In this document: positions 1-64,000 of the stretch, one piece after another
Position numbering within the stretch: the first letter of the stretch is position 1
Layout of the letters: each line of letters starts with the position of its first letter
Origin: a virus
Lineage: Duplodnaviria > Caudoviricetes
Strand: one strand, 5' to 3'
DNA length: 64,000 bases
Virus record (IMG/VR): IMGVR_UViG_2595698868_000001
Coordinates: 128,001-192,000 of that record
Translations under genes and position numbers: made by a program
Notes under the pieces: generated by a model
Database searches by the model: none
Seen by the model: only the letters and a program-made list of their open reading frames with translations
Told to the model about the DNA's origin: nothing

Positions 1-20
1 AGTCGGTGACAGGCAGGCCG

Positions 21-800
21 TCACTGAATCTTGCCGGGCCACACCTTGTCCGCGTAGTGAAGCAACTTCTCGACGAACGACTGCTTGGCCGATCCGGAGA
101 CGAAGAACGTCATCCCCGTCGGCCAGCCCGAGGGCAGCCCCAGGAACTGGAGCGGTGCATCCATCATCGTGAAGTGGTGGGCGACGAAGGAAGCGATCTC
201 GTTCCACGCCAGCGCATAGGTATGCTCACCGAACCGGCGCTGGTTGTTCTCGTCGTAGAAGCCGAGGCCCAGGCGAATCTTGTTCAGGCCCGCATCGAAG
301 GCCATCCAAACGAAGCGGCCGTCGGTGAGGTTCGCGTCTTCGACTTCCCAATCCAGAGGATGCGGAAAGACCGCGAGCTTGACGTCGCGGAGCGCGGCGG
401 CGAACTTCCGACGGAAGCCTTCCTGATCCAGGCGCGTGGTATCTTGAGCGACGAGGTACTGACCCACGTACAGCGGGATGTACTGATGAGTCAGCAATTG
501 CTCGTGGAAGTTGACGTCCATCGTCGAGGAGAACGGATGGATGCGCGGACGCTTCTCGTCCACGAGTTCGAACCCGCCTCCGTTTTCGAGCCATTCGGCC
601 AGCGGCTCGATATGGAACTCGTGGACGTTAGGGCCGGCGATGTGGGCGCGCTGAAGGCCGGTCTTGGTTTCGTTGCCGAAGCCGATCTGGATGTGATTGG
701 CCTCGGTGAAGTGGAGAGCGTAGATGAAGGAGATGGAGACGCGAGCCGATTGGATCAGCACGCGCTCGTAGCCGTCGAGGATATCGCTCACAGGCGCCAC
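21..800 (-). CDS. hypothetical protein
   Basis: 259-aa ORF overlapping the A1 gene end, phage-like codon usage; no motif recognised. Confidence 0.7.
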   Translation of the reverse strand: MAPVSDILDGYERVLIQSARVSISFIYALHFTEANHIQIGFGNETKTGLQRAHIAGPNVHEFHIEPLAEWLENGGGFELVDEKRPRIHPFSSTMDVNFHEQLLTHQYIPLYVGQYLVAQDTTRLDQEGFRRKFAAALRDVKLAVFPHPLDWEVEDANLTDGRFVWMAFDAGLNKIRLGLGFYDENNQRRFGEHTYALAWNEIASFVAHHFTMMDAPLQFLGLPSGWPTGMTFFVSGSAKQSFVEKLLHYADKVWPGKIQ

Positions 801-2620
801 TTTCCGTTGTTCATGGTGAGGATCGCACGCTTCCCGTTCTGATAGGTAATGACATGCGATTGCGACCAGGACGACAGGCCCTTGTTGTAGCCCATGTCCA
901 GCTTAGACGAGGTGCCCGAGGTATAGATGCCGTCGTGGATTTCGCACGAGTGGGTATGTCCAGTCGTCGCCTTCGGCCCCATCTTGGTGAAGGCTCGCGG
1001 ATTGCCACGGGCGCCGTTAGCGCCCAGGTGTCCGTGCATGCCCTTCTCGATGTCCAGGACCCGGAACGACTGATCTTCGCGAAGGAACTCGACGCCGGCG
1101 CAAGGCGTCTTTTCGAAGAACGTCGTCAGGACGTGGTTGAAGATCGAGAACTTCTTGGCCTTCTCGGCGATCTCGGGATCGCTGCTCTTCTTGTCGCGGA
1201 TCGCCTTGTAGGAGGCCAGTTGGCATTCCAGGAAAAAGATCGCGTTGGGAGGGTCTTGACGGTAGTCGGCTTCCTTGAGCCAGCGCTTCAGCGCCAGATC
1301 GTGGTTCGACTCGACGATCACCGTCTGGCAGAAGTCACGCTTCGTGTTGTCGATGAAGTAGGCGACCTCACGCAGTTCTTCTTCCACCAAGTCCACACCT
1401 TCGATGAACAACTCGAACATGTGGTGGGCGTCGCGGATGTTGTGGTGGTTGCGCGACTGGAAGTCGGCGACGTCGTGGAAGAACTGGTACTTAGGGCGCA
1501 GCACGTCAATCAGAGGCGTCTCCGCCAAACGTGACTCTCGCATGTCGATCCAGACGCGCGAGCCGTTCAGACCGACTTGCTCGGTCGGCGCGATACCGAA
1601 GCAGGTCTCGCTGACAACCGGGTCGATCTGTGCGACGTGCAGGTCGCCCCAATTCACCGCTTCGATGCGGTGACCGTGAGTGACCTCCGCGACGTTCTTG
1701 TACTCCAGGTAGTCGTCCGGGAACGACATACGCTCGTAGCTGCCGTCCGCGAAGGCTTCCCAATACCGGCTAGTCGCTTCGCGCTTCTCGGCGCGGCGCT
1801 CTTCGCGCTCTTCCTCGGTCAGCGGCGCCTTGTGCATCTCAACACGGGTGTCGAGGTCGTAGAAGGAGCCGTCGGCTTCGCCCAGGAGGTGACGACAGAA
1901 GAACGTACCGTCTGCCGCGATCTCGACCAGCACCGCGCCCAGGGCGTGGTGGAACGAAGCTTCGATGCCGGCGCGCATCGGAATGTAGTTAGGCTTGGTG
2001 ACCGCGCCGGTGGTCATGATGATCTTCGCCGGCTCGTGCTTCATGGTCGGCACGGACTTCAACTGCACCTTGGCGTGGGGAATGATGCCCCAGCGGTGGC
2101 GCGTGTAGGTCTCGAAGCCTTGAAGCGGCGACTTCGCGGTCGGACGCGTGTTCATCTCGCCGCAGAAGTCGATGCCGTCGCCCAGGCGGATGCGCTCCTG
2201 GACACGGTACTGGTTGATCCAGGGATGCCAGTACGGCACCTTCTTGGGATCGTTGTTACCGAAGAGGCGCTTGCTGTAGGTGAAGCCGGCGACGATCAGT
2301 TCGCAGGGGCCGAGCGCCTGAAGGCTGTCGCGGTAGGCTTCCAGCGCCGCCAGGAACTCGTAGTGGAGTTCGGTGCTCTCCTGGGCCGACGTCAGGATGA
2401 AGCGCGCCACCGGTTCGCTGATTTGGCGGACCGTGGTCGACGGCGCTGGGCGATGGGTGAAGCCGCCCTCGGCCGCCTTCGCCAGACGCAGTTGAAGGGT
2501 AGAGCGCGGCACGCCATACTTGCGAGAGAAGGCGCGCTGCCCGCCGATCTTGTTGACCAGTTCGGCCAGCTTGTCGGGGGTGACCGAATCAAGGTCGAAG
2601 GTCGGGGACTTAGCCGGCAT
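788..2620 (-). CDS. A1: T5 A1-like protein (N-terminal HTH + calcineurin-like metallophosphoesterase/nuclease domain)
   Basis: RFILTSAQ, WGDLH, QFFHDVADFQSRNHH, IVESNHDLAL, HGHLGANG, GHTHS, LDMGYN..SSWS motifs recalled from T5 A1. Confidence 0.88.
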   Translation of the reverse strand: MPAKSPTFDLDSVTPDKLAELVNKIGGQRAFSRKYGVPRSTLQLRLAKAAEGGFTHRPAPSTTVRQISEPVARFILTSAQESTELHYEFLAALEAYRDSLQALGPCELIVAGFTYSKRLFGNNDPKKVPYWHPWINQYRVQERIRLGDGIDFCGEMNTRPTAKSPLQGFETYTRHRWGIIPHAKVQLKSVPTMKHEPAKIIMTTGAVTKPNYIPMRAGIEASFHHALGAVLVEIAADGTFFCRHLLGEADGSFYDLDTRVEMHKAPLTEEEREERRAEKREATSRYWEAFADGSYERMSFPDDYLEYKNVAEVTHGHRIEAVNWGDLHVAQIDPVVSETCFGIAPTEQVGLNGSRVWIDMRESRLAETPLIDVLRPKYQFFHDVADFQSRNHHNIRDAHHMFELFIEGVDLVEEELREVAYFIDNTKRDFCQTVIVESNHDLALKRWLKEADYRQDPPNAIFFLECQLASYKAIRDKKSSDPEIAEKAKKFSIFNHVLTTFFEKTPCAGVEFLREDQSFRVLDIEKGMHGHLGANGARGNPRAFTKMGPKATTGHTHSCEIHDGIYTSGTSSKLDMGYNKGLSSWSQSHVITYQNGKRAILTMNNGKWRL

Positions 2621-3329
2621 AGAACATCTCAGCCTTGGCGTGGGGAAGCGTCTGAGCCTTCTGCCAGTCCCACACGTAGAACGCGTAGGAGAAGCGCGGG
2701 CTCGCGGACTTTTCGCCTTCCTTCTTCTCGACCCAGACCGGGCGGAAGCGCAGGGTGATCTTGGCGGCGAAGGCGGGGTGGTCGATCAGGTCGGCGCGCC
2801 CCTTGGCGGCGTCCCATTCGTGGCGCATCAGGAAGGCGACGTAGCCGTGCTGCGCTTCCATCAGTTCGAGGGCCTTGCGGACCGCGCGATCGGTATCCTT
2901 GCCGTAGGGCGGGTTGGAGATGATGCAGTCAGGCGTGAAGCCTAGCATCTCGGTGATCTCCGAGAACGGGCGCGGGCGGACCGGTGCAGGCTCGGCACCC
3001 AGCCAGACGCCGTCGTCGCCAGTGTTCTTGTCGATCAGACGCTCCCACGCAGCCAAGGCGCTGTCGAACGCCTCGCCATCCGGGTAGATGCTGAAAAAGT
3101 CGACCAGCCCATGGAGGTCCAGACCATCGTATTGGACGATGTCCGTGGCGCCGGCGGAACGGCAGTAATTCTTGATGATGTGGTAGATGGCACCGTTACC
3201 TGCGAACGGTTCCCAGAATTGCATCGCCTCCAGATCGTCCTCGACGACCGAGACGTACGCATTCGTCGCTCGGGCCGGGGTGGGATAATGATCAAGGGGA
3301 GCACGCGCGTAGTTCGTGCCGCCCAGCAT
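2610..3329 (-). CDS. amino (N6-A/N4-C) DNA methyltransferase
   Basis: DHYPTP, WEPFAGNG (motif I), IISNPPY (motif IV); start chosen at ATG 3329. Confidence 0.85.
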   Translation of the reverse strand: MLGGTNYARAPLDHYPTPARATNAYVSVVEDDLEAMQFWEPFAGNGAIYHIIKNYCRSAGATDIVQYDGLDLHGLVDFFSIYPDGEAFDSALAAWERLIDKNTGDDGVWLGAEPAPVRPRPFSEITEMLGFTPDCIISNPPYGKDTDRAVRKALELMEAQHGYVAFLMRHEWDAAKGRADLIDHPAFAAKITLRFRPVWVEKKEGEKSASPRFSYAFYVWDWQKAQTLPHAKAEMFYAG

Positions 3330-3674
3330 GGAAGGGTCCTTACGACCCGTGTCGGTGATAGCCATGCCGGGATAACTGGCATGGTTAACCGAAAGCGTCA
3401 AGAATCCTGGCATTTCTCTCCAGGCTTGACCGTTACGGCCCTTACGGATAGGGAATAATCAACCGAGGCGGGTCCACCACACCAACCGCGCGCCTCACGC
3501 TCTGCGCGCGAATTTGACCGTAACTCGAAGTGGCCGGACGCCTCAGGTGGAGGAGGCTAAGGCAATGGGCGAAGGACGGGTGCGGCGAGCGTATAATTGA
3601 GGCCGGCTGAAGTTAGCTGGGAATGTAGGTGTCCTGCCACCGTTCCCACGATGCGCGGAATCGACAGGTCCGTG

Positions 3675-3733
3675 TGACGCGAACGCCGGCCGAGAATAGA
3701 CGACAAGGCGTGACGCCCGGAGAGAGTGCCGGA
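3675..3733 (+). repeat. structured RNA motif copy 1 (TGACGCGAACGCC..GGCGTGAC + GAGAG hairpin)
   Basis: Direct repeat shared with 3900 and 4155. Confidence 0.8.
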
Positions 3734-3899
3734 CTTCTTGACACGAAGAACTAGATCGTAGACACCTTGGGCCGACTAGGGGACCTGGGGTGGTGCGAAT
3801 GGGCTTCCACCTACAGTCATCTGGCAGCCTCTGGGACCCCAGGCTGTCAGGCTCAACGGTGATGAGATGCCAACGGCTGGCTGGAATGCCGATATCACC

Positions 3900-3956
3900 T
3901 GACGCGAACGCCGGCCGAGACGATACGACCAGGGCGTGACGGGGGCCAGAGGCCTC
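3900..3956 (+). repeat. structured RNA motif copy 2
   Basis: TGACGCGAACGCCGGCCGAGACGATACGACCAGGGCGTGACGGGGGCCAGAGGCC. Confidence 0.85.
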
Positions 3957-4154
3957 AATCCATTACTTGACCGGCGCCGGGAGTTCTGGCATCCAGGCTG
4001 TGATGTCTCAGGAGCCTCCGTTCCTGAGGGACCTATTCAGGCGATCGTGACCGTCTCAAGGGTGCTGTCCTGCGAGAAGATCGTGAGCCCGCGTATGAGA
4101 CGTCATTTACGCGCGGGACACCCATGGTGGAAGGGAGCCGCTATGTGGCCCACC

Positions 4155-4208
4155 TGACGCGAACGCCGGCCGAAAAGTACGATCAGGCGTGACGGGGGCC
4201 AGAGGCCC
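4155..4208 (+). repeat. structured RNA motif copy 3
   Basis: TGACGCGAACGCCGGCCGAAAAGTACGATCAGGCGTGACGGGGGCCAGAGGCC. Confidence 0.85.
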
Positions 4209-4215
4209 TACACCT

Positions 4216-4302
4216 GCTACGGTGGACTGAGTGGTAAGGCGTGGGACTGCAAATCCCGCTGGCGAAAGCCTATCGTGGGTTCGATTCCCACTCGTAGCTC
4301 CA
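4216..4302 (+). tRNA. tRNA with GCA (Cys) anticodon and long variable arm
   Basis: Acceptor GCTACGG/TCGTAGC, U73, encoded CCA, anticodon arm GGGA-CTGCAAA-TCCC, T-arm GTGGG-TTCGATT-CCCAC. Confidence 0.88.
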
Positions 4303-4331
4303 AAATTCCTGACATTTTTCTGCCAGCCTGC

Positions 4332-4360
4332 TTGACAAGCCGAAAAGCGTCCGGTACACA
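4332..4360 (+). promoter_or_regulatory. sigma70-like promoter of tmRNA
   Basis: TTGACA at 4332 with a TACACA -10-like hexamer ~17 nt downstream. Confidence 0.55.
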
Positions 4361-4364
4361 CCTC

Positions 4365-4710
4365 TCATCGTCGTAATACGGCATACACGATTGGCGGCAA
4401 GACAGGGGTGCGATTCCCCTCGCCTCCACCAAGACCCCACCGGCCGGTGCTTCGGCGCCGCGATCTGCCCCAGCGACAGATCGAAATCTGAACGGTGCGG
4501 TGGGGTCCTGATGGGGGCGATCAGTTTCGATTGGCGCTGTGACTGGAAGACGCGACGTAGGGTGACCTCCTGGCTTAGGCTTCGGCCGAGGTAATTGGGT
4601 CAACGCTGACAAATGTCAACGACAACGACGCTCCCGTGATGGAGCAACTGCTGGCGGCCTAACGGCCTAAAGCGGCGCCCGGCGGGGGCGTGTCAACAGA
4701 ACCCCGCCAC
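4365..4710 (+). ncRNA. ssrA: two-piece (circularly permuted) tmRNA
   Basis: Acceptor piece ends T-arm + CGCCTCC-ACCA at 4431; intervening hairpin 4432-4512; coding piece starts GGGGGCG at 4513 (G3:U70 Ala determinant); tag ORF 4615-4662 VNDNDAPVMEQLLAA*; outer ends approximate. Confidence 0.92.
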
Positions 4711-4800
4711 CCTGCTTCCGCAGCCGGAGGCGACGACAACTAACGGCATGATCTGTCGGCAACCGATCAACCAGTTTTCGTCTCCGGCTTCGCAAGTAGG
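4711..4800 (+). ncRNA. ~90-nt long hairpin RNA of unknown family
   Basis: CCTGCTT/AAGTAGG and AGCCGGAGGCGA/TCGTCTCCGGCT pairings. Confidence 0.45.
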
Positions 4801-4891
4801 TTTGGGGAGTAGTCCTCCGAGGGATCGGAGTATAACGCTCTCCGGGGAGGCGCCTGGGACCATCCAGCCCAGACCGTCTCCCGAATTTTAT

Positions 4892-4954
4892 GCCGGGGAT
4901 AGGGTGGTCGCTCGCCCTAAACAGTTCGGGTAAGCTCCGACTGCCCCGGCTCCA
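4892..4954 (+). ncRNA. mini tRNA-like RNA ending in CCA
   Basis: Perfect 7-bp GCCGGGG/CCCCGGC stem + T + CCA enclosing only two hairpins. Confidence 0.5.
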
Positions 4955-4961
4955 AGTTTGA

Positions 4962-5038
4962 TGCGGGGTGGAGCAGTCCGGTAGCTCGTTTGGCTCATAA
5001 CCAAAAGGTCGAGGGTTCAAATCCCTCCCCCGCATCCA
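4962..5038 (+). tRNA. tRNA-Met (CAT), initiator-like body
   Basis: TGCGGGGTGGAGCAGTCCGGTAGCTCG..CTCATAA..GGTTCAAATCC..CCCCGCA-T-CCA. Confidence 0.92.
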
Positions 5039-5162
5039 CAAGCTGAAGCTCCGATGGCGGTCCTAGGCCGCAGCTTTACCCGGTCCCACGTCGGACAAGG
5101 CCGGGGTCTAGGTGGTGAGATATGATCGACGCCGGCGGAGCGCCAAGCCACCTTCCGCCACC

Positions 5163-5273
5163 AACGCCGTGTGCGTGACAAGCCTGGAGAGAACGGGCAC
5201 TCCAATCCGGGGTATGAGGCCGGATGTAGCGAACGCCAGCGAGATCGGCGTGACTGGTGGGGGAGAGGACCCA
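5163..5273 (+). repeat. structured RNA motif copies 4 and 5 (diverged)
   Basis: AACGC-CGTGT-GCGTGAC..GGAGAG hairpin (5163-5199); GCGAACGCC-AGCGAGATC-GGCGTGAC..GGAGAG hairpin (5229-5273). Confidence 0.6.
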
Positions 5274-5274
5274 C

Positions 5275-5374
5275 GCTGATTTCGATGAACGCATTCGGCG
5301 ATGTCGGCTTTCTCCATGGAGCCGCCGCCTGAGGCAGGAGCTACTGCCTCCGTCATGCGTTCTGCCAAATCAGC
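5275..5374 (+). ncRNA. ~100-nt branched RNA closed by a terminal stem
   Basis: GCTGATTT/AAATCAGC and GAACGCAT/ATGCGTTC stems enclosing two hairpins. Confidence 0.45.
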
Positions 5375-5536
5375 TTCGTCGCGGGGGTTCGATTCCCCAA
5401 GTTCGCGCCTCCTAGGGCGTAGGGCTGCATGGGACACCGACGGATAAACGGGAGTTGCCGGTTCGAGTCCGGCCTGGGCGGGGACTAGGAAACCCGGCCG
5501 GTGGAGGTAACTGGAGAACCTCGTCCGACCTATTTT

Positions 5537-5623
5537 GGTGTGGTGGCTCGACAGGTAAGGCGCCGGCCTCATAAGCCGGAGGGCGAAAGTCCTATGTAGG
5601 TTCGAATCCTACTCACACCTCCA
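5537..5623 (+). tRNA. tRNA with CAT anticodon (Met/Ile2) and long variable arm
   Basis: Acceptor GGTGTGG/TCACACC, U73, CCA; anticodon arm CCGGC-CTCATAA-GCCGG; variable arm GGGCGAAAGTCC; T-arm GTAGG-TTCGAAT-CCTAC. Confidence 0.88.
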
Positions 5624-5710
5624 ACTATGCGACGCCCCAGCGTCCGGACGACTCCCTGGCCGGTAACCACTCCGTCACAGGGACTCCCAGCCGGGGATAG
5701 CATGCCGAGG

Positions 5711-5749
5711 ACGGAAGGCGCACGCCGTGACTGCCGGGAGAGTACGGTA
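5711..5749 (+). repeat. structured RNA motif copy 6 (diverged)
   Basis: ACGG-AAGGCGCACG-CCGTGAC-TGCCG-GGAGAGTA-CGGTA; compensatory change in the central stem. Confidence 0.5.
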
Positions 5750-5820
5750 TCGAGTGAAAGCCGTGAGGCAGACCCTAGTGGCTCGACGGGGGACGTGAGG
5801 TGGAAGCCCTCACACCTTCC

Positions 5821-6069
5821 TCAATTGAACAGAAGCTGCTTGCTGTCGGGCCGGAACTGTACGCCGAGTTCGACCAGGATGCGCTTGATCGTGGCGTAGA
5901 AGTTCAACACCGCGCGGTGATCCGAGATGGATGCGCCTGTCACCAATGTGCGGGTCTTCCCCTCGTGCTGAACACGAATCTTGCAGTGCTTGTTGCGCTC
6001 GACCTCGAACGCCACATCGTGGTGCTTGAGGATGCGTTTCGCCATTTCTACGGTGTCTCGGCCAGCCAT
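5821..6069 (-). CDS. HicA-like (dsRBD-fold) small protein
   Basis: 82 aa from ATG 6069; NKHCKIR..TLVTGASISDHRAVLN pattern typical of phage HicA-like proteins. Confidence 0.55.
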   Translation of the reverse strand: MAGRDTVEMAKRILKHHDVAFEVERNKHCKIRVQHEGKTRTLVTGASISDHRAVLNFYATIKRILVELGVQFRPDSKQLLFN

Positions 6070-6070
6070 G

Positions 6071-8008
6071 TCAGGCTCCCATCGCTTGGTTGATATTGTC
6101 TTCCTTTTCCTTTGCTGCCTGCGCGATTCGCGCATCGAGCGAACCGTTGGCGACCAGGAAATAGGACATGATCTTCTCGGCCGTCTGCCCAATCCGGCAG
6201 GCCCGATCTTCACACTGCTCGATCATGCTCGGGACCCAATCGCCTTCGGCAAAGGCGACGTCGGCCGCGCGCGTCAGCGTAAAGCCCACGCCGGCGGCGG
6301 CGATGTTCCCGATGAAGAGTCGGCAGGATTCGTCGGTCTGGAAGCGGTCGACCTGGGCCTGCCGCTTGTGCATGGGCGTGCCGCCCCAGATCACCGCCGG
6401 ACACCAGTTATCCATCCGCTCTGCGATTGCCTTGACGACGTCGGAGTGATAGGCGAACAGCAGCAGCTTCTCGCCCCCTTCCAGGAAGTCGGAGACCCAC
6501 GGCGTGACGCAGGAGAGCTTGGCGATGCCGAGTTCACGGCGCACGGCCGCCATCTCCTCGAACAGGATCGCAACTGCCGGCGGCTCCAGGCCCGCGACGG
6601 CGGCGGCATAGTCGAGGTCCAGGGTACGCCAGTTCGGATGATCTGGGTCCATGTCGGCCGAGAAGCCGATGCGGGCGGCGTTGTCGATGATCTGGGCGCC
6701 GTGGACGATCTCATCAACGACCTCGCCCTGGCCGAGATGGACCTTCTCGTAGAGCTTCAGCATCTGCGCCAGTTCGTCCTCGCGGGCGACCAGGGCGCGG
6801 ATTTCCGGGCTGTCCATAGGGACGACGACGCGGCGCTTGGGCGGCAGTTCAGGAAGCACCTCGCGCTTGAGGCGTCGGACCATGAAGCTGCTGCGCATCT
6901 TCTCACCGAGTTCAGCGAGGTTGGTCGCGCCGTTCACAACCAGTGCGCCGTTCTTGCCACGCATGGGATCGTGATAGGCGCCGCAGTATTTGTAGACGTA
7001 GTCGAGATACTTGGAGCCCAGACCGTTTGGATCGAATGCCTTGACGATCGGCCACAACTCCACCGGCCGCGACATCATGGGTGTGCCTGACAGGAAGACA
7101 CGACGATTGGCGTCGATCGCGGTATGCCAGACCGATTCCGTCGACAGGCCCTTCGCGGCCCGCTCCTTCTTCTGCTGTTTGGTGTAGGTCTTCTGCCCGC
7201 CCAGCACGAACAACGTCCGGCCGCTCTGATCAGTCTTCAGGGCGTGACATTCGTCACACACGACGTAGTCCCAGGTCCGGCTCTTGATCTGATTGGTGAA
7301 CCGGTCCAGGATATCGTAGTTGATGATGACGATGTCGGTGTTAGGCCAATAGTCCTTCTGGACCTCGGCGACCCGATACTTCGGCTTGCCTTGGACTTCG
7401 ATCTTCTTGTACTTTGTTTGACCTGCCTTGGGGCCGGACTTGTAGACGCCGTCCTCGACCTTTTCGTAGGCCTTGGTGAAGCCGTCCTGCACGCGCTCCA
7501 CACGCGATGCCTCAGCGATCCCGAACGTCAAGTTCGGCACCATCCACTTGTCGATTTCACGCTTCCAGTTGACCTTCAGCGACGCCGGCACGATAAAGAT
7601 CGCGGACGTAATGGAGGTGTCGGCATTGAGGACGCCAATCGCTTGGATCGTCTTACCGAGGCCCGGCTGATCTGCGATCAGCGTATCCTTCCGCATCAGA
7701 GCGTACTCGATACCGGCGCGCTGATAGGGTAGATATTCGAGCCCAGGGGGCGACGGGGGCACGTAGTCCGTCGTCGCCTTCCACGACATCTCCTCGCTGA
7801 TCTTGGCGACTTCGAGCGTGTGCTGGACATGTTCCAGCGCTCGCTCGCGCCAGTAGACGCCAGTCACCTTTTGGGCGACGTCCAGGCGATCGGTGACCCA
7901 GGCGCGGCGCAGCTTCGAGAACGTGAAGCCCGCCTCCTTCCAGAGGTGACGTTCTTCGTACGTCCCCATCCCGTAGAAGAGGTTGTCGCGGAAGTCGATG
8001 TGAGCCAT
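6071..8008 (-). CDS. SNF2-family (HARP/SMARCAL1-like) helicase
   Basis: LIADQPGLGKT, DECH, LSGTP, MVRRLK, AAGVGFTLT, QCEDRACRIGQ. Confidence 0.92.
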   Translation of the reverse strand: MAHIDFRDNLFYGMGTYEERHLWKEAGFTFSKLRRAWVTDRLDVAQKVTGVYWRERALEHVQHTLEVAKISEEMSWKATTDYVPPSPPGLEYLPYQRAGIEYALMRKDTLIADQPGLGKTIQAIGVLNADTSITSAIFIVPASLKVNWKREIDKWMVPNLTFGIAEASRVERVQDGFTKAYEKVEDGVYKSGPKAGQTKYKKIEVQGKPKYRVAEVQKDYWPNTDIVIINYDILDRFTNQIKSRTWDYVVCDECHALKTDQSGRTLFVLGGQKTYTKQQKKERAAKGLSTESVWHTAIDANRRVFLSGTPMMSRPVELWPIVKAFDPNGLGSKYLDYVYKYCGAYHDPMRGKNGALVVNGATNLAELGEKMRSSFMVRRLKREVLPELPPKRRVVVPMDSPEIRALVAREDELAQMLKLYEKVHLGQGEVVDEIVHGAQIIDNAARIGFSADMDPDHPNWRTLDLDYAAAVAGLEPPAVAILFEEMAAVRRELGIAKLSCVTPWVSDFLEGGEKLLLFAYHSDVVKAIAERMDNWCPAVIWGGTPMHKRQAQVDRFQTDESCRLFIGNIAAAGVGFTLTRAADVAFAEGDWVPSMIEQCEDRACRIGQTAEKIMSYFLVANGSLDARIAQAAKEKEDNINQAMGA

Positions 8009-8011
8009 GCG

Positions 8012-8380
8012 TCAGGCTTGGACCTTCGAGCGGTTCTTCTCGCGGATGAGGTCCATCTTGTTCTCGACGCGGCGCCATTCTTCCACGCCGAGCGTCAGCC
8101 CATCGTAACCATAGGCTTCGGCCGTAAGGAGCGCGGCGTTCAGTACGCCGGCGATCTCCTGGTACGGACGCCCCTTAGGGCGCCCGTAGGTGTGATTGAG
8201 TTGCTCCAGAGCCTTCTCACGTGAGATGCCGGCGGCCTGGGCGAGTTCGATCGCTTCTTCCAGGACCCGGATGGCGCGGTCCTTTCGGCTATTCAAGGTC
8301 TTCTTGCCCAGGCAGCGCTCCAGCCAATCAGCCAAGTTGGTCTGGAGCAGCACCTTGATCTCGCTGGCGTGATCAAACAC
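8012..8380 (-). CDS. MazG-like nucleotide pyrophosphohydrolase-fold protein
   Basis: RVLEEAIEL..QEIAGV; paralogous to 39855-40244. Confidence 0.5.
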   Translation of the reverse strand: MFDHASEIKVLLQTNLADWLERCLGKKTLNSRKDRAIRVLEEAIELAQAAGISREKALEQLNHTYGRPKGRPYQEIAGVLNAALLTAEAYGYDGLTLGVEEWRRVENKMDLIREKNRSKVQA

Positions 8381-8392
8381 GAAACGTGACTC

Positions 8393-9601
8393 CTACTGGA
8401 ACTCGGTGCCGCCCTTGCGGGTCAGGTACGCTTCCGAGACGTGCTTGAGGATCGGGCGCAGGCGCTTGCCCGAGTCGAGCGTACGCTTGCGCTGATCGCC
8501 GGCGGCCGTGACCACCACACCTTCGCGGATGTTGGGGCCTTCCTGCTGATCCATCTTGCGGCCGAGCGTAGTCGTGCCCGACGCCAGCTTGTCGATCACC
8601 GCGCGATCGAACGGCCCCTTGTAGAGGACGGGGACGCGGTCGACGCCCATGGCGGCAAAGAAGGCCATCTTGTCGGCGTCATCCAGGTAGGACGTGCCGT
8701 GATTGTCGGAGACCCCAACGTCGAACGCCGCGAACGCCTTGGTCGTGAGGCCGTAATGCAGGTCTTGCACGCCGGCGCCGTAGACTTCGCCCAGCAGGTG
8801 AACACGGCAGCCGGGGAAGCGGGTCTGAGCCACTTCCTGAAGCTTGTCCGCCAGAGGCGCCAGCACCTTGACGTACAGCGTCTTGTCCAGGTTCTTCTGG
8901 ACGTTGATGAAGGTCAGGCCATCGGCGCCCATGCCCTTCGTCGAGATCGCGACGCGGCCGTCGCCGAACAGTTCGGGATCGGGCGCGGCGTCATCGACGT
9001 GGCTGATACGGGCCAGAGTACCGTGCAGCTTTTCGGTTACCACGACTTCTTCGCCGTCCTCAAACAAGTCCGGGAACGCCTTGATGTTCTCGATGTCGTA
9101 GTCCAGGCGCGACTCAAAGACGCCCTTCATCAAGCCGTCCATGCTGGTCGGCACTTCGGGAACGTACTTGGTGATGCCGAAGAACGGGGCGACATCTTCG
9201 TACAGGCTGACCTTCTTTCGACTCGCAGGGAAGATGCCCGCGCCAGCGTCGCCGAAGCCGACGATGATGCGGCCATTGACGTCACTGGTCTTCCAGACAA
9301 GGCCCTGGCTCAGCACGCCACGCAGCGTGATCGCCTTGACGCGGTTTCCGCGCGCGCCGGCCAGGATACCGACGCCCTTATCGGCGTTCCAGTATCCGCG
9401 CTCTTTAAGGTGCTGATCTGGTACGACCGCGCCCTCAGGCACGTAGATGACGTACTCGCCCTTGACGTAGCGGTGAGAGCCGTCCGGGTTCTTATTGGCG
9501 ATCGCCTCGTAACCGCGAATGCGCAGGATCGAAAGGCGGTCGGCATTGGGGTGGTCGTAAACGTCGTCGACCAGCAGGATCGGGACTTCGAAAGTGCTCA
9601 T
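8393..9601 (-). CDS. RNA ligase (DRB0094/Rnl2-like with N-terminal OB domain)
   Basis: HPNADRL, TLRGVLSQGL, TEKLHGT (motif I), GEVYG, FDV, REGVVV, YLTRKGGTE. Confidence 0.9.
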   Translation of the reverse strand: MSTFEVPILLVDDVYDHPNADRLSILRIRGYEAIANKNPDGSHRYVKGEYVIYVPEGAVVPDQHLKERGYWNADKGVGILAGARGNRVKAITLRGVLSQGLVWKTSDVNGRIIVGFGDAGAGIFPASRKKVSLYEDVAPFFGITKYVPEVPTSMDGLMKGVFESRLDYDIENIKAFPDLFEDGEEVVVTEKLHGTLARISHVDDAAPDPELFGDGRVAISTKGMGADGLTFINVQKNLDKTLYVKVLAPLADKLQEVAQTRFPGCRVHLLGEVYGAGVQDLHYGLTTKAFAAFDVGVSDNHGTSYLDDADKMAFFAAMGVDRVPVLYKGPFDRAVIDKLASGTTTLGRKMDQQEGPNIREGVVVTAAGDQRKRTLDSGKRLRPILKHVSEAYLTRKGGTEFQ

Positions 9602-9674
9602 AGGGTCCTCGGGGTTTTCCCATGGACCCTATGGTTAACGGCTAGGACGTGTCAAGAATTCTGGCGCCTGGGCG

Positions 9675-9887
9675 TCAGTAGGGCTGTCGCTTCAGCGCCT
9701 GGGCGTCGTCCCAGAAAAGGTAGGTGACCAGGACGATCAGCGCGGGGACAATCCACCATCCGATCAGATTGGCGAGCGCGGCCACGAGAGCCCACGACAG
9801 AAAGCCGGCGATCACGCCACCAAAGCGGTTCCAGTTGAGCCGCACTTCGCCGGCGACTTGAGACATCGAACGCATCGTTTCCTCCAT
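9675..9887 (-). CDS. small membrane protein
   Basis: Two hydrophobic segments; coupled to upstream ORF. Confidence 0.6.
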   Translation of the reverse strand: MEETMRSMSQVAGEVRLNWNRFGGVIAGFLSWALVAALANLIGWWIVPALIVLVTYLFWDDAQALKRQPY

Positions 9888-10348
9888 TATTGTTCTTCCT
9901 TCCGCATGGCCGAGCGAAGGGCGGTAAGCCGGCGACAGAACTCCGCCTGGGTCAGGACCGTATCGCGCGGATCGCGCTTACCGATCGAGTGCGTCAGCAC
10001 CGCATCGCCGGTGGCGAGCAGGGCCTTGCGGAAACCCTCGTTGGTGGCGAGCGCCATGTAGGCGCGATCCAGCAGAGTCTGATACTCGGGACCGTGCCGA
10101 TCGTATTCGACGCCGTTCCACCACAGCTTCTGCACACGCTGCCAGTGCTTGGACCGGCCGGCGCCGCGTTTCTTCGCCACGAGGCCGACGTTCTTGACGA
10201 CCTCACGCTGCATGTGAACCTTGTCGAACTTGAACGCCTGGAGCAGACCTTCCATCGACGCGACCAAGAGCCCGTCAAACCAGAAAGGGTGCGGGGCGAA
10301 GTTCGAGAGCGCGGATGACGGGTAGCCGCGACCGGAGCCGATGTCCAT
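9887..10348 (-). CDS. T4 gp30.3-like / NADAR-superfamily protein
   Basis: YPSSALSNFAPHPF, SMEGLLQAFK, FRKALLATG, TVLTQAEF. Confidence 0.8.
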   Translation of the reverse strand: MDIGSGRGYPSSALSNFAPHPFWFDGLLVASMEGLLQAFKFDKVHMQREVVKNVGLVAKKRGAGRSKHWQRVQKLWWNGVEYDRHGPEYQTLLDRAYMALATNEGFRKALLATGDAVLTHSIGKRDPRDTVLTQAEFCRRLTALRSAMRKEEQ

Positions 10349-10617
10349 CAGCGGGTGATCTCCACCGCCGGCGGACGCGGGAACGCACGCAGCGTGTCGT
10401 AAAGGACCGTGGGATGATAGAGCAGGTAGATGAAGCTGAAGATGCTCGCGATGCAGATCGCGTAAGCGCAGCGCGTCGCCACGGCATCTGAGCCGGTATT
10501 GCCACCGAAGGCCTTACCCAACAGCGACATGATGACGCTCGCCACGAGCGAGAAGAACGCCAGGATTCCGAGGACGACAAACACAGCGCCGTTCAGATTT
10601 GCGGCCCAGAACGGCAT
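10348..10617 (-). CDS. small membrane protein
   Basis: Two predicted TM helices; overlapping start/stop. Confidence 0.6.
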   Translation of the reverse strand: MPFWAANLNGAVFVVLGILAFFSLVASVIMSLLGKAFGGNTGSDAVATRCAYAICIASIFSFIYLLYHPTVLYDTLRAFPRPPAVEITR

Positions 10618-10958
10618 CAGAAGTCGAGTCCCAGGTCTTTACGCTGCTCAGGCGTCAGCGCCGCCATAGCCGCGCTCTTGGCTTCAGCCTTTTGCCGACC
10701 ACGCTGCGCGATGAGGTCGATATTGAGGTCCGAAGCGGGGAACCCATCCTGGGCGCCCTCGGCAAGCAGATAGTATCGGTCACCGACCTTGATTGCGTAG
10801 CGTTCGCGGACTGTGCCCATACCGCCGAAGTAGCCTTTTCCGGTCGCGGCATAGTCGGCTTCGCCTGACGAAGCGAAGTAGCCGACAATGCCGCCGACAA
10901 CGCCACGATCATCGGTGGTCGTATAGGTGACGTACAGGCGGACGATCTTCGCTTCCAT
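10617..10958 (-). CDS. hypothetical protein
   Basis: Coupled ORF; C-terminal AMAALTPEQRKDLGL motif common in phage proteins. Confidence 0.65.
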   Translation of the reverse strand: MEAKIVRLYVTYTTTDDRGVVGGIVGYFASSGEADYAATGKGYFGGMGTVRERYAIKVGDRYYLLAEGAQDGFPASDLNIDLIAQRGRQKAEAKSAAMAALTPEQRKDLGLDF

Positions 10959-11815
10959 TAGCCGACTCCTAGGGCATCGAGCAGAAGCTGATTAGCCTCG
11001 CGCTCGAAGGCGGCATTCGGCGGCAGCCTGTCGAAGCCCTTCTCCTTCACCCAGCCGATCGACGACTCCACGAAGCTGTCGAGCGCCGGGATACGCGTGC
11101 CGTGACCGACTTCGCCCATGGTCGCCTTGCGGCCCAGGAGCTTCGCCACTTCGTCGCGAGCGGCATCGGGAATGATGTCATGCGACATAAGCTGCGGCAG
11201 CGTCATCGGCGGGACTTCGCCGTAGCGCTGAATCCAAGCGATCGCGCAGGCGCCCCGGATGGCGTAGAGGTACTTCTTGAGGTTGACCGTGGTGATGCCT
11301 TTGATCATCACGCCGTCGCGCTCATGCTGGGCGAGCACCTCAGCCGTCGGACGGTTGTTGATCTCGCCCTCGTAGCACTGCCGAGTCAGCCCGAAGTAGT
11401 GGCGGGCGCTGGCTTCCGGGCTGGAGTTACGCTTGATCAGGTCGCGAAGCTTGTAGGGCAGCGGACCATGCTCGCGATAGATCAGCGGACTGGACAGCCA
11501 TTCGGCGACCGTGGCGTTGCCCTTGACGAGCAGCCCCAGGGCCTTACGCAGGTCCCAGCCATTCAGGTCCCAGACACCTTCAATCGGACGCTCGATCACG
11601 TCGCGCGGCGTCGTCAGCCCCAGATATTGCGAGAGCGGGCGAACGTAGAAGAACCGGACGTCGTTGTCGCTATCCGGCGACGGGAAGCCCCAGGCGCGCG
11701 AGCCGCTCTCCACCGCGAACACGATGGTGACGTTGTCCTCGGCTTCGACCCGCCCGAGACGGTTGTTGGCCTCGCCATAGACATCCAGCGGCAGGGTAGG
11801 GGCAGTGAACGACAT
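10958..11815 (-). CDS. YcgL/Nuc-transf family nucleotidyltransferase
   Basis: AVESGSRAWGFPSPDSDNDVRF, GWDLRKAL, EWLSSP, LKKYLY. Confidence 0.88.
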   Translation of the reverse strand: MSFTAPTLPLDVYGEANNRLGRVEAEDNVTIVFAVESGSRAWGFPSPDSDNDVRFFYVRPLSQYLGLTTPRDVIERPIEGVWDLNGWDLRKALGLLVKGNATVAEWLSSPLIYREHGPLPYKLRDLIKRNSSPEASARHYFGLTRQCYEGEINNRPTAEVLAQHERDGVMIKGITTVNLKKYLYAIRGACAIAWIQRYGEVPPMTLPQLMSHDIIPDAARDEVAKLLGRKATMGEVGHGTRIPALDSFVESSIGWVKEKGFDRLPPNAAFEREANQLLLDALGVG

Positions 11816-11860
11816 AGGGCTCCTCTCGTCAGTCTGGACGGCAGTTACCCGCACTACCTG

Positions 11861-11875
11861 CCGGCTGTCAACTCT
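11861..11875 (-). promoter_or_regulatory. phage promoter motif AGAGTTGACAGCCGG
   Basis: Same motif recurs ~15 times upstream of genes in this window. Confidence 0.7.
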
Positions 11876-12122
11876 TGTTGTCTATGCTCGTGGCTGGGAA
11901 GTTGCGACCTTCAGGCCAGACCGCCGGCACCGCGACCGGCGTCAGGTCGTACTCTCGAAGGAGCGCGCCGGCCGCCTGGAGCGCAAGGCTCTTGTCGCCT
12001 GCGGTCGCGCGCTTCCAGCGCTCCTGGCGCAGTTCGTCCAGGGTCCAAGGCGTCCCCGGCGGCAGCGGCAGGTACGGGCCAAGTACCGCCCGAGCCACCT
12101 GCATCTTCAGGTCTTCACTCAT
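11868..12122 (-). CDS. hypothetical protein
   Basis: 84-aa ORF in operon. Confidence 0.55.
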   Translation of the reverse strand: MSEDLKMQVARAVLGPYLPLPPGTPWTLDELRQERWKRATAGDKSLALQAAGALLREYDLTPVAVPAVWPEGRNFPATSIDNKS

Positions 12123-12496
12123 TTGCGCCGCTTCCGTGGCTTGACCGGCGCTTGGGTGACCGTCTTGTTGGTGAAGACCTGCTTCACGCAGGGTTCCCCG
12201 TTTTCGTCCGGTAGCACGATCGTGAACTTCGTGTAGGTGCTGTGCTGGCCGGTCTTGAAGTCCTCGGCCTCGCGCATCGTCATGGACGGCATCGGTTGGC
12301 CTTTGACGAGATAGCCATCCAGGGCGCTGGGCGGCCGATCCCAGGACATCGGGATGCCCTCTAGATAGGGTCCCGTCGCCAGCGCTTTGAGCTTGCTGGC
12401 GATCTCGTGAATCTTCGGACTGTCGGGCGAGATAAGATAGGCGTGCTGGACCGTCTCCTCGACGATCATGAGGACGCTGCCATTGGGATAGGTCAT
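12119..12496 (-). CDS. hypothetical protein
   Basis: ATG 12496 overlaps upstream stop. Confidence 0.6.
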   Translation of the reverse strand: MTYPNGSVLMIVEETVQHAYLISPDSPKIHEIASKLKALATGPYLEGIPMSWDRPPSALDGYLVKGQPMPSMTMREAEDFKTGQHSTYTKFTIVLPDENGEPCVKQVFTNKTVTQAPVKPRKRRK

Positions 12497-13137
12497 GAGG
12501 CCTTCTTCTCCGCGTGCTTGTCCCACAACCCGCCGTGATACCGAATGTCCGCCTCGTAGTGCCACACCATCCTGCGAGCGTCCTTGGCGGCCTTGCGCCC
12601 GCGCACCGTATCCTTTTGGCGCTCGGCCTCGGCGGTGTACTGCGCGATTTTGGCCTCGTCGTAGGCGCGCTCAGCGGCTTTATGTCCGTACGTTACCGCT
12701 CGGAACTTCTGATAGAACCAGACGGCGCCGGGACCATCATCGTACATCCAACTCGGCGCGCCGAAGATGTTGATGAACAGCGGCGCCTTTTCGTTCTTCC
12801 GGATGATCACGCGGCCCCAGCCGCTAGGGGCGGTGTGCTGTGGACGCGAATCGTCCTTGGGATTGAAGTATTCGACTTCCCAGGTGTGATTGTCGTCCAG
12901 CACGTTGATCTCGCGCTCGGGCCGGAACGGATGCCACAACTCGCGCACTAGCCGATAGACCGTCTGGGCCGGGTCCTCGCCCGGCACCAGATCATGGGTC
13001 GTGATGCCGTAGTGATGGTCGCACTCGATCCCGATCACTTCGGTGGCATTCTCCGGACCTAGGCCGCCGGCCGAGGCCGGTGTCAGGTAGCTGGCGTAGT
13101 CCACGCCAAACCGAAGCGGGATGTACGAATGCGCCAT
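12493..13137 (-). CDS. hypothetical protein
   Basis: 214-aa ORF with RBS AGGAG. Confidence 0.7.
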   Translation of the reverse strand: MAHSYIPLRFGVDYASYLTPASAGGLGPENATEVIGIECDHHYGITTHDLVPGEDPAQTVYRLVRELWHPFRPEREINVLDDNHTWEVEYFNPKDDSRPQHTAPSGWGRVIIRKNEKAPLFINIFGAPSWMYDDGPGAVWFYQKFRAVTYGHKAAERAYDEAKIAQYTAEAERQKDTVRGRKAAKDARRMVWHYEADIRYHGGLWDKHAEKKAS

Positions 13138-13146
13138 CTCGGGCTC

Positions 13147-13845
13147 CTACAGCGTGCGGGACGGCAGCACGCGGCCCGGACCACCCGGTGGGCGGCGATA
13201 GGGCGTAGGCGCAGGAGGCGGCGCGACTGACGGCGTGCGCGCGGTCACAGCGGCGGTCGTGATCGGCTTGATCTTGCGCGGCTTCGGCGCCGTCAGGCTC
13301 TTGAACCACTTCAAGACGCCGGCGTACCACGGCGTATAGAGGCGCAGGCGGCCGTGCGGAAAACGCGAAGCGCTGGGCAGTTCGCCGAAAAAGTTGCCCC
13401 GCGTTCCGCGCTTCGGCTGGACTGCGAAGTAGACGCAGCCATTGGCGAACGTCCACTTCTCAACAGCGACGCCGCGATACCCCGACACATGATCGTAGAC
13501 ATAGTCGCCGATCTTGATCGTGACGGTATCGTCTTCGGCCGGCAGCTTGTCGGAGTAGCCGACGCCGATCTGCTCCAGCAGATGGTAGTCGACGAAGTGG
13601 GCGTCCATCACCTTCTCGGCATCGCCCTTGGCAGGGCGCGGCTGGATGGCGTACTGGATGTTGCCGCTCATGAATTCGAGCCGCGCCGATGCGAAGCCCT
13701 TGAGCGCCGACATCGGGTCGCGAATTTCGATGCCCAGACGCGTCTTTTCCGTGACCGGGATAGGCGTAAACGCAGGCTTCGCGGTGGTCTTACGCGTCGC
13801 CGTCGAGCGACGCGGCGTAGGCTTCTTCAGGTTGATGTCCGTCAT
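13147..13845 (-). CDS. hypothetical protein with two tandem SH3-like repeats
   Basis: LGIEIRDPMSALKGFASARLEFMSGNIQYAIQP vs IGDYVYDHVSGYRGVAVEKWTFANGCVYFAVQP. Confidence 0.7.
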   Translation of the reverse strand: MTDINLKKPTPRRSTATRKTTAKPAFTPIPVTEKTRLGIEIRDPMSALKGFASARLEFMSGNIQYAIQPRPAKGDAEKVMDAHFVDYHLLEQIGVGYSDKLPAEDDTVTIKIGDYVYDHVSGYRGVAVEKWTFANGCVYFAVQPKRGTRGNFFGELPSASRFPHGRLRLYTPWYAGVLKWFKSLTAPKPRKIKPITTAAVTARTPSVAPPPAPTPYRRPPGGPGRVLPSRTL

Positions 13846-14264
13846 TGCTTCGTTTCCTTGTCGAACATGTTGGCGGTCCGAATGAGTGCCGAAATCTTGT
13901 CCTGGAGGTAGTTCCAGGTCTCGGGCGAGCGTAGGCGCAGTTCAGCGCGCTCGGTCCCGAGCCCGGCGGCAGGGATGATGACGATGCCACCCTGCTTGAC
14001 CTTGTCGAACAGCGGCTTCATGTCCTGGTCGATGATGCGGTTTTGCGCCTCGACCGCCGCAGGATCGTTCGTGAAGAACGCGTCCTCGGACATCGACGGC
14101 AGGTACTTGGTGGCGACGCCGATCCCGTTGGGCTCGTTGCGCATCTCGGCCGCCTGCCCGCCGTCGCCATATCGGGCGACGTTGTCGCCAAAGACGTAGA
14201 GGACGTCGATGTTGCGGCGCAGATCGCGCCGCGCGATGTGATGCTGGAACAGGACCGGCATCAC
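13842..14264 (-). CDS. conserved phage protein (YVFGDN family, possible macro-like fold)
   Basis: LYVFGDN..GGQAAEMRNEPNGIGVATK..GLGTERAEL. Confidence 0.65.
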   Translation of the reverse strand: MMPVLFQHHIARRDLRRNIDVLYVFGDNVARYGDGGQAAEMRNEPNGIGVATKYLPSMSEDAFFTNDPAAVEAQNRIIDQDMKPLFDKVKQGGIVIIPAAGLGTERAELRLRSPETWNYLQDKISALIRTANMFDKETKQ

Positions 14265-15556
14265 TTATCCTCGTCGGCCTTGGCGTTGAAGTGCGTGTGG
14301 TAGGCGTCGCGCAGCGCACGGTCATAGGCCGTAACAAACGGATGCTCCGCCCCGCCTTCACCTTCGCCGGCCGTACGCTCGCAGTAGTTCACAAGGCTGT
14401 CGCGTTGGGTGTCTTCCAAAGTGTCGGTGTTGTCGTAGTTGGGGTAGTCGGCCTTGGCTCGGCTGATGCCGGTTTCCTTACCGACCGCGATCGCACGCTC
14501 CAGCGTCCAGACGATGCTGTTGTAGCCCTCGCGGTAACCGTCCTCGTACCCTTCCTGATACCACTCGCGCTCGTGCAGTTCGATCGCATCGTTCGGGAAC
14601 TTGAAGTCGTTCTGCCAGTCCGCGTCGTAGCCCAGATTGGCATCCTTGGCGCCGTCGGTCTTGCCGTCCTCCAAGCCACGGGCGCCCCACCATTCGGCAT
14701 CGTGGGTTTCACGCTCTTCGGCCAGAGCCTCTTCGACGCGATCGACGATCTCGTCAGCCGGCTCGGTCACCGGGCGATACCGATTGTCGACGATGTCCTT
14801 GAAGTGGTTCTTGGCGTCCTCTTCCGGAATCTCGCCGGCGACGAAGAGTTCGCAGCAGCGCAGCTTCTGGTCGTCGTGGTCCGCCGGGATCGCCGTGACG
14901 TGCTCGGGATCGACGCGGATGATCATCACCCGACCACGCTGCGGGTACCAGAACTTCAGGTACTCGAAAGAACAGACGTGAAGACCGCGCGAACAGGTCT
15001 GATGTCGATTCGGGTCGCAGTCCTCGCGACGCATATTGGGGGTCGTACCCGGAAGATATTGGACCTTGCCGTTCTCGCCCGAGGCGTAGGACCAGTATTC
15101 GTCGTCGACCTTCTTGAAGCCGTAGAGGTAACCGTCCTCGTCGAGAGGCAGGTTGCCCTTCTCCATGAAGCGGTAGAGGTCTTCGGCCACGGTCGGGTCA
15201 GGATTGCGCGACAGCCGTTCGATGAAATTGGCGAGCGACACGAAGCTCATGCCTTGCTCGATCAGCTTGCTGATGCGCCCGGTGAGCCCGTAGTCGATGA
15301 GCTTGCCATCCAGGCGCAGACGATCGGTCTCGTCGACCGTGACGCGACCGTGACTGAGCTTGGCGACCCATTGGACAGCGTCGGCGATGTCACTGATCGC
15401 TTCGACGTCGTGAACCGGCGCGCGCAGCAACTCCTCCAACTGCCGACCACGCTCGGACGAGAGAAGGAAAGAACGCCAGCGCTGATTCACCAGGACGCCG
15501 ACACGGGCGTTGGGTCGGCCTCGGCCGCTGATCATGTAGGGCAGCTTGTCAGTCAT
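14261..15556 (-). CDS. rIIB: rIIB-like protein
   Basis: FIERLSRNP..LYRFM..GFKKV..TCSRGLHVCS..KLRCC; follows rIIA. Confidence 0.9.
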   Translation of the reverse strand: MTDKLPYMISGRGRPNARVGVLVNQRWRSFLLSSERGRQLEELLRAPVHDVEAISDIADAVQWVAKLSHGRVTVDETDRLRLDGKLIDYGLTGRISKLIEQGMSFVSLANFIERLSRNPDPTVAEDLYRFMEKGNLPLDEDGYLYGFKKVDDEYWSYASGENGKVQYLPGTTPNMRREDCDPNRHQTCSRGLHVCSFEYLKFWYPQRGRVMIIRVDPEHVTAIPADHDDQKLRCCELFVAGEIPEEDAKNHFKDIVDNRYRPVTEPADEIVDRVEEALAEERETHDAEWWGARGLEDGKTDGAKDANLGYDADWQNDFKFPNDAIELHEREWYQEGYEDGYREGYNSIVWTLERAIAVGKETGISRAKADYPNYDNTDTLEDTQRDSLVNYCERTAGEGEGGAEHPFVTAYDRALRDAYHTHFNAKADEDK

Positions 15557-15561
15557 GGTCG

Positions 15562-17724
15562 TTAGGCCTTGGACTTGGGCGGGAAAACGTTCTGGAGGTG
15601 GATCAGCAGGCCGACGTACTTGTGCGCCTGGGCCGGATCGTCCTTACAGTAGTGGAGGTTGGAGATCACGCCCGAGGCCGGATTGGAATGGAAGTTCCAG
15701 TCCGAAATGATGGCGAGCGCCTTCTTCAGCGAGGCGGCGGCCTTCGGACAGGCAGGCGTGACGACGCGGTCGTTGTTGTCGACCACCAGGGCGTCCAGTA
15801 CCTTCTTCTCGTCATCCTTGATCGCCGTAAGATCGATACCGAGGTAGCCCTTGGCGTATTTGGCGATCTTGGAATAGATGCCCGTACCCTTTTCGAGACG
15901 CGCATAGTCTTCCGGCGCGAGAAGCTGGAGGAACTTCACGAACGCCTTCGCAGTGCTGGATTGGAAGATTTCGTGGGTGTGGTACCACAGGTCGAATCCA
16001 CTACCCTTCTCCTTCAGGCGCAGATCGACAGCCTCCCGGAGATGCGGGATGCTGTGGTCATCCATCTGATGCTGGGCCTGAGGCGCGGCGATGTACAGGG
16101 CATCGAGCCCGAACGATTTCGCCAACTTGAACAGCGGCCCGGCCTGACGGCGATGCTGTGCGCTGCTGATCCAGGCGTACTTGCCCTCATCCGCCTTGAT
16201 CTCGAAGACCGGTTTCTGCTCACCGGCCGCCTTGGCGAACGCGAGGCCTCGAATGGGCGGCTTGGACTTGTCGGTGACCGGCGACACGCGACGTGGCATC
16301 GCATCGCGCAGTTCTTCGAAAGTGATGAACTGCCAGCGGTCCCCAAAGCAGGCCGTCCAGAACTCCTCTCGCGGTTCCGCGAAATTCATGAGCAGCGTGA
16401 CAAGCGACAGCGAATTGCGTTCCATGTAAGAACGCACGAAACGGGCGATGCGGCGTTGTTCGCTGAACGACAGGGTGCTCGAAGTCGGATCACGCGATGC
16501 GTCCAAGAAGGCCGAACCATCGTTCAAGATCAGGTACTTCTCGGCCTGACGACCGTTGGGTCCAGTTTCCAGGTTGAAGCTCTGGGGGACGCTGAAGTCC
16601 CAGCGGCCGTCCTTTTGGCGGAAGCACTCGACAAAATAGCGATCGCCGGTCGCCGTCATCACCGTCGATTTCATGCCGGTGATGGGATGTTCATAATTTC
16701 CGGTCACGAACGTCGGGGTCAATTCCTTGGCCTTGGCGAAGAACGACTTGACCGACTTGATGTCCTTGATGGCTTCCCAGACGGCCGACGCCACCTCTTC
16801 ACGCAGGCGCTCAACGCGGTTGTTGAGGTAGCCTACGACTTCCTCGCTGTATTCGATCGATTCACGCGAGGGCGTGACCTTCACGGTGCCGATCGGACAG
16901 TCGAGGATGAAGCGGCTCTTGGAGTCGTAGTTCACCTTCGGCAGCGTGATCTTGTCTCGGGCGATCGGATAAATCACGCACCCCTGCCGAGCATACCACC
17001 CAGGCGGCAGGGCGCACTCGTCCACGACGAACCAATCGTCACCGGCGAACTTGGGCTTCGGGTTTTCGCCGAGTTTGACATTGGTCTCGAAGGCGCCGTT
17101 GTGCGCCAAGGCCACTTCGCGGATCGCCTTTTCGAAGGCATCGAAGTCCCGCGCCTCCACGGCGAAAGCGACTCGAACACCGCGCGGTTCGTCGCACGGC
17201 TCTTCGCTCATGAGGTAGAGTGTGGGGATATCATCTTCAGCCAGACCATAACCGTAGTGGCGGACGGTCTCGCCGTCGTAACAGGAGATCGTGTACTGAT
17301 CAGTGTAGGCATACGGCGCCTGGGCGCCGTGGCCCCACATGCCGACCTCGTCGTTCGACTTGTCCTTATCAGACTCGCCCAGGACGATGTAGACCTCCTC
17401 CATGACTTGGTCCGTCATGCCGACGCCGTAGTCGCGCACTGCGAATTCCGGCTGGAGGGCGGTTGGGGCCTGAACGTAGAAAGGCTTGTCGTTGCCTGCG
17501 CGCAGATGGGAGTCCCAGGCGTTCGAGGCGAGTTCGCGAACCGGCGCCTCGATCTTCTTCGAGTATTGCGCGTCGATGTGCATCTTGAAGGTCTTCGCCG
17601 ACAACTTGATCGACGATTTACGTGCCTTCATGATGCCGTGCGCTTGGAAATCGTTCGGCTGGGTCTCAATGAGCATGGGCGGTTCGAACTCGAAGGGCTG
17701 GGTCTGATAGTTGCCGACTGGCAT
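15562..17724 (-). CDS. rIIA: rIIA-like protein (GHKL ATPase N-terminus)
   Basis: YSKKIEAPVRELASNAWDSH, VRDYGVGM, GMWGHG, PYAYTD, TPSRESI; start may be 17676. Confidence 0.9.
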   Translation of the reverse strand: MPVGNYQTQPFEFEPPMLIETQPNDFQAHGIMKARKSSIKLSAKTFKMHIDAQYSKKIEAPVRELASNAWDSHLRAGNDKPFYVQAPTALQPEFAVRDYGVGMTDQVMEEVYIVLGESDKDKSNDEVGMWGHGAQAPYAYTDQYTISCYDGETVRHYGYGLAEDDIPTLYLMSEEPCDEPRGVRVAFAVEARDFDAFEKAIREVALAHNGAFETNVKLGENPKPKFAGDDWFVVDECALPPGWYARQGCVIYPIARDKITLPKVNYDSKSRFILDCPIGTVKVTPSRESIEYSEEVVGYLNNRVERLREEVASAVWEAIKDIKSVKSFFAKAKELTPTFVTGNYEHPITGMKSTVMTATGDRYFVECFRQKDGRWDFSVPQSFNLETGPNGRQAEKYLILNDGSAFLDASRDPTSSTLSFSEQRRIARFVRSYMERNSLSLVTLLMNFAEPREEFWTACFGDRWQFITFEELRDAMPRRVSPVTDKSKPPIRGLAFAKAAGEQKPVFEIKADEGKYAWISSAQHRRQAGPLFKLAKSFGLDALYIAAPQAQHQMDDHSIPHLREAVDLRLKEKGSGFDLWYHTHEIFQSSTAKAFVKFLQLLAPEDYARLEKGTGIYSKIAKYAKGYLGIDLTAIKDDEKKVLDALVVDNNDRVVTPACPKAAASLKKALAIISDWNFHSNPASGVISNLHYCKDDPAQAHKYVGLLIHLQNVFPPKSKA

Positions 17725-17993
17725 ACGCCCCGCCCGGTTAGCTTGTCAACTCACGCTGTCACCGCCCTGCCGGCTTTCTTGACGCTGGACCCTTTCGGTG
17801 TCAGGATTCCTGGCATGTTGGTGATGCGCGATATCACGGGCGAGGCGACGGCCACCGTGGCCAGCTTCTATGGGTATGAGCCGATCCCGCCGCGTGGAGT
17901 GGAAGGCTGTCCATGTCTGGAGCCCATTCCGACGAATGAACTGATCACCATCCACGACCGTAACAATCAAATTGTCTGGTATGCGAGGAAGAA

Positions 17994-18431
17994 TTGTCCG
18001 ATCCACGGAATCCTGATCACGGACCTGCCCGAATCCCCTCCTACGGACACAAGTACGGACTCCTCCACGATCGAATCGTAGGCGATAAGGACCCGGACTC
18101 GACCTTCCATAGCAAGATCAGCAACCACGCCAAGACCGAGTACATCTGTCAGGCGCTTCGGCTGGACCCGCGTGCGTTCAACCTCGATCTCCCATTCCCG
18201 CTGGAGGACTGGAATTCGAGCAGCGACATGTCGCTGATCAACGCCGGCCTCTACTTCACCGACATGCGCCGTCAGTTCTTCGAAGCGCTCGTCGCCGAAC
18301 ACGCCGAGCACCGCCACGGCGACGCCTGGGTGAAGCAGGGTGAAGCCGAGTTCTGGTGCGTCGAGTTCAACCGCACGCTGCACAAGCGCCTCAGCGGTAT
18401 CGTAATCGGCGACTCGCGGGTGCTGAATTGA
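17994..18431 (+). CDS. hypothetical protein
   Basis: TTG start after GAGG RBS, phage codon usage. Confidence 0.6.
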   Translation: MSDPRNPDHGPARIPSYGHKYGLLHDRIVGDKDPDSTFHSKISNHAKTEYICQALRLDPRAFNLDLPFPLEDWNSSSDMSLINAGLYFTDMRRQFFEALVAEHAEHRHGDAWVKQGEAEFWCVEFNRTLHKRLSGIVIGDSRVLN

Positions 18432-18802
18432 GCAAGACCATCACCATCTATGACGGCGCGATCGAGGCCAATCACGTCGGGTCGTTCGTCAAGATGGGCG
18501 AGGCCTTCCAGGTGATCCGCCCTGGCTACGACGCGCAGGGCAACCCGCGCGCAGCGTGGACGCAGATCGTCCACGACGGCATCCCCATCTTCGAGGAGAA
18601 GGTGAAGGGGCCGCTATCGGCCGCGACGCGGTCCTTCGACCGTCAGTGGGCGCAAGTCATCGGCGACGATCGTGACCTGATGCTCCGTGCGCTTGAGGCC
18701 TGCAAGAAGGAGCACCGGGCCAAGTTCCGGGATGGCCGTTCCGGTGTGGAGCCGGCGCCTACCATCCACGACACCCGCATCGGCACGAACTATGTCGCCT
18801 AG
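18428..18802 (+). CDS. hypothetical protein
   Basis: TTG start overlapping upstream stop. Confidence 0.6.
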   Translation: MSKTITIYDGAIEANHVGSFVKMGEAFQVIRPGYDAQGNPRAAWTQIVHDGIPIFEEKVKGPLSAATRSFDRQWAQVIGDDRDLMLRALEACKKEHRAKFRDGRSGVEPAPTIHDTRIGTNYVA

Positions 18803-18819
18803 GCGACAAGTTGACGCAG

Positions 18820-18852
18820 AGAGTTGACAGCCGGCACAAGCTGAGCCATAAC
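18820..18852 (+). promoter_or_regulatory. phage promoter motif
   Basis: AGAGTTGACAGCCGG with CATAAC -10-like hexamer. Confidence 0.65.
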
Positions 18853-18859
18853 CCTGCTC

Positions 18860-18939
18860 GTAAACCAGCAGCCGTCCCCTCCGAACCGATAGCTGCTGGA
18901 CTGTAGGAAGCCGGGGATCACTGCGATCTCCGGCTTTTT
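18860..18939 (+). ncRNA. candidate ~80-nt sRNA (hairpin + intrinsic terminator)
   Basis: Between promoter and terminator AAGCCGGGGATC/GATCTCCGGCTTTTT; hairpin CCAGCAGC/GCTGCTGG with CCCCTCC in loop. Confidence 0.45.
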
Positions 18940-19017
18940 AGTTTTCTGGGCATCAGGAGTTGACAGACGTGACTCCTCGGAATATGTGACTCCTCGACGA
19001 TAACGAAGGAGGCCCCG

Positions 19018-19680
19018 ATGGCTCAACGTTCCACTTCTCGCAAGCGCGCCAAGGTTCTCGACCGCGCGCAGTTCGACGCCCTTCTACCGATCGTGCGTGC
19101 GTCCAAGACGCCGCTGCGCGATGAAGTCGCCCTGCGTCTCTCGTTCAGCGCGGGGCTGCGCGCCTGCGAGATCGCCAACCTGCGCTGGTACAACAACCTT
19201 CTGGGTCCGACCGGCAAGCTGCTGGAGAACATCCACATTACCGGCGACGTCGCCAAACGCTCTATTGAGCGCGTGATCCCGATCGAGCCCGAACTGGCGA
19301 AGCTGCTGCGCCGCCTTCGCCGGCAGCGGCCGGAAGACGAATACGTTTTCTTCGCGGTCCACAACTACCAGACCCCTATGGTGCAGGACCCCAAGAACCC
19401 CAAGAAGAAGATCATCAACCCGACCTTCACCTTGGGCAAGGTCCAGCCGACAGCAGTGATCCAGTTCTTCCGCCGCCTGTATCGTCAGGCGGGCTACGTG
19501 GGCTGCTCCAGCCACAGCGGCCGGCGTACGTTCACCACGGTCAAGGCCCGTCAGGTCGGCAAACACGGCTGCTCGATCGAGGACGTCCGTGATCTGGTCG
19601 GCCATAAGCGCCTGGACACCACGGCCTCCTATATCGAGCCGTCGGACAACCGCCGCGCGCTGATCTCGGCGGACTGGTAA
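19018..19680 (+). CDS. tyrosine recombinase (catalytic domain only)
   Basis: GLRACEI, HSGRRT, LVGH, TASY catalytic residues; RBS AAGGAGG. Confidence 0.92.
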   Translation: MAQRSTSRKRAKVLDRAQFDALLPIVRASKTPLRDEVALRLSFSAGLRACEIANLRWYNNLLGPTGKLLENIHITGDVAKRSIERVIPIEPELAKLLRRLRRQRPEDEYVFFAVHNYQTPMVQDPKNPKKKIINPTFTLGKVQPTAVIQFFRRLYRQAGYVGCSSHSGRRTFTTVKARQVGKHGCSIEDVRDLVGHKRLDTTASYIEPSDNRRALISADW

Positions 19681-19794
19681 GCGGCGCCGGCGCCCTTAAC
19701 AGGGGGCCGGTTTAAGCTGCCAGTATTCTTGACATTCGTGAACGGATGGACGAGGGTGACGCCTCGTCCATCACCCCCGTCCAAACGTCCCCGT

Positions 19795-22700
19795 ATGACC
19801 GCTTTGCAAGATTTCCTCTCGGCGCTCTTCGCCGCGTGCCCTGAGTCTCCGGTACCGCTGACGGTGGGGGAGGATGCCTACGAAGCCTACACCGCCGACG
19901 AAATCGCCAGTGTCGTCAGCGCGGCGGAAGAAGCCGGAGAGGCCCTTTATACCGCGCCCGTGACGCAGGGACTCGTCGCCTTCATGCCGGCGGTGACCGA
20001 AAACGTGGCCGACCCCGACGAGTGGCGCGACGCCACGATCCAACCGACAGCGGTGTTGTTCCGGGACGGGATCATGCTGTCGCTTTACGCGCTGGACGCG
20101 GCCGTCGATTTGGAAGCTTCGCCCGAGGTCCAGAGCCTGTTCGGCTGGATGGGCAGTGATCCCTCCGACCTCATCCCTACCCCTGATTCGAACGGCTGGA
20201 CCCTGGCCCATTGCGACCCCAACGTCTACCAGACGCTGGCGACGCTCATGGATGCGTATGCCCCTGAGACGCCGGTCACAGGCGCTGTCGGCGCACCAGC
20301 CGAAGGCGCTCCGTGGGACGAGGACTTCGGGACCCTGCATGATGCGCATATCCTGACGTATTACGATCCGACCGATGCCTACTATGCCCAAGAGATGACG
20401 ATCTCGATCGGCGGTAACCGCGAATCGAAGAAGTGGGTTCCCAAGACGATGCCGATCGCGGCGTTCGTGGAACTGCTGTCGATGCACCGCGAGGACCCCA
20501 AGAAGGACGGCTTGGCGTTCGTCCTGGCCGAGATCGTCGGCGACCAGCGCCGGAAGCAGGCTGTGAAGACCTGCTACGGCGTGGGCCTCGATATCGACGT
20601 TGGCGTCTCGGGCGCCCAGATCGACGCAGCCCTGAAGGAAATGGGCTGCCTCGCCGTCCGCTACACCACCCACAGCCACAACAAGACGTCGACGTTCCTG
20701 AACAAGGACCGTGTGACGAAGTGGGCGGCGAAGAATGGCCAGGAGGAACTGGACGAGGCCGTCATCAAGCGCTTCCTCCGCGAGGAAGAAGATTGGGTTC
20801 CGGAACTGATTGAATCCGTCGCCTACCTCGGGGATGATCACCGCCCTGAAGGCCTGATGATCCAGCTTGAGCACGATCCGATGCCCAAGCACCGCGTCGT
20901 CGTGCCGCTGGCTACGCCTTACGAGGTCGCCAAGATCGCCAAGACCCACGAAGAGGGCATGCGCAAGTGGAACGAGATTCCCAAGGCGCTGGCCCGCGCT
21001 TTGGGCGACCTGCCGCTCGACAAGGCGGCTCTGGACCCCTCGCGCCTCTTCTATTTCCCGCGTCACGCTCCCGGTCGCGCCTTCGAAACGACCATCTTCG
21101 GCGGACCGATGCTGGACTGGTCGACCCTGGACCTGGACGGTCCGCCGAAGGACGCCTTCGAAGCGGCCCTGGAGGCTGAGATCGGCGGCTCCAACAAGAG
21201 TGGCGGTGGTTCGCGGTCTACGACCAAGGAAGGCCGCGACCTCGGTCGCTGGTCTATCAAGCGCGCGCACGGTTTCCAGATCGTCGACGTCATTCGTGAC
21301 TTCGACCCCGATCGCATCCGCACCAATGGCGCGCACAAGATCGACATCGAGTGCCCCTTCGACGATCATCACTCCAATCCCGGCGATCCCGAAGACAAGG
21401 GATGCTTCGCGGTCAATGCCGGCGACGGGCCGTCGGGTATCTTCACGATCAAGTGCCAGCACGATTCGTGTCAAGAGCGTACGAACCTGGACTTCCTCGG
21501 CAAGATGCTGAAGGACGGCTGGTTCGAGGACGATGTCCTGGAAAGCGACATGTACAACGCTGTCCTCGACGAGGAGGACACCAGCATTCCGGAGGCCGCG
21601 AAGAAGATCGCGGCCCAGGATGAAGCGCGCGACGAATATCAAGTTAAGATCAGCGCCTTGTCTCCCGAATCGAGCGAGAGCGATATCGAGGACGCGTTGC
21701 GTGCTCTGATGGAAGCTGACCTCGGGCCGCTGGCCCAACAGCGAGCAGAATCCGAGATCAAGCAGAACCTGAAGATCAACCAGTCGACCCTGACCCGCAT
21801 GTTGAAGACGATGCGCCGCGTGGTTGAACGCGATCGCAACCAGTCCGGCGACTACCGCGACCCGAAGGGCCGTCTGGTGTTCTCGTTCCAGGGCGACTTC
21901 AACTTCGACGAAGCCGTCGACATGTGCTTCAAGGCGCTGCGCAACACCAACACCAAGGATGCCGAGCCCACCTTCTCGTGCGTCCAGGACAAGCCTTACC
22001 GCCTCAAGCGCCACCCGAAGACCGGCCGGATTGTCTTCGAAGAACTGCCCAATCAGGCTCTGTGGTCGGAATTGAATACGCGTCTGACCTTCGTGCGTCG
22101 CGGCGACAACGGCGACGGCGCCCGTCAGGCCGTACCGAAGGAAGTGGCGACTCACGTCTACGAGCAGGTCTACAACGAACTGCCGCAGTCGCCGGAAGTC
22201 ATCTACACGCCGCTCTACACCAATGACGGCGCCCTGGTTCTGCACCCCGGCTACTACGCTGACCTGAACATCCTGATGGCGAACACGCGCTTCGAAATCG
22301 ACGTCCCGGTCAACCCGTCGGCGGAAGATGCTCTGGCGGCCGTGGACTTCCTCAAGCATGAACTGCTGGTCGACTTCCCGTTCCTGGACTACGACACCCA
22401 GGGGAACGAACGTCGGGAGCCGTCGGAAGCCAACGCTCTGGCGATGCTGCTCACCCCCTTCATGCGCCGCATGATCAATGGCTGCACGCCGGTGTTCTTC
22501 GTCGCCAAGCCTACGCCGGGTACTGGCGGCACTCTGCTGGGCAAGCTGCCTATGCTCATCTTCGACGGCGTCGAGAGCGCGCCCATGAGCTACACGCAAA
22601 ACGAAGAAGAAATGCGTAAGGCGCTGCTGGCGGCGATCATCGAGACCCGCTCGCACCTCTTCTTCGACGACGTGCGCGAATTCAACAACCGCGTCCTGCT

Positions 22701-23397
22701 GCAATCCATCACGGCGCAGGAGATCGGCGGCCGGCTGCTGGGCTCGACGCGCAACGTTACCCGTCCGAACACCTTCAATTGGGTGGGCACCGGCAATAAC
22801 CCGCTGATCGGCTCCGAAATGGAACGCCGCATCTGCTGGATTCGTTTGAACCGCAAGACCTCCAACATTCAGGAGATCACCTACACCCACGACGACCTGC
22901 CGGGCTGGATCGCGGACAACCGTGCGAAGATCATTCGCGCCATCCTGACGATGGTCCAGTATTGGATCGACATTGGCCAACCGACTTTCACCGAGCGTAA
23001 GCGTGTCTCGTTCGAGGACTGGTCGCGTAAGGTTGGTGGCGTCCTCCAGGCCTGTGGCGTGGAAGGCTTCCTCGACAACCGTCGCTCGGCCGGCGCCGAT
23101 ATGGACGAGACGGCGATCCGCACCTTCGTCAAGGAGTGGTTGAAGAAGTTCGGGTTCGAGAAGACCGCCCCGGCGAAGCTCTTCGAGTACGCGACGTCGA
23201 TGGAACTGGACATCATCGAAGGCAACAACGACGACCAGAAGAAGCAGCGCTTCCCGAAGCGCCTGCACACCATGGATGGCCGTGTCTTCTCGATCGACAG
23301 CGTCGACTACATCGTCCTCACGAACTTCGACGACGACAACAACTTGGTCTACTCGCTCACTCCGCTGGAGACGGCGAAGGAAGCCGAAGCGGCATAA
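19795..23397 (+). CDS. primase-polymerase/helicase-like replication protein
   Basis: LDID, YTTHSH, DPSRLFYFP (prim-pol like); CPFDDH..CQHDSC Zn motif; C-terminal P-loop-like domain with FFDDV and TGNN. Confidence 0.75.
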   Translation: MTALQDFLSALFAACPESPVPLTVGEDAYEAYTADEIASVVSAAEEAGEALYTAPVTQGLVAFMPAVTENVADPDEWRDATIQPTAVLFRDGIMLSLYALDAAVDLEASPEVQSLFGWMGSDPSDLIPTPDSNGWTLAHCDPNVYQTLATLMDAYAPETPVTGAVGAPAEGAPWDEDFGTLHDAHILTYYDPTDAYYAQEMTISIGGNRESKKWVPKTMPIAAFVELLSMHREDPKKDGLAFVLAEIVGDQRRKQAVKTCYGVGLDIDVGVSGAQIDAALKEMGCLAVRYTTHSHNKTSTFLNKDRVTKWAAKNGQEELDEAVIKRFLREEEDWVPELIESVAYLGDDHRPEGLMIQLEHDPMPKHRVVVPLATPYEVAKIAKTHEEGMRKWNEIPKALARALGDLPLDKAALDPSRLFYFPRHAPGRAFETTIFGGPMLDWSTLDLDGPPKDAFEAALEAEIGGSNKSGGGSRSTTKEGRDLGRWSIKRAHGFQIVDVIRDFDPDRIRTNGAHKIDIECPFDDHHSNPGDPEDKGCFAVNAGDGPSGIFTIKCQHDSCQERTNLDFLGKMLKDGWFEDDVLESDMYNAVLDEEDTSIPEAAKKIAAQDEARDEYQVKISALSPESSESDIEDALRALMEADLGPLAQQRAESEIKQNLKINQSTLTRMLKTMRRVVERDRNQSGDYRDPKGRLVFSFQGDFNFDEAVDMCFKALRNTNTKDAEPTFSCVQDKPYRLKRHPKTGRIVFEELPNQALWSELNTRLTFVRRGDNGDGARQAVPKEVATHVYEQVYNELPQSPEVIYTPLYTNDGALVLHPGYYADLNILMANTRFEIDVPVNPSAEDALAAVDFLKHELLVDFPFLDYDTQGNERREPSEANALAMLLTPFMRRMINGCTPVFFVAKPTPGTGGTLLGKLPMLIFDGVESAPMSYTQNEEEMRKALLAAIIETRSHLFFDDVREFNNRVLLQSITAQEIGGRLLGSTRNVTRPNTFNWVGTGNNPLIGSEMERRICWIRLNRKTSNIQEITYTHDDLPGWIADNRAKIIRAILTMVQYWIDIGQPTFTERKRVSFEDWSRKVGGVLQACGVEGFLDNRRSAGADMDETAIRTFVKEWLKKFGFEKTAPAKLFEYATSMELDIIEGNNDDQKKQRFPKRLHTMDGRVFSIDSVDYIVLTNFDDDNNLVYSLTPLETAKEAEAA

Positions 23398-23400
23398 AAG

Positions 23401-23433
23401 GAAACCCCGGTGGAGCGATCCACCGGGGTTTTT
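23401..23433. terminator. bidirectional intrinsic terminator
   Basis: AAACCCCGGTGGA-GCGA-TCCACCGGGGTTTTT between convergent genes. Confidence 0.85.
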
Positions 23434-23435
23434 GC

Positions 23436-23711
23436 TTAGAGGAAGACGATTTCAGGAGGCTTGCCGCGCCGGCGGACGATCTTGATAAGACCCGCCTTGA
23501 TTTCGGCGGCGAACTGCTCCTCCAGGGTCTTCTGTTTACCGCGCCGGTGCTTCGATTGGCCCCAGGGTGTCTTGGTCTTGCCGCCCCGCCGTCTCGGCTC
23601 CGAGGGTTGCTCAGGATCGGGCAGAAGGGTCGAGGACCCCTCCATGCCATTGTAGCTCGCCATGCCCATCAGGGACGGCCCGCCTTGCGGTAGCGACGCT
23701 CCGTAGCCCAC
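23436..23711 (-). CDS. hypothetical basic protein
   Basis: 91-aa ORF ending at terminator; start uncertain. Confidence 0.45.
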   Translation of the reverse strand: MGYGASLPQGGPSLMGMASYNGMEGSSTLLPDPEQPSEPRRRGGKTKTPWGQSKHRRGKQKTLEEQFAAEIKAGLIKIVRRRGKPPEIVFL

Positions 23712-23908
23712 TCATGGTGAGCGCAGCCGAGCGCGACCAACAAGCCCGCGACGATCGTGAAGCCCCCGAGCACCCAGGGAAACGCCAGCGGCGCGGCCAG
23801 GAGGATGAACGCGGCCCACACGACGGGCCAGGACCAAACGAGCGCGCCGGCGAGCTTGAACACCATGATGAACACGGCGGTGATGAAAGCAAGCATACGC
23901 ATTTCCAA
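23669..23908 (-). CDS. small membrane protein
   Basis: FKLAGALVWSWPVVWA pattern; hydrophobic. Confidence 0.6.
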   Translation of the reverse strand: MEMRMLAFITAVFIMVFKLAGALVWSWPVVWAAFILLAAPLAFPWVLGGFTIVAGLLVALGCAHHEWATERRYRKAGRP

Positions 23909-24038
23909 TTTGCCTCAAAAGGTATAGGCGCCAGGATTTACGGCGCCTCGATGTCCTGTGTCAACGCCATACCGCTAAAAGCGTTGACAGCCGACACCGC
24001 GAGGGCTACTTCCTGAAATGAGTATTACAGGAGTTTCC

Positions 24039-24632
24039 ATGGCTTACGAGGCGGAGGATCACGAGGACGATTTTGTTGCGCATCCCTCTCGTCGCGGCGT
24101 CCCTTTGGCGGATGCGGACTTGATCGCCGCGCAGCCGGCTCGCCGTCGTCTCACCGGACCGACGCAGGCCGCGCTCGACTCCAATCGCGAATCCGTCCTG
24201 ATCCGCAAGGAAGGGTCGCCCGCGATGCGTTTTTCCCTGAAGCACGCCGACGTCTATCAGGCGCTCTGGAAGCTGTGGGCCGAAAAGCGCGTTGAGGGAC
24301 TCGACGATCCCGGCGTAACGCTGAGCGATCTCTACGCGCGTCTGGATGACCTCGGTCACGCTTATCCCAAGACGACTGTGGCCGCCATGGTGCAGGGCTT
24401 TGTGCGCAGCGGGCTCGCGAGCGTCGTCAGCCAATTCGTGGGTTTTGGAGCCGCGCGTGCTCGCTACTACCCTTCGGCTGAAGGCGTCCAGGCCTTCGCC
24501 CTGGCGGCCCATCTAGGCTACGGCGCCATGGTCCAGGTTGGACACACGGCGTCCGCGTGGGCTAATCGCAAGGAATCCGAACCCAGCAATTTGTTTCAAC
24601 ATGCCGCGCTGCTCGCGCGCGTCATGCCGTAA
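24039..24632 (+). CDS. hypothetical protein, possible winged-HTH
   Basis: RBS AGGAG, promoter TTGACAGCCG at 23984; VTLSDLY..KTTVAAMVQGFVRSGL..YYP. Confidence 0.6.
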   Translation: MAYEAEDHEDDFVAHPSRRGVPLADADLIAAQPARRRLTGPTQAALDSNRESVLIRKEGSPAMRFSLKHADVYQALWKLWAEKRVEGLDDPGVTLSDLYARLDDLGHAYPKTTVAAMVQGFVRSGLASVVSQFVGFGAARARYYPSAEGVQAFALAAHLGYGAMVQVGHTASAWANRKESEPSNLFQHAALLARVMP

Positions 24633-25084
24633 TGCGGAGAGTGCATGAAATGGCAGAAAACTCGCAGGCCCAAACCAAAACCATCACAGCCCCAGGGCGA
24701 GCGCGAGAAGCGCGCGCTGGAAGTGCTGGCCAAGATGCCGGCGCCGGTAAGGAGGTTCTGACGAAGGAGAGCCTGCGGAAGATCGGCGAAGGGCTGAACG
24801 GCCGACACTGGCAGACCGACATCGCCAGCCGCCTAGGCGATTCCAAATCGCAGATGTCGCGTTACCTGAAGGGCGATCGCCAACTCAGCCCCCTTCTCCC
24901 GCGTCACCTCCAGTTCATCCTGAACCAGCGCATCGAAGAGATCGCGGCTCTCCTGAACACACCGGGCATGCCCTATGCGGGCACTCAGGAGGCTCAGGAA
25001 GTAGAGGAGATCATTCGGACGGCGCTCGGTAAGGTCCCAGGCTCTCGACCGCCCCGTAAGCGCGCTGGAGCGACGCTCGCGTGA
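24632..25084 (+). CDS. HTH DNA-binding protein
   Basis: WQTDIASRLGDSKSQMSRYLKGDR. Confidence 0.7.
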   Translation: MRRVHEMAENSQAQTKTITAPGRAREARAGSAGQDAGAGKEVLTKESLRKIGEGLNGRHWQTDIASRLGDSKSQMSRYLKGDRQLSPLLPRHLQFILNQRIEEIAALLNTPGMPYAGTQEAQEVEEIIRTALGKVPGSRPPRKRAGATLA

Positions 25085-25560
25085 CGCAGATCATCAAGCC
25101 AACCCTACGCCGTTACAAGACGACAAACCAGCCGTCGGTGTTCCTCGCGGGGAGTATCGAGATGGGGACAGCGTCACCCTGGCATGACGAAGTGGCCGAG
25201 CATCTCAACGGCTATGCGTCGCTGGTTTACAATCCGCGACGTGACGATTGGGATTCGACCTGGGTCCAGGAAATCGGTGCGGAGCAATTCAACGCCCAAG
25301 TCAATTGGGAGTTGGACATGATCGAAGCCGCCGATGCGGTTTTCTTCTACTTCGAGCCCAACACCAAGTCGCCGATTACCCTACTGGAGCTTGGCATTGT
25401 AGCTGCATCCAAGCCGGCGAGGGCAGTTGTGGTCTGTCCTGCCGGGTTCTGGCGTAAGGGGAATGTCGACATCGTCTGTGAACGAGCCGGGCTACCGGTC
25501 CGAGAGACGATCGACGAAGGGCTCAAGCGTTTCCAGGCACTTCTCGGGACGCTCATTTAG
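25081..25560 (+). CDS. nucleoside 2-deoxyribosyltransferase-like protein
   Basis: VFLAGSIEMG, YNPRRDDW, QVNWEL, SPITLLELG, FWRKGNVDIVC. Confidence 0.85.
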   Translation: MTQIIKPTLRRYKTTNQPSVFLAGSIEMGTASPWHDEVAEHLNGYASLVYNPRRDDWDSTWVQEIGAEQFNAQVNWELDMIEAADAVFFYFEPNTKSPITLLELGIVAASKPARAVVVCPAGFWRKGNVDIVCERAGLPVRETIDEGLKRFQALLGTLI

Positions 25561-25566
25561 ATCAAT

Positions 25567-25602
25567 GAAAAAGGCCCCGGATCGCTCCGGGGCCTTTCCT
25601 TT
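25567..25602. terminator. bidirectional intrinsic terminator
   Basis: AAAAAGGCCCCGGA-TCGC-TCCGGGGCCTTT between convergent genes. Confidence 0.85.
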
Positions 25603-25618
25603 AGGATAGCGAGTCGAC

Positions 25619-26080
25619 CTAGACGCCGGCAGCGATCATCTGCTTCACGTCGTTGCCGTCGATCAGCGCCCGGCCGTGCTTCTCGATCAGGTACTTCATG
25701 ATCGGTCCGATCGCCTTGGGGGAGATCGTGACATCGGCGGCCACGGCGGCTTCCTGGATCGCACGGCGCAGGTCGTCGCCCTTGACCATCTTCGGCACGA
25801 GGCCTTGCAGCAGGGCCACCTTGGCGGTCAGGTCGAGCGCGATCGCCGAATCCCCCGGCAGTGGCGCGGTACCCGACTCAGGATCGCCGGCCAGCACCTT
25901 CTCGTAGGCCTTGATCTCGGCATAGATCGCCGTGAGGGCGTCATCGTCCGACGGCTCACGCAGCTTCGTCTTTGCGGCCGACTGAGCGTTCGACAGCACC
26001 ATCGACAGGAACGCCGCGTAGATGCCCTTTTCCTTGCGCTGTTCGAGCGAGGCGTCTTGCAGGTTTTTCAGGGTGCCCAT
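25619..26080 (-). CDS. YqeY/GatB-like tRNA-binding protein
   Basis: Helical 153 aa, LSMVLS..PSDDDAL..LVPKMV..KAIGPIMKYL..IDG. Confidence 0.65.
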   Translation of the reverse strand: MGTLKNLQDASLEQRKEKGIYAAFLSMVLSNAQSAAKTKLREPSDDDALTAIYAEIKAYEKVLAGDPESGTAPLPGDSAIALDLTAKVALLQGLVPKMVKGDDLRRAIQEAAVAADVTISPKAIGPIMKYLIEKHGRALIDGNDVKQMIAAGV

Positions 26081-26091
26081 GATATCCTCTT

Positions 26092-26661
26092 CTAGGCAGC
26101 CGCCGGCAGACGCTGATAGCTCTTCCAGACGGCGAGATCGTAGTCCGACGGAGTTTGACCCGCAGCGTCTGCCAGGGTCAGGAACTCCAATTCGAGGCGA
26201 CGGTACTCACGGGCTGATCCTGGTGTGACGAGAGGCGCTTCCACGCCGTTCGCTCGCAGGTGCTTCAGCACGTGAGTGTCGATCGCCGCGAGACGCTGGT
26301 CGGGACGGCTGTGCATGAGGAACATGCGCGCCGTCTTCGGCCCGACGCCGTGGATAGCCTCAAAGGCTTCCAGCGGGTCATTCCGCAGGTCTAGCTTAAG
26401 GCTCTCGACAAAGCAACGGTGAAGACGGGAATACTGGCCGAGGCGCGACTCCTGGAGACGCTCCATCAGTTCGCCATCGGTCCAAGATCGCGCCATGGCG
26501 TCGAAGGGGCGCTCATAAGGAGGAAGAGACCGGATGAAGTTTTCCAGCAGCCGGGCCTGCGTCGCGGCGGTCTTCCCCGCTACGACAGTGCAAAACAGCC
26601 AGAACTCTTCAAGTTCCGCGTCGGTGCGATCGTATTTGATGACGTCAGCGGGGTCGATCAC
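26092..26661 (-). CDS. HhH-GPD-type DNA glycosylase/lyase-like protein
   Basis: IHGVGPKTARMFLMHSR..AAIDTHVLK; GTG start at 26661. Confidence 0.8.
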   Translation of the reverse strand: MIDPADVIKYDRTDAELEEFWLFCTVVAGKTAATQARLLENFIRSLPPYERPFDAMARSWTDGELMERLQESRLGQYSRLHRCFVESLKLDLRNDPLEAFEAIHGVGPKTARMFLMHSRPDQRLAAIDTHVLKHLRANGVEAPLVTPGSAREYRRLELEFLTLADAAGQTPSDYDLAVWKSYQRLPAAA

Positions 26662-27845
26662 AGTACGCGCTCTTCCCCGTGCCACTTGGTAGCGACGCCC
26701 ATGCGCGGCACGCCGGCGCCGCCCTGAGTCAGGCCGAAATACTTGATCGTGACGATCTTGTGGTCCGCGTGCAGCAGATCGCGCAGCCACTGATCCTTCT
26801 TGCCCTTGATGCCGGCCTCGAACTCGCGACCGTCATCCATGGCGCAGACGACCCGCTTAGCGTAGCCGGCGTAGTTGCCCTTGCCTTCCTCGATACGCAG
26901 CACGGCGAACTCGGCGTCGTCGAACGTCTTGATCTTGATCACCGACCAGGAGCGCTTGGCCTTCTCGTACGGCAGGTGCAGGCGCCCGATGCCGCCCTCA
27001 TAGCCGTCCTCGACGGCCTGGGCGGTCAGTTCCAGCAGGTGCTCCTCACTTTCGACCTTCGTGGTCTTGACGCATTCGATCGGGTGCGCCCACAGGCCCA
27101 TATCGGCGAAAGTGGTGTAGAGTTCGTAGCTGCGGTAGCCGAAGCCCTCATGCTCGCCGGCGCCCGGATAATCGTAGATGTGGTACTGGACCTTGGCGAC
27201 GACCTCGGCGATATGTTCGTCGGTGATGCCCTTCTGCTTCTTCAGCAGCGAGCCGAGCTTCTCGAACTCGTCCTTGAGGTCGTGATTGTAGAGTTCGCCA
27301 TGCAGTACCGCGTCCGGGTAGCGTTCGAAGAACGGGACCAGGGCCTGGATGATGTGAGGCGCCGTCAGGATCGGCAGACCCTCGCGAGACTGAAGGCCCT
27401 TGGCGGTCGCGATGCAGCAGTAGCCGTCCAGCTTCGGCTGGAAGTAGACGCCGGTCTCCGTCGGGCCGAGCGCAGCGCCAGCCTTGGCGAGACGCGCGGT
27501 CCACTTCTCCCAGGTCGTGTCCTTCCAGCCCTCGGCGAGCATTGGCAGGTAGTTGCGCGGCGGGCCGTTGGCTTCCTCCGGCGTCTCGTAGTAGTCGCGA
27601 TCGAGCGCCTTCTTGTAGAGGGCGGCGACCTCCTTAATGGCCTGTTCTTCGGGCGTGGTTTGGGCCTTGCCCTTGCCCTTTGAGACGCATTCGGTCCAGG
27701 CGTTTTCGACCAGCGAGCCGCCGTCGAAGCCCGCGACCACGCGATGCTTGTGACCCTGGCGTTCCATGTACCAGACGCGCATCTTGCCGCTGGCGTCCTT
27801 CTTGTAGATTGGGCGTCCGCGCTCGATCGGCAGTTCTTCAGTCAT
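26658..27845 (-). CDS. ATP-dependent DNA ligase
   Basis: PMLA, QPKLDG, GELY, YHIYD, GYEGG, KIKTFDDAE. Confidence 0.92.
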   Translation of the reverse strand: MTEELPIERGRPIYKKDASGKMRVWYMERQGHKHRVVAGFDGGSLVENAWTECVSKGKGKAQTTPEEQAIKEVAALYKKALDRDYYETPEEANGPPRNYLPMLAEGWKDTTWEKWTARLAKAGAALGPTETGVYFQPKLDGYCCIATAKGLQSREGLPILTAPHIIQALVPFFERYPDAVLHGELYNHDLKDEFEKLGSLLKKQKGITDEHIAEVVAKVQYHIYDYPGAGEHEGFGYRSYELYTTFADMGLWAHPIECVKTTKVESEEHLLELTAQAVEDGYEGGIGRLHLPYEKAKRSWSVIKIKTFDDAEFAVLRIEEGKGNYAGYAKRVVCAMDDGREFEAGIKGKKDQWLRDLLHADHKIVTIKYFGLTQGGAGVPRMGVATKWHGEERVL

Positions 27846-27855
27846 GTCGTTTCCC

Positions 27856-28263
27856 CTATTGCGGCCACCACTTGATGGTGTACTCACCATCGGCCTCGAT
27901 CTCGATGTCACCCACCGGCACGCCGGCCTTGTGACAGATGTCCATCATGTTGAGCGTGCCGTTCCCTCCAGGGAACCCAAGGCATTCATCCACGACTGCC
28001 TGCTCGTCAAACATGCGCTGGTTACGATTGAACGGCGCCTTCTCGCGATAGCCGTCCAGGTCTCCACGGATCGGGACGCGCTTTTCACGATGCCCTCGGA
28101 ACACCGCCCATTGTCCGGCCCACTGATCCGTGTACACGGCGTCGCCGTGAACGATCGTGATCGGCTTGACCCAATCCTTGGATCGCTCATCCAGGATTCG
28201 CCACACGCGCCCCTTGGTCAGGTTCCGGCCGACACGTCCGCCGGCGACGATGACGACCGTCAT
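27856..28263 (-). CDS. SLOG-family (DUF2493/YspA-like) protein
   Basis: VIVAGGR, IVHGDA, RNQRM, FPGGNGTLNM. Confidence 0.8.
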   Translation of the reverse strand: MTVVIVAGGRVGRNLTKGRVWRILDERSKDWVKPITIVHGDAVYTDQWAGQWAVFRGHREKRVPIRGDLDGYREKAPFNRNQRMFDEQAVVDECLGFPGGNGTLNMMDICHKAGVPVGDIEIEADGEYTIKWWPQ

Positions 28264-28784
28264 CGGCGGCCTCCACCGTAGAAGTGGGAATCGTCGATGA
28301 ACTCGTTGGAGATCATGCGGGGTTCCGGGTACACACCGCCACCATAGGTGCGCATGCGCGCCGACGAGAAGCGTTGATGCTCGCGCTCCGCCAGCACCTT
28401 GCCCTCCAGCAGCGCCGTTGCCAGCCCTGCCAAAGTGGCGCCGTTGTCAGCTTCTCGCTGGAGTAGTGCTTGAAGTTCGACCAAGCGTTCGTCTAGGCAG
28501 GAGCCCTGCGCGCCCAGCCATTCTTTGATCCGAGCGGCGGACAGTGTGTAGACCTCACCTTCGAAGGCCCACGCCTCATCTCGTTCATCCCAGGTCCAGT
28601 CGACATCGTTGACGGCCGCCAGGACGCCCATCGGGTCGTAGGTGTTGTCGGCGCTGCGCAGAACACCGGCGCCGTCGAGGTAAGCGCCACTAGACAAGGC
28701 GCCGGCCCACATGACCCATGCGCTTTCGCACGGCTTGATCAAGTTGTAGAGCGAAGACAGTTCGATAGTGAGGGCCGACATCAA
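28260..28784 (-). CDS. hypothetical protein
   Basis: WAGALSSGAY..LRS..DPMGVL phage family-like pattern. Confidence 0.6.
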   Translation of the reverse strand: MMSALTIELSSLYNLIKPCESAWVMWAGALSSGAYLDGAGVLRSADNTYDPMGVLAAVNDVDWTWDERDEAWAFEGEVYTLSAARIKEWLGAQGSCLDERLVELQALLQREADNGATLAGLATALLEGKVLAEREHQRFSSARMRTYGGGVYPEPRMISNEFIDDSHFYGGGRR

Positions 28785-29518
28785 AAACGCTCCAGAGGGG
28801 TTTGAACGCGCGTGTGATCGCGAGACGCCATGTCAGCCCACGCCGCCATATCCTTGTAGGTCTTGAACCGGATATGGAATTCGTAGCTGCTATGCGGCGC
28901 CGGCCATCGGTAGGGGTCCGCCAGCAGTCTCGCTTCGAATTCAACCCCACGAAGCGAGAAGTCCAAGGTAACATTCAGGCCGTGCTGGACCGCCTGTCGG
29001 GCACTATAGAGAAGTTCACCGTTCTCGTAGTCTTTAATGGCCTTAACCTTGGCGAAGGATACAGTCTCGCAGCGTGGGCCGAAAATCCAATGAGCGGCAA
29101 GGTCTGCGTCGCGGAAATGGGGTCGAACGATTTCACCCGCGCAATAATGGGGCGTGCTCTGCATCGCTTCCATGAAGGCCTGAACGAAGTTGTAGTCTCC
29201 GTGACCGCCACGATACGAGGCTACATCTGCGATCATCCCCTTACCCATGCGATCAAGCTCTTTCTTAATATCAATCATCTGAAGCATGCACTGATCTAGA
29301 GTGGCGGGATCGAGGTATTTGATCTTAGGCACCACAGTCCAATCACACGCCGATTTACGATCGACGCGTGACTTGGCCTGATCTACTGCGTTAGGCGACC
29401 ACGCCGGCGGGATCAGATAGACGGGCTCCGGCTTGTCGTCGACCACGGCGAACTGCTTGATCCAATCGGCCCAATGAGGTCCCGTGGGGAATAATGCTGC
29501 TAGAGCCGAGGACGCCAT
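28781..29518 (-). CDS. hypothetical protein
   Basis: Coupled ORF, ATG at 29518. Confidence 0.6.
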   Translation of the reverse strand: MASSALAALFPTGPHWADWIKQFAVVDDKPEPVYLIPPAWSPNAVDQAKSRVDRKSACDWTVVPKIKYLDPATLDQCMLQMIDIKKELDRMGKGMIADVASYRGGHGDYNFVQAFMEAMQSTPHYCAGEIVRPHFRDADLAAHWIFGPRCETVSFAKVKAIKDYENGELLYSARQAVQHGLNVTLDFSLRGVEFEARLLADPYRWPAPHSSYEFHIRFKTYKDMAAWADMASRDHTRVQTPLERF

Positions 29519-30051
29519 CACGCCTCCGGGCGCCAGACGAACGGCTTGGTGTCTCGGGGAATGCGGTGGTGGCCTCGCGCGAGCGGATGCTTGGGATAGC
29601 CATCCTTGGTGACGCCGAAGCACATCACGTCTAGCCCGGTGCGCTCGATCATCTCGGCGACCTGCTCAGCGCGACCCAGATAGTCGCCGTTCGCGCCCCA
29701 GGCGGCGACCACCATGCCTCCGTACTCCGAGATCGATTCGAACAGTTCGTCCAGTGTGCGATCGTTGTCGGGTCCGATCGGATCAGCCGCCTGCTTCAAC
29801 ACCTTCGGATGCGGCGAGCGGAACGCGAATAGGTTGACGACACGGATCGACCCGAAGCCGTTGCGGCGCGCGAAGTCGATGCAGGCGAGGATCGTAGGGT
29901 CGTCCTTCTCGTGGTCAGCGGTGCTCGGATTGAGCATCACCCAGACCATCTCCGGGAGGCTATGATCCCAGCCTCGCACCAGATCGTAGCGGTAGGTCCC
30001 ACACAGGGACAGCGTAGCGGAGGTGTAGCGGGGCGCCGTCATGGCTGGCAA
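29518..30051 (-). CDS. DUF1643 family protein
   Basis: YRYDL.R.W, MLNPSTAD, VNLFAFRS, AAWG, PKHPL. Confidence 0.88.
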   Translation of the reverse strand: MPAMTAPRYTSATLSLCGTYRYDLVRGWDHSLPEMVWVMLNPSTADHEKDDPTILACIDFARRNGFGSIRVVNLFAFRSPHPKVLKQAADPIGPDNDRTLDELFESISEYGGMVVAAWGANGDYLGRAEQVAEMIERTGLDVMCFGVTKDGYPKHPLARGHHRIPRDTKPFVWRPEA

Positions 30052-30067
30052 TTAACGATGCGCCGTG

Positions 30068-30082
30068 TCGGCTGTCAACTCT
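30068..30082 (-). promoter_or_regulatory. phage promoter motif
   Basis: AGAGTTGACAGCCGA on minus strand. Confidence 0.65.
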
Positions 30083-30123
30083 TAAAGCGGAGGCCGGCAG
30101 CCCTAAGCTACTGCCGGCCTCGC
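30083..30123 (-). terminator. terminator-like hairpin
   Basis: GAGGCCGGCAG/CTGCCGGCCTC stem followed by TTT on minus strand. Confidence 0.55.
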
Positions 30124-30268
30124 TCCCAGGTCTTGCACCCCTTCGCCGGTTCGTCTTTCGACCCCGGAGCGCCCCGGAGGGATGCCAGTGTCCGCCCGTT
30201 GACCTGGGACGGATATCGGGTCCATCGGGCCATGATGAAGCCCTAGGGACTAGGAGTCCGGCGCTCCG
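30124..30268 (-). ncRNA. candidate pseudoknotted RNA
   Basis: Interleaved 9-bp helices CGGAGCGCC/GGCGCTCCG and TCCCAGGTC/GACCTGGGA in an intergenic gap. Confidence 0.4.
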
Positions 30269-30280
30269 AAACTCAATCTC

Positions 30281-30616
30281 TCATGCCAAGCCTGCGAAAC
30301 GCAAGACCGTCTTGAACAGTCGCGTGTGCAACGGCTTGGTGAGCTTTTCCCCAAACTGGTAGTTGCGCGTCGCTTCCCACCCCTCGGGATCGGCCGCCAG
30401 CAGGAATTCGGCATAGGCCCTGGGATCGACTTCCCAATAAGGTCCCTCAGGCGTACGCGGTGGGCGAATGTGGAAGCCCGTTGGGATATGGATAACCTGC
30501 CCGTCATCCGTCCATCCCAGAAGGTCATTCAGCACGGTGCCGCGTTTGCGGGCCTCGCCGAAATGGGTACGGATGAGCTTGCGCTGTTCCTGTACTGGCT
30601 TACTCGGTCGCGCCAT
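30281..30616 (-). CDS. hypothetical protein
   Basis: 111-aa ORF in operon. Confidence 0.6.
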   Translation of the reverse strand: MARPSKPVQEQRKLIRTHFGEARKRGTVLNDLLGWTDDGQVIHIPTGFHIRPPRTPEGPYWEVDPRAYAEFLLAADPEGWEATRNYQFGEKLTKPLHTRLFKTVLRFAGLA

Positions 30617-30851
30617 TCATCTTCGCCTGCTGGACCAGCCGTTCGTTCGCTTCCAGGAATTTGCGGGCGTCCGCCACACCTTCCTGAAGGCGATCCTCCG
30701 AGAAGTTGGACGGGGCGTCATTGATGCCCGCCATTGTCAGGGCGTTGATGACGTCCATCGTGTCGTACTCGCGAAACAGGGCACGGATCGCCGGCGGCGC
30801 GTCGTCGATGCGCTCATCGCTCAGCGCGGGATTTGCGCGGCCGTCAGTCAA
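30600..30851 (-). CDS. hypothetical protein
   Basis: 83-aa ORF in operon. Confidence 0.6.
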   Translation of the reverse strand: MTDGRANPALSDERIDDAPPAIRALFREYDTMDVINALTMAGINDAPSNFSEDRLQEGVADARKFLEANERLVQQAKMNGATE

Positions 30852-31287
30852 CGTCCAGGCCCTTCTCCTTGTCGATGCGGACGGCTTCGGCCACCGTTCC
30901 GCGCCGATAGTTGTTCCAGTGTTGGTTGTCGACGAAGCGATTGTTCGGACCGGTACGCATGATGTGCAGATTCTCGGGAATCTTCAGGCCGTGATCCTGC
31001 TGCGCCTCTTCGACCAGAGCGAAGAACTTCGCCTGCCAATCCGGCGGCATCTCCTGGAGGGAGAGGCGTGGGATCGCGAGCCAGGACGCGCGGGTCAAGC
31101 CGAAGAAGTAGTCGGCCGGCGGATCAAGCATGATCGCGCCGTCGAAGTTGTAATGCACGGGGAAACCATGCTCGTTGACGATGGAATGCGAGTGACGCAT
31201 CCAATCGTTCCAGCGATGATCGACGTAGTCTTTCGGTTGCTGGACGGTGCCGGCGTCTACGGTGACGGTTACGGGTGCGATGCCCAT
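30844..31287 (-). CDS. hypothetical protein
   Basis: FGLTRASWLAIPRLSLQEMPPDWQAKF phage family-like motif. Confidence 0.7.
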   Translation of the reverse strand: MGIAPVTVTVDAGTVQQPKDYVDHRWNDWMRHSHSIVNEHGFPVHYNFDGAIMLDPPADYFFGLTRASWLAIPRLSLQEMPPDWQAKFFALVEEAQQDHGLKIPENLHIMRTGPNNRFVDNQHWNNYRRGTVAEAVRIDKEKGLDVD

Positions 31288-31298
31288 CTGCGATCTCT

Positions 31299-31523
31299 CT
31301 AGTCCCAGCCGACAGCTTTACTGAGTTCAGGTGTCCAGCCTCCGGCCTCCCGGAAGCGCACCATAATACGGTCCATGATCGCGGCCTCACGCACTAGAGC
31401 CACCTCAAAATCGTGTTCGTCGCGGGCTACCGCCGACATGCCGGGAGACGGCAAGTGGCGCGCCCATTTCGCAAGCTGGAAGTGCGAGGCGGTTTCAACG
31501 GCGGTGAGTTCGGGATAGGTCAC
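31299..31523 (-). CDS. hypothetical protein
   Basis: RHLPSPG..GGWTPELSKAVGW. Confidence 0.6.
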   Translation of the reverse strand: MTYPELTAVETASHFQLAKWARHLPSPGMSAVARDEHDFEVALVREAAIMDRIMVRFREAGGWTPELSKAVGWD

Positions 31524-31705
31524 GGCTTCACCGGCGTGTAGTGGTAGCTGGTGTACTGGCTATCGCCGCCGGTCGTGCGGGTCAGCAAGCCGCGTTCAAC
31601 CAGATCGTCCGCCTCGCCGAGGTAGTCGGCGTTGTGATGCGAGTCGATGTAGAATGCGCCCGTCAGCATTTGCTTCTGGACGGTCGTGAGGTCTTCAGTG
31701 GTCAT
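31520..31705 (-). CDS. hypothetical protein
   Basis: ATG at 31705 overlapping upstream stop. Confidence 0.5.
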   Translation of the reverse strand: MTTEDLTTVQKQMLTGAFYIDSHHNADYLGEADDLVERGLLTRTTGGDSQYTSYHYTPVKP

Positions 31706-31896
31706 CGCAGTAGCGCCCACAGCAGCCAGCTTAACGAGGAGACCAGCGCCGCCAGTGTCCAGATGATGAACTTGATTCCGCCTCCGAAGGCGGTGAACCA
31801 AGGGTCATCATCCAGAAACGTCAGCCAGATAGCCACTCCGGCGGCGACCACGGTAATGATCAGCGGGAAGACCCACGTCTCGATATGAATGTCCAT
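31702..31896 (-). CDS. small membrane protein
   Basis: Two TM segments; RBS GGAGG. Confidence 0.6.
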   Translation of the reverse strand: MDIHIETWVFPLIITVVAAGVAIWLTFLDDDPWFTAFGGGIKFIIWTLAALVSSLSWLLWALLR

Positions 31897-31913
31897 GATC
31901 GCCGCCTCCAGGC

Positions 31914-32354
31914 TTAGAACGGGTCTTCGCCGGCAGCCTCGACGCGGGCGCTGGTCACCTTGGCGTCCTCGATCTCCAGCACGGCGCCATACGAGCGGCT
32001 CAGGTTGTCGCGGACGACCTGTTCGGCGCGATCCTGGGCTTCGACCAGCGTCAGGTTGTGCAGCGTGAACTGCATGCTGATCTCGCCTTCCTTGGCGGCG
32101 CCTTCTTCCTCGGTGAACGCGCGGAGATAGCTGCCGACCAGGGCGCCGGCGTCGTTGCGGGTGATGGTCAGCACGCCGCCCAGATAGTCAGCGGTCGCGG
32201 ACTTGGCCTTGGTATCGACAGTCCAGGCCGACTGCGAGATGTGCGGCTTCTTGCTGTCGGTAGTCACAGTGGCCTTGCCGTGGATCGGCGCCGGCTTGGC
32301 GATCGGCGCGGTTTCGACGGCGACCTCGGCCGCCTTGGTGTCATTGGTGCTCAT
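31914..32354 (-). CDS. hypothetical protein
   Basis: 146 aa, strong codon bias, RBS GAGGA. Confidence 0.7.
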   Translation of the reverse strand: MSTNDTKAAEVAVETAPIAKPAPIHGKATVTTDSKKPHISQSAWTVDTKAKSATADYLGGVLTITRNDAGALVGSYLRAFTEEEGAAKEGEISMQFTLHNLTLVEAQDRAEQVVRDNLSRSYGAVLEIEDAKVTSARVEAAGEDPF

Positions 32355-32365
32355 GGAGTCCTCGC

Positions 32366-33790
32366 TTACAGTTGAGCCGCGACGCGTTCGCGGATTTGGT
32401 TGAGAGTGTGGGCGTTGATGACCTCGGCGCCGTTATAGCGCGGCTCCAGAAGGTCAGCGATATCTTCGGCGTCATTGACGCGGTTGATGGTGTGGAACTC
32501 ACCTTCCTCGTCACGCAGCAGGGCGAATCGGCCGCGCTTCGATTGCTTGCCGGGATCGGTGATCGGGTCCTTGTAGATGTCGACGCGCTCGCCGTTGATC
32601 ACCATCTCCGAAGCCTTCATAGCCCAACGATTGGTATCGCGGTCCAGATCGGCGGTCATCAGCCCGCCGCCGGCGGCCGTGATGATGCTGTCCGGGGCGA
32701 TGCCCAGCGAGTCGGCGATCTCGAACGGCAGCATGTGCGTGTGTTCGTTCATGCCGTCGCCTTGCAGCACCTTGGCGCCGTACCGAATGACCTCGCGGCC
32801 CTTGCTGTTGCGGTCGGTGCCCAAGCCGTCGGCCAGGATTTGGATCACGCGCGGCAGGACGTCGCGCAGTTCGCCAGAGTCCGGACGAGCGACGAACGAG
32901 ATGCCCTTGTTGATGATCTCGTTTTGGTGATTGTTGACGGCCTTCTTGACGAACTCGAAGATGTTCCAGGTATCGCCGACGAGGCTCAGGATCGCGCCGG
33001 GATCGGTCGCGGCGATCGAGTTGGCGATGTAGTCGTCATCATTGTCGCGGCCGAACGAGCACGAGATCGAGTGCTCCGACGCCATGACCGAGAAGGCCGA
33101 CATCGGGTGGAAGTAGTAGTAGTTGGCTTCGCGCACCGCCGGGACGTTGTCCGAACCCTGGAAGTGGAACAGGTGAGCAATGCCGCCGATGACCGAATGG
33201 TCGTAGCCCATCGTGCCGCGCGACGAGAAATCAAGCAGAGCGAACGGCGACATCGGATTGTCGCTGTACTTGATCCAGTTGGCGTTGATGCGGCCGGTCA
33301 TCTCGAAGATGCGCGTGGCGATCGTGCAGGCCGTCCACAGGTCACGCAGGATCATCGTTTCGAGATAGCTGGTCAGCCAGGGCAGGCGCGGGTCCAGGTT
33401 CTCGATCGAGAACAGGGCGTTCTTGACCGGCACCACGAGGCCTTCCGGAACCGCCTTGATCAGGACCGGCAACTTGCCGCCGTATTCGTTCAGGATGATC
33501 TCCCAACCATCGCGGTTGAACGGCAGGCCGTGCGCCGGGCAGAACTGCGCGATCTCTTCGATGTTGTCGCGGGTGATCGGCTGGCCCAGCTTGGAATAGA
33601 GCAGACGCTGGAGGCCCGCGAACATGACGCGGCCGTAGCGCCCTCCTCGACTCTCGATGTAGCTGTAGACGGTCGTGGTGCCTTCGCGATAAAGGCGCCA
33701 GTGGCCGAACTTGTAGCTGTCGGTGTCGGCGATCAGGTTATAGGCGAGCGGCGGCAGATAGCCGGGCAGATTATCGTGGTCGATGATCAT
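32366..33790 (-). CDS. nadV: nicotinamide phosphoribosyltransferase (Nampt)
   Basis: DTDSYKFGH, YSYIESRGG, LDFSSRG, ASEHS, ARPDSG, QGDG, KDPITDPGKQSKRG. Confidence 0.95.
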   Translation of the reverse strand: MIIDHDNLPGYLPPLAYNLIADTDSYKFGHWRLYREGTTTVYSYIESRGGRYGRVMFAGLQRLLYSKLGQPITRDNIEEIAQFCPAHGLPFNRDGWEIILNEYGGKLPVLIKAVPEGLVVPVKNALFSIENLDPRLPWLTSYLETMILRDLWTACTIATRIFEMTGRINANWIKYSDNPMSPFALLDFSSRGTMGYDHSVIGGIAHLFHFQGSDNVPAVREANYYYFHPMSAFSVMASEHSISCSFGRDNDDDYIANSIAATDPGAILSLVGDTWNIFEFVKKAVNNHQNEIINKGISFVARPDSGELRDVLPRVIQILADGLGTDRNSKGREVIRYGAKVLQGDGMNEHTHMLPFEIADSLGIAPDSIITAAGGGLMTADLDRDTNRWAMKASEMVINGERVDIYKDPITDPGKQSKRGRFALLRDEEGEFHTINRVNDAEDIADLLEPRYNGAEVINAHTLNQIRERVAAQL

Positions 33791-33799
33791 GGGAGACCC

Positions 33800-34942
33800 C
33801 TAGAAGCTGGCGTGATGGGTGAGCATGTAGTCGATGATGTGGGCGTGGTCCTCGAAGGTCTCCTGCGGACGGATTTCCGAAGTGGCCTTCCAGTATGCGT
33901 CCTTGGCGTCATCCATGCCCTGGACCGGCGGGAAGCCCAGGCCGACCGGCAGGTCGAACAAGTAGGCTTCAGTGATCAGGTGACCGCGACGCGAACGGTT
34001 CGGATCGTCGAAGCGCTCGCCTCGGCCCACGAGGTAGCCGATCAGCTTGCGGATCGCTTCGATCACGAAGTCAGGCATCTGAGGTTGCGGTAGGTTGTGC
34101 TGCTCCGCCTTCTTGCAAGCGGCGAGCCACGTGCGCAGGAAGCCCAGGTTCTCCGGCGTGATGAAGAGCCCGGTTTCCTCGATCACTTCGCGGGCCGCGC
34201 CCCACAGCGTCTTCTCGCCGGCGTTGAGGAAGCCGCCCGGCAGGCCGCACATCCCGGTGCCCTCGGGGCCGCCGCGTTCGATCATCAGGATATGGTCGCC
34301 GTAGCGCACGACGCCGTCGACGGTCTGGAACGGTCCCTCGCCCCACTTCTTGCGGTAGGCGATCTCGGCCGCCAACTGCTTCATCAGGTAGGCGTAGACC
34401 GGCTTGTCGCGGAACTTGCGCAGGAAGTCGACCGTGGGTCGCGGCACATCGCGCCAATCGACCTCGTCGCTCCACGAGTCGAAGTCGACGTGGCCCGAGA
34501 AGAAGGCGCGGCGAATAGCGGTCGCATTGGTGCCGCTGTCGGAGACCGGGATATAGTCGTACGCGGGAAACCACGTCAGGTACTCGCTGGTCGCATCGCG
34601 GATGTTGCCGACCAACGAGTAGCGAGGCCGCAGGGCGCTCGACGCCGAACGCATGACCATCTGGACTTGCTCGATCCAGGCCTTCTTGTTGTAAGGCGTG
34701 TCATCGAGCGGAGCGATGCGGATGCGGTGAGCCTCGTCCGGGAAGCGCTCAGCGATACATTGGCGCAGCACTTCCTCACGCTCTTCGAAGGTGAAGGGAT
34801 TGCGGGTGTCACGCGCCACGTTACGCGACCCGATCATCACCTGGACGATCTGCGCCTTCTCCAGACCCTTCTGGATGTTGCGCAAGTGTCCATCCTGGAC
34901 GCCCTGAAGGCGGCCGATGAACCCGGCGACGTCATATTTCAT
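33800..34942 (-). CDS. nadM: bifunctional NMN adenylyltransferase / Nudix ADP-ribose pyrophosphatase
   Basis: FIGRLQGVQDGH, RNPFTFEER, NATAIR, Nudix box LPGGFLNAGEKTLWGAAREVIEETG, FEDH. Confidence 0.92.
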   Translation of the reverse strand: MKYDVAGFIGRLQGVQDGHLRNIQKGLEKAQIVQVMIGSRNVARDTRNPFTFEEREEVLRQCIAERFPDEAHRIRIAPLDDTPYNKKAWIEQVQMVMRSASSALRPRYSLVGNIRDATSEYLTWFPAYDYIPVSDSGTNATAIRRAFFSGHVDFDSWSDEVDWRDVPRPTVDFLRKFRDKPVYAYLMKQLAAEIAYRKKWGEGPFQTVDGVVRYGDHILMIERGGPEGTGMCGLPGGFLNAGEKTLWGAAREVIEETGLFITPENLGFLRTWLAACKKAEQHNLPQPQMPDFVIEAIRKLIGYLVGRGERFDDPNRSRRGHLITEAYLFDLPVGLGFPPVQGMDDAKDAYWKATSEIRPQETFEDHAHIIDYMLTHHASF

Positions 34943-34968
34943 GTCGGTGGAACGGGGTTGAGCGGGCA

Positions 34969-35358
34969 TCATTCGTCCGTGATTCGGCATTTGCGGCGAG
35001 GTGGTGAGCAGTGGTAGCCGTCGCGGCGACCTGTATAGCTGTAGCCGGTATCCCACTTGCAAAACCCGGCCAGAGTGATCTCAATCAGGCAATCCGCTTC
35101 TTCTTCGATCAGCGGCGAGCCTTCGCGCTTACTGCGGAGCACGGTGGTCAACTCGATCCCTTCACCCAGGACTGCACCATGGAACAGTTGCCGGCGCGCC
35201 CAGGCGATCGCTGCTCCGAAATGGGCGAAGCGCCGCGTACGTTCGTAATCTTCAATGCGTGCGACTTCCGAGGCATCTGCCATCTGGGGGTCCAGCCACT
35301 TCAAATCGAAGACAGGCCCAAGGGCCTCTTGCTTCGATTGTGCTTTCGACTTCGCCAA
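34969..35358 (-). CDS. hypothetical protein
   Basis: Downstream of promoter motif at 35417-35431; start uncertain. Confidence 0.5.
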   Translation of the reverse strand: MAKSKAQSKQEALGPVFDLKWLDPQMADASEVARIEDYERTRRFAHFGAAIAWARRQLFHGAVLGEGIELTTVLRSKREGSPLIEEEADCLIEITLAGFCKWDTGYSYTGRRDGYHCSPPRRKCRITDE

Positions 35359-35416
35359 CGCGGCGTCCCCACTGACTAGGCTGGATAACTTGGAGCGGAA
35401 CCTAGATGGCTCGGCG

Positions 35417-35431
35417 CCGGCTGTCAACTCT
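35417..35431 (-). promoter_or_regulatory. phage promoter motif
   Basis: AGAGTTGACAGCCGG on minus strand. Confidence 0.65.
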
Positions 35432-35533
35432 CGGCCTCGCCATTTTGGCCGGCATGTCAAAGTTGGTTGCATGATCGACCGGAGGTGGGCCGGCGGCAGC
35501 CGGTCACGAGCGCCGCCGAAGGCCAGCGAGTGA

Positions 35534-36301
35534 TCACGCGTGATCGAAAACGCGTGCCTCGAAGTTGCTCTCGATCTTCAGCCCCGCCGCCATGGCAAGG
35601 TCGATGATCTCCTCGCTCATGTGACGAGGGAAGTCACGCGAAGCCTGCCTGATTTCCGCAACGGTTCCTGGTCCCACGATCTGGCGGATTTGCCGCTCCA
35701 TCCGATCGAGGTTCTCGAATGTCTCGCACAGGCGGACCATGGTGCGCTCCAGGACACGCTCGGGAGAGACCCAAGAAACACCGTTAGGCAATCGGGGCGA
35801 GTTCTGACCACTGCGCCCATAGACGATGCGTACGTGCCGTCGCGCTTCATTGACCTCGGCGCCGAGGTCTTCGAGCGAGTGGTCCAAGGCCGAGCCGAGA
35901 TGCCAATCGAAGATCATGTCTTCGAGGCGACAGCCGAACTGCCAGAGCATCGCCATCGAGACCAGAAGCGACTTCACATCGGCCTCAGGGAGAGGGCAGT
36001 CTGCTAGACTGAGCAGCGCTTCGGCGCGCTCGAAGGCCGCCGACGCCACTGAAAGCATCCGATTGATCGGGCGCTTCATAGGGTGCAGATCGTCCCAAGC
36101 GTCGTAATTGAAGGGCTTATTCTCCTCGGAACGCAGGTAGGTATCGAACATCTGTTCCTGGTCACGCTTCACTGCGGCGCCGATGATGGATTTGAACATG
36201 GCCGAGTTACCCCAGGCGGACATGGCCTGTGCCGAAATGGCGGCTGCGGTAGACATCGACCCTAAGGCCGCTATCATCTGAGCGTTCTTGGACGTTTTCA
36301 T
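35534..36301 (-). CDS. hypothetical protein
   Basis: 255-aa coupled ORF. Confidence 0.6.
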   Translation of the reverse strand: MKTSKNAQMIAALGSMSTAAAISAQAMSAWGNSAMFKSIIGAAVKRDQEQMFDTYLRSEENKPFNYDAWDDLHPMKRPINRMLSVASAAFERAEALLSLADCPLPEADVKSLLVSMAMLWQFGCRLEDMIFDWHLGSALDHSLEDLGAEVNEARRHVRIVYGRSGQNSPRLPNGVSWVSPERVLERTMVRLCETFENLDRMERQIRQIVGPGTVAEIRQASRDFPRHMSEEIIDLAMAAGLKIESNFEARVFDHA

Positions 36302-36558
36302 CGCACGGCGTGAAGCGGAAGGTTGTTGCTCAGTGGTAGGAAGAAGTCGACCTTGGGCGAAGCTCCACCGGCAATCGCCTTCGTCTCAGCGTCGAAGACC
36401 GAGGTCAGCGCCTCTTCCCGCGTCACGAAGACGCCGGCTGCATGCCCCTTGGCGCGGATCATCTCGGCGAGCAGTTCGCGCGCCATCACCAGCTTCTGAT
36501 CTTCCGTCATCCCCAACAACGTGCGGATATGGTGATCGCGGGCCGACAACTCAGACAT
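36298..36558 (-). CDS. hypothetical protein
   Basis: 86-aa coupled ORF with RBS. Confidence 0.6.
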   Translation of the reverse strand: MSELSARDHHIRTLLGMTEDQKLVMARELLAEMIRAKGHAAGVFVTREEALTSVFDAETKAIAGGASPKVDFFLPLSNNLPLHAVR

Positions 36559-36895
36559 GGTGCTCTTTATCCTTGTAGATGATCAGGGCGCTGAGCGTGC
36601 TGTAGAGGCTCAGGAACTGGTCAAGGCTCTCCGTTTCGGCAACCCTGCACATGCCGCCGAAGAACTCGTCGGGTCGGCGTAACTCGGGCCACGTCTCCCA
36701 ATTGATCAGATCACTTTCGGTCACCCGAGAAGCGTCCAAGAAAATCTGGAAGATAGGATCGGTGAACCAGCAGTACGCGACCTGATCACCCTGCTGGATC
36801 GCCAGGATATTTCCGACACGCAAGATGCGGCCGTCCGCGCGCGTCATGTCGCAGCGGTATTCGGCTTCGTAGGAGGTGATCCTGAGGTGGCGCAC
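36551..36895 (-). CDS. hypothetical protein
   Basis: 114-aa coupled ORF. Confidence 0.55.
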   Translation of the reverse strand: MRHLRITSYEAEYRCDMTRADGRILRVGNILAIQQGDQVAYCWFTDPIFQIFLDASRVTESDLINWETWPELRRPDEFFGGMCRVAETESLDQFLSLYSTLSALIIYKDKEHHV

Positions 36896-36900
36896 CCGAA

Positions 36901-37392
36901 CTAGGCCTTCTTCCAGTTTAGCAGGCGGTAGACGCTGTTGCGCGTGCGGATGATGCCCTTATCGTCGGGGCCAGCGAGGATGTAGCTGGTCGTGATGATC
37001 TCGCCGCGCCGGAAGCGCCCCTTGCGATCCTCGCTGACCAGGACGCCGCGCGCGATGTTGTACTTGTCGACCTTGAAGATCGTCGCGCGATCCAGTTCAC
37101 CGTCGACTTCCAGGGTGAGATCGACGACATGCGGACCCCAAAGGTCGCGCGACGTATAGATCGTCGCCTTGCGGTTCAGGTTGAGACGTTCGATGAACGT
37201 GGGCCACCAGGGTTGCAGGCTGTAGATGAAGTAGAGGTTGTTCACCTCCGTATCGGTCAGCGCGTCGCCCGGTGTGAAATCGATGGACACGTGGTGCCAC
37301 GCGATCGTGTTGTCCTCGTCCGAGAGGAAGGCGCGATATAGGGGCCGTTGGCGGTCGAACGCGGGCGCTTCGGGGCTGGTGTCGTAAGGCAT
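36901..37392 (-). CDS. hypothetical protein
   Basis: C-terminal DRKGRFRRGEIITTS..IRTRNSVYRL phage domain. Confidence 0.65.
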   Translation of the reverse strand: MPYDTSPEAPAFDRQRPLYRAFLSDEDNTIAWHHVSIDFTPGDALTDTEVNNLYFIYSLQPWWPTFIERLNLNRKATIYTSRDLWGPHVVDLTLEVDGELDRATIFKVDKYNIARGVLVSEDRKGRFRRGEIITTSYILAGPDDKGIIRTRNSVYRLLNWKKA

Positions 37393-37404
37393 CTTGGTCT
37401 CGAT

Positions 37405-37647
37405 TTAAGGCTTGGGTTTGTACTCGTCCCAGAACTGCGAGGTGTCCATGAACAGGAATCCATGAAGCACCCGCAGCCAGTCATGGACTTCCGACGGCGG
37501 ACCACCTGGAGCCACACCGCCGTAATAGGCGCAGTAGCAAGGTCCGGGGCCTGCTCCGATACAATCCTCACAATCGTAGGATGGCCAGCCCAGCCGATCC
37601 AACCAAAGGAAGATTGCCCAGAAGAGGCGCGAGCGTCGGAAGCCCAT
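37405..37647 (-). CDS. hypothetical Cys-rich protein
   Basis: CEDC..CYC. Confidence 0.5.
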   Translation of the reverse strand: MGFRRSRLFWAIFLWLDRLGWPSYDCEDCIGAGPGPCYCAYYGGVAPGGPPSEVHDWLRVLHGFLFMDTSQFWDEYKPKP

Positions 37648-37653
37648 CTGCGG

Positions 37654-38076
37654 TTACTCAGGGGAGGCTTCGGCGGCCGGGGCTTCCGGAGCAGCTTCAG
37701 CCGCCTGGGCGCCGCGCCCACGCGGAGCCTTCGCAGCCGGGGCGGCTTCCGCAGCCGGCTTCACATCTTCGGCGACGCCGGCCTGGACTTGATCGACGGC
37801 TTCGATCGCCTCGAAGGCGACTTCGAACGCATCCGGCTTGACGACCGACAGGATGGCCGGCGAGAAGGTCTCGTCCAGCACCAGCCATTCGCCGGCTTCG
37901 GCGTTCTGGGTGACGCCCGACTTGGTCGGCACCAGGAGCACGCCTAGGCTGTCGACGACCGGCGTCTCCCCCGTCGGCGTGAAGACGCGGAACTCTTGCA
38001 GCCATTGGGGCTTCTGGGCGCCGGGCTGGTATTGCCACGCCTTCACGGGCGTGGACTTGCGGCGGTATTCGGTCAT
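37654..38076 (-). CDS. hypothetical protein
   Basis: YRRK..VKAWQY..GEWLV..KPDAFE family-like; Ala/Glu/Pro tail. Confidence 0.7.
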   Translation of the reverse strand: MTEYRRKSTPVKAWQYQPGAQKPQWLQEFRVFTPTGETPVVDSLGVLLVPTKSGVTQNAEAGEWLVLDETFSPAILSVVKPDAFEVAFEAIEAVDQVQAGVAEDVKPAAEAAPAAKAPRGRGAQAAEAAPEAPAAEASPE

Positions 38077-38102
38077 GGGAACTCCGTTGTGACCTGAGTG
38101 GA

Positions 38103-39026
38103 TTAGGTAGCCAGAAGCGAAGGCGACTGGATCGTCTGGGCATAGCGTTCGATCGCGCCGGAGATGCGGTCACGAAGCTCCTGCGGTTCGAAACGCCGGG
38201 AGGGTCCGTGCATCTCCAGCAGGCGCATGGCGCCAGTGAGGAGACGCACCCGCATCGCCGCCGAGACGTAGATACCGACGTTGTCGTCGAAGTCGATGAT
38301 CTCGTCGAGGTACATCGGTCCCTGCGGCGAGTTGAATTCGATGCAAGCCTCGATGTTGGCGATGCGATCGGCGACCTTGACCGGCGCCGCCTTGGGCAGG
38401 TCTGCGATTTTCGCGTACTGCTGCTTATTGCGGGCCTTGCGGTTCTGCTTGACGCCGTCGATGTACATCTCGCCAGTGACGGCCCAGACCAAGTCTTCGA
38501 TCTCGTCACCATAGCGGGCGCGAACACGGACGCGGCGCGATACCATCGCTTCGTCTTCCCAGCAGTCCTCTTCCACGTCATGGAGCCAGCCCACGACGAG
38601 GTAGCGCCAGCCGGCATCGAAGTCGCGCAGCACTTGGACGACCTTGCCCAGGTGATAGCCGTGCCGCAACTTACGCGCCTCGTCGTACCATTGCTCACCG
38701 TGGTGCATGACGGCGAAACGGCGCGCGTCTTCGATGATGTGCGTACCGTCGGTGTGATACGTCTCCTGTTCGCCCGTATCCGGATCGATGAAGTACATCA
38801 TCGGCAGGCCGCTGAGACGAATCGGGTGATGCGTCTTGCCCGAGGCGATCGAGAACCAAACCTCGCCGGTACGTGCGACTTCAGCCGCCTCCTCGGGGGT
38901 CAGCTTCCAGCACGAGATGTTCTCGATACCGTTGCCGTGGACGTAGAGAGGCCGCACATGGTCCTCGGTGCCCGGCGCCGGATTGAGCACCTTGTTCCAG
39001 CCGCAGAAGTCGATGGGGTCCGCCAT
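38103..39026 (-). CDS. HD-domain hydrolase (RelA/SpoT/Mesh1-like) with N-terminal extra domain
   Basis: HHGEQ..YHLGKV..WLHDVEED..VKVADRIAN. Confidence 0.8.
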   Translation of the reverse strand: MADPIDFCGWNKVLNPAPGTEDHVRPLYVHGNGIENISCWKLTPEEAAEVARTGEVWFSIASGKTHHPIRLSGLPMMYFIDPDTGEQETYHTDGTHIIEDARRFAVMHHGEQWYDEARKLRHGYHLGKVVQVLRDFDAGWRYLVVGWLHDVEEDCWEDEAMVSRRVRVRARYGDEIEDLVWAVTGEMYIDGVKQNRKARNKQQYAKIADLPKAAPVKVADRIANIEACIEFNSPQGPMYLDEIIDFDDNVGIYVSAAMRVRLLTGAMRLLEMHGPSRRFEPQELRDRISGAIERYAQTIQSPSLLAT

Positions 39027-39577
39027 CAGAGCGCCTTTCGCATCGCCAGCACCTCGTCCAGGTGCAAAGGCGTGAAGTTAGTCTGCTCGACACAGACGTT
39101 GATGTAGCGTGGGTCCGTCTTGTTCATCAGACGGGGCCAGCGCGGGTGGGGCACCTTCTTGGCGTGGAGATGCCCGTGAACATTCCACCCGAAGCGGTCG
39201 ACTTCCGACGTGTGGATCGGCACGTGCGTCAGAGCCAGTCGGTGTTCTGGCATCACTCGGATGCCGTAGACCTCCTTAAAATACTCCAGGTATTCCGTGG
39301 TCTTGAAGACGTCGTGGTTGCCCCGGATCAGGCGCTTACTGCCGTTGAGGCGGCCGACCAGATGCAGGTTGCGTTTCGTGATGACGATGTCGCCCAGCAG
39401 GTACGCCTTGTCCTGTGGCTTCACCAGGGCGTTCCAGCGGGAGATGATCGCTTCGTTCATCTCATCGGCGTTCGCAAACGGCCGCAGCGGCGTAACGCCG
39501 TCGGGCATCTTGAACTCGGTACAGGTCTTCTCGTGACCCAGATGCAGGTCGGACAGGAACCAGATGTCAGCCGGCAT
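39026..39577 (-). CDS. calcineurin-like metallophosphoesterase
   Basis: SDLHLGH, LLGD, RGNHD, LTHVP, HGHLH, NVCVE. Confidence 0.9.
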   Translation of the reverse strand: MPADIWFLSDLHLGHEKTCTEFKMPDGVTPLRPFANADEMNEAIISRWNALVKPQDKAYLLGDIVITKRNLHLVGRLNGSKRLIRGNHDVFKTTEYLEYFKEVYGIRVMPEHRLALTHVPIHTSEVDRFGWNVHGHLHAKKVPHPRWPRLMNKTDPRYINVCVEQTNFTPLHLDEVLAMRKAL

Positions 39578-39840
39578 CAGTCACCTCCACCGCCGCCATC
39601 GCAGGCTCCGGCATCACCACCACCCGAGCAGGAACTGCCCGAATGACTACCGCCGGACCAGCCGCCATCGGCGAACATGTAGGCCCAGCCACCATCTCCG
39701 CCCGACGATGAGCCGCTTCCGCCACCACGGCGCGCGCCGCGCCGATCATGCTGGTCGTCGAGAGCCTGAAGCTTCGAGACGCCCCAGATGAGGAAAGCAG
39801 CGATCAACAAAACGCCGACAATGATCAAAGGCGTGGGCAT
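39577..39840 (-). CDS. small membrane protein with Gly-rich tail
   Basis: N-terminal TM helix; tail SSCSGGGDAGACDGGGGGD. Confidence 0.65.
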   Translation of the reverse strand: MPTPLIIVGVLLIAAFLIWGVSKLQALDDQHDRRGARRGGGSGSSSGGDGGWAYMFADGGWSGGSHSGSSCSGGGDAGACDGGGGGD

Positions 39841-39854
39841 TGGTTCTCCTTGGG

Positions 39855-40244
39855 CTAGATCAGCCCGAACTTGATCTTTTCGTCGTCCTTGCGCCGGCAG
39901 GCGTCGGGGTCGAGTGCATGGATACGGTTGAGGGTGTCGGTCAGACAGGAGTCGACCGACAAGCCCAGGTTCTCCGCCAGGATCAGCAGACTGATCGCCA
40001 GATCACCCACTTCACCCCTGGTCTCACCGGCCTTCTTGGCGGAGACGTATGCGGCGACGAGGACGAAATCGGCTTCGGTCAAACCTTGGGTCTGGCCCAA
40101 CTCCATCGCCTCCTCTACGAGGCGAAGCGCCTGATAGCGGGAACCGAGGGCACGGTTCCCGTAAGTGTCCAGAGCCCACTGGTAGGCGGTCTCCTGACGC
40201 TTACGAAGCCGATCGTGAACGATCTGCGCTACACCCTCAGACAT
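39855..40244 (-). CDS. MazG-like nucleotide pyrophosphohydrolase
   Basis: RLVEEAMEL..GEVGDL. Confidence 0.6.
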   Translation of the reverse strand: MSEGVAQIVHDRLRKRQETAYQWALDTYGNRALGSRYQALRLVEEAMELGQTQGLTEADFVLVAAYVSAKKAGETRGEVGDLAISLLILAENLGLSVDSCLTDTLNRIHALDPDACRRKDDEKIKFGLI

Positions 40245-40268
40245 TACTTCGTCCCCCACAAACGGAGC

Positions 40269-41498
40269 CTAACCCTTGACGCACAACACCTGCTTGAGGG
40301 TGGCGACGATCTCCACCATTTCTTCCTGGGCCGCCATGACGAGTTCGATCGGCTTGTAAGCCTTCGGCGTCTCGTCGATCACGCCTTCGTCCTTGCGGCA
40401 CTCGACGCCCTTCGTGGCTTCGACGTGCTCGTCCAGGGAGACGAGCTTCTTCGCCGCCGAACGCGACATGACGCGGCCGGCGCCGTGGCTGCACGAGCAG
40501 AAGGCGTCAGCGTGGCCCTTGCCGCGCACGATGAACGACTTGGCGCCCATCGAACCCGGAATGATGCCGAGTTCGTCCTTCTGCGCCGACACCGCGCCCT
40601 TGCGGGTCACGAAGATGTCCTCGCCGAAGTGGCGTTCCTTGTTGACGTAGTTGTGGTGACAGTTCACCGCTTCCTTGTCGGTCTTGAACGCCGGCACGAA
40701 CTCCCGGATCGCCTTGAGCACGCGGACCATCATCATGTCGCGGTTCAGGCGCGCGAAGTCTTGCGCCCAGCCCACGGCTTCGATGTAGTCGTCGAAATCC
40801 TGCTCGCCCACTTCGAGCCACGCGAGGTTCTCGTCCTGCGGGCGCACATGGCGCTTTGCCAGGGCGTTCTTCGCCTTCTCGATGAAGTAGTTGCCGATCA
40901 CGTTGCCGACGCCGCGCGATCCCGAGTGCAGCATCACCCACACGTTCGGGTCCGTCGTCCCCTGATCGGTCTGGATGCAGATTTCGATGAAGTGGTTGCC
41001 GCCACCCAGCGACCCGAGTTGGGTCACGTTGTTCGACGTCTCCAAGATCGGATGCTTTTCGCACAGCTTCTTGAACCGCGCCTCCAGCCCAGAATCGATC
41101 CAGGCACGCATGATAGAGTTCGGGATGCCATGACGACCCGGTTCCTGCCACGAACCCTTCGCGCCCGGCCCGCCGTGCGGAACCGCACGTTCGATCGCCG
41201 AACGCATCGCCGCCAAGTTGTCCGGCAGTTGCGAAGCAGTCAGCGTGGTGCGCACAGCCATCATGCCGCAGCCGATGTCGACGCCGACCGCGTACGGGAT
41301 CACCGCATCCTTGGTCGGGATCACCGAACCAACGGCTGCGCCGTACCCGGCGTGGACGTCGGGCATCACCGCGACGTGCTTGAACACGAACGGCAGCCCG
41401 GCGACGTTGTGGGCCTGATCTTCGGCGCCGCGCTCGAAAGGCACACCGTCGACCCAAGCCTTGATTTGCCCGCCGTAGCGGCCGTCGATTTCGAGCAC
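40269..41498 (-). CDS. rtcB: RtcB RNA 2',3'-cyclic phosphate ligase
   Basis: MPDVHAG, VGVDIGCG, GGGNHFIE, HSGSRG, HHNY, RKGA, PGSMG, SHGAGR, DETPKAYK. Confidence 0.96.
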   Translation of the reverse strand: MLEIDGRYGGQIKAWVDGVPFERGAEDQAHNVAGLPFVFKHVAVMPDVHAGYGAAVGSVIPTKDAVIPYAVGVDIGCGMMAVRTTLTASQLPDNLAAMRSAIERAVPHGGPGAKGSWQEPGRHGIPNSIMRAWIDSGLEARFKKLCEKHPILETSNNVTQLGSLGGGNHFIEICIQTDQGTTDPNVWVMLHSGSRGVGNVIGNYFIEKAKNALAKRHVRPQDENLAWLEVGEQDFDDYIEAVGWAQDFARLNRDMMMVRVLKAIREFVPAFKTDKEAVNCHHNYVNKERHFGEDIFVTRKGAVSAQKDELGIIPGSMGAKSFIVRGKGHADAFCSCSHGAGRVMSRSAAKKLVSLDEHVEATKGVECRKDEGVIDETPKAYKPIELVMAAQEEMVEIVATLKQVLCVKG

Positions 41499-41529
41499 CG
41501 TTCTCTCCTATGCCAGTCAGACTGGCACT

Positions 41530-41760
41530 TCAACCATGTCCGGGCTCATCCGTCAACACTTGGCCGTCATTCGCCAGCAGTTTGCGTATCGCTTCCGCCT
41601 GGAACTGAGCGTTCCGTTCCTCGATCGGGTTGACGCCGACGAGGTGCTCTAGAAACTCGGCGCTGTCGTCGAGCATCGCACGAAGTGTGGCGATCCGCTT
41701 GGTCAGTCGCTCCTCGACAGTCATGGCGCCTGGAAAGGCTTGAACGTTCGACATCTTCAA
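41530..41760 (-). CDS. hypothetical protein
   Basis: 76-aa ORF overlapping upstream stop. Confidence 0.5.
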   Translation of the reverse strand: MKMSNVQAFPGAMTVEERLTKRIATLRAMLDDSAEFLEHLVGVNPIEERNAQFQAEAIRKLLANDGQVLTDEPGHG

Positions 41761-42839
41761 GCCTTAGACATGGCAAGCAGCCACTGAGGGATGGTGACGT
41801 TCAGGCGATCGTTGACCGCCGCCGCCTGGGTGGAGATCGTGTTCGCCAAGTCTCGGGCCGACTGCATGATCATCATGATCGTCTGCTGGCCCTGGACGAG
41901 ACTGCCCAGGCGCTGGCCCGCGATGATCTGCTGGTTCGGCACGGTCAGCGCGGTGGTCGCCACCTCCAGCACCAAGGTATCCAGCCGCAGCGTTTCCAGG
42001 CGAGGCTGCATCTCTTCGATCTGCCGATTGACCTCGGCATCCAGCTTCTGGAGGATATCGCGGGCCTGCTCCAGGCGCACACGATAGAACTCGGGCTTCG
42101 ATCGGGCGAAGCGATCCAGGAACGACGGCGGTCGCGAATAGGAGTGCTCGCACTCCTGCGCCCATTGCACGGCGTTTGCGGTCGACAGCTTCGAGGTGTG
42201 GTCCTTGTGACGCTGAGCTTGATCGGTCAGCGCACGCATTTCCTTCTCGCCCCAGGTGATCCACTCGGAGGGCGACTGCTTCAGAAACATCTCCAGACGG
42301 CCACGGAAACGTGGATCGTTCGCCAGCTTTGCGTCCTTTGCAACAGCCGCTTCCATCATGGCGGGCGCTCGGGGATCGCCGCCGATCACCTTGTTGCTGG
42401 GACCTTCGAATCGGCGCGGAGCACCGCCGCCCCCCGCACCCGACACAGGTCGAGCCTGAAGCGGGAGGGCAGCCGGGATGTGAACTTGTCGAGTCGGTTG
42501 ACCAATCTGGTGCAGGTCCAGTGTGGTGCCGCTGTCCCCGCGCGTACCGGGCGTGCCATTGCTCATGCTGGGTACATGACGTTCCCGACCGGCGTTGGCG
42601 ATAATATCGGCGGCTGGAAGACTCAAGGCGCGCGGCGGCGACGCATTTTCTGGACGCGAAGTCGTCTTGGACGGCGCGGCGGGGAGATTGCCGAAGTTCA
42701 AGGCCTTTGGGATCGCATCCTTTTCCATCGGCATGGTACGCGCTCGCTGTAGCTTAGAAAGGTCCAGCGGACGGGGTTCATCCCCGTCCGCCGGCTTGGC
42801 CGGGAACACGAGCGGCTTAGGCTCGTAGTCCCCCGCCAT
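41757..42839 (-). CDS. Pro-rich N-terminus + TelA-like helical C-terminus
   Basis: Last large gene of Ter cluster; C-terminal NVTIPQW resembles TelA-type tail. Confidence 0.55.
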   Translation of the reverse strand: MAGDYEPKPLVFPAKPADGDEPRPLDLSKLQRARTMPMEKDAIPKALNFGNLPAAPSKTTSRPENASPPRALSLPAADIIANAGRERHVPSMSNGTPGTRGDSGTTLDLHQIGQPTRQVHIPAALPLQARPVSGAGGGGAPRRFEGPSNKVIGGDPRAPAMMEAAVAKDAKLANDPRFRGRLEMFLKQSPSEWITWGEKEMRALTDQAQRHKDHTSKLSTANAVQWAQECEHSYSRPPSFLDRFARSKPEFYRVRLEQARDILQKLDAEVNRQIEEMQPRLETLRLDTLVLEVATTALTVPNQQIIAGQRLGSLVQGQQTIMMIMQSARDLANTISTQAAAVNDRLNVTIPQWLLAMSKA

Positions 42840-43496
42840 TTACGAGACGGTGGTGCCGGCCGGGGCCAGCAGCTTCACGAAGTCCGCCAGCGACGCAGCG
42901 GCGGGCACGCCCAGCGCCTTGAAGCGGAATTCGCCGTCCTTCTTGTAGAACGTGCCGAACTGGAGAGCGGTGGCGCCGCCGGCGTCTTCTTCCAGGTCGT
43001 AGTTGGCGATGGCCAGGGCCTTGTAGTCGGCTTCGGTCATGCCCGGATTGGCGGCTTCGGCGGCGAGCAGAGCGGCTTCTTCGTAGACGCGCACGTAGGC
43101 GTTGCGGACCAGACCGAAGTTCTGGTTGCGGGCAGCGGCTTCGTGGATCGTCACGGCGACGATGATCTCGTCGACGGCCGGGTTCAGCAGGCTGGTGTCG
43201 ATGGTGATGCGCTCATCATCGCCAGCGCCGTCGCCGGTCAGGTTGTCGCCCGAGTGGACGATCGCGCCGTCGGCGGACTTCAGGTTGCCGTAGAACACGA
43301 AGCTTTGCGAGGCCGGCGACAGCAGCTTGGGATCACCGTTGGCGTCCTTGACGCACGGGAACGCCGAGGCGTCCAGGTCCGGCGGGTTCTGCGGGTTCGG
43401 GTTCCAGCCCAGGCCCACCACGAAGCGCGAGACGCCCGGCGCGGTCTTCGACAGGTTCACGTTCGAACCCTTGGTCAGATTGATGGTGTCGGTCAC
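42840..43496 (-). CDS. terD: TerD-family stress protein
   Basis: INLTKGSNVNL, VGLGW, DLDASAF, FVFYGN, HSGDNLTGDGAGDDE, QNFG. Confidence 0.93.
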   Translation of the reverse strand: MTDTINLTKGSNVNLSKTAPGVSRFVVGLGWNPNPQNPPDLDASAFPCVKDANGDPKLLSPASQSFVFYGNLKSADGAIVHSGDNLTGDGAGDDERITIDTSLLNPAVDEIIVAVTIHEAAARNQNFGLVRNAYVRVYEEAALLAAEAANPGMTEADYKALAIANYDLEEDAGGATALQFGTFYKKDGEFRFKALGVPAAASLADFVKLLAPAGTTVS

Positions 43497-43572
43497 GACA
43501 TCCTCTCCTTTTCGTCAGATCAGGGCGAAGGTTGACCCGACGGCGTTCGCCCTTTCGCCGTCAGGTATAGTT

Positions 43573-44604
43573 TTACTCGCCCGCGACGGCTTGCTTCAAG
43601 GCGGCGCGGTTGGCGAGCAGCGAGGTGATGAAAGCCGCGCCGATGAAACCAGCGCCAGCGAGACCCTTGACGATCTCGGGCAGTTCGTAGATCGGACCGA
43701 TCAGCATCATGCCGGCGAGCGCCAGGATTGCCCAGAAGGCTCCCATCTCCAGGTGCGGGAACTCGGTCAGCGTGCCGCGATCAACCGCCAGCAGCGTCAG
43801 TTCCCGAACGGCCAGGGCGCCCACGCCGAGACCCACCATGATCCAGACGATGTTGCTCGTCAGTGCGAAGGCGCCGATGACGCCGTCAAACGAGAAGCTG
43901 GCGTCCAGGACTTCCAGGTAGATGAAGCCGCCGATGCCGGCGCGGATGACCTTGTCGGCGCCGCCGCCTGCGATCGTGCCGAGCGTCTTGGTGATCGAGA
44001 AGAGGACGATGCCGACGAGACCCGCCGTCAGGTAGCTGTAGCGGAGGGCTTCGGGAACGAACGGAGCGATCACGAGCAGGGCGATCACGGCGATGACGGC
44101 TTCAGCCATGGTCGCGAGGCCCAGCTTGTTGAACAGGGCTTCGATCGGGCCGAGCCAATGGCTTTCCTTTTCCTGGTTCAGGAAGTATTCCAGGCCGACC
44201 AGCAACAGGAACGTGCCGCCGAACGCCGCGACGATGTGATGCACGCCTTCCAGCGTGTGGCCGTATCGGTTCGGGTCTTGGAACGCCATCTCCAGCACGG
44301 CCGCCGGCGACATGTGCGCCGCGAAGGCGACGATCAGGATCGGGAAGATGAAGCGCATGCCGAACACGGCGATGATGATGCCGACGCCCAGGAAGAGCTT
44401 CTTCCACTTCTCGTCCCAATTCTGAAGAACGTGGGCGTTGACGACGGCGTTGTCGAACGACAGCGAGATTTCCAGGATCGCCAGAAAGCCGACCGTGTAG
44501 GCCAGCGTCAGGCCGCCCATGAAGCCGGCGACGCCGACCGCGAGAACGAAAGCGATCAGCGGGACCGCGAAGTAGCTCCAGATGGAGCGGTGTTGGGTGG
44601 GCAC
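43573..44604 (-). CDS. TerC-like integral membrane protein (DUF475)
   Basis: LEISLSFDNAVVNA, YLEVLDASFSFDGVIGAFA, HLEMGAFWAI. Confidence 0.9.
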   Translation of the reverse strand: MPTQHRSIWSYFAVPLIAFVLAVGVAGFMGGLTLAYTVGFLAILEISLSFDNAVVNAHVLQNWDEKWKKLFLGVGIIIAVFGMRFIFPILIVAFAAHMSPAAVLEMAFQDPNRYGHTLEGVHHIVAAFGGTFLLLVGLEYFLNQEKESHWLGPIEALFNKLGLATMAEAVIAVIALLVIAPFVPEALRYSYLTAGLVGIVLFSITKTLGTIAGGGADKVIRAGIGGFIYLEVLDASFSFDGVIGAFALTSNIVWIMVGLGVGALAVRELTLLAVDRGTLTEFPHLEMGAFWAILALAGMMLIGPIYELPEIVKGLAGAGFIGAAFITSLLANRAALKQAVAGE

Positions 44605-44666
44605 GAAGGTGAACTCCTATGCTTGAGGGCTGGAAGGGCGTCGGCTCGACCGACGCCCCAGCGGGA

Positions 44667-45371
44667 TCAGGCGGCGCCGTGCTTCTTCAGGAAGGCCAGG
44701 AACTCTTCCGTGGCGAGCGCGTCGTACATCTGCTCGTCGGTCATCTCGATCGAGCGCATGTGGATGAAGCCGCAGTTGTCGTAGTCGTCGGCCAGCTTCT
44801 TCAGGCCCTGGAAGGTCGCGCCGGTGCCGATACCGATCAGGTGGAAGTAGACGGGCTTGCCCGTCTTCTCGGCCTCGCCCAGCAGCTTGCCGGTCTCGTT
44901 CACGTCACGGTCGCTGGTGTCGCCGTCCGTGAAGAACAGCACCAGGGCGGGGTCCTTGGCCGAGGTGGCAGCCTTGGAGAAGATGTTGGCGAACGCGCCG
45001 GCCTTCGGGAAAAGCTTGGCGAGGTTCGCGGCCACAGTCGGAGCGTATTGGGTGCCACCGCCGACGAGACGCCGAACGTGGTTGCCGATGTAGGAGCCGA
45101 AATCCGAGGCGGTGGCGCCCGGCAGTTCATGCGGACGTTCGTCGAACGCGACCACTTCGATCTCGCCGTTGTCGTCGAAGGTCAGCGCGTAGCCGATCAG
45201 GCGCTTGAACACTTCTTCGACGACGCCGCGCGAATAGAGGCCGTTCATGGAGCCGGAGACGTCGAGGTCCGCGAGGACGCGCATCGTCGGCAGCTTAGTG
45301 AGGCCCTTCTTGGCGAGCGAGATGGTAACCTTCTCGGCCTTCTCTTTGGCCAGATTGATAACGTCGGACAT
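44667..45371 (-). CDS. vWA-domain protein (Ter-associated)
   Basis: MIDAS DVSGSM, FDDNGE, GGGTQY, FFTDG. Confidence 0.9.
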   Translation of the reverse strand: MSDVINLAKEKAEKVTISLAKKGLTKLPTMRVLADLDVSGSMNGLYSRGVVEEVFKRLIGYALTFDDNGEIEVVAFDERPHELPGATASDFGSYIGNHVRRLVGGGTQYAPTVAANLAKLFPKAGAFANIFSKAATSAKDPALVLFFTDGDTSDRDVNETGKLLGEAEKTGKPVYFHLIGIGTGATFQGLKKLADDYDNCGFIHMRSIEMTDEQMYDALATEEFLAFLKKHGAA

Positions 45372-45407
45372 GGGTTCTCCCCTGGAAATGTTGATGTGAG
45401 GGTACGC

Positions 45408-46496
45408 TTACGCGGTCGCCGCCAGCTTGGCCGCGAGATCGCGGCTCATCTGTTCGACCAGAGGACGCTGCGTGGTGACGCGAGTGACCATGTCCTCTTG
45501 AATCTTCTTGGAGGCGTCCAGGGTGCGGAACAGTTCGTCGCGGACGATCTGGAGCGTCTGGATGTCGACCGAACCACGCGCCATCTGCTCCCGGATCAGG
45601 ACGGTGCCGGTGCCGAGTTGCTTGGCGTTCGCCTGGATGATCGCGTTGTTCATGTCCTTGACCTTCTTCGCGAACTCGGCGGTCTGGACCTGCTCCATAT
45701 TGATGATGTACTTCGCGAAGGCCATCTGGAGTTGCGGCAGCGTGGTCTCGCGGACCTCGCCCAGCGTCATCACGAGCATGGCGCCGTTCTGCTTGGCCGT
45801 GTCGAGTTCGACAGCCGACATCTCGCCCAGCAGAAGGCCGTCACGCAGGTCGCCGACGCGCTTCTTGGCGAAGGCGATCGTGGTGGTCCACGCATTGAGG
45901 CGCTGGGCCGCCAGGGCGTCGCCATCCGCCACCGTCGGCATGTTGGCCTCCATCCAGGCGATCCGGCGCTCGCCCTCGGCGATCTTGGCCTTGGTGGCTT
46001 CGTAGCGCTGGTTGTTCTCGACCGCCAGCGCGTCGATGTCCTTCTGGCGTTGCGTCATGCGCACCGCGTGCTTGTCGACGTCGGCGGCCAGGGTGTTGAC
46101 CTGCTTGTCGACCGAGGAGAAGTGCGATTCGAGTTGACGCTTCGATCGCTTCAGGAACCCGAAGATGCCGCCCTTGAACTTGCCGGGATCGTACTGCTGG
46201 GCGCCGATCACCAGAGCGTTCAGGGATTTCCCCATCTCACCCAGGTCGTTGGCGAGCATTGACTGGTTGATCTTCGAGACGATGTTGGTCTGAGCCATGG
46301 CTTCGGTGCGGCCGAAATCCATGACGCTGGTCATGTCGAAGGCTTGTTCGGGAGCCAGCGATGGCGTCAGCGCGGGCGCTCCGTAGTTAGCGCCCATCGC
46401 CATCGGTTGGACCTGCGGCGCGGCCGGGGCTGGGGAAATGGGAGCGGTCGGCGTCGCGACCGGCTTGCCCAGGTTGAGACCACGCGGTTCGGTCAT
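45408..46496 (-). CDS. telA: TelA/KlaA toxic anion resistance protein
   Basis: DFG..GIFGFLK..FSSVDKQV..TTLPQL..MNNAIIQANA..VDIQTL. Confidence 0.85.
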   Translation of the reverse strand: MTEPRGLNLGKPVATPTAPISPAPAAPQVQPMAMGANYGAPALTPSLAPEQAFDMTSVMDFGRTEAMAQTNIVSKINQSMLANDLGEMGKSLNALVIGAQQYDPGKFKGGIFGFLKRSKRQLESHFSSVDKQVNTLAADVDKHAVRMTQRQKDIDALAVENNQRYEATKAKIAEGERRIAWMEANMPTVADGDALAAQRLNAWTTTIAFAKKRVGDLRDGLLLGEMSAVELDTAKQNGAMLVMTLGEVRETTLPQLQMAFAKYIINMEQVQTAEFAKKVKDMNNAIIQANAKQLGTGTVLIREQMARGSVDIQTLQIVRDELFRTLDASKKIQEDMVTRVTTQRPLVEQMSRDLAAKLAATA

Positions 46497-46508
46497 CGAT
46501 GAGGCTCC

Positions 46509-46790
46509 TTAAGCCTTGGGAAGGTAAGAGGTGACGATGCGCGCCGACGATTCGGCGGCGGCGGCGAACTGCGACAGCGCTTGGCGCAGTTCCTTGGGGT
46601 AGACATCGAGTTGCCCCAAGTCGGACGCTTCCTGCGTCAGGCCGGCGAGGCGGCGAAGCAGGCTGTCGACTTCAGCATAGGCTTCCGCCTTGATGCTGGC
46701 TTGGCGCTCGCGCAGCGTTTGGGCGGGCGACTTGTACGTTTCGGCGGGGGTCAGGGCAGGTGCGGCGCTCAATTGGGTCTCCTGTGTCAA
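46509..46790 (-). CDS. hypothetical protein
   Basis: First ORF after promoter motif at 46821-46834. Confidence 0.6.
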   Translation of the reverse strand: MTQETQLSAAPALTPAETYKSPAQTLRERQASIKAEAYAEVDSLLRRLAGLTQEASDLGQLDVYPKELRQALSQFAAAAESSARIVTSYLPKA

Positions 46791-46820
46791 TCGTCTCGGC
46801 GGTCTTAGAGGGTGTTTTGC

Positions 46821-46834
46821 TGTCTGTCAACTCT
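46821..46834 (-). promoter_or_regulatory. phage promoter motif (Ter operon)
   Basis: AGAGTTGACAGACA on minus strand. Confidence 0.6.
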
Positions 46835-47348
46835 CGGCTTCAAGACTGCGTCCGACCCAGATGCGCGCGCTTTCATCGTAGAACAAATTCTCGATCAAAA
46901 CCTTTGCGCGCATGCCCTTGAGGGACACGAGCACACCGGTCAACGAGTTCATCAGCGCCTGCCCCGAAAACACCGCGCGCGGCTGGCCGAGAAGGTGAGA
47001 GATGAAGCCCATCTGCCCGTCGATGAGCGCCGGTTCGCCGAAACGCGGAGAAAGTCCGCTGATCGGAAGAGTCGCCTTGTCGACCTGAGAGGCCGATTGG
47101 ATCACCTTCTGAGGCCAGTACACCCAGACACGTGACTTGGGCTTCCAGGTCATACGCTTGAAGTCGAGCGTGACCTTGGTGTGGCCGTTCTTATCCTTCG
47201 GCACCAACACCGTAACTCGCCCGCCCAGATAATGCTGAACCGTGCCGTTGACGTTCTCGTCCAAGAAGAGTGCCGCCTGGACCTTGTCACCGCGCCGAGG
47301 TAGGCGCAGCGGATGGGCATCACGCCCAGAAGCTTCTACTGCATTCAT
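46827..47348 (-). CDS. hypothetical protein
   Basis: 173-aa ORF. Confidence 0.55.
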   Translation of the reverse strand: MNAVEASGRDAHPLRLPRRGDKVQAALFLDENVNGTVQHYLGGRVTVLVPKDKNGHTKVTLDFKRMTWKPKSRVWVYWPQKVIQSASQVDKATLPISGLSPRFGEPALIDGQMGFISHLLGQPRAVFSGQALMNSLTGVLVSLKGMRAKVLIENLFYDESARIWVGRSLEAES

Positions 47349-47618
47349 GTGGGAACAGGCCGCCTCCGAACGGCACTGGAAGGCGGCAAAATGCCGGTCT
47401 TATTGACAAGGCCACAGCCCCGGCGCCAGCGCAAGCGGAATCCTCTGTGCGTCAAGAGTTGACAAACGACAGCTTCACCAGCTAGGTGCTCGCTTCCGCA
47501 ACAGCGCCTGGAGGTTCGATGTCCTTGCCTGAATGTCTCACTCGACCTTGGACGTTTCAGCGTTTCCTCATCATCCTCGGAAGCGGCGCCGGCGGCCTGT
47601 TCGCGGCACTCTATCTCC

Positions 47619-47804
47619 ATGGCCGCTTCTGATCTGACCCCTGAAGAGCGACGACTTGCCGCAGCGATCGATGCGATGGAGAAGCGGCGCGCTCTCGCCA
47701 AGACCGAAGGTGACATCGTGACCGACGCCGAGATCACGAACTGGTTTCGAGAGCATGCGGCGGTCATTCGCCCGCTGCGTGACAAGCTCGAAGGTGACTG
47801 GTGA
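47619..47804 (+). CDS. hypothetical protein
   Basis: 61 aa, downstream of promoter motif at 47455. Confidence 0.55.
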   Translation: MAASDLTPEERRLAAAIDAMEKRRALAKTEGDIVTDAEITNWFREHAAVIRPLRDKLEGDW

Positions 47805-47871
47805 AAAAGGTGCTTGACGCCTGCTGAGTGTTTCTTTACAAACCACTCCGACGACAACGCCAGGAGGCACC

Positions 47872-48900
47872 ATGCAACCGACCGACTTCCCGCTTATCCG
47901 CGCCGCCATCTCGCCCCGTCGGGCCGCTCAATTCGACGCCGCGCTGGCGAACGTCAAGGCGTTCACCGAAGAGGGCGTCCTGATCAAAGCCGAGTGGAAC
48001 GACATCAAGGATACGTTCAGCCGCGCGATCGACGAAACCTGGAGCGCCTTCAAGGATGCGGAATACTATCCCCGCGCGCGCGCCGGCGAAACCGAAGAAG
48101 TTGGGAAGCTCTATTGGGGTCTCCTGAGCCCCTATCCGCATGTTCTGGCGAGCTACCTGAAAAAGGTCCAGGCCGCCAAGAACATCGAACCGGCCGTCCT
48201 GCGCGACTTCCCGATCGCTTTCTTCACCGAGGCGCTGCCGCTGAACGACATGCTCGTCGCGCTGAAGCCGCTGATCGGTAAGCGCGCTCCGAAGAAGACC
48301 AAAGTCCAGATCGAGCGCGAAGGCAAGGAGCGGACCTGTCAGGTCTGCGGGCGCGGCATCCTGGCCGAAAACGGCCGAATCGCCCACCATGGCTATCAGC
48401 GCCCCGGCATGGGCTATCAGACCGCCTCATGCTCGGGCGCCCTTCATGTCCCCTTCGAGATCAGCCGCGACGCCCTTGGCGACGACATCAAGAATCTGGA
48501 GCGCTACCGCGCCCGCCGTCAGGCTTATCGCGTCGAGGTCGAGACCGAGACGGTCAGCCTGCCGATCAACTACGAAGTCTCCGAGCAGGACCCGCGCCGA
48601 GCGCTGGGCTTCAAGCACGTCGTCAAGAAGATGATCCACGTCACCCGCGACGACTTCGACGCCCAGAAGGTCACGACGCCCGAGGCGTTCGCCGGCAAGT
48701 ACGGGCCGCGCAAGCCTGAAGGCTACGGCTGGATGCCGTTCGATTTCGACGCGCTCAAGACCCAAATCCTGGGTAGCATCGACAACGAGATCGACATCAT
48801 CACCAGCACGATCAATCGGCAACAGGCGCGCTACGACGGCTGGAAGCAGACGCTCGTGTTCGTCGACGGCGCCTATCAGGCTTTCACCGGGGAGAACTAA
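47872..48900 (+). CDS. hypothetical protein with CQVC..HHGY..C zinc motif
   Basis: RBS AGGAGG; RTCQVCGR..IAHHGYQRPG..TASCSG. Confidence 0.8.
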   Translation: MQPTDFPLIRAAISPRRAAQFDAALANVKAFTEEGVLIKAEWNDIKDTFSRAIDETWSAFKDAEYYPRARAGETEEVGKLYWGLLSPYPHVLASYLKKVQAAKNIEPAVLRDFPIAFFTEALPLNDMLVALKPLIGKRAPKKTKVQIEREGKERTCQVCGRGILAENGRIAHHGYQRPGMGYQTASCSGALHVPFEISRDALGDDIKNLERYRARRQAYRVEVETETVSLPINYEVSEQDPRRALGFKHVVKKMIHVTRDDFDAQKVTTPEAFAGKYGPRKPEGYGWMPFDFDALKTQILGSIDNEIDIITSTINRQQARYDGWKQTLVFVDGAYQAFTGEN

Positions 48901-48903
48901 ATC

Positions 48904-49140
48904 ATGAACCAGCGCGCCAACTTCTACTGCCCGATCGGCGGCCAGCCTCTCGTGGCGATCCACAACGACGTCCTGAATGCGCTGACGATTAGAACCCTCC
49001 AGCATGAGCATTCGACCGAGGACACTCAACTCTGGCTCGCCAGCATCGGCTGGGGACTGGAACGCAATATCAGCCTCAAGGGGGCCAAGACGCTCCTGGC
49101 CATGGGCGGCGTGCGCGACATCGAGTTCGAGGGCATCTGA
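48904..49140 (+). CDS. hypothetical protein
   Basis: 78-aa ORF in operon. Confidence 0.6.
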   Translation: MNQRANFYCPIGGQPLVAIHNDVLNALTIRTLQHEHSTEDTQLWLASIGWGLERNISLKGAKTLLAMGGVRDIEFEGI

Positions 49141-49493
49141 TGGCCTTCGTCAGCGACATCCAGCCCCTGTGCCGCTACTGCGGCTGCGGCATAGGCAAGC
49201 ATACGACGACGGTCTGGTTCGATTCGACCAACGGTCGCCTGAATTCAGGGTGGTTTTCCTACCGGCCCGAGAAGCCCACTTCGAAGGCCGAGGCGCAGGC
49301 GCTGCTGAACCAGCAGATCGTTTCGGTCCGCTGGGCCACGAAGTCGGCTTACCAATACGGTGACGATGAGGCCGGCGAACGCCTGTTCATCAATCAAGTC
49401 ACCATCTGGGACGGCGTATCCTATCGTGACGAGTTCTTCTGCAAGGATGAACACGCCAAGCTATTCGGCTACGCGGCGGCGCGGGGCGGGTAA
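49140..49493 (+). CDS. hypothetical protein
   Basis: CRYCG..FFC; coupled ORF. Confidence 0.6.
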   Translation: MAFVSDIQPLCRYCGCGIGKHTTTVWFDSTNGRLNSGWFSYRPEKPTSKAEAQALLNQQIVSVRWATKSAYQYGDDEAGERLFINQVTIWDGVSYRDEFFCKDEHAKLFGYAAARGG

Positions 49494-49598
49494 GCCATGA
49501 GGGAATACAATGACGCGCTCGCGCGTCGTGGTTCCAAGAGTTGACAGACAACTCTTACTCGCCTATCAGGCTAACTTCATAGCAGAAGGACCCACTCC

Positions 49599-50201
49599 GT
49601 GACCGCACCGGTTACCTACATCGCCGATTTTATCCCGCCGGGCATCGTGAGCGCGCTGTTCGACAGCCTGCGCTCCGAACTGGCGTGGCAGCGGCGCGTG
49701 ATGCGTAATGTGCGTATCGTGGATGGCGTCGAGCACGTTACGGAACAACCGGTCCCTCGCGCCGAATATTGGACCAACACGTTCAATCGCCCGTACACCT
49801 ACGGACGCGGCGCCGGCATTCGGACGTATCAGCCCCAGCCTGATCACGAGATCATTGGGAACCTGCGCTCCGCGCTGGAAGCCCAACACAACTCGTATCT
49901 AGAGGGATGCTTCCTGAACATGTACGAGAACGGTCGCGATGCTTTGGGCTGGCACGCCGATGACGATCCAGGCATCGACCACTCCAAGCCGATCGCTGTG
50001 ATCACGCTCGGACAAGGTCGCGAACTCCGCTACAAGGCACAGGAGCCCGGCTCCCATCCTATCAGCATCTTCCTGGAGCCCGGCTCCCTGCTGCTGATGC
50101 ACGCGGGAATGCAGCAGACCCACTATCACATGATCCCGGCCGTGAAGGACCGCGAGATCGGCACCCGCATCTCTCTAACCTACAGGGGACTCATTCAATG
50201 A
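49599..50201 (+). CDS. AlkB-like 2OG-Fe(II) dioxygenase
   Basis: NMYENGRDALGWHADD, ITLG, HYHMIP, RISLTYR; promoter motif at 49537. Confidence 0.9.
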   Translation: MTAPVTYIADFIPPGIVSALFDSLRSELAWQRRVMRNVRIVDGVEHVTEQPVPRAEYWTNTFNRPYTYGRGAGIRTYQPQPDHEIIGNLRSALEAQHNSYLEGCFLNMYENGRDALGWHADDDPGIDHSKPIAVITLGQGRELRYKAQEPGSHPISIFLEPGSLLLMHAGMQQTHYHMIPAVKDREIGTRISLTYRGLIQ

Positions 50202-50320
50202 CCGAGCCGCACGTCATCGAGCACAAGCATACGGTGAAGTTGGAGATCAGCTTCGATCTGTTCGGAATGTTCTCCAGTCTCGTCGGCATCGGCGTCATCT
50301 GCTGGCTTTTCCTGAAGTAG
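50198..50320 (+). CDS. small membrane peptide (40 aa)
   Basis: MTEPHV..FSSLVGIGVICWLFLK*, fills the gap between coupled genes; not in ORF track. Confidence 0.45.
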   Translation: MTEPHVIEHKHTVKLEISFDLFGMFSSLVGIGVICWLFLK

Positions 50321-50321
50321 G

Positions 50322-50555
50322 ATGCCGGCCGACCGGTACGTCGTGGTGCATGCGCTCGAAGGGGAAGATGAACAAGAAGTCCCCTTCGAGCGCAAAGGCC
50401 TAGCCTTCGCTTACGCAAAGCGAAAGCTGAAGCTCATCGACACAATGGAACGTTGTGTCGCAGTTCAGTTCCAGGTGGAAGAGAAAGGCCGATGGGTTGC
50501 GCTCGACACCTGGAAGTTCTTCTACAACGGAGACATCGACCACATCGCCCACTAG
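50322..50555 (+). CDS. hypothetical protein
   Basis: 77-aa ORF. Confidence 0.55.
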   Translation: MPADRYVVVHALEGEDEQEVPFERKGLAFAYAKRKLKLIDTMERCVAVQFQVEEKGRWVALDTWKFFYNGDIDHIAH

Positions 50556-50569
50556 CTGAAGGAGTCCTC

Positions 50570-51049
50570 ATGAAACTCGCCATCCTGCTCGCCGCTACCT
50601 TGATCGCAACGCCCGCGCTGGCGCAGTGCCCCATCGGAGGCAACTGCATGAGCGATCCTCAAGCCTGGAAAAACATGTTCGGTGCGTCGCCGGCGCAGCG
50701 AGCCGAGCAATCCAGCGCACGCCGCGCAGCCGAATCGGTGATCCAGGACCGGCAGACGCAAGCCAATGCCGATCTGCTGGGCGACATGGGGCAGGTCGAG
50801 CGCTATCGCCTGACCTACTCGGTCGAGGATACCCTGACCAGACTCAGTGGAGCGCCTACCACTGTTCTGCGCGCTACCGTGCTGGCGCGGGGTGGTGGGT
50901 ATCTCTTCTGCGGTTCGGCGCTCTACGGCCAGAGCGACAACGGCATCTTCGTGCTGGACACTCGGCCCGGCGGGATCGCGACGCTCCACGCATCTAAGGA
51001 TGCGTTCATCGCCGCCGGCTGCGGACAACCTGCGACAATCTTGCGCTGA
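50570..51049 (+). CDS. secreted hypothetical protein
   Basis: RBS AAGGAG; signal peptide MKLAILLAATLIATPALA. Confidence 0.7.
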   Translation: MKLAILLAATLIATPALAQCPIGGNCMSDPQAWKNMFGASPAQRAEQSSARRAAESVIQDRQTQANADLLGDMGQVERYRLTYSVEDTLTRLSGAPTTVLRATVLARGGGYLFCGSALYGQSDNGIFVLDTRPGGIATLHASKDAFIAAGCGQPATILR

Positions 51050-51111
51050 GACTGTTGACAGGGTGTTCTAGTTTCTTTACATCGTCTCCTGACGATCAGA
51101 GGAGACTAGAC

Positions 51112-52587
51112 ATGTTCGCCGAAGCCATGACCGACGACAGCTACCTTGCCGCCCTGGAAGCCGATGCGCAAGACCAGGGCGCGCGCGTCGATGAAGCCGA
51201 ATGGGCCGCCGGCCTGATCGAAGACGTCGACCGTGAGGAGTGGGTCTGGAAGAATCCGCGCATCGGCGAGCGTCTCGACCTCGAAAGCGGTCGGCAGGTC
51301 TACACGATCCTGTGTGATGATGGTCAGGAGGAGGAGATCAAGGCCCTCATCCTGAAGCTCAACAAAAAGCTGAAGAAGTGGGACCAGACGATCAATATCC
51401 TCGCCGAGGATGAGGTCATCAAGGAACACTGGCTGCGGGGCCACCACGTGGGGGCCGAGGTCACGGACGCTGAACGCTCTTCTGACCAGAAGATGAAGTT
51501 CGATTACAACATCAACAGCATCGCCTATCGCGGCAAGGTCCGTCAGGTGCTGTTGACGATCGACAGCCCCGCCGTGGCGGGCAAGAAGACCAAGGTGATC
51601 GGGTCGTTCGAACTGGCTGAGGATGGCGTCGAGGTCTATCGCCACGCCCTGAACGGCGCGTCCCAGGCCGATATCGAGCCCTTCATCAGCCGGTGGCGCG
51701 ATTGCGATCACTGTGGCTATGTGCGTAATCGACGCGCTTCGTTCGTCTGCGAAGACGCCGAGGGCAATCGCTCGATCATCGGCCGACAGTGCTCGCGTGA
51801 CTTCCTGGGCCTGGATGCGGCCGAACTCCTGGCCCGTGAAGCGATCCGGAAAGTCCTGTCGAACGGTGGTGAAGAGGATGAGGACCGCGTCGGTGGAGGC
51901 GGCCCGGTCTACATTCACGTCGAGACCCTGGTGCAGCGCGCCTATCTGGTGGCGAAGCGCATGGGCGGTTACTCCAAGGACCAGCGCGACACTTTCCTGG
52001 ACCACCTCGCGGCGCTGGAAGGCGCGCGGGACTACGGCCGCAGCGACCACTACGCGACCCTGCGGGCCGAGTACAAGGAATGGGTGGCGAAGGCCAAGCC
52101 GGAACCGCTGAATTTCATGAAGTTCGCCGACTACGTATTTTCAGCGTCGGGCGACTTCGGCCATAACCTGCAAATCGCGTTCTCGTTGGAGTGGGCCAAG
52201 CAGAAACGCCGGACCCTTCTGGCCGCCGGCGTCGGCCTCTATATCGGCCGACTGCTGAAGCTGGAGAAGGAAAAGGCGGCGCAGGATCGTTTGCCGGCGA
52301 AGCATCTCGACGCGGTCGAAGGCAAGCGCGTCGACTTCAACGGCACGGTGGAGCGCACCATTCCCTTGTCCTCGGACTACGGCCTCAAGACCCTGGTGTC
52401 GATCGTCTGTCCGGATGGCTCGCGCTGCGTTCATTTCTGCACCAGCCATGTCGTTCCCGAGGCCGGCAAGACCTACGCGATCCGTGCGACCGTGAAGGAA
52501 CACAAGACCAACAAGCGCTTCGGTACGCCGGAAACGGTGATCTCCCGCGCTATCTACGAAATCGCAAATCAACCCGCACTACTGTAA
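51112..52587 (+). CDS. hypothetical protein with CDHC/C zinc motif and C-terminal OB-fold
   Basis: DCDHCG..RRA..IIGRQCSRDFLG; YG..IRATVKEH..ETVISR. Confidence 0.75.
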   Translation: MFAEAMTDDSYLAALEADAQDQGARVDEAEWAAGLIEDVDREEWVWKNPRIGERLDLESGRQVYTILCDDGQEEEIKALILKLNKKLKKWDQTINILAEDEVIKEHWLRGHHVGAEVTDAERSSDQKMKFDYNINSIAYRGKVRQVLLTIDSPAVAGKKTKVIGSFELAEDGVEVYRHALNGASQADIEPFISRWRDCDHCGYVRNRRASFVCEDAEGNRSIIGRQCSRDFLGLDAAELLAREAIRKVLSNGGEEDEDRVGGGGPVYIHVETLVQRAYLVAKRMGGYSKDQRDTFLDHLAALEGARDYGRSDHYATLRAEYKEWVAKAKPEPLNFMKFADYVFSASGDFGHNLQIAFSLEWAKQKRRTLLAAGVGLYIGRLLKLEKEKAAQDRLPAKHLDAVEGKRVDFNGTVERTIPLSSDYGLKTLVSIVCPDGSRCVHFCTSHVVPEAGKTYAIRATVKEHKTNKRFGTPETVISRAIYEIANQPALL

Positions 52588-52600
52588 GGAGAACGCGTAC

Positions 52601-52948
52601 ATGCCCCGACCCAGGACCATCGATCCGCAGGAGGTCGTCACCAAGATGCGTGACGGCACGTTCGCCTATGCGGCCGAGGCGGCGCGCTACTTCAAGTGCT
52701 CGCGGGTGCGTATCCAGCAAATTCTGGACGAACACGCGCCCGACCTCCGCGCCGGCAAGGTATCCAGCACGCTGGCTACGCCGAAGGAGCGCAAGGCGCG
52801 CGAAGCCGCTCTCCGCAAGGAGACCCAGGCGGCGCTGAAGTCGACCAAGTCGATCAACGAGGCCGCCGCCGCCCTGAAGCTGACTCGCTCGGGCCTCTAC
52901 AGCCGTATGCGACGTCTCGGCATCGAATACGGTCGCCAGCCTGCTTGA
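52601..52948 (+). CDS. double-HTH (Fis-like C-terminus) DNA-binding protein
   Basis: AEAARYFKCSRVRIQQI; INEAAAALKLTRSGLYSRMRRLGI. Confidence 0.75.
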   Translation: MPRPRTIDPQEVVTKMRDGTFAYAAEAARYFKCSRVRIQQILDEHAPDLRAGKVSSTLATPKERKAREAALRKETQAALKSTKSINEAAAALKLTRSGLYSRMRRLGIEYGRQPA

Positions 52949-53001
52949 CACCATTGTGCCAGTTTGGTTAACACTCGGGGCCTCACAGCCCCGAGTGATT
53001 C

Positions 53002-54228
53002 ATGTACGATCAGCTTCTCCGCCTCTTCCAAGGCAACCCGATTCTAGCCGGCGGCGCCGGCATGGCAATCATCGGCTGGCTCCTCGTGCAGGCGCGGACC
53101 GTACCCGTCAAAGTCTTCCGACTGATCCGCGATCAGTTCGTGACGACCATGACGGTCTACACCGAAGACGTGATCTTCCGCCGCTTGGATTACTGGCTGA
53201 GCCGTCACCCCAGCACGGAGCACTCGCGTCGTTTTGGGGTTACGCATTGGCACAATCGTCGTACCGATGCGGATGACTTCCTCCTGACCCCCGGTTCGGG
53301 CTCGCACTTGATCAAAGAAGTCGGCCGCTACTTCCTGGTCCACCGCCACGTCGAGGATAAGACGACCCAGGAAGACTTCGCCAAGATTCGTCGCCAGACG
53401 ATCACGATCGCGACCTACGGCCGATCCACCGCACCTCTGAAGAACTTGATTTCCAAGGTGCAGCACATCGACGAAGACCGCACGGCCATTCCGATTTTGA
53501 ACTGGCAGGGCCACGGCTTTGCCCGAGTTGAGCGCCGCACCAAGCGTCCGCTAGACACGGTCTACATCAACGCTGCGATCAAGCAGCATATCATCGACGA
53601 CCTGACGAAGTTCTTTGCGCAGCGCGCCGACTATCATGCACGAGGCATCCCCTACCGCCGGGGGTACATGTTGGAAGGTCCGCCCGGAACCGGTAAGTCG
53701 ACGCTGATCTTCGTTCTCGCCTGCCTGTTCGATCGTCCGGTCTACATCATCAATTTGGCGAGCATCAGCAACGATTCTGAACTGCTGCGCGCCATCAACG
53801 AAGCTGGCCGCAACTTCGTCGTCATCGAAGATATCGACGCGATCAAGGTCGCCGAAGAGCGCGAGGGCAAGGACTCCAGCTTGGAAGTGCGCGTCGGTGA
53901 TGCGTCTCGACAAGGCATCACGACTTCGGGCTTGCTGAACGCCATCGACGGGATCGCCTCGGCCGAGGGCCGAGTGCTCTTCATCACCTCGAACCGGCCG
54001 GATGTGCTGGATTCTGCCCTCATCCGTCCTGGCCGCATCGACGTGCGCTATCGCATCGACTATGCCAAGATGCCCGAGGCCCTGGCGATGTACCGCAAGT
54101 TCTTTCCGGAGGCCTCTGCCGAGGCGCAGGCGGCGTTCGCGAAGGAAATCGCGCCGCTGCTTCCGATTTCGCCGGCCGCGCTTCAAAATCGCCTGTTGGG
54201 CGAGTCCATGGAAGTGGTGATGTCGTGA
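53002..54228 (+). CDS. BCS1-like AAA+ ATPase
   Basis: N-terminal TM; RPLDTV, GIPYRRGYMLEGPPGTGKS, IEDID, SGLLNAIDG, LDSALIRPGRID. Confidence 0.9.
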   Translation: MYDQLLRLFQGNPILAGGAGMAIIGWLLVQARTVPVKVFRLIRDQFVTTMTVYTEDVIFRRLDYWLSRHPSTEHSRRFGVTHWHNRRTDADDFLLTPGSGSHLIKEVGRYFLVHRHVEDKTTQEDFAKIRRQTITIATYGRSTAPLKNLISKVQHIDEDRTAIPILNWQGHGFARVERRTKRPLDTVYINAAIKQHIIDDLTKFFAQRADYHARGIPYRRGYMLEGPPGTGKSTLIFVLACLFDRPVYIINLASISNDSELLRAINEAGRNFVVIEDIDAIKVAEEREGKDSSLEVRVGDASRQGITTSGLLNAIDGIASAEGRVLFITSNRPDVLDSALIRPGRIDVRYRIDYAKMPEALAMYRKFFPEASAEAQAAFAKEIAPLLPISPAALQNRLLGESMEVVMS

Positions 54229-54286
54229 GTTGACAGCCGACATTCGGGCTGCTTAGTGTCAACCTAACTGGCAAGCGGAACCATTC

Positions 54287-54694
54287 ATGCCACTCTCCGA
54301 AGACGAAGCCCTCCTCCTCCGCGACGGTGATATCGTGCTCGTGCCTATCAAGGTGGTGCGCTCGAACAATCACTTTGATCGCGATGGCGTCTCGCTTCGA
54401 GTTCAGTCCCCGCAGATTCTTCACGGCCGGGATGAGATCGAGAAGGGGCAGCCGGAATTCAGCATCAAATCCTCGCAGGTCCACAGCATTGCTGTGATGC
54501 CCCTGCGCCTGAAGGATCACGTGAAGTGGGATGCGTCCGGTCCGGGCGCCGATTACATGCCGGAGACCGGCGTGGTCGTCCACATCGATGGCGACGACAT
54601 CACCGTGAAGCAGGACAAGGAACGCACGCCGCGAAACCGAGTGATCCTCCGCAGTGCCCTCACCCGTTACAACCCTAAGCCCAAAGAGGCCTGA
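54287..54694 (+). CDS. hypothetical protein
   Basis: Downstream of promoter motif at 54227. Confidence 0.6.
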   Translation: MPLSEDEALLLRDGDIVLVPIKVVRSNNHFDRDGVSLRVQSPQILHGRDEIEKGQPEFSIKSSQVHSIAVMPLRLKDHVKWDASGPGADYMPETGVVVHIDGDDITVKQDKERTPRNRVILRSALTRYNPKPKEA

Positions 54695-55278
54695 TGACCT
54701 CCCCGCAATCCTCGACGCACCGCGTCATTCGTATCCTCAGCCGCGTGATCTTTGAGACTCGGTGGCTGCTGGTCCCGATCTATCTGGCGATGATCATCGC
54801 CATCGCGGCCTATGTGATCCTGTTCACGAAGCAGGCCATCGATATGGGCCTGGGCGTATGGCATTGGGATGCGGAGCACTTGCTGCTCGCCTCCCTCGCG
54901 CTCGTCGACATGTCGATGGTCGCCAACCTGATCGTCATGATCCTGGCCGGCGGTTTCTCAACCTTCGTCGCCGAGTTCGATCAGAGTCTGTTCCCGAATC
55001 GCCCGCGCTGGATGAACGGACTCGACAGCACCACGCTGAAGATTCAGATGGGTAAGTCGCTCATCGGCGTCACGTCGGTTCACCTTCTCCAGACGTTCAT
55101 GCGCCTGCATGACATTCTGAAGGAAGAGAACGGCAAGTTCCTCGTCGCTACCGAGATCATCATCCACATGGTCTTCATCATCACGACGGTCGCCTACTGC
55201 TACATCTCCAAGCTCACCCACGGCCACAAGGTCGCGCCGGCAGCCCTGCCGACGCCGGCCTCTGCGGAAGGACACTAA
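54694..55278 (+). CDS. UPF0114 (YqhA-like) membrane protein
   Basis: IFETRWLLVPIYL, LVDMSMVANL, GGFSTFV, SVHLLQTF. Confidence 0.85.
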   Translation: MTSPQSSTHRVIRILSRVIFETRWLLVPIYLAMIIAIAAYVILFTKQAIDMGLGVWHWDAEHLLLASLALVDMSMVANLIVMILAGGFSTFVAEFDQSLFPNRPRWMNGLDSTTLKIQMGKSLIGVTSVHLLQTFMRLHDILKEENGKFLVATEIIIHMVFIITTVAYCYISKLTHGHKVAPAALPTPASAEGH

Positions 55279-55280
55279 AC

Positions 55281-55793
55281 ATGAAGCTCCTGCGAGCTAT
55301 CCTCCTCGGCGCGACCGCCGGCCTGCTGGTCGCCGGCCCGCTCGCCCTCTCGGGCTGTACGGACCCCGTCGCCCGTCACCACGTCGTGCGTGGCAAGCAC
55401 AAGGTCCACAAGCTCTCAGACGGCCGCTATGCCTTCCAAGGCGACAACGGCGTCTGGTACTGGTACATCTACAGCGCCAACAACTCGGCGCGGCTGGAAG
55501 ACGGCACGCTCGCCATGCCGGGCGCCTGGACCGCCGGCGGCGAGCCTGACGCCAGCGACCTCGCGGCTGGGTTCGACTTCGACTTCGACATCCCGACCCT
55601 GGACGGCGGAGCCCCGATCTCCGAATCGCAAGCGGCTTCGATCGAGAGCGGCGCCGCTGAAGCGACGTCGGAAGCTGGCGGCGGTATGTCGGACACTTCG
55701 TCGGGTCCCTCGGACTCGTCCCCGTCGGTCGACTCCAGCGTCGATTCGGGCGGCGGCGGCGACTCCGGTGGTGGCGGGGGCGACGGAGGCTGA
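55281..55793 (+). CDS. lipoprotein with Ser/Gly/Asp-rich tail
   Basis: Lipobox LSGC; tail DSGGGGDSGGGGGDGG. Confidence 0.7.
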   Translation: MKLLRAILLGATAGLLVAGPLALSGCTDPVARHHVVRGKHKVHKLSDGRYAFQGDNGVWYWYIYSANNSARLEDGTLAMPGAWTAGGEPDASDLAAGFDFDFDIPTLDGGAPISESQAASIESGAAEATSEAGGGMSDTSSGPSDSSPSVDSSVDSGGGGDSGGGGGDGG

Positions 55794-55795
55794 TC

Positions 55796-56356
55796 ATGGG
55801 TCAGTACATCTGGCATGATCTGCCGCTCGACGAGCGGCTTAGCAAGCCCAAGATCGATGATCGCCCTGGAGCCCGGTTGAAGGCGGAGGATGCCCGAGGG
55901 CTCCTTCATTTCCCGGACCGTCTTGGCGATCTCCTGACCCTCAAGAGCTGCCTCGCCGGCGCCAAGATCGTTTTCAGTGGAAACGGTTATGCGCCGTCGG
56001 TGACGGCCTGGGGCTGGACACCGCGCGACCAAGAGGTCATCGAAGACTACGTCAAGCGTCGCGTCGAGAAGCACATGAGCAGTCTGACCGAACGTCAGGG
56101 CCTCGTACTCCTCGCTGTACGTAATGACGGCAGCGTCGATGTTGCGACCTGGGGCAAGTCGTCCCAGGACTGCAAGGTGCTCGGTGACCTTGGCAGCAAG
56201 GAATTGGGCGCACTGCCGTCGTGTCCTTTCCAGACTTGGTGGGGCTGGGGCAATGGAGGCGTGCCCAAGCGTTTCCCTGCGCAGACCCTCAAGACGCTGT
56301 CGGAGAACGCCCAGGCCTACGTCAAGAAGAACACGCATCCTGGCGCGGTAGGCTGA
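55796..56356 (+). CDS. hypothetical protein
   Basis: 186-aa ORF in operon. Confidence 0.6.
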   Translation: MGQYIWHDLPLDERLSKPKIDDRPGARLKAEDARGLLHFPDRLGDLLTLKSCLAGAKIVFSGNGYAPSVTAWGWTPRDQEVIEDYVKRRVEKHMSSLTERQGLVLLAVRNDGSVDVATWGKSSQDCKVLGDLGSKELGALPSCPFQTWWGWGNGGVPKRFPAQTLKTLSENAQAYVKKNTHPGAVG

Positions 56357-56718
56357 TGGAGGGTACCTCCTACTGTTGCCCAGACTGTGGTGAGGGTTTT
56401 CCCAGCCGCTACAGTCTGGGCCAGCATATGAAGGCAGCGCATCCGGTCGTGCCTCAGGTCTTGAACATCCGCGACTACCCTGATGGCCTGCCGCCTAACT
56501 CGACTTATGTCGGGCGGGGCACGTTCGCTGGAAATCCCTATCGCATTGGAATCGATGGGACGCGAGATGAGGTCATCAACCATTATGAGGACACGCGCGA
56601 ACTGGATGAAGCCTTCGTAGCCAGGGTGCGCAAAGAACTGCGCGGCCGGCATCTCGTATGTCACTGCGCGCCAGAGCGATGTCATGCCGACTGGCTGCTC
56701 AGGATCGCCAACAGCTAA
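56356..56718 (+). CDS. C2H2 zinc finger + DUF4326 protein
   Basis: CPDC..HMKAAH; YVGRGTFAGNPY..LRGRHLVCHCAPERCHAD. Confidence 0.8.
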   Translation: MEGTSYCCPDCGEGFPSRYSLGQHMKAAHPVVPQVLNIRDYPDGLPPNSTYVGRGTFAGNPYRIGIDGTRDEVINHYEDTRELDEAFVARVRKELRGRHLVCHCAPERCHADWLLRIANS

Positions 56719-56772
56719 GCCCTTGCTTTCGCGAGAAATCATCGTTATCCATGTGGCGAGTTTGGGGCCAGA

Positions 56773-56791
56773 TTAGGGCTTCATTAACCAT
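56773..56791. promoter_or_regulatory. CtrA-like box upstream of the hfa-like operon
   Basis: TTAG-GGCTTCA-TTAACCAT (consensus TTAA-N7-TTAA, one mismatch), ~40 bp upstream of TTGACA at 56829. Confidence 0.45.
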
Positions 56792-56901
56792 GTGGCTGAA
56801 AAATAACGATAAATCTTGAACCCGAAAGTTGACAAACGCCGTAATCTCGAAGATGAAGGCGTCAAGTTCAACTTCAAACGCGAAAGGGGAGTCCTCACCA
56901 C

Positions 56902-57393
56902 ATGAAGCTCAAGATCATCGCCATGGCCGGCATGCTCGCTGGCGTCGCTATCGCCGGCGCGGCCTGTGCCCAAGCGGTCGGGGAGGACTCCACCTGGAAA
57001 TTCCGCACCCCGTCCGAGAACGTCATCCTCCAGCAGAACCTGGACAAGATCGACCTCCAGAAGGCCGGCTACTACGACAAGCTGAAGAACGGCGCCTATG
57101 GCCTGGGCGGCAGCGCCGGCGCGGCCGGCGGGCTGCTCGGAGGCGGAGCCTCGACCATCAGCAACTACTACTCGATCACGAACCAGACCACGAACAACTG
57201 CTCGTCGTCTGGTTCGGTCGGTTCGCCGATCTCCTGCGGCTCGGGCTCGATCACGAGCAGCGGCGTCTCGCAGTCGACGGTCGGCTCGTCCCTGGACTCC
57301 AACACCGCGCTGACGGGCAACACCGTCACCAGTACGGGGAACAAGACCCAGGTCGGCGGCACCATCAACAACAATCAGCAGCCGCAGCAGTAG
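56902..57393 (+). CDS. secreted Ser/Gly/Asn/Thr-rich protein (HfaA/curlin-accessory-like)
   Basis: Signal peptide; STISNYYSITNQTTN..GNTVTSTGN; first gene of csgG-like operon. Confidence 0.65.
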   Translation: MKLKIIAMAGMLAGVAIAGAACAQAVGEDSTWKFRTPSENVILQQNLDKIDLQKAGYYDKLKNGAYGLGGSAGAAGGLLGGGASTISNYYSITNQTTNNCSSSGSVGSPISCGSGSITSSGVSQSTVGSSLDSNTALTGNTVTSTGNKTQVGGTINNNQQPQQ

Positions 57394-57402
57394 GGGGCGA
57401 AC

Positions 57403-58248
57403 TTGAACCGCAAGGTCTACATCCGCGCCGCCCTCGCGGTGGCGCTGCTGGCTTCGGCCGCCGCTATGCCGGCCCAAGCCGCTTCCAAGAAGAAGCCGAT
57501 CGCCACGAACCTCGGCAGCACGCCGACGGTCAACGCCGATCCGCTGGCCGCAGGCTTTGCCTGCACGAGCCAACTCACGGCCCAGGCTGCGCATCCGCTG
57601 CGTATCGCCGTCGGCAAGGTCGGTGACTTCACCGGCAAATTCTCGAACGAAGCCTCCGAAGGCGGCTTCCGCGTGACGCAGGGCGGCGCCCTGATGATCT
57701 CCAGCGCCCTGGGCAAGCTGGCCAACGTCGACCAAGTCGAGCGTCTGGACACGCAGGTCGCCGACATCGACACGCTGCTGGCGAAGTCTCAACTGCTTCG
57801 CGACGGTGACGCCCTGCGCGGCCTGACCGCCGGCCAGTATGACGGCTCCGACTACTACATCATCGGCGGCATCACCGAGGTGAACTACAACATCCGCTCG
57901 GGCGGCGGCAAGGTCGGCGTCTCGAACATCTACGGCGGCAAGCGTACGTACACGATGAACGTCGCGGCCGATCTGAAGATCGTCGAAACCAAGTCGCTGA
58001 AGGTCGTCAAGACCATCAGCGTCCAGAAGCAAATCACGGGCTACGAGAACACGTTCGGCCTGTTCACCTTCAAGGGCGACTACCTCTTCGACCTGGACTT
58101 CGGGTCGAAGGGGCAGGAGCCGCTCCAACTCGGGGTTCGCTCCGTCCTGGAGTACGGTACCCTGGAACTCGTCTCGGCGGTGGCTCCGAATCGTGACTAC
58201 TATGTCGCGACGTGCCGCCCCTACGCCGAGGCGATGTTCGGGAAGTAA
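57403..58248 (+). CDS. hfaB: CsgG/HfaB-family outer-membrane secretion pore
   Basis: RIAVGKVGDFTGK, VTQGGALMISSAL, VER, DYYIIGGITEVNYNIRSGG, KGQEPLQLGVR. Confidence 0.85.
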   Translation: MNRKVYIRAALAVALLASAAAMPAQAASKKKPIATNLGSTPTVNADPLAAGFACTSQLTAQAAHPLRIAVGKVGDFTGKFSNEASEGGFRVTQGGALMISSALGKLANVDQVERLDTQVADIDTLLAKSQLLRDGDALRGLTAGQYDGSDYYIIGGITEVNYNIRSGGGKVGVSNIYGGKRTYTMNVAADLKIVETKSLKVVKTISVQKQITGYENTFGLFTFKGDYLFDLDFGSKGQEPLQLGVRSVLEYGTLELVSAVAPNRDYYVATCRPYAEAMFGK

Positions 58249-58336
58249 AGGGGAGGGGCAACCCAACCTGACAGCGTTTGGTGCGGACGCTGGTTTCTCC
58301 CCGCACTTTTCCCTGAAACAAACGACGAAGGACCCT

Positions 58337-59266
58337 ATGCGCAAGCTCATCCTCGCTTCCGCCGCCCTGGCGGCCCTCTTCGCGGCGCCCGCCGCGTTTG
58401 CCGGCAACATCACGACCGGCGTGAATGGCTTCAACCAGAACAACACCACCCCGCAACTGTCGGGGACCCTGCTGACCAACATCAAGGTCGGCGACAAGAT
58501 CGACGCCTCGGCCGCCGCTGTCGGCAACAACCTGAGCCTCGAAGCCAACGGCAACATCACGATCTCGGCCGGCAACCTGGACCAGCAGAACAGCGGCCTG
58601 CAAGTCGGCGCCCTGATCGTGAACGACTCGAAGCTGAACAAGGGCTCGCTGGAAGCCAAGGCCATCGGCAACTCGATCTCCCTGAAGGCCGGCGGCACCG
58701 TCGACGGCGGCAACAACGGCATCGAGCAGATCAACAGCGGCCCGCAGATCGGCGCCCTGGTCGTGAACGACGTGAAGGCCTCGGGCAACATCGACGCTTC
58801 GGCCGTGGCCGTCGGCAACGCTGTCTCGGTCAATGCCGGCACCGACTTCTCGGTCTACGGTGGTGGCTTCGATCGTCAGACCAACTCGGCCCTGCAAGTC
58901 GGCGTCGCGCTGGTGAACGACTCGAAGTTCGGCGGCAAGCTGGACGTCCTGGCCCAAGCCGTCGGCAACAGCCTGTCGACCGACACCTCGTCCACGACCC
59001 TGCAATGGTCGCAGCGCAACACCGCGCCGCAGTTCGCCCTGGCCGCCATCACCGACGTCAAGGCCTCGGGCAACACCTCGATCTCGTCCGTCGCCGCCGG
59101 CAACCTGATCAACGTCTCGACCAACAACATCGGCCAGACCGCGATCTTCCAGACCAACTTCGCGCCGCAAGTCGCCGCCACGTACATCGCCGGCAGCAAC
59201 TTCTCGGCCGACCTGACCGCCGGCTCGACCGCGATCGGCAACTCGGTCAGCGTCAAGGCCCACTAA
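58337..59266 (+). CDS. secreted beta-solenoid/amyloid-like repeat protein (HfaD-like)
   Basis: Signal peptide; six ~45-50-aa repeats QxNxxxQ...A(V/I/A)GN. Confidence 0.75.
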   Translation: MRKLILASAALAALFAAPAAFAGNITTGVNGFNQNNTTPQLSGTLLTNIKVGDKIDASAAAVGNNLSLEANGNITISAGNLDQQNSGLQVGALIVNDSKLNKGSLEAKAIGNSISLKAGGTVDGGNNGIEQINSGPQIGALVVNDVKASGNIDASAVAVGNAVSVNAGTDFSVYGGGFDRQTNSALQVGVALVNDSKFGGKLDVLAQAVGNSLSTDTSSTTLQWSQRNTAPQFALAAITDVKASGNTSISSVAAGNLINVSTNNIGQTAIFQTNFAPQVAATYIAGSNFSADLTAGSTAIGNSVSVKAH

Positions 59267-59299
59267 GCCTTCGATCTGAACTGAGATACTGGACTACGG

Positions 59300-59330
59300 A
59301 AAGCCCGGCGCGAGCGCCGGGCTTTTCTTT
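59300..59330 (+). terminator. intrinsic terminator of hfa-like operon
   Basis: AAAGCCCGGCGC-GA-GCGCCGGGCTTTTCTTT. Confidence 0.85.
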
Positions 59331-59402
59331 CGGCTGACACCGAGTGTTGACAGCCGGCGCCGGGGCAGTCTAAAACCGACATCTGATCTGACAGGAGACC
59401 TC

Positions 59403-60086
59403 GTGACCAAGAAGAGCCGATACATCGCTCCGACGCTTGCCAAGGACGTGCTCGAAAACAGCCGTTTCTTCGGCTCGGACTCGGTCTTCAATGGTAAGCT
59501 CTTCGAAGGCGACGAGCGCCTCGTGGTCATCGTTGGCGAGAATGCGTCGGGCAAGAGCCTGCTCTTCCGTTCAATGGCGGCCTGGGTCAAGAAGGACTAT
59601 AAAGTCACCGGTATCACGATCTCGATTCGAGAGCGCACGGACAGTACGGTCCCGTTCCGCCGCTCGTTCATGTTCGGCGAAGAGTCCGAGAAGTCGACCG
59701 GCGCCAATTCCTTCCAAGTGATCGAGGCTGGACTCAGAAATGCCGAGGGCGGCGGCCACGGTCAGACCCTACTGATGCTGGATGAGCCGGAGATCGGCCT
59801 GTCCGACGGCTACGCGCGAGCGCTCGGTGAGTACCTGGGCCAACGCGCCTTGACCCTAACCGACGCCTGTCAAGGCCTAGTGGTTGTGACCCATAGCCAC
59901 AGTCTCGTACGAGGTGCTGTGGAAGGCCTCAAGACGGCCCCGACCTTCGTTCACGTGGGCAGCCAGCCGAAGCCTTTGGACGAATGGCTCGGGACCACTG
60001 AATACCGCACTGTCGAAGACCTCTCGAAACTCGGCGATCTCGCCCTGGAGCGCTGGCGTGCGATCCAGAAACTCATGAAAGACTGA
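59403..60086 (+). CDS. ABC-type P-loop ATPase
   Basis: GENASGKS, LMLDEPEIGLS, VVVTHS; promoter motif at 59345. Confidence 0.85.
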   Translation: MTKKSRYIAPTLAKDVLENSRFFGSDSVFNGKLFEGDERLVVIVGENASGKSLLFRSMAAWVKKDYKVTGITISIRERTDSTVPFRRSFMFGEESEKSTGANSFQVIEAGLRNAEGGGHGQTLLMLDEPEIGLSDGYARALGEYLGQRALTLTDACQGLVVVTHSHSLVRGAVEGLKTAPTFVHVGSQPKPLDEWLGTTEYRTVEDLSKLGDLALERWRAIQKLMKD

Positions 60087-60088
60087 CC

Positions 60089-60400
60089 ATGAAGCGCCTG
60101 TTCCTAGCGGCTGCGGCCGTCCTGTCCTTGACAGCCTGCACCAAGGGCGACCTGCTCGTTTCCAATCAGGAGGCAGTAGCCGCCGTGCGCCTGTTCGGTG
60201 TCAAGGACGTCGTGCTCGAACGGCCGGAGTTCAATTGCGATGCCTACGGCGATCAGCCGCGCGTCTCGCCGACACCAGGGGCCTCGTACCTTCAGAACGG
60301 CTACTTCTTCCGTGGCACCCAGAATGGCAAGCCCGTGAAGGGCGCAGTCTGCGTAGGCTACGGCCGCACGCCACGTGTCCAGATCAACGGCATCCAATGA
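60089..60400 (+). CDS. lipoprotein
   Basis: Lipobox LTAC. Confidence 0.75.
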   Translation: MKRLFLAAAAVLSLTACTKGDLLVSNQEAVAAVRLFGVKDVVLERPEFNCDAYGDQPRVSPTPGASYLQNGYFFRGTQNGKPVKGAVCVGYGRTPRVQINGIQ

Positions 60401-60858
60401 CGAACGATCGCCTGAAGCGGTCGATCGAATTCGACCTGACCGATGCTCCTATGCTGATGCACGCCATGAGCATCGCGGCCTGCACTGCCATGATGTGCGG
60501 GCAGCCGGGCGCCGACAAGAAGCTGCGCGCCTATAAGGCCGTGTTTCAGGCTTTCGTGCCGCCTGAAGCTGCTGGCTTCGTGGAAGAGCGTTGGGCCGAG
60601 ATGGGCATGGCCTTGATGACGGCTAAGACGTTCCATGTCACGGTTCTGCCCCGTTCGTGGGAAAGCTCAAAGACGTGGTGGTCGGAAGGCTACCTGACCG
60701 TCATCCTCGATGGTAAGCCCTACCACGCTGACCGGGGCGTGAGTCCCTACGTCAAGCGAGGCGATGATGCCGCGCCTCAGGCTCTGCATCGCTATCTTCA
60801 AGATATCGCGCCGATGGATTGCATCGGTACCTGGGACAATGGAAGGGTCCAAGAATGA
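60397..60858 (+). CDS. hypothetical protein
   Basis: ATGA coupling with upstream gene. Confidence 0.6.
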   Translation: MTNDRLKRSIEFDLTDAPMLMHAMSIAACTAMMCGQPGADKKLRAYKAVFQAFVPPEAAGFVEERWAEMGMALMTAKTFHVTVLPRSWESSKTWWSEGYLTVILDGKPYHADRGVSPYVKRGDDAAPQALHRYLQDIAPMDCIGTWDNGRVQE

Positions 60859-61151
60859 GCGTCGGCCGTATCGCCTCTTACATCCACAGCGACAAGATCA
60901 CGCCGAACAAGGGCGCAGCCGTCATCAAGGTGACGTGTCAAACCGACTTCGCCGCCAAGACCGACGAGTTCATCGCGTTCGCAGACAAGGCCGCGAAGTT
61001 CAGCTTCGCCTCGCTGGTCGTCGCCAACGAAGTCTCGGACTGGTCTCAGGTCATCGAGAGCTTCCCGGACCTGGAAGAGGAACGAGAGGCCCTCAGTAAG
61101 AAGCTCAAGGAAGTGGTCACGGTCGAAGAGATCGTGATCCTCACGCTGTGA
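60855..61151 (+). CDS. hypothetical protein
   Basis: ATGA coupling. Confidence 0.6.
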   Translation: MSVGRIASYIHSDKITPNKGAAVIKVTCQTDFAAKTDEFIAFADKAAKFSFASLVVANEVSDWSQVIESFPDLEEEREALSKKLKEVVTVEEIVILTL

Positions 61152-61331
61152 ACCGGTTCAAGGGCGCCTGGACGTCTTTGCGCCTCGGCCCGCTGCTTAT
61201 CCAGCGGGTCGATGGCCGCTTCCAATGGCGTCTATCGTCCTCCGCTCGCTGGCGGTCGCTCTGGTTCTAAGAGTTGACAGCCGGCGCATAGCCCACTAAG
61301 CGTGTCAGTCTAGACCACATCGGAGGGCCGT

Positions 61332-61982
61332 ATGACCAAACACGCCGACAAACGCTCCGTCCATACGGACGCTCTCGAAACCCTCGGCACGATCATCGGT
61401 CCCGAGGAAAAGCGCGACGCTATTCACATCGCCGTCGAGAACGTGGTCGCCGCCGGCATCCTGCGCCCTGGTGAAGACGTCGGCTTCCTGCCCGACGGCA
61501 CCGTCTCTTCGAAGGCGGCGAAGCTGGTCGGCATCGTCGATCCCTTCCTGAAAGACTATGTCGAGAAGGGTCAGCGTTTCTGGCTGTTAGTCTATCCGCG
61601 TCAGATCAAGTCGCTGCGTCACGTCTGGACCCATCCGGATTTCCCTGATGAGCCCCAAGCGGTCGCTCAGCCTGTTCGCGTTTCGCGCGCCAGGACGGTA
61701 CCGGCGCCGCCTCCTCCGCCTCCTCCGGAACCCGAGCCTAATCCGGAACCTGTTTCTGGACGAGAATGGATCGAGCAGTTTGCCGATCGCATCGGCCAAA
61801 CGTACGACGACCTGATGGAGGCTGCTGATCGTTGGGCGAAGCACGGCAGCTACACCTACGATAACGCCGAGGGCTATAAGAGCCATTGGGACGAGTTCCA
61901 GGAATTCTGGACCCACTGGTCCCTGGTTACCGGCCGTGAAAAGCCCGAGGACGACTCCAGCTTCTTCACCTGCTCGTGCTGA
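61332..61982 (+). CDS. conserved phage hypothetical protein with polyproline linker
   Basis: RDAIHIAV, GIVDPFL, SLRHVWTHP, C-terminal FFTCSC; promoter motif at 61270. Confidence 0.75.
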   Translation: MTKHADKRSVHTDALETLGTIIGPEEKRDAIHIAVENVVAAGILRPGEDVGFLPDGTVSSKAAKLVGIVDPFLKDYVEKGQRFWLLVYPRQIKSLRHVWTHPDFPDEPQAVAQPVRVSRARTVPAPPPPPPPEPEPNPEPVSGREWIEQFADRIGQTYDDLMEAADRWAKHGSYTYDNAEGYKSHWDEFQEFWTHWSLVTGREKPEDDSSFFTCSC

Positions 61983-61984
61983 TC

Positions 61985-62548
61985 ATGAACAACTACGGCA
62001 CAGGTTTCGCGGGCTTCCAGACCTGCATCGATATCGTCACCGAGGGCATGGGCGGCGCGCCTTACACGCGGCGCGCCGTGGCTTCGGTATTCAAGCAGTT
62101 CCTCACCTGGGAAATGGACAAGAAGCCGCGCGTGGATTTCCGCGCCCCTGACTGGACCGAAACGACCGATGAGGCCTTCGACGCCGCCTGTCTCAAGGGC
62201 ATGGCGTATTTCGAACGCAACGACCCGGCGCCCGTCTTGGCGACCGCGATCTGGAACGGTCTGCAACTTCAGTTGCGCGCCGATGATTGCAGCCTGCACG
62301 GAACGATCTATGGCATGGGCGTCGGTCTCGTGGGTGCGCCCACCAGTACCTATGACTCCCGCAAGCGGACCTCCATCCTGAAGTGGTCGCCGGGGCTGAT
62401 CGACACCGGCTGCCTCGTGGTGCATGGCAGCGAATACAGCCGCGACGGCAATAAAAGCGTCTCGGTTCAATCAGCAGAAGCCGCCACCACGGCGCTACGG
62501 AAGTTGGTCGAGCGCCATTTCAAGGTCACGTTCGAGGACGTCGCATGA
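61985..62548 (+). CDS. hypothetical protein
   Basis: ORF in operon. Confidence 0.6.
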   Translation: MNNYGTGFAGFQTCIDIVTEGMGGAPYTRRAVASVFKQFLTWEMDKKPRVDFRAPDWTETTDEAFDAACLKGMAYFERNDPAPVLATAIWNGLQLQLRADDCSLHGTIYGMGVGLVGAPTSTYDSRKRTSILKWSPGLIDTGCLVVHGSEYSRDGNKSVSVQSAEAATTALRKLVERHFKVTFEDVA

Positions 62549-63018
62549 AGACCCGTCGTCCCCTGAAAGGTCTCGCCGACATCAAGGCAGCCGCGCGCCT
62601 GTCGCGTACCTATCCCATCACTCCGCCGCGATCCTCAGATCGCGTGGCGCGCGAGGCTGCGGCGCGCCGCAAACGTGAAGTCGAAACTTGGCTTCGCGAG
62701 GCTGAGGAGAAGGCAGCCGCCCGCGAACTCGCCGCGACAACGTCGCCACTCACGGCGCGGGCGGCCGAGGTCGGCTATCGCGGACCAAACATGCCCGACA
62801 AGGGCAAGCGCGACGGCTCCTGCAACGTCACGGCCTGCCAGATGCCGCTGCTCGGCAAGCCGCAGTTCATCATGCGGGAGCCCTGGTGCGCCGGCGAACT
62901 CTACTACTGCAAGCGCTGCAACGACGGCTTCCGCCGGTGGGACGAGATCGATCGTCCCGGCACCTATCGCTGCGAGCCCGATCCGCGCAATGCGGACCTG
63001 GAGGATGAGTTCGCCTGA
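62545..63018 (+). CDS. hypothetical Cys-rich protein
   Basis: KGKRDGSCNVTACQ..YYCKRC. Confidence 0.65.
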   Translation: MKTRRPLKGLADIKAAARLSRTYPITPPRSSDRVAREAAARRKREVETWLREAEEKAAARELAATTSPLTARAAEVGYRGPNMPDKGKRDGSCNVTACQMPLLGKPQFIMREPWCAGELYYCKRCNDGFRRWDEIDRPGTYRCEPDPRNADLEDEFA

Positions 63019-63782
63019 TGGGGCGCGGCATCCATACGCACCTTGAGGTCGGTCGCGAGACCCAGCCGGTGAACGAAGGGCTATTTGAACAGCCCAAAGA
63101 GGACCGTTGGGTCGATCGCGAGTTCGTCCTGACGAAGTGCAATGACCGGCTCCGCGCGGACTACCGCTGGTATCGGACTACGACTAAAGAGTCGCATGTT
63201 GATTGCCCGAAGTGCCTCACGAAGCTCTCGAAAGAACGTCTTAAGGCTCGCGTGGGCGGTCCCCGCCTGCGCCTGGAGAAGAGCGAAGAGCGCATCTTCG
63301 CGGCCCGCCATGGAACGACCAACGCCGTCTACGTCGATGACGTCCTGGTCGGCTACGTCGCCAAGGCGGATAAACAGTGGCGCGTCTATCCCCTCATCCC
63401 CGATGGCGACCAAGTCATCGTTTCCGGACGGCCGCTCGCTGAGGTAGGTACCGCGCCGATCGACTCGTACGGCCGCTATGACCGCGAGGCGTTAGGCTAC
63501 AAGACCAAAGATGACGCGCTCCTGGCCTGCGAGGAACTGCGGAGTTCCCGCCGCTTGAAGGCGGCCGAAGAAGTGATCGCTGATCGCAAGGCGGCGGAAC
63601 AGCGCTGGGAGGATCGTGAGGCCAAGCGTAAGGCAGAAGCCCTGACGGCAGCGCATCGGCGCCGAGAAACGCTAGAGGCGCTTCAGGACATCCTCGCTAC
63701 CCATCCGCTGACCAACTATCAGCGACAGGGTCTCGTCACTGCAATCGAGCATTTCTCAATTCCGGGTGACGACGAGAGTTGA
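63018..63782 (+). CDS. hypothetical protein
   Basis: Coupled ORF; VDCPKC. Confidence 0.6.
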   Translation: MGRGIHTHLEVGRETQPVNEGLFEQPKEDRWVDREFVLTKCNDRLRADYRWYRTTTKESHVDCPKCLTKLSKERLKARVGGPRLRLEKSEERIFAARHGTTNAVYVDDVLVGYVAKADKQWRVYPLIPDGDQVIVSGRPLAEVGTAPIDSYGRYDREALGYKTKDDALLACEELRSSRRLKAAEEVIADRKAAEQRWEDREAKRKAEALTAAHRRRETLEALQDILATHPLTNYQRQGLVTAIEHFSIPGDDES

Positions 63783-63789
63783 CAGCCGG
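63775..63789 (+). promoter_or_regulatory. phage promoter motif
   Basis: AGAGTTGACAGCCGG. Confidence 0.65.
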
Positions 63790-63860
63790 CCGGCTCCCGC
63801 CTAAGGCTAAGGCTTCTGATTTTGCCACCTCACGTGGCGCACAACAGAGGAGTTTGTCCC

Positions 63861-64000
63861 ATGAAAATTGTGTCTCAGCCCAACGTCGACAGCGAGGGCC
63901 GTCGTCCCGATCCGGTCGACATCCATGTGGGCAAGCGCATCCGCATGCGTCGCAAGACTCTCGGCGTCAGCCAGGAACAACTCGCCAGCGCGCTGGGTCT
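63861..64000 (+). CDS. XRE-family HTH regulator (partial, runs off window)
   Basis: RBS GAGGAG; PDPVDIHVGKRIRMRRKTLGVSQEQLASALG. Confidence 0.85.
   Translation, partial: MKIVSQPNVDSEGRRPDPVDIHVGKRIRMRRKTLGVSQEQLASALG

Follow-up and report, generated by a model that had tools for sequence, protein, structure and literature searches.

What is encoded at positions 3426 to 4209 of the phage DNA analysed here, where a short sequence module recurs three times between segments that show no resemblance to each other? The DNA (the window) is a stretch of 64,000 nucleotides, positions 128,001 to 192,000 of the IMG/VR record IMGVR_UViG_2595698868_000001, and belongs to a Colossusvirus-like Caulobacter jumbo phage (genome G000) that is 89.2% identical to phage CcrPW over 20 kb (89% overall). 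A first-pass annotation had described the locus as three non-coding RNA units, each with its own promoter, a unique 5′ body and a shared 3′ module, and had proposed guide or decoy RNAs with a constant handle.

Three units at the head of an RNA-gene island

The three units stand first in an island of RNA genes, in which all features reported here lie on the plus strand. The next gene is a tRNA-Cys (GCA; 4216..4302, 87 nt, with a long variable arm), followed by a CTTGACA promoter-like site with a permuted two-piece tmRNA gene (4332..4662; RF04321, 83.8 bits), two tRNA-Met genes and a YrlA-like element. The first tRNA-Met (CAT; 4962..5038) has a CcrPW counterpart annotated as tRNA-fMet, and the second (CAT; 5537..5623) was predicted with a long variable arm. 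The tRNA-like YrlA element (5433..5545) is a weak match to RF02553 (23.1 bits against a gathering score of 69; E 0.018 in a 601-nt search). In jumbo-phage islands Ro60, Y RNAs, tmRNA and tRNAs are found together, near an RNA ligase gene.

The repeat itself is unambiguous. The 19-mer TGACGCGAACGCCGGCCGA has three exact plus-strand matches, at 3675, 3900 and 4155, and no further match in the 64 kb when up to three mismatches are tolerated; 0.14 matches are expected by chance, and none of 100 shuffles reached three. A repeat search returned module-derived repeats only, at spacings of 225 and 255, so that the unit bodies are unrelated in sequence, as the annotation had described the segments between modules. 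It had also set the locus apart from CRISPR, and rightly: the modules are 55–60 nt long and 165–196 nt apart, whereas a CRISPR array alternates repeats of 23–50 nt with spacers about as long and usually lies near cas genes, of which none is annotated in the CcrPW counterpart of the island. A type III toxin-antitoxin RNA was likewise rejected. ToxI-like RNAs consist of contiguous short tandem repeats adjoining an endoribonuclease toxin gene; here the repeats are non-contiguous (spacing 225 and 255) and no ORF exceeds 73 aa.

A TTGAC was indeed found at the head of each unit (3426, 3738 and 3967), and another lies at 4332, ahead of the tmRNA gene. CTTGAC is present 34 times on the plus strand of the 64 kb, and four of these fall within 3425–4331. 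No promoter was found in 3300–5900 by an E. coli-type -35/-10 scan. Given this placement and the empty scan, the -35 hexamers are real, with -10 elements that depart from the consensus. The promoter-like region of unit 1 (3426..3461; TTGACC, 17 nt, TAGGGA, then AATAAT) was among those missed by the scan; its TTGAC is kept in CcrPW, with substitutions confined to the spacer and the -10 region. Those of unit 2 (3738..3764; CTTGACA) and unit 3 (3967..3995; CTTGACC, 17 nt, CATCCA) were delimited by sequence inspection and the CTTGAC count.

The bodies that follow are non-coding and 135–215 nt long (165–250 nt by another count). Each ends in a hairpin, P1, whose three stems had been named earlier and are all present, closing directly before UGACGC: CGCGGA 3654–3659/UCCGUG 3669–3674 in unit 1 (body 3462..3674), GGUGAU 3858–3863/AUCACC 3894–3899 in unit 2 (body 3765..3899) and GGUGG 4126–4130/CCACC 4150–4154 in unit 3 (body 3996..4154). 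The statement that the units contain no convincing ORF held, both by size (the largest has 73 aa) and by the pattern of substitutions and indels against CcrPW. The body of unit 1 has three 1-nt indels; that of unit 3 has no third-position bias, and the 17 substitutions in the ORF at 3936–4157 are distributed 8/5/4 over codon positions 1/2/3 (manual count). The impression of hairpin-rich bodies, on the other hand, did not go beyond composition, as the folding energies of the units had z-scores of +0.72, -0.13 and -0.71 against shuffles, none of them significant. Since they fold no better than shuffled sequence, the bodies might be mere spacers.

This result bears on the proposal that the bodies are a payload, that is, antisense guides, sponges or decoys acting against host or phage nucleic acids or proteins, with the module as their common scaffold. 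The modular build, with a unique 5′ part, a constant 3′ part and a promoter-like site for each unit, would suit such a function, as would the identity of the bodies between the window phage and CcrPW (about 92%, in phages 89% identical overall) and the retention of one body type, with 5′ GGCGCAGCAC and GGACUGC, from phiCbK to Brevundimonas phages. However, the bodies are no more stable than shuffles, and a search for complementarity between them and the rest of the phage genome gave a best score of 28.2 bits, where shuffled bodies gave a mean best of 29.5. Moreover, the module is nearly body-less in many phages, and a conserved “ancestral” body has been lost from the window phage by a deletion between two modules. 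We consider guides or decoys very improbable.

Structure and conservation of the module

The module, of about 60 nt, can be written as GA-[ACGCC..ACCA..GGCGU]-GAC-R-[5-bp stem, GAGAGA-type loop]. Its first helix, P2, pairs ACGCC with GGCGU and has ACCA before its 3′ strand; the second, P3, has a stem of free sequence. Using R1, a model built from sequences that included the three units, these scored at E values of about 1e-10 to 1e-12. Copy 1 (3675..3734; 54.7 bits) has P2 at 3683–3687/3707–3711, GAC at 3712–3714 and P3 as CCGG 3717–3720/CCGG 3729–3732 with the loop AGAGAGUG. Copy 2 (3900..3958; 53.3 bits) has P2 at 3908–3912/3933–3937 and P3 as GGGGCC 3942–3947/GGCCUC 3951–3956 with the loop AGA. 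In copy 3 (4155..4209; 61.5 bits), which ends 6 nt before the tRNA-Cys gene, P2 lies at 4163–4167/4186–4190 and P3 at 4195–4200/4204–4209, the latter identical to P3 of the fourth CcrPW unit. All three carry the repeat exactly.

The module is not confined to the three units at which the annotation had placed it, since R1 matched five times in the window. A short fourth copy, GCGAACGCC-AGCGAGAUC-GGCGUGAC with P3 GUGGG/CCCAC and the loop GGAGAGGA, lies at 5223..5273 (39.2 bits; E 2.7e-7 and 6.2e-7 in two R1 searches), and a weak fifth, GAA-GGC..GCC-GUGAC-U-GCCGG-GAGAGUA-CGGU, at 5701..5750 (21.5 bits, E 0.003–0.007). A degenerate element, AACGCC..GCGUGAC-A-GCCUG-GAGAGAA-CGGGC, was recognised by eye at 5163..5199 and is below R1 detection at E<=0.01; its phiCbK counterpart scores as a copy (L002 5145–5203, 40.4 bits).

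The constant part behaves as a selected RNA domain. Among 72 model matches (71 distinct), all five P3 pairs changed on both sides, and the covariation score of P3 was 0.287 compared with 0.085 for shuffled alignments; none of 500 shuffles equalled it, and slid controls were all at or below 0.098. Double changes from C:G to U:A in P2 were seen in two sequences, and likewise between CcrBL10 and CcrRogue. The unpaired ACCA, which was never included in any search pattern, is kept as A in 45, C in 40, C in 29 and A in 50 of 56–58 letters. In the metagenomic and bacterial sets, part of the invariance of GAACGCCG and GGCGUGAC stems from the search patterns themselves. The core is nevertheless rich in information, with at least 20 near-invariant positions in 60 nt. 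As a family-wide feature P1 was rejected, because its stem length does not rise above that of shuffled sequences (5.83 against 5.48 bp). What stands out is only its fixed placement in Dolichocephalovirinae units: in 8 of 13 full-unit rows, the sequences of which differ, the stem ends exactly 6 nt upstream of GAAC.

Comparison with CcrPW gives the same picture. The modules differ at one position in about 175 nt, whereas the bodies and spacer have accumulated 42 substitutions and three indels in about 590 nt; the unit region as a whole is 94.2% identical, against 89.2% across 20 kb. In P1 of unit 1, two changes (G:U to A:U and A:U to G:U) keep the pairing. The two genomes also differ by roughly 870 bp, and module 3 is chimeric; the modules have thus been substrates of recombination.

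This last point would agree with units that do not function as RNAs at all and are either promoter or leader cassettes for tRNA-Cys, tmRNA and tRNA-Met or a DNA-level repeat (a protein-binding or recombination site), as would the presence of four CTTGAC sites in 906 nt, all facing tRNA and tmRNA genes. Yet P3, P2 and P1 show compensatory changes while the loops are conserved, which indicates that selection acts on a single strand in its folded form; all copies share the strand of the adjoining RNA or protein genes, and conservation of the module is far above that of the promoter-proximal parts. Of the readings weighed here, we regard this one as the least probable.

An intrinsic terminator, or the terminator module of an Hfq-type sRNA, was rejected as well. 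A U-run follows P3 in only 12 of 63 modules, a canonical terminator lies within 90 nt in four of 63, and an E. coli-type scan returned no terminator-like site in 3300–5900. Several other candidates were compared by eye, by inspection and not by a test, and none fits all copies: a K-turn, a hammerhead core, loop A of the hairpin ribozyme, a mimic of the sarcin-ricin loop (GAGAGGACC, in the copy at 5223 and in BL57) and a Shine-Dalgarno role for a GGAGAG loop.

The annotation could assign the units to no known RNA family, and Rfam 15 gave no match in 3420–4215 even at E<=10. No Rfam family covered the units or the module in the window or at 38 other loci, and models of the known self-cleaving ribozymes (hammerhead, twister, twister-sister, pistol, hatchet, HDV-like and hairpin) had no match on the module in the same set, where the Pistol matches adjoin the module without overlapping it. 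Literature searches with the motif words GGCGUGAC, GGCGTGAC and GAACGCCG, and for noncoding RNA-seq of phiCbK, gave nothing relevant among the matches listed. Thousands of unnamed candidate phage RNA structures have already been listed (PMC10690425), and the module may be among them.

Distribution and genomic context

In most of the Dolichocephalovirinae tested the module is present, and only inside RNA islands. The five matches in the window genome all lie at 131673–133750 of G000, within the island, and island-only matches were also found in CcrPW (six), phiCbK, BL57, CcrRogue and CcrBL10 (three each), Gurke (two) and Bajun (one). GOLLD (RF02032) shares the island in phiCbK, BL57 and Bajun. 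Further carriers are unrelated IMG/VR contigs and prophages of many phyla, where the module often follows the major-head gene, lies within 10 nt of tRNAs, is repeated in tandem or stands beside Pistol ribozymes. Using a pattern for P2 only, with P3 unsearched, the P3 hairpin was present at 20 of 119 IMG/VR loci; 42 of 121 bacterial-genome matches passed the P3 filter. The small-phage subtype (L113:275-350) had no blastn match in named phages among 50,697 phage records. One host-encoded copy was matched by R1 in 151 alphaproteobacterial genomes, a search with strict filters and 36 candidates scored per genome that gives no estimate of prevalence.

The major head protein is the next gene upstream in four of 17 scanned cases (G015, L193, L222 and L047), with the module 10–22 nt past the stop, and in G005 the module is one small ORF further on from that gene. 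tRNA or tRNA-like matches flank six of the 38 loci scanned outside the Dolichocephalovirinae. The gaps are short: the module begins 2 nt after a tRNA in phiCbK and 7 nt after one in L159, and ends 6 nt before tRNA-Cys in the window and CcrPW, 10 nt before a tRNA in L113 and L047, and 6 nt before a tRNA-Sec-like match in L206 that scores below the gathering threshold. A Pistol ribozyme shares an array with the module in L046 (56.9 bits) and L065 (44.2 bits). Units composed of promoter, body and module recurred in L046, an unrelated contig, as well as in Brevundimonas phages. The module also occurs almost without a body in many phages (the second copy of L046, copies beside tRNAs and copies after capsid genes).

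These contexts raise the question of whether the module represents a novel class of small self-cleaving ribozymes that cuts multi-gene phage transcripts, the units being ribozyme-terminated RNAs. Short stems of free sequence (P1 and P3) around invariant unpaired purines (GA, ACCA, GAC-R and GAGAGA) would be in keeping with catalysis, as would the intergenic sites in phage late operons and tRNA clusters, the arrays shared with Pistol in two contigs, and the fact that the module is not a canonical terminator. However, no known ribozyme model matches it, the hammerhead, hairpin-ribozyme and K-turn cores could not be fitted by eye, an inspection rather than a test, and no conserved cleavage site can be named. 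To our knowledge, most conserved motifs near ribozymes do not cleave. A ribozyme is improbable on this balance.

Relation to Ro60 and Y RNAs

The jumbo-phage carriers suggest another partner. In a Ro60-type ribonucleoprotein the module would be the handle, and the units would form a second, non-tRNA-like class of Y RNA (YrlB-like) alongside phage Ro60 and YrlA, perhaps tethering a host exoribonuclease such as PNPase. The window genome encodes a Ro60 homologue with TROVE and vWA domains (107098–108456 of G000), matched by a Pfam-scanned Brevundimonas protein at 70% identity (E 1.7e-194), and three YrlA-like matches lie upstream of it. The same layout is given for a Caulobacter phage in Table S2 of Chen et al. 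2014 (PMC4201824). In six of seven Ro60-encoding Brevundimonas phages (Kikimora left out) the first module lies about 270–360 nt past the Ro60 stop on the same strand, and arrays of three to four full units were found only in Ro60-encoding phages (G000, CcrPW and Marchewka/Domovoi). Most Caulobacter and Brevundimonas copies contain CGAA, a motif proposed for Ro60 recognition (PMC4201824; PMC12135203). The units also resemble the YrlA/Ro60 system in being several small non-coding RNAs beside tRNA-like RNAs, adjoining the Ro60 gene in Brevundimonas phages, and in carrying a CGAA-containing purine-rich junction by a helix.

The distribution argues against such a role. A TROVE domain is encoded in none of 18 module-bearing IMG/VR records, three complete genomes included, and tblastn found the Dolichocephalovirinae Ro60 only in CcrPW and seven Brevundimonas phages; a strict dependence on Ro60 is ruled out by these results. 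The phiCbK-like phages, BL57, CcrRogue, CcrBL10 and Bajun have one to three modules with no Ro60 match, and the units of the window (131426–132209 of G000) lie about 23 kb from the Ro60 gene. Nor is CGAA family-wide: of 72 matches, 36 have G and 27 have C ahead of GAA. The Y RNA motif is described as GNCGAAN0-1G near the 5′ end, in or beside the stem formed by the 5′ and 3′ ends (PMC4201824); all three units have CGAA with C in place of the first G of this motif, and it stands near the 3′ end (about 55 nt away) and not the 5′ end. Unlike YrlA, the units lack a tRNA-like domain (T- and D-arm mimics) and a match to RF02553, with no YrlA or tRNA match in them at E<=10. Their conserved element is at the 3′ end rather than in a 5′/3′ terminal stem, and many carriers have no Ro60. 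A Ro60 handle is thus unlikely.

A search for another conserved partner protein was negative. The ORFs between the units and tRNA-Cys are unrelated between CcrPW and Marchewka (no alignment at E<=100), and no Pfam domain was found in them or in the corresponding ORF of Gurke.

A candidate 3′-terminal RNA domain

The reading that we tentatively favour is a new phage small-RNA family, in which the conserved core would be a 3′-terminal processing or stability domain recognised by a factor and the lineage-specific bodies would be 5′ extensions. From the first-pass idea of a variable part on a constant handle, this retains a family of phage non-coding RNAs whose structured 3′ element is constant and whose 5′ parts vary, and abandons the module as a mere handle. 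The conserved core is the primary functional entity, selected and portable, because it is widespread and is often found nearly by itself next to a tRNA or past a capsid gene. The domain belongs to a widespread RNA motif of tailed phages that Rfam does not include.

The three units would then be separate non-coding RNA genes heading the island, each with a promoter-like CTTGAC, a lineage-specific 5′ body, the hairpin P1 and the conserved domain of about 60 nt. We infer transcription from the CTTGAC sites, the positions of the RNA ends, the binding of a factor and the stabilising or processing role. As a compact 3′-terminal structure, the domain may be the target of a conserved host factor or, in some phages, of a phage-encoded one, for example a ribonuclease or an RNA-binding protein, and may mark and protect the 3′ ends of abundant phage RNAs. 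tRNA-processing enzymes could release it, along with tRNAs, from multi-gene transcripts. In the window phage it would have been copied onto several new 5′ bodies, producing a small multigene RNA family.

Against this reading, a plain stabiliser would have no need of the many invariant unpaired bases, a pattern that a ribozyme or a specific ribonucleoprotein would explain equally well. Canonical terminators also lie 3′ of the module at L213, Marchewka unit D and phiCbK, which makes pure end protection partly redundant there. A bolder proposal sees in the 60-nt domain a new class of RNA that functions autonomously, at its boldest a self-cleaving ribozyme and alternatively the RNA core of a new ribonucleoprotein. 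Tailed phages infecting many different hosts would use it to cut or mark their transcripts, at sites downstream of capsid genes, among tRNAs and next to Pistol ribozymes; in jumbo phages of Caulobacter and Brevundimonas it would have been amplified into an array of RNAs, each with its own promoter, inside the island of Ro60, Y RNA, tmRNA and tRNA genes. This, too, seems improbable at present.

Comparison with known systems

Stabiliser or processing hairpins at the 3′ side of phage and bacterial mRNAs include the RNase III sites of T7, REP elements and the “Mu-gpT downstream element”. They follow closely on strongly expressed genes (the major head gene, for instance), at RNA 3′ ends, and either are long hairpins of simple build or have a different consensus. 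The module differs from them in having a conserved multi-helix core and in occurring inside tRNA clusters too. The tRNA cluster of phage T4 contains “species 1 and 2”, small stable RNAs that are co-encoded and co-processed with the phage tRNAs; the units are likened to them, by description only, as small RNAs co-encoded with phage tRNAs. Pistol (RF02679) and its relatives resemble the module in size class, in stems of free sequence around invariant unpaired bases and in phage intergenic or tRNA-proximal settings, but the module matches no ribozyme model and its catalysis is only putative.

ROOL RNAs are phage and prophage non-coding RNAs of unassigned role, typically located by tRNA genes (Weinberg et al. 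2017, PMC5737381). Like GOLLD and ROOL, module-bearing units are phage or prophage non-coding RNAs adjoining tRNA genes; GOLLD and ROOL, however, are single RNAs of 400–800 nt, whereas the module is a 60-nt domain repeated on different bodies, and the Rfam search found neither in the window. Prophage arrays of non-coding RNAs associated with UG27 reverse transcriptases are described as variable, with conserved structure and diverse sequence, their units adjoining the reverse transcriptase and templating cDNA (bioRxiv 10.64898/2026.09.22.753630). Module units likewise form variable arrays in phage DNA; in contrast, the module has a conserved sequence core, and no reverse transcriptase is annotated near the CcrPW counterpart of the island.

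If the favoured reading is true, tailed phages share a widespread structured RNA domain that is named in no family catalogue. Its sites, past the major-head gene, in tRNA clusters and by ribozymes, are those where phages control RNA ends, and it would provide a testable entry point into the processing or protection of the most abundant phage RNAs; it might also reveal on what the phage Ro60 system acts. Easy test systems are at hand: the RNA has 60 nt, Caulobacter phages can be cultured, and C. vibrioides CB15 is a tractable host. In phiCbK, a CDS annotated as “hypothetical protein” overlies an RNA unit, and this annotation needs correction.

Setting of the three RNA units

Over its first 20 kb, the window aligns with Caulobacter phage CcrPW (Colossusvirus, Dolichocephalovirinae) at 89.2% identity and 99% coverage. 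The window covers bases 128001-192000 of the 279,967-bp virus record G000. Three tandem units at 3426-4208, each composed of CTTGAC, a unique 5′ body and a shared 3′ module of about 60 nt, are, judged from sequence, very probably real non-coding RNA genes with a common structured domain. On one side they are flanked by a minus-strand DNA methyltransferase ORF (2610-3413), and on the other by plus-strand RNA genes: tRNA-Cys(GCA) (4216-4302), a permuted tmRNA (4369-4662; RF04321, 83.8 bits) and two tRNA-Met genes (4962-5038 and 5537-5623).

The first-pass annotation described a repeated module separated by unrelated, hairpin-rich segments without a convincing ORF, and most of this description held. 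The 19-mer of the module is exact at 3675, 3900 and 4155 and occurs nowhere else in the 64 kb, even with three mismatches (chance expectation for the window, 0.14). Every repeat found in 3300-4800 was module-derived, which means that the segments between the modules do not resemble one another in sequence. The three stems quoted as preceding the modules were all found, and the units are non-coding, the longest ORF being 73 aa. Against CcrPW, the units carry 43 substitutions and three single-base indels, every indel lying in unit 1; by hand count from the substitution list, the ORF at 3936-4157 has 17 substitutions, 8/5/4 at codon positions 1/2/3. The term "hairpin-rich" was not borne out, as folding is no greater than composition predicts (z-scores +0.72, −0.13 and −0.71).

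Each unit was also thought to have its own promoter. The TTGAC hexamers are present at 3426, 3738 and 3967, with a further one at 4332 ahead of the tmRNA; the window has 34 plus-strand CTTGAC sites, four of them within 3425-4331. An E. coli-type scan of 3300-5900, however, called no promoters and no terminators. Therefore, the promoter assignment rests on the −35 hexamer, its fixed place just 3′ of the preceding module and its conservation in relatives. A complementarity search with the unit bodies detected no target in the phage genome. In unit 1 (3540-3595), a strong Shine-Dalgarno-like GGAGGAGG lies 8 nt upstream of an 11-codon ORF, which is probably not a conserved micro-ORF, because its stop codon is lost in CcrPW, where the frame runs to 20 codons.

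Other features were noted in the RNA island, the cluster of tRNA, tmRNA and module genes. The tRNA-Cys(GCA) and the tRNA-Met(CAT) at 5537-5623, 87 nt each, have long variable arms, unusual for these identities. Between the two tRNA-Met genes there are tRNA-like pieces (5380-5545), including a T-arm-like GGGGGUUCGAUUCCCC at about 5384-5399 and a weak match (5433-5545, 23.1 bits) to YrlA (RF02553), the tRNA-like Y RNA of the TROVE-domain protein Ro60. A similar partial YrlA match occurs in phiCbK (L002 5434-5501, 29.7 bits), although searches of phiCbK-like phages gave no Ro60 gene. The segments 4712-4961 and 5276-5432, without a noteworthy ORF or RNA family assignment, may contain further RNAs.

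The module as a folded RNA domain

Comparison of its copies shows that the module folds as an RNA domain under selection. Across the three modules, a single position (3697, in a loop) differs between the window and CcrPW, against 45 differences in the remainder of the units. A covariance model, R1, was based on 34 module copies from several phages (alignment A1), and 72 R1 hits from 50 sources were realigned (A2). The architecture consists of a short helix P2 (ACGCC/GGCGU), a GAC-R junction and a 5-bp helix, P3, capped by a GAGAGA-type loop. All five P3 pairs vary on both sides in A2; the covariation score is 0.287 versus 0.085 in shuffles, none of 500 shuffles reached it, and slid controls each gave at most 0.098. 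P2 is almost invariant, an invariance largely imposed by the search patterns, but C:G to U:A double changes occur in A2, between CcrBL10 and CcrRogue, and in the second copy of the IMG/VR contig L046. Conserved unpaired bases comprise G-A before P2, G-A-C-R, G-A-G-A-G-A and, in the 3′ part of the P2 loop, A-C-C-A, which was in no search pattern. In 8 of 13 rows that hold a full unit, the preceding hairpin P1 ends exactly 6 nt upstream of GAAC, its stem sequence differing among them; across the whole family, P1 length is not above that in shuffled sequence.

In agreement with the initial failure to assign a family, no Rfam 15 family matched the motif anywhere searched. Among the literature matches listed for its conserved words, no paper was relevant; the motif may already stand, nameless, in PMC10690425.

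Copies in relatives and recombination

R1 matched G000 five times, every time inside 131673-133750: the three units, window 5223-5273 and, weakly, 5701-5750. A degenerate copy was seen by eye at about 5163-5199. CcrPW has the same three units, followed by a 197-aa ORF (gp415) and a fourth unit abutting tRNA-Cys, both absent from the window. The third module of the window, chimeric between CcrPW modules 3 and 4 (window 4186-4215 versus CcrPW locus L001 3284-4165), bears the P3 of this fourth unit. Therefore, the window phage lacks about 870 bp through a crossover between two modules, and recombination has made use of the repeats. The fourth-unit type, with 5′ GGCGCAGCAC and internal GGACUGC, is common to phiCbK, BL57, CcrRogue and Marchewka unit A.

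R1 hits numbered six in CcrPW, three each in phiCbK, BL57, CcrRogue and CcrBL10, two in Gurke and one in Bajun, all inside the RNA island; Marchewka has three strong hits there and two weak ones elsewhere. Genome searches of CcrSC and RB23 gave none. The phiCbK 'hypothetical protein' CDS gp290 (L002 2592-3164, minus), which runs antisense across an entire RNA unit and its module, is a probable annotation artefact. GOLLD RNA (RF02032) lies within the islands of phiCbK (L002 3575-4061, 165 bits), BL57 (L017 2266-2752, 170 bits) and Bajun (L018 2218-2636, minus, 104 bits), with an annotated 'tRNA-Gly' inside it; the window has no match.

Relation to Ro60

In Brevundimonas jumbo phages, the units lie directly 3′ of a gene annotated 'RNA-binding protein' with TROVE and vWA domains, an arrangement that would suit a Ro60-linked role for the module. 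The module-Ro60 link is nonetheless not general: a tblastn search of Dolichocephalovirinae located Ro60 in CcrPW and seven Brevundimonas phages alone, TROVE domains are absent from all 18 module-bearing IMG/VR records analysed, and the three units show no YrlA or tRNA-like signal. A Ro60-linked role is kept as an unlikely rival reading. G000 encodes a Ro60 homologue (107098-108456, a 469-aa ORF) with 70% identity to the Brevundimonas protein. It lies outside the window (G000:C1:107098-109447, locus L020 1450-3850). Immediately upstream there are three YrlA-like matches, at 42.3, 30.5 and 29.9 bits, none of which reaches the gathering score of 69. Chen et al. 2014 (PMC4201824, Table S2) tabulate such an arrangement for a Caulobacter phage.

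Distribution and possible role

An IMG/VR search with the two P2 words alone returned at least 119 loci; the GAC-R hairpin with a GAGAG loop, not in the pattern, was present in 20 of 119 among the matches listed. A three-word search of bacterial genomes returned at least 120 loci, and 42 of 121 among the matches listed passed a P3 filter, some of them still looking coding. The clear bacterial copies among these matches are in prophage-like settings of many phyla. A major head protein gene is directly upstream in 4 of 17 upstream genes scanned (G015, L193, L222 and L047); the others encode terminase large subunit, a portal-like protein or unknown PHROGs, or had no match. Complete phage genomes of 37-41 kb carry one copy each, tandem modules occur in L029, L047, L062, L081, L117, L175 and L206, and modules lie near tRNA genes in several unrelated genomes. 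Few copies resemble terminators, with a U-run in 12 of 63 and a canonical terminator within 90 nt in 4 of 63.

In this interpretation, the portable, selected unit is the conserved domain, with the bodies as lineage-specific 5′ extensions. Its sites, at the ends of abundant RNAs, in tRNA clusters and in the company of ribozymes, would be consistent with the domain helping to form, mark or protect RNA ends, either by way of a factor that many hosts share or by the module's own chemistry. It is quite possible, if somewhat short of probable, that the module is a factor-recognised 3′-terminal processing or stability domain.

Modules share an array with Pistol ribozymes in two IMG/VR contigs, L046 (582-648, 56.9 bits) and L065 (137-209, 44.2 bits), at a distance of about 50-120 nt. 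The order in L046 is module, TTGAC, module, TTGAC, Pistol.
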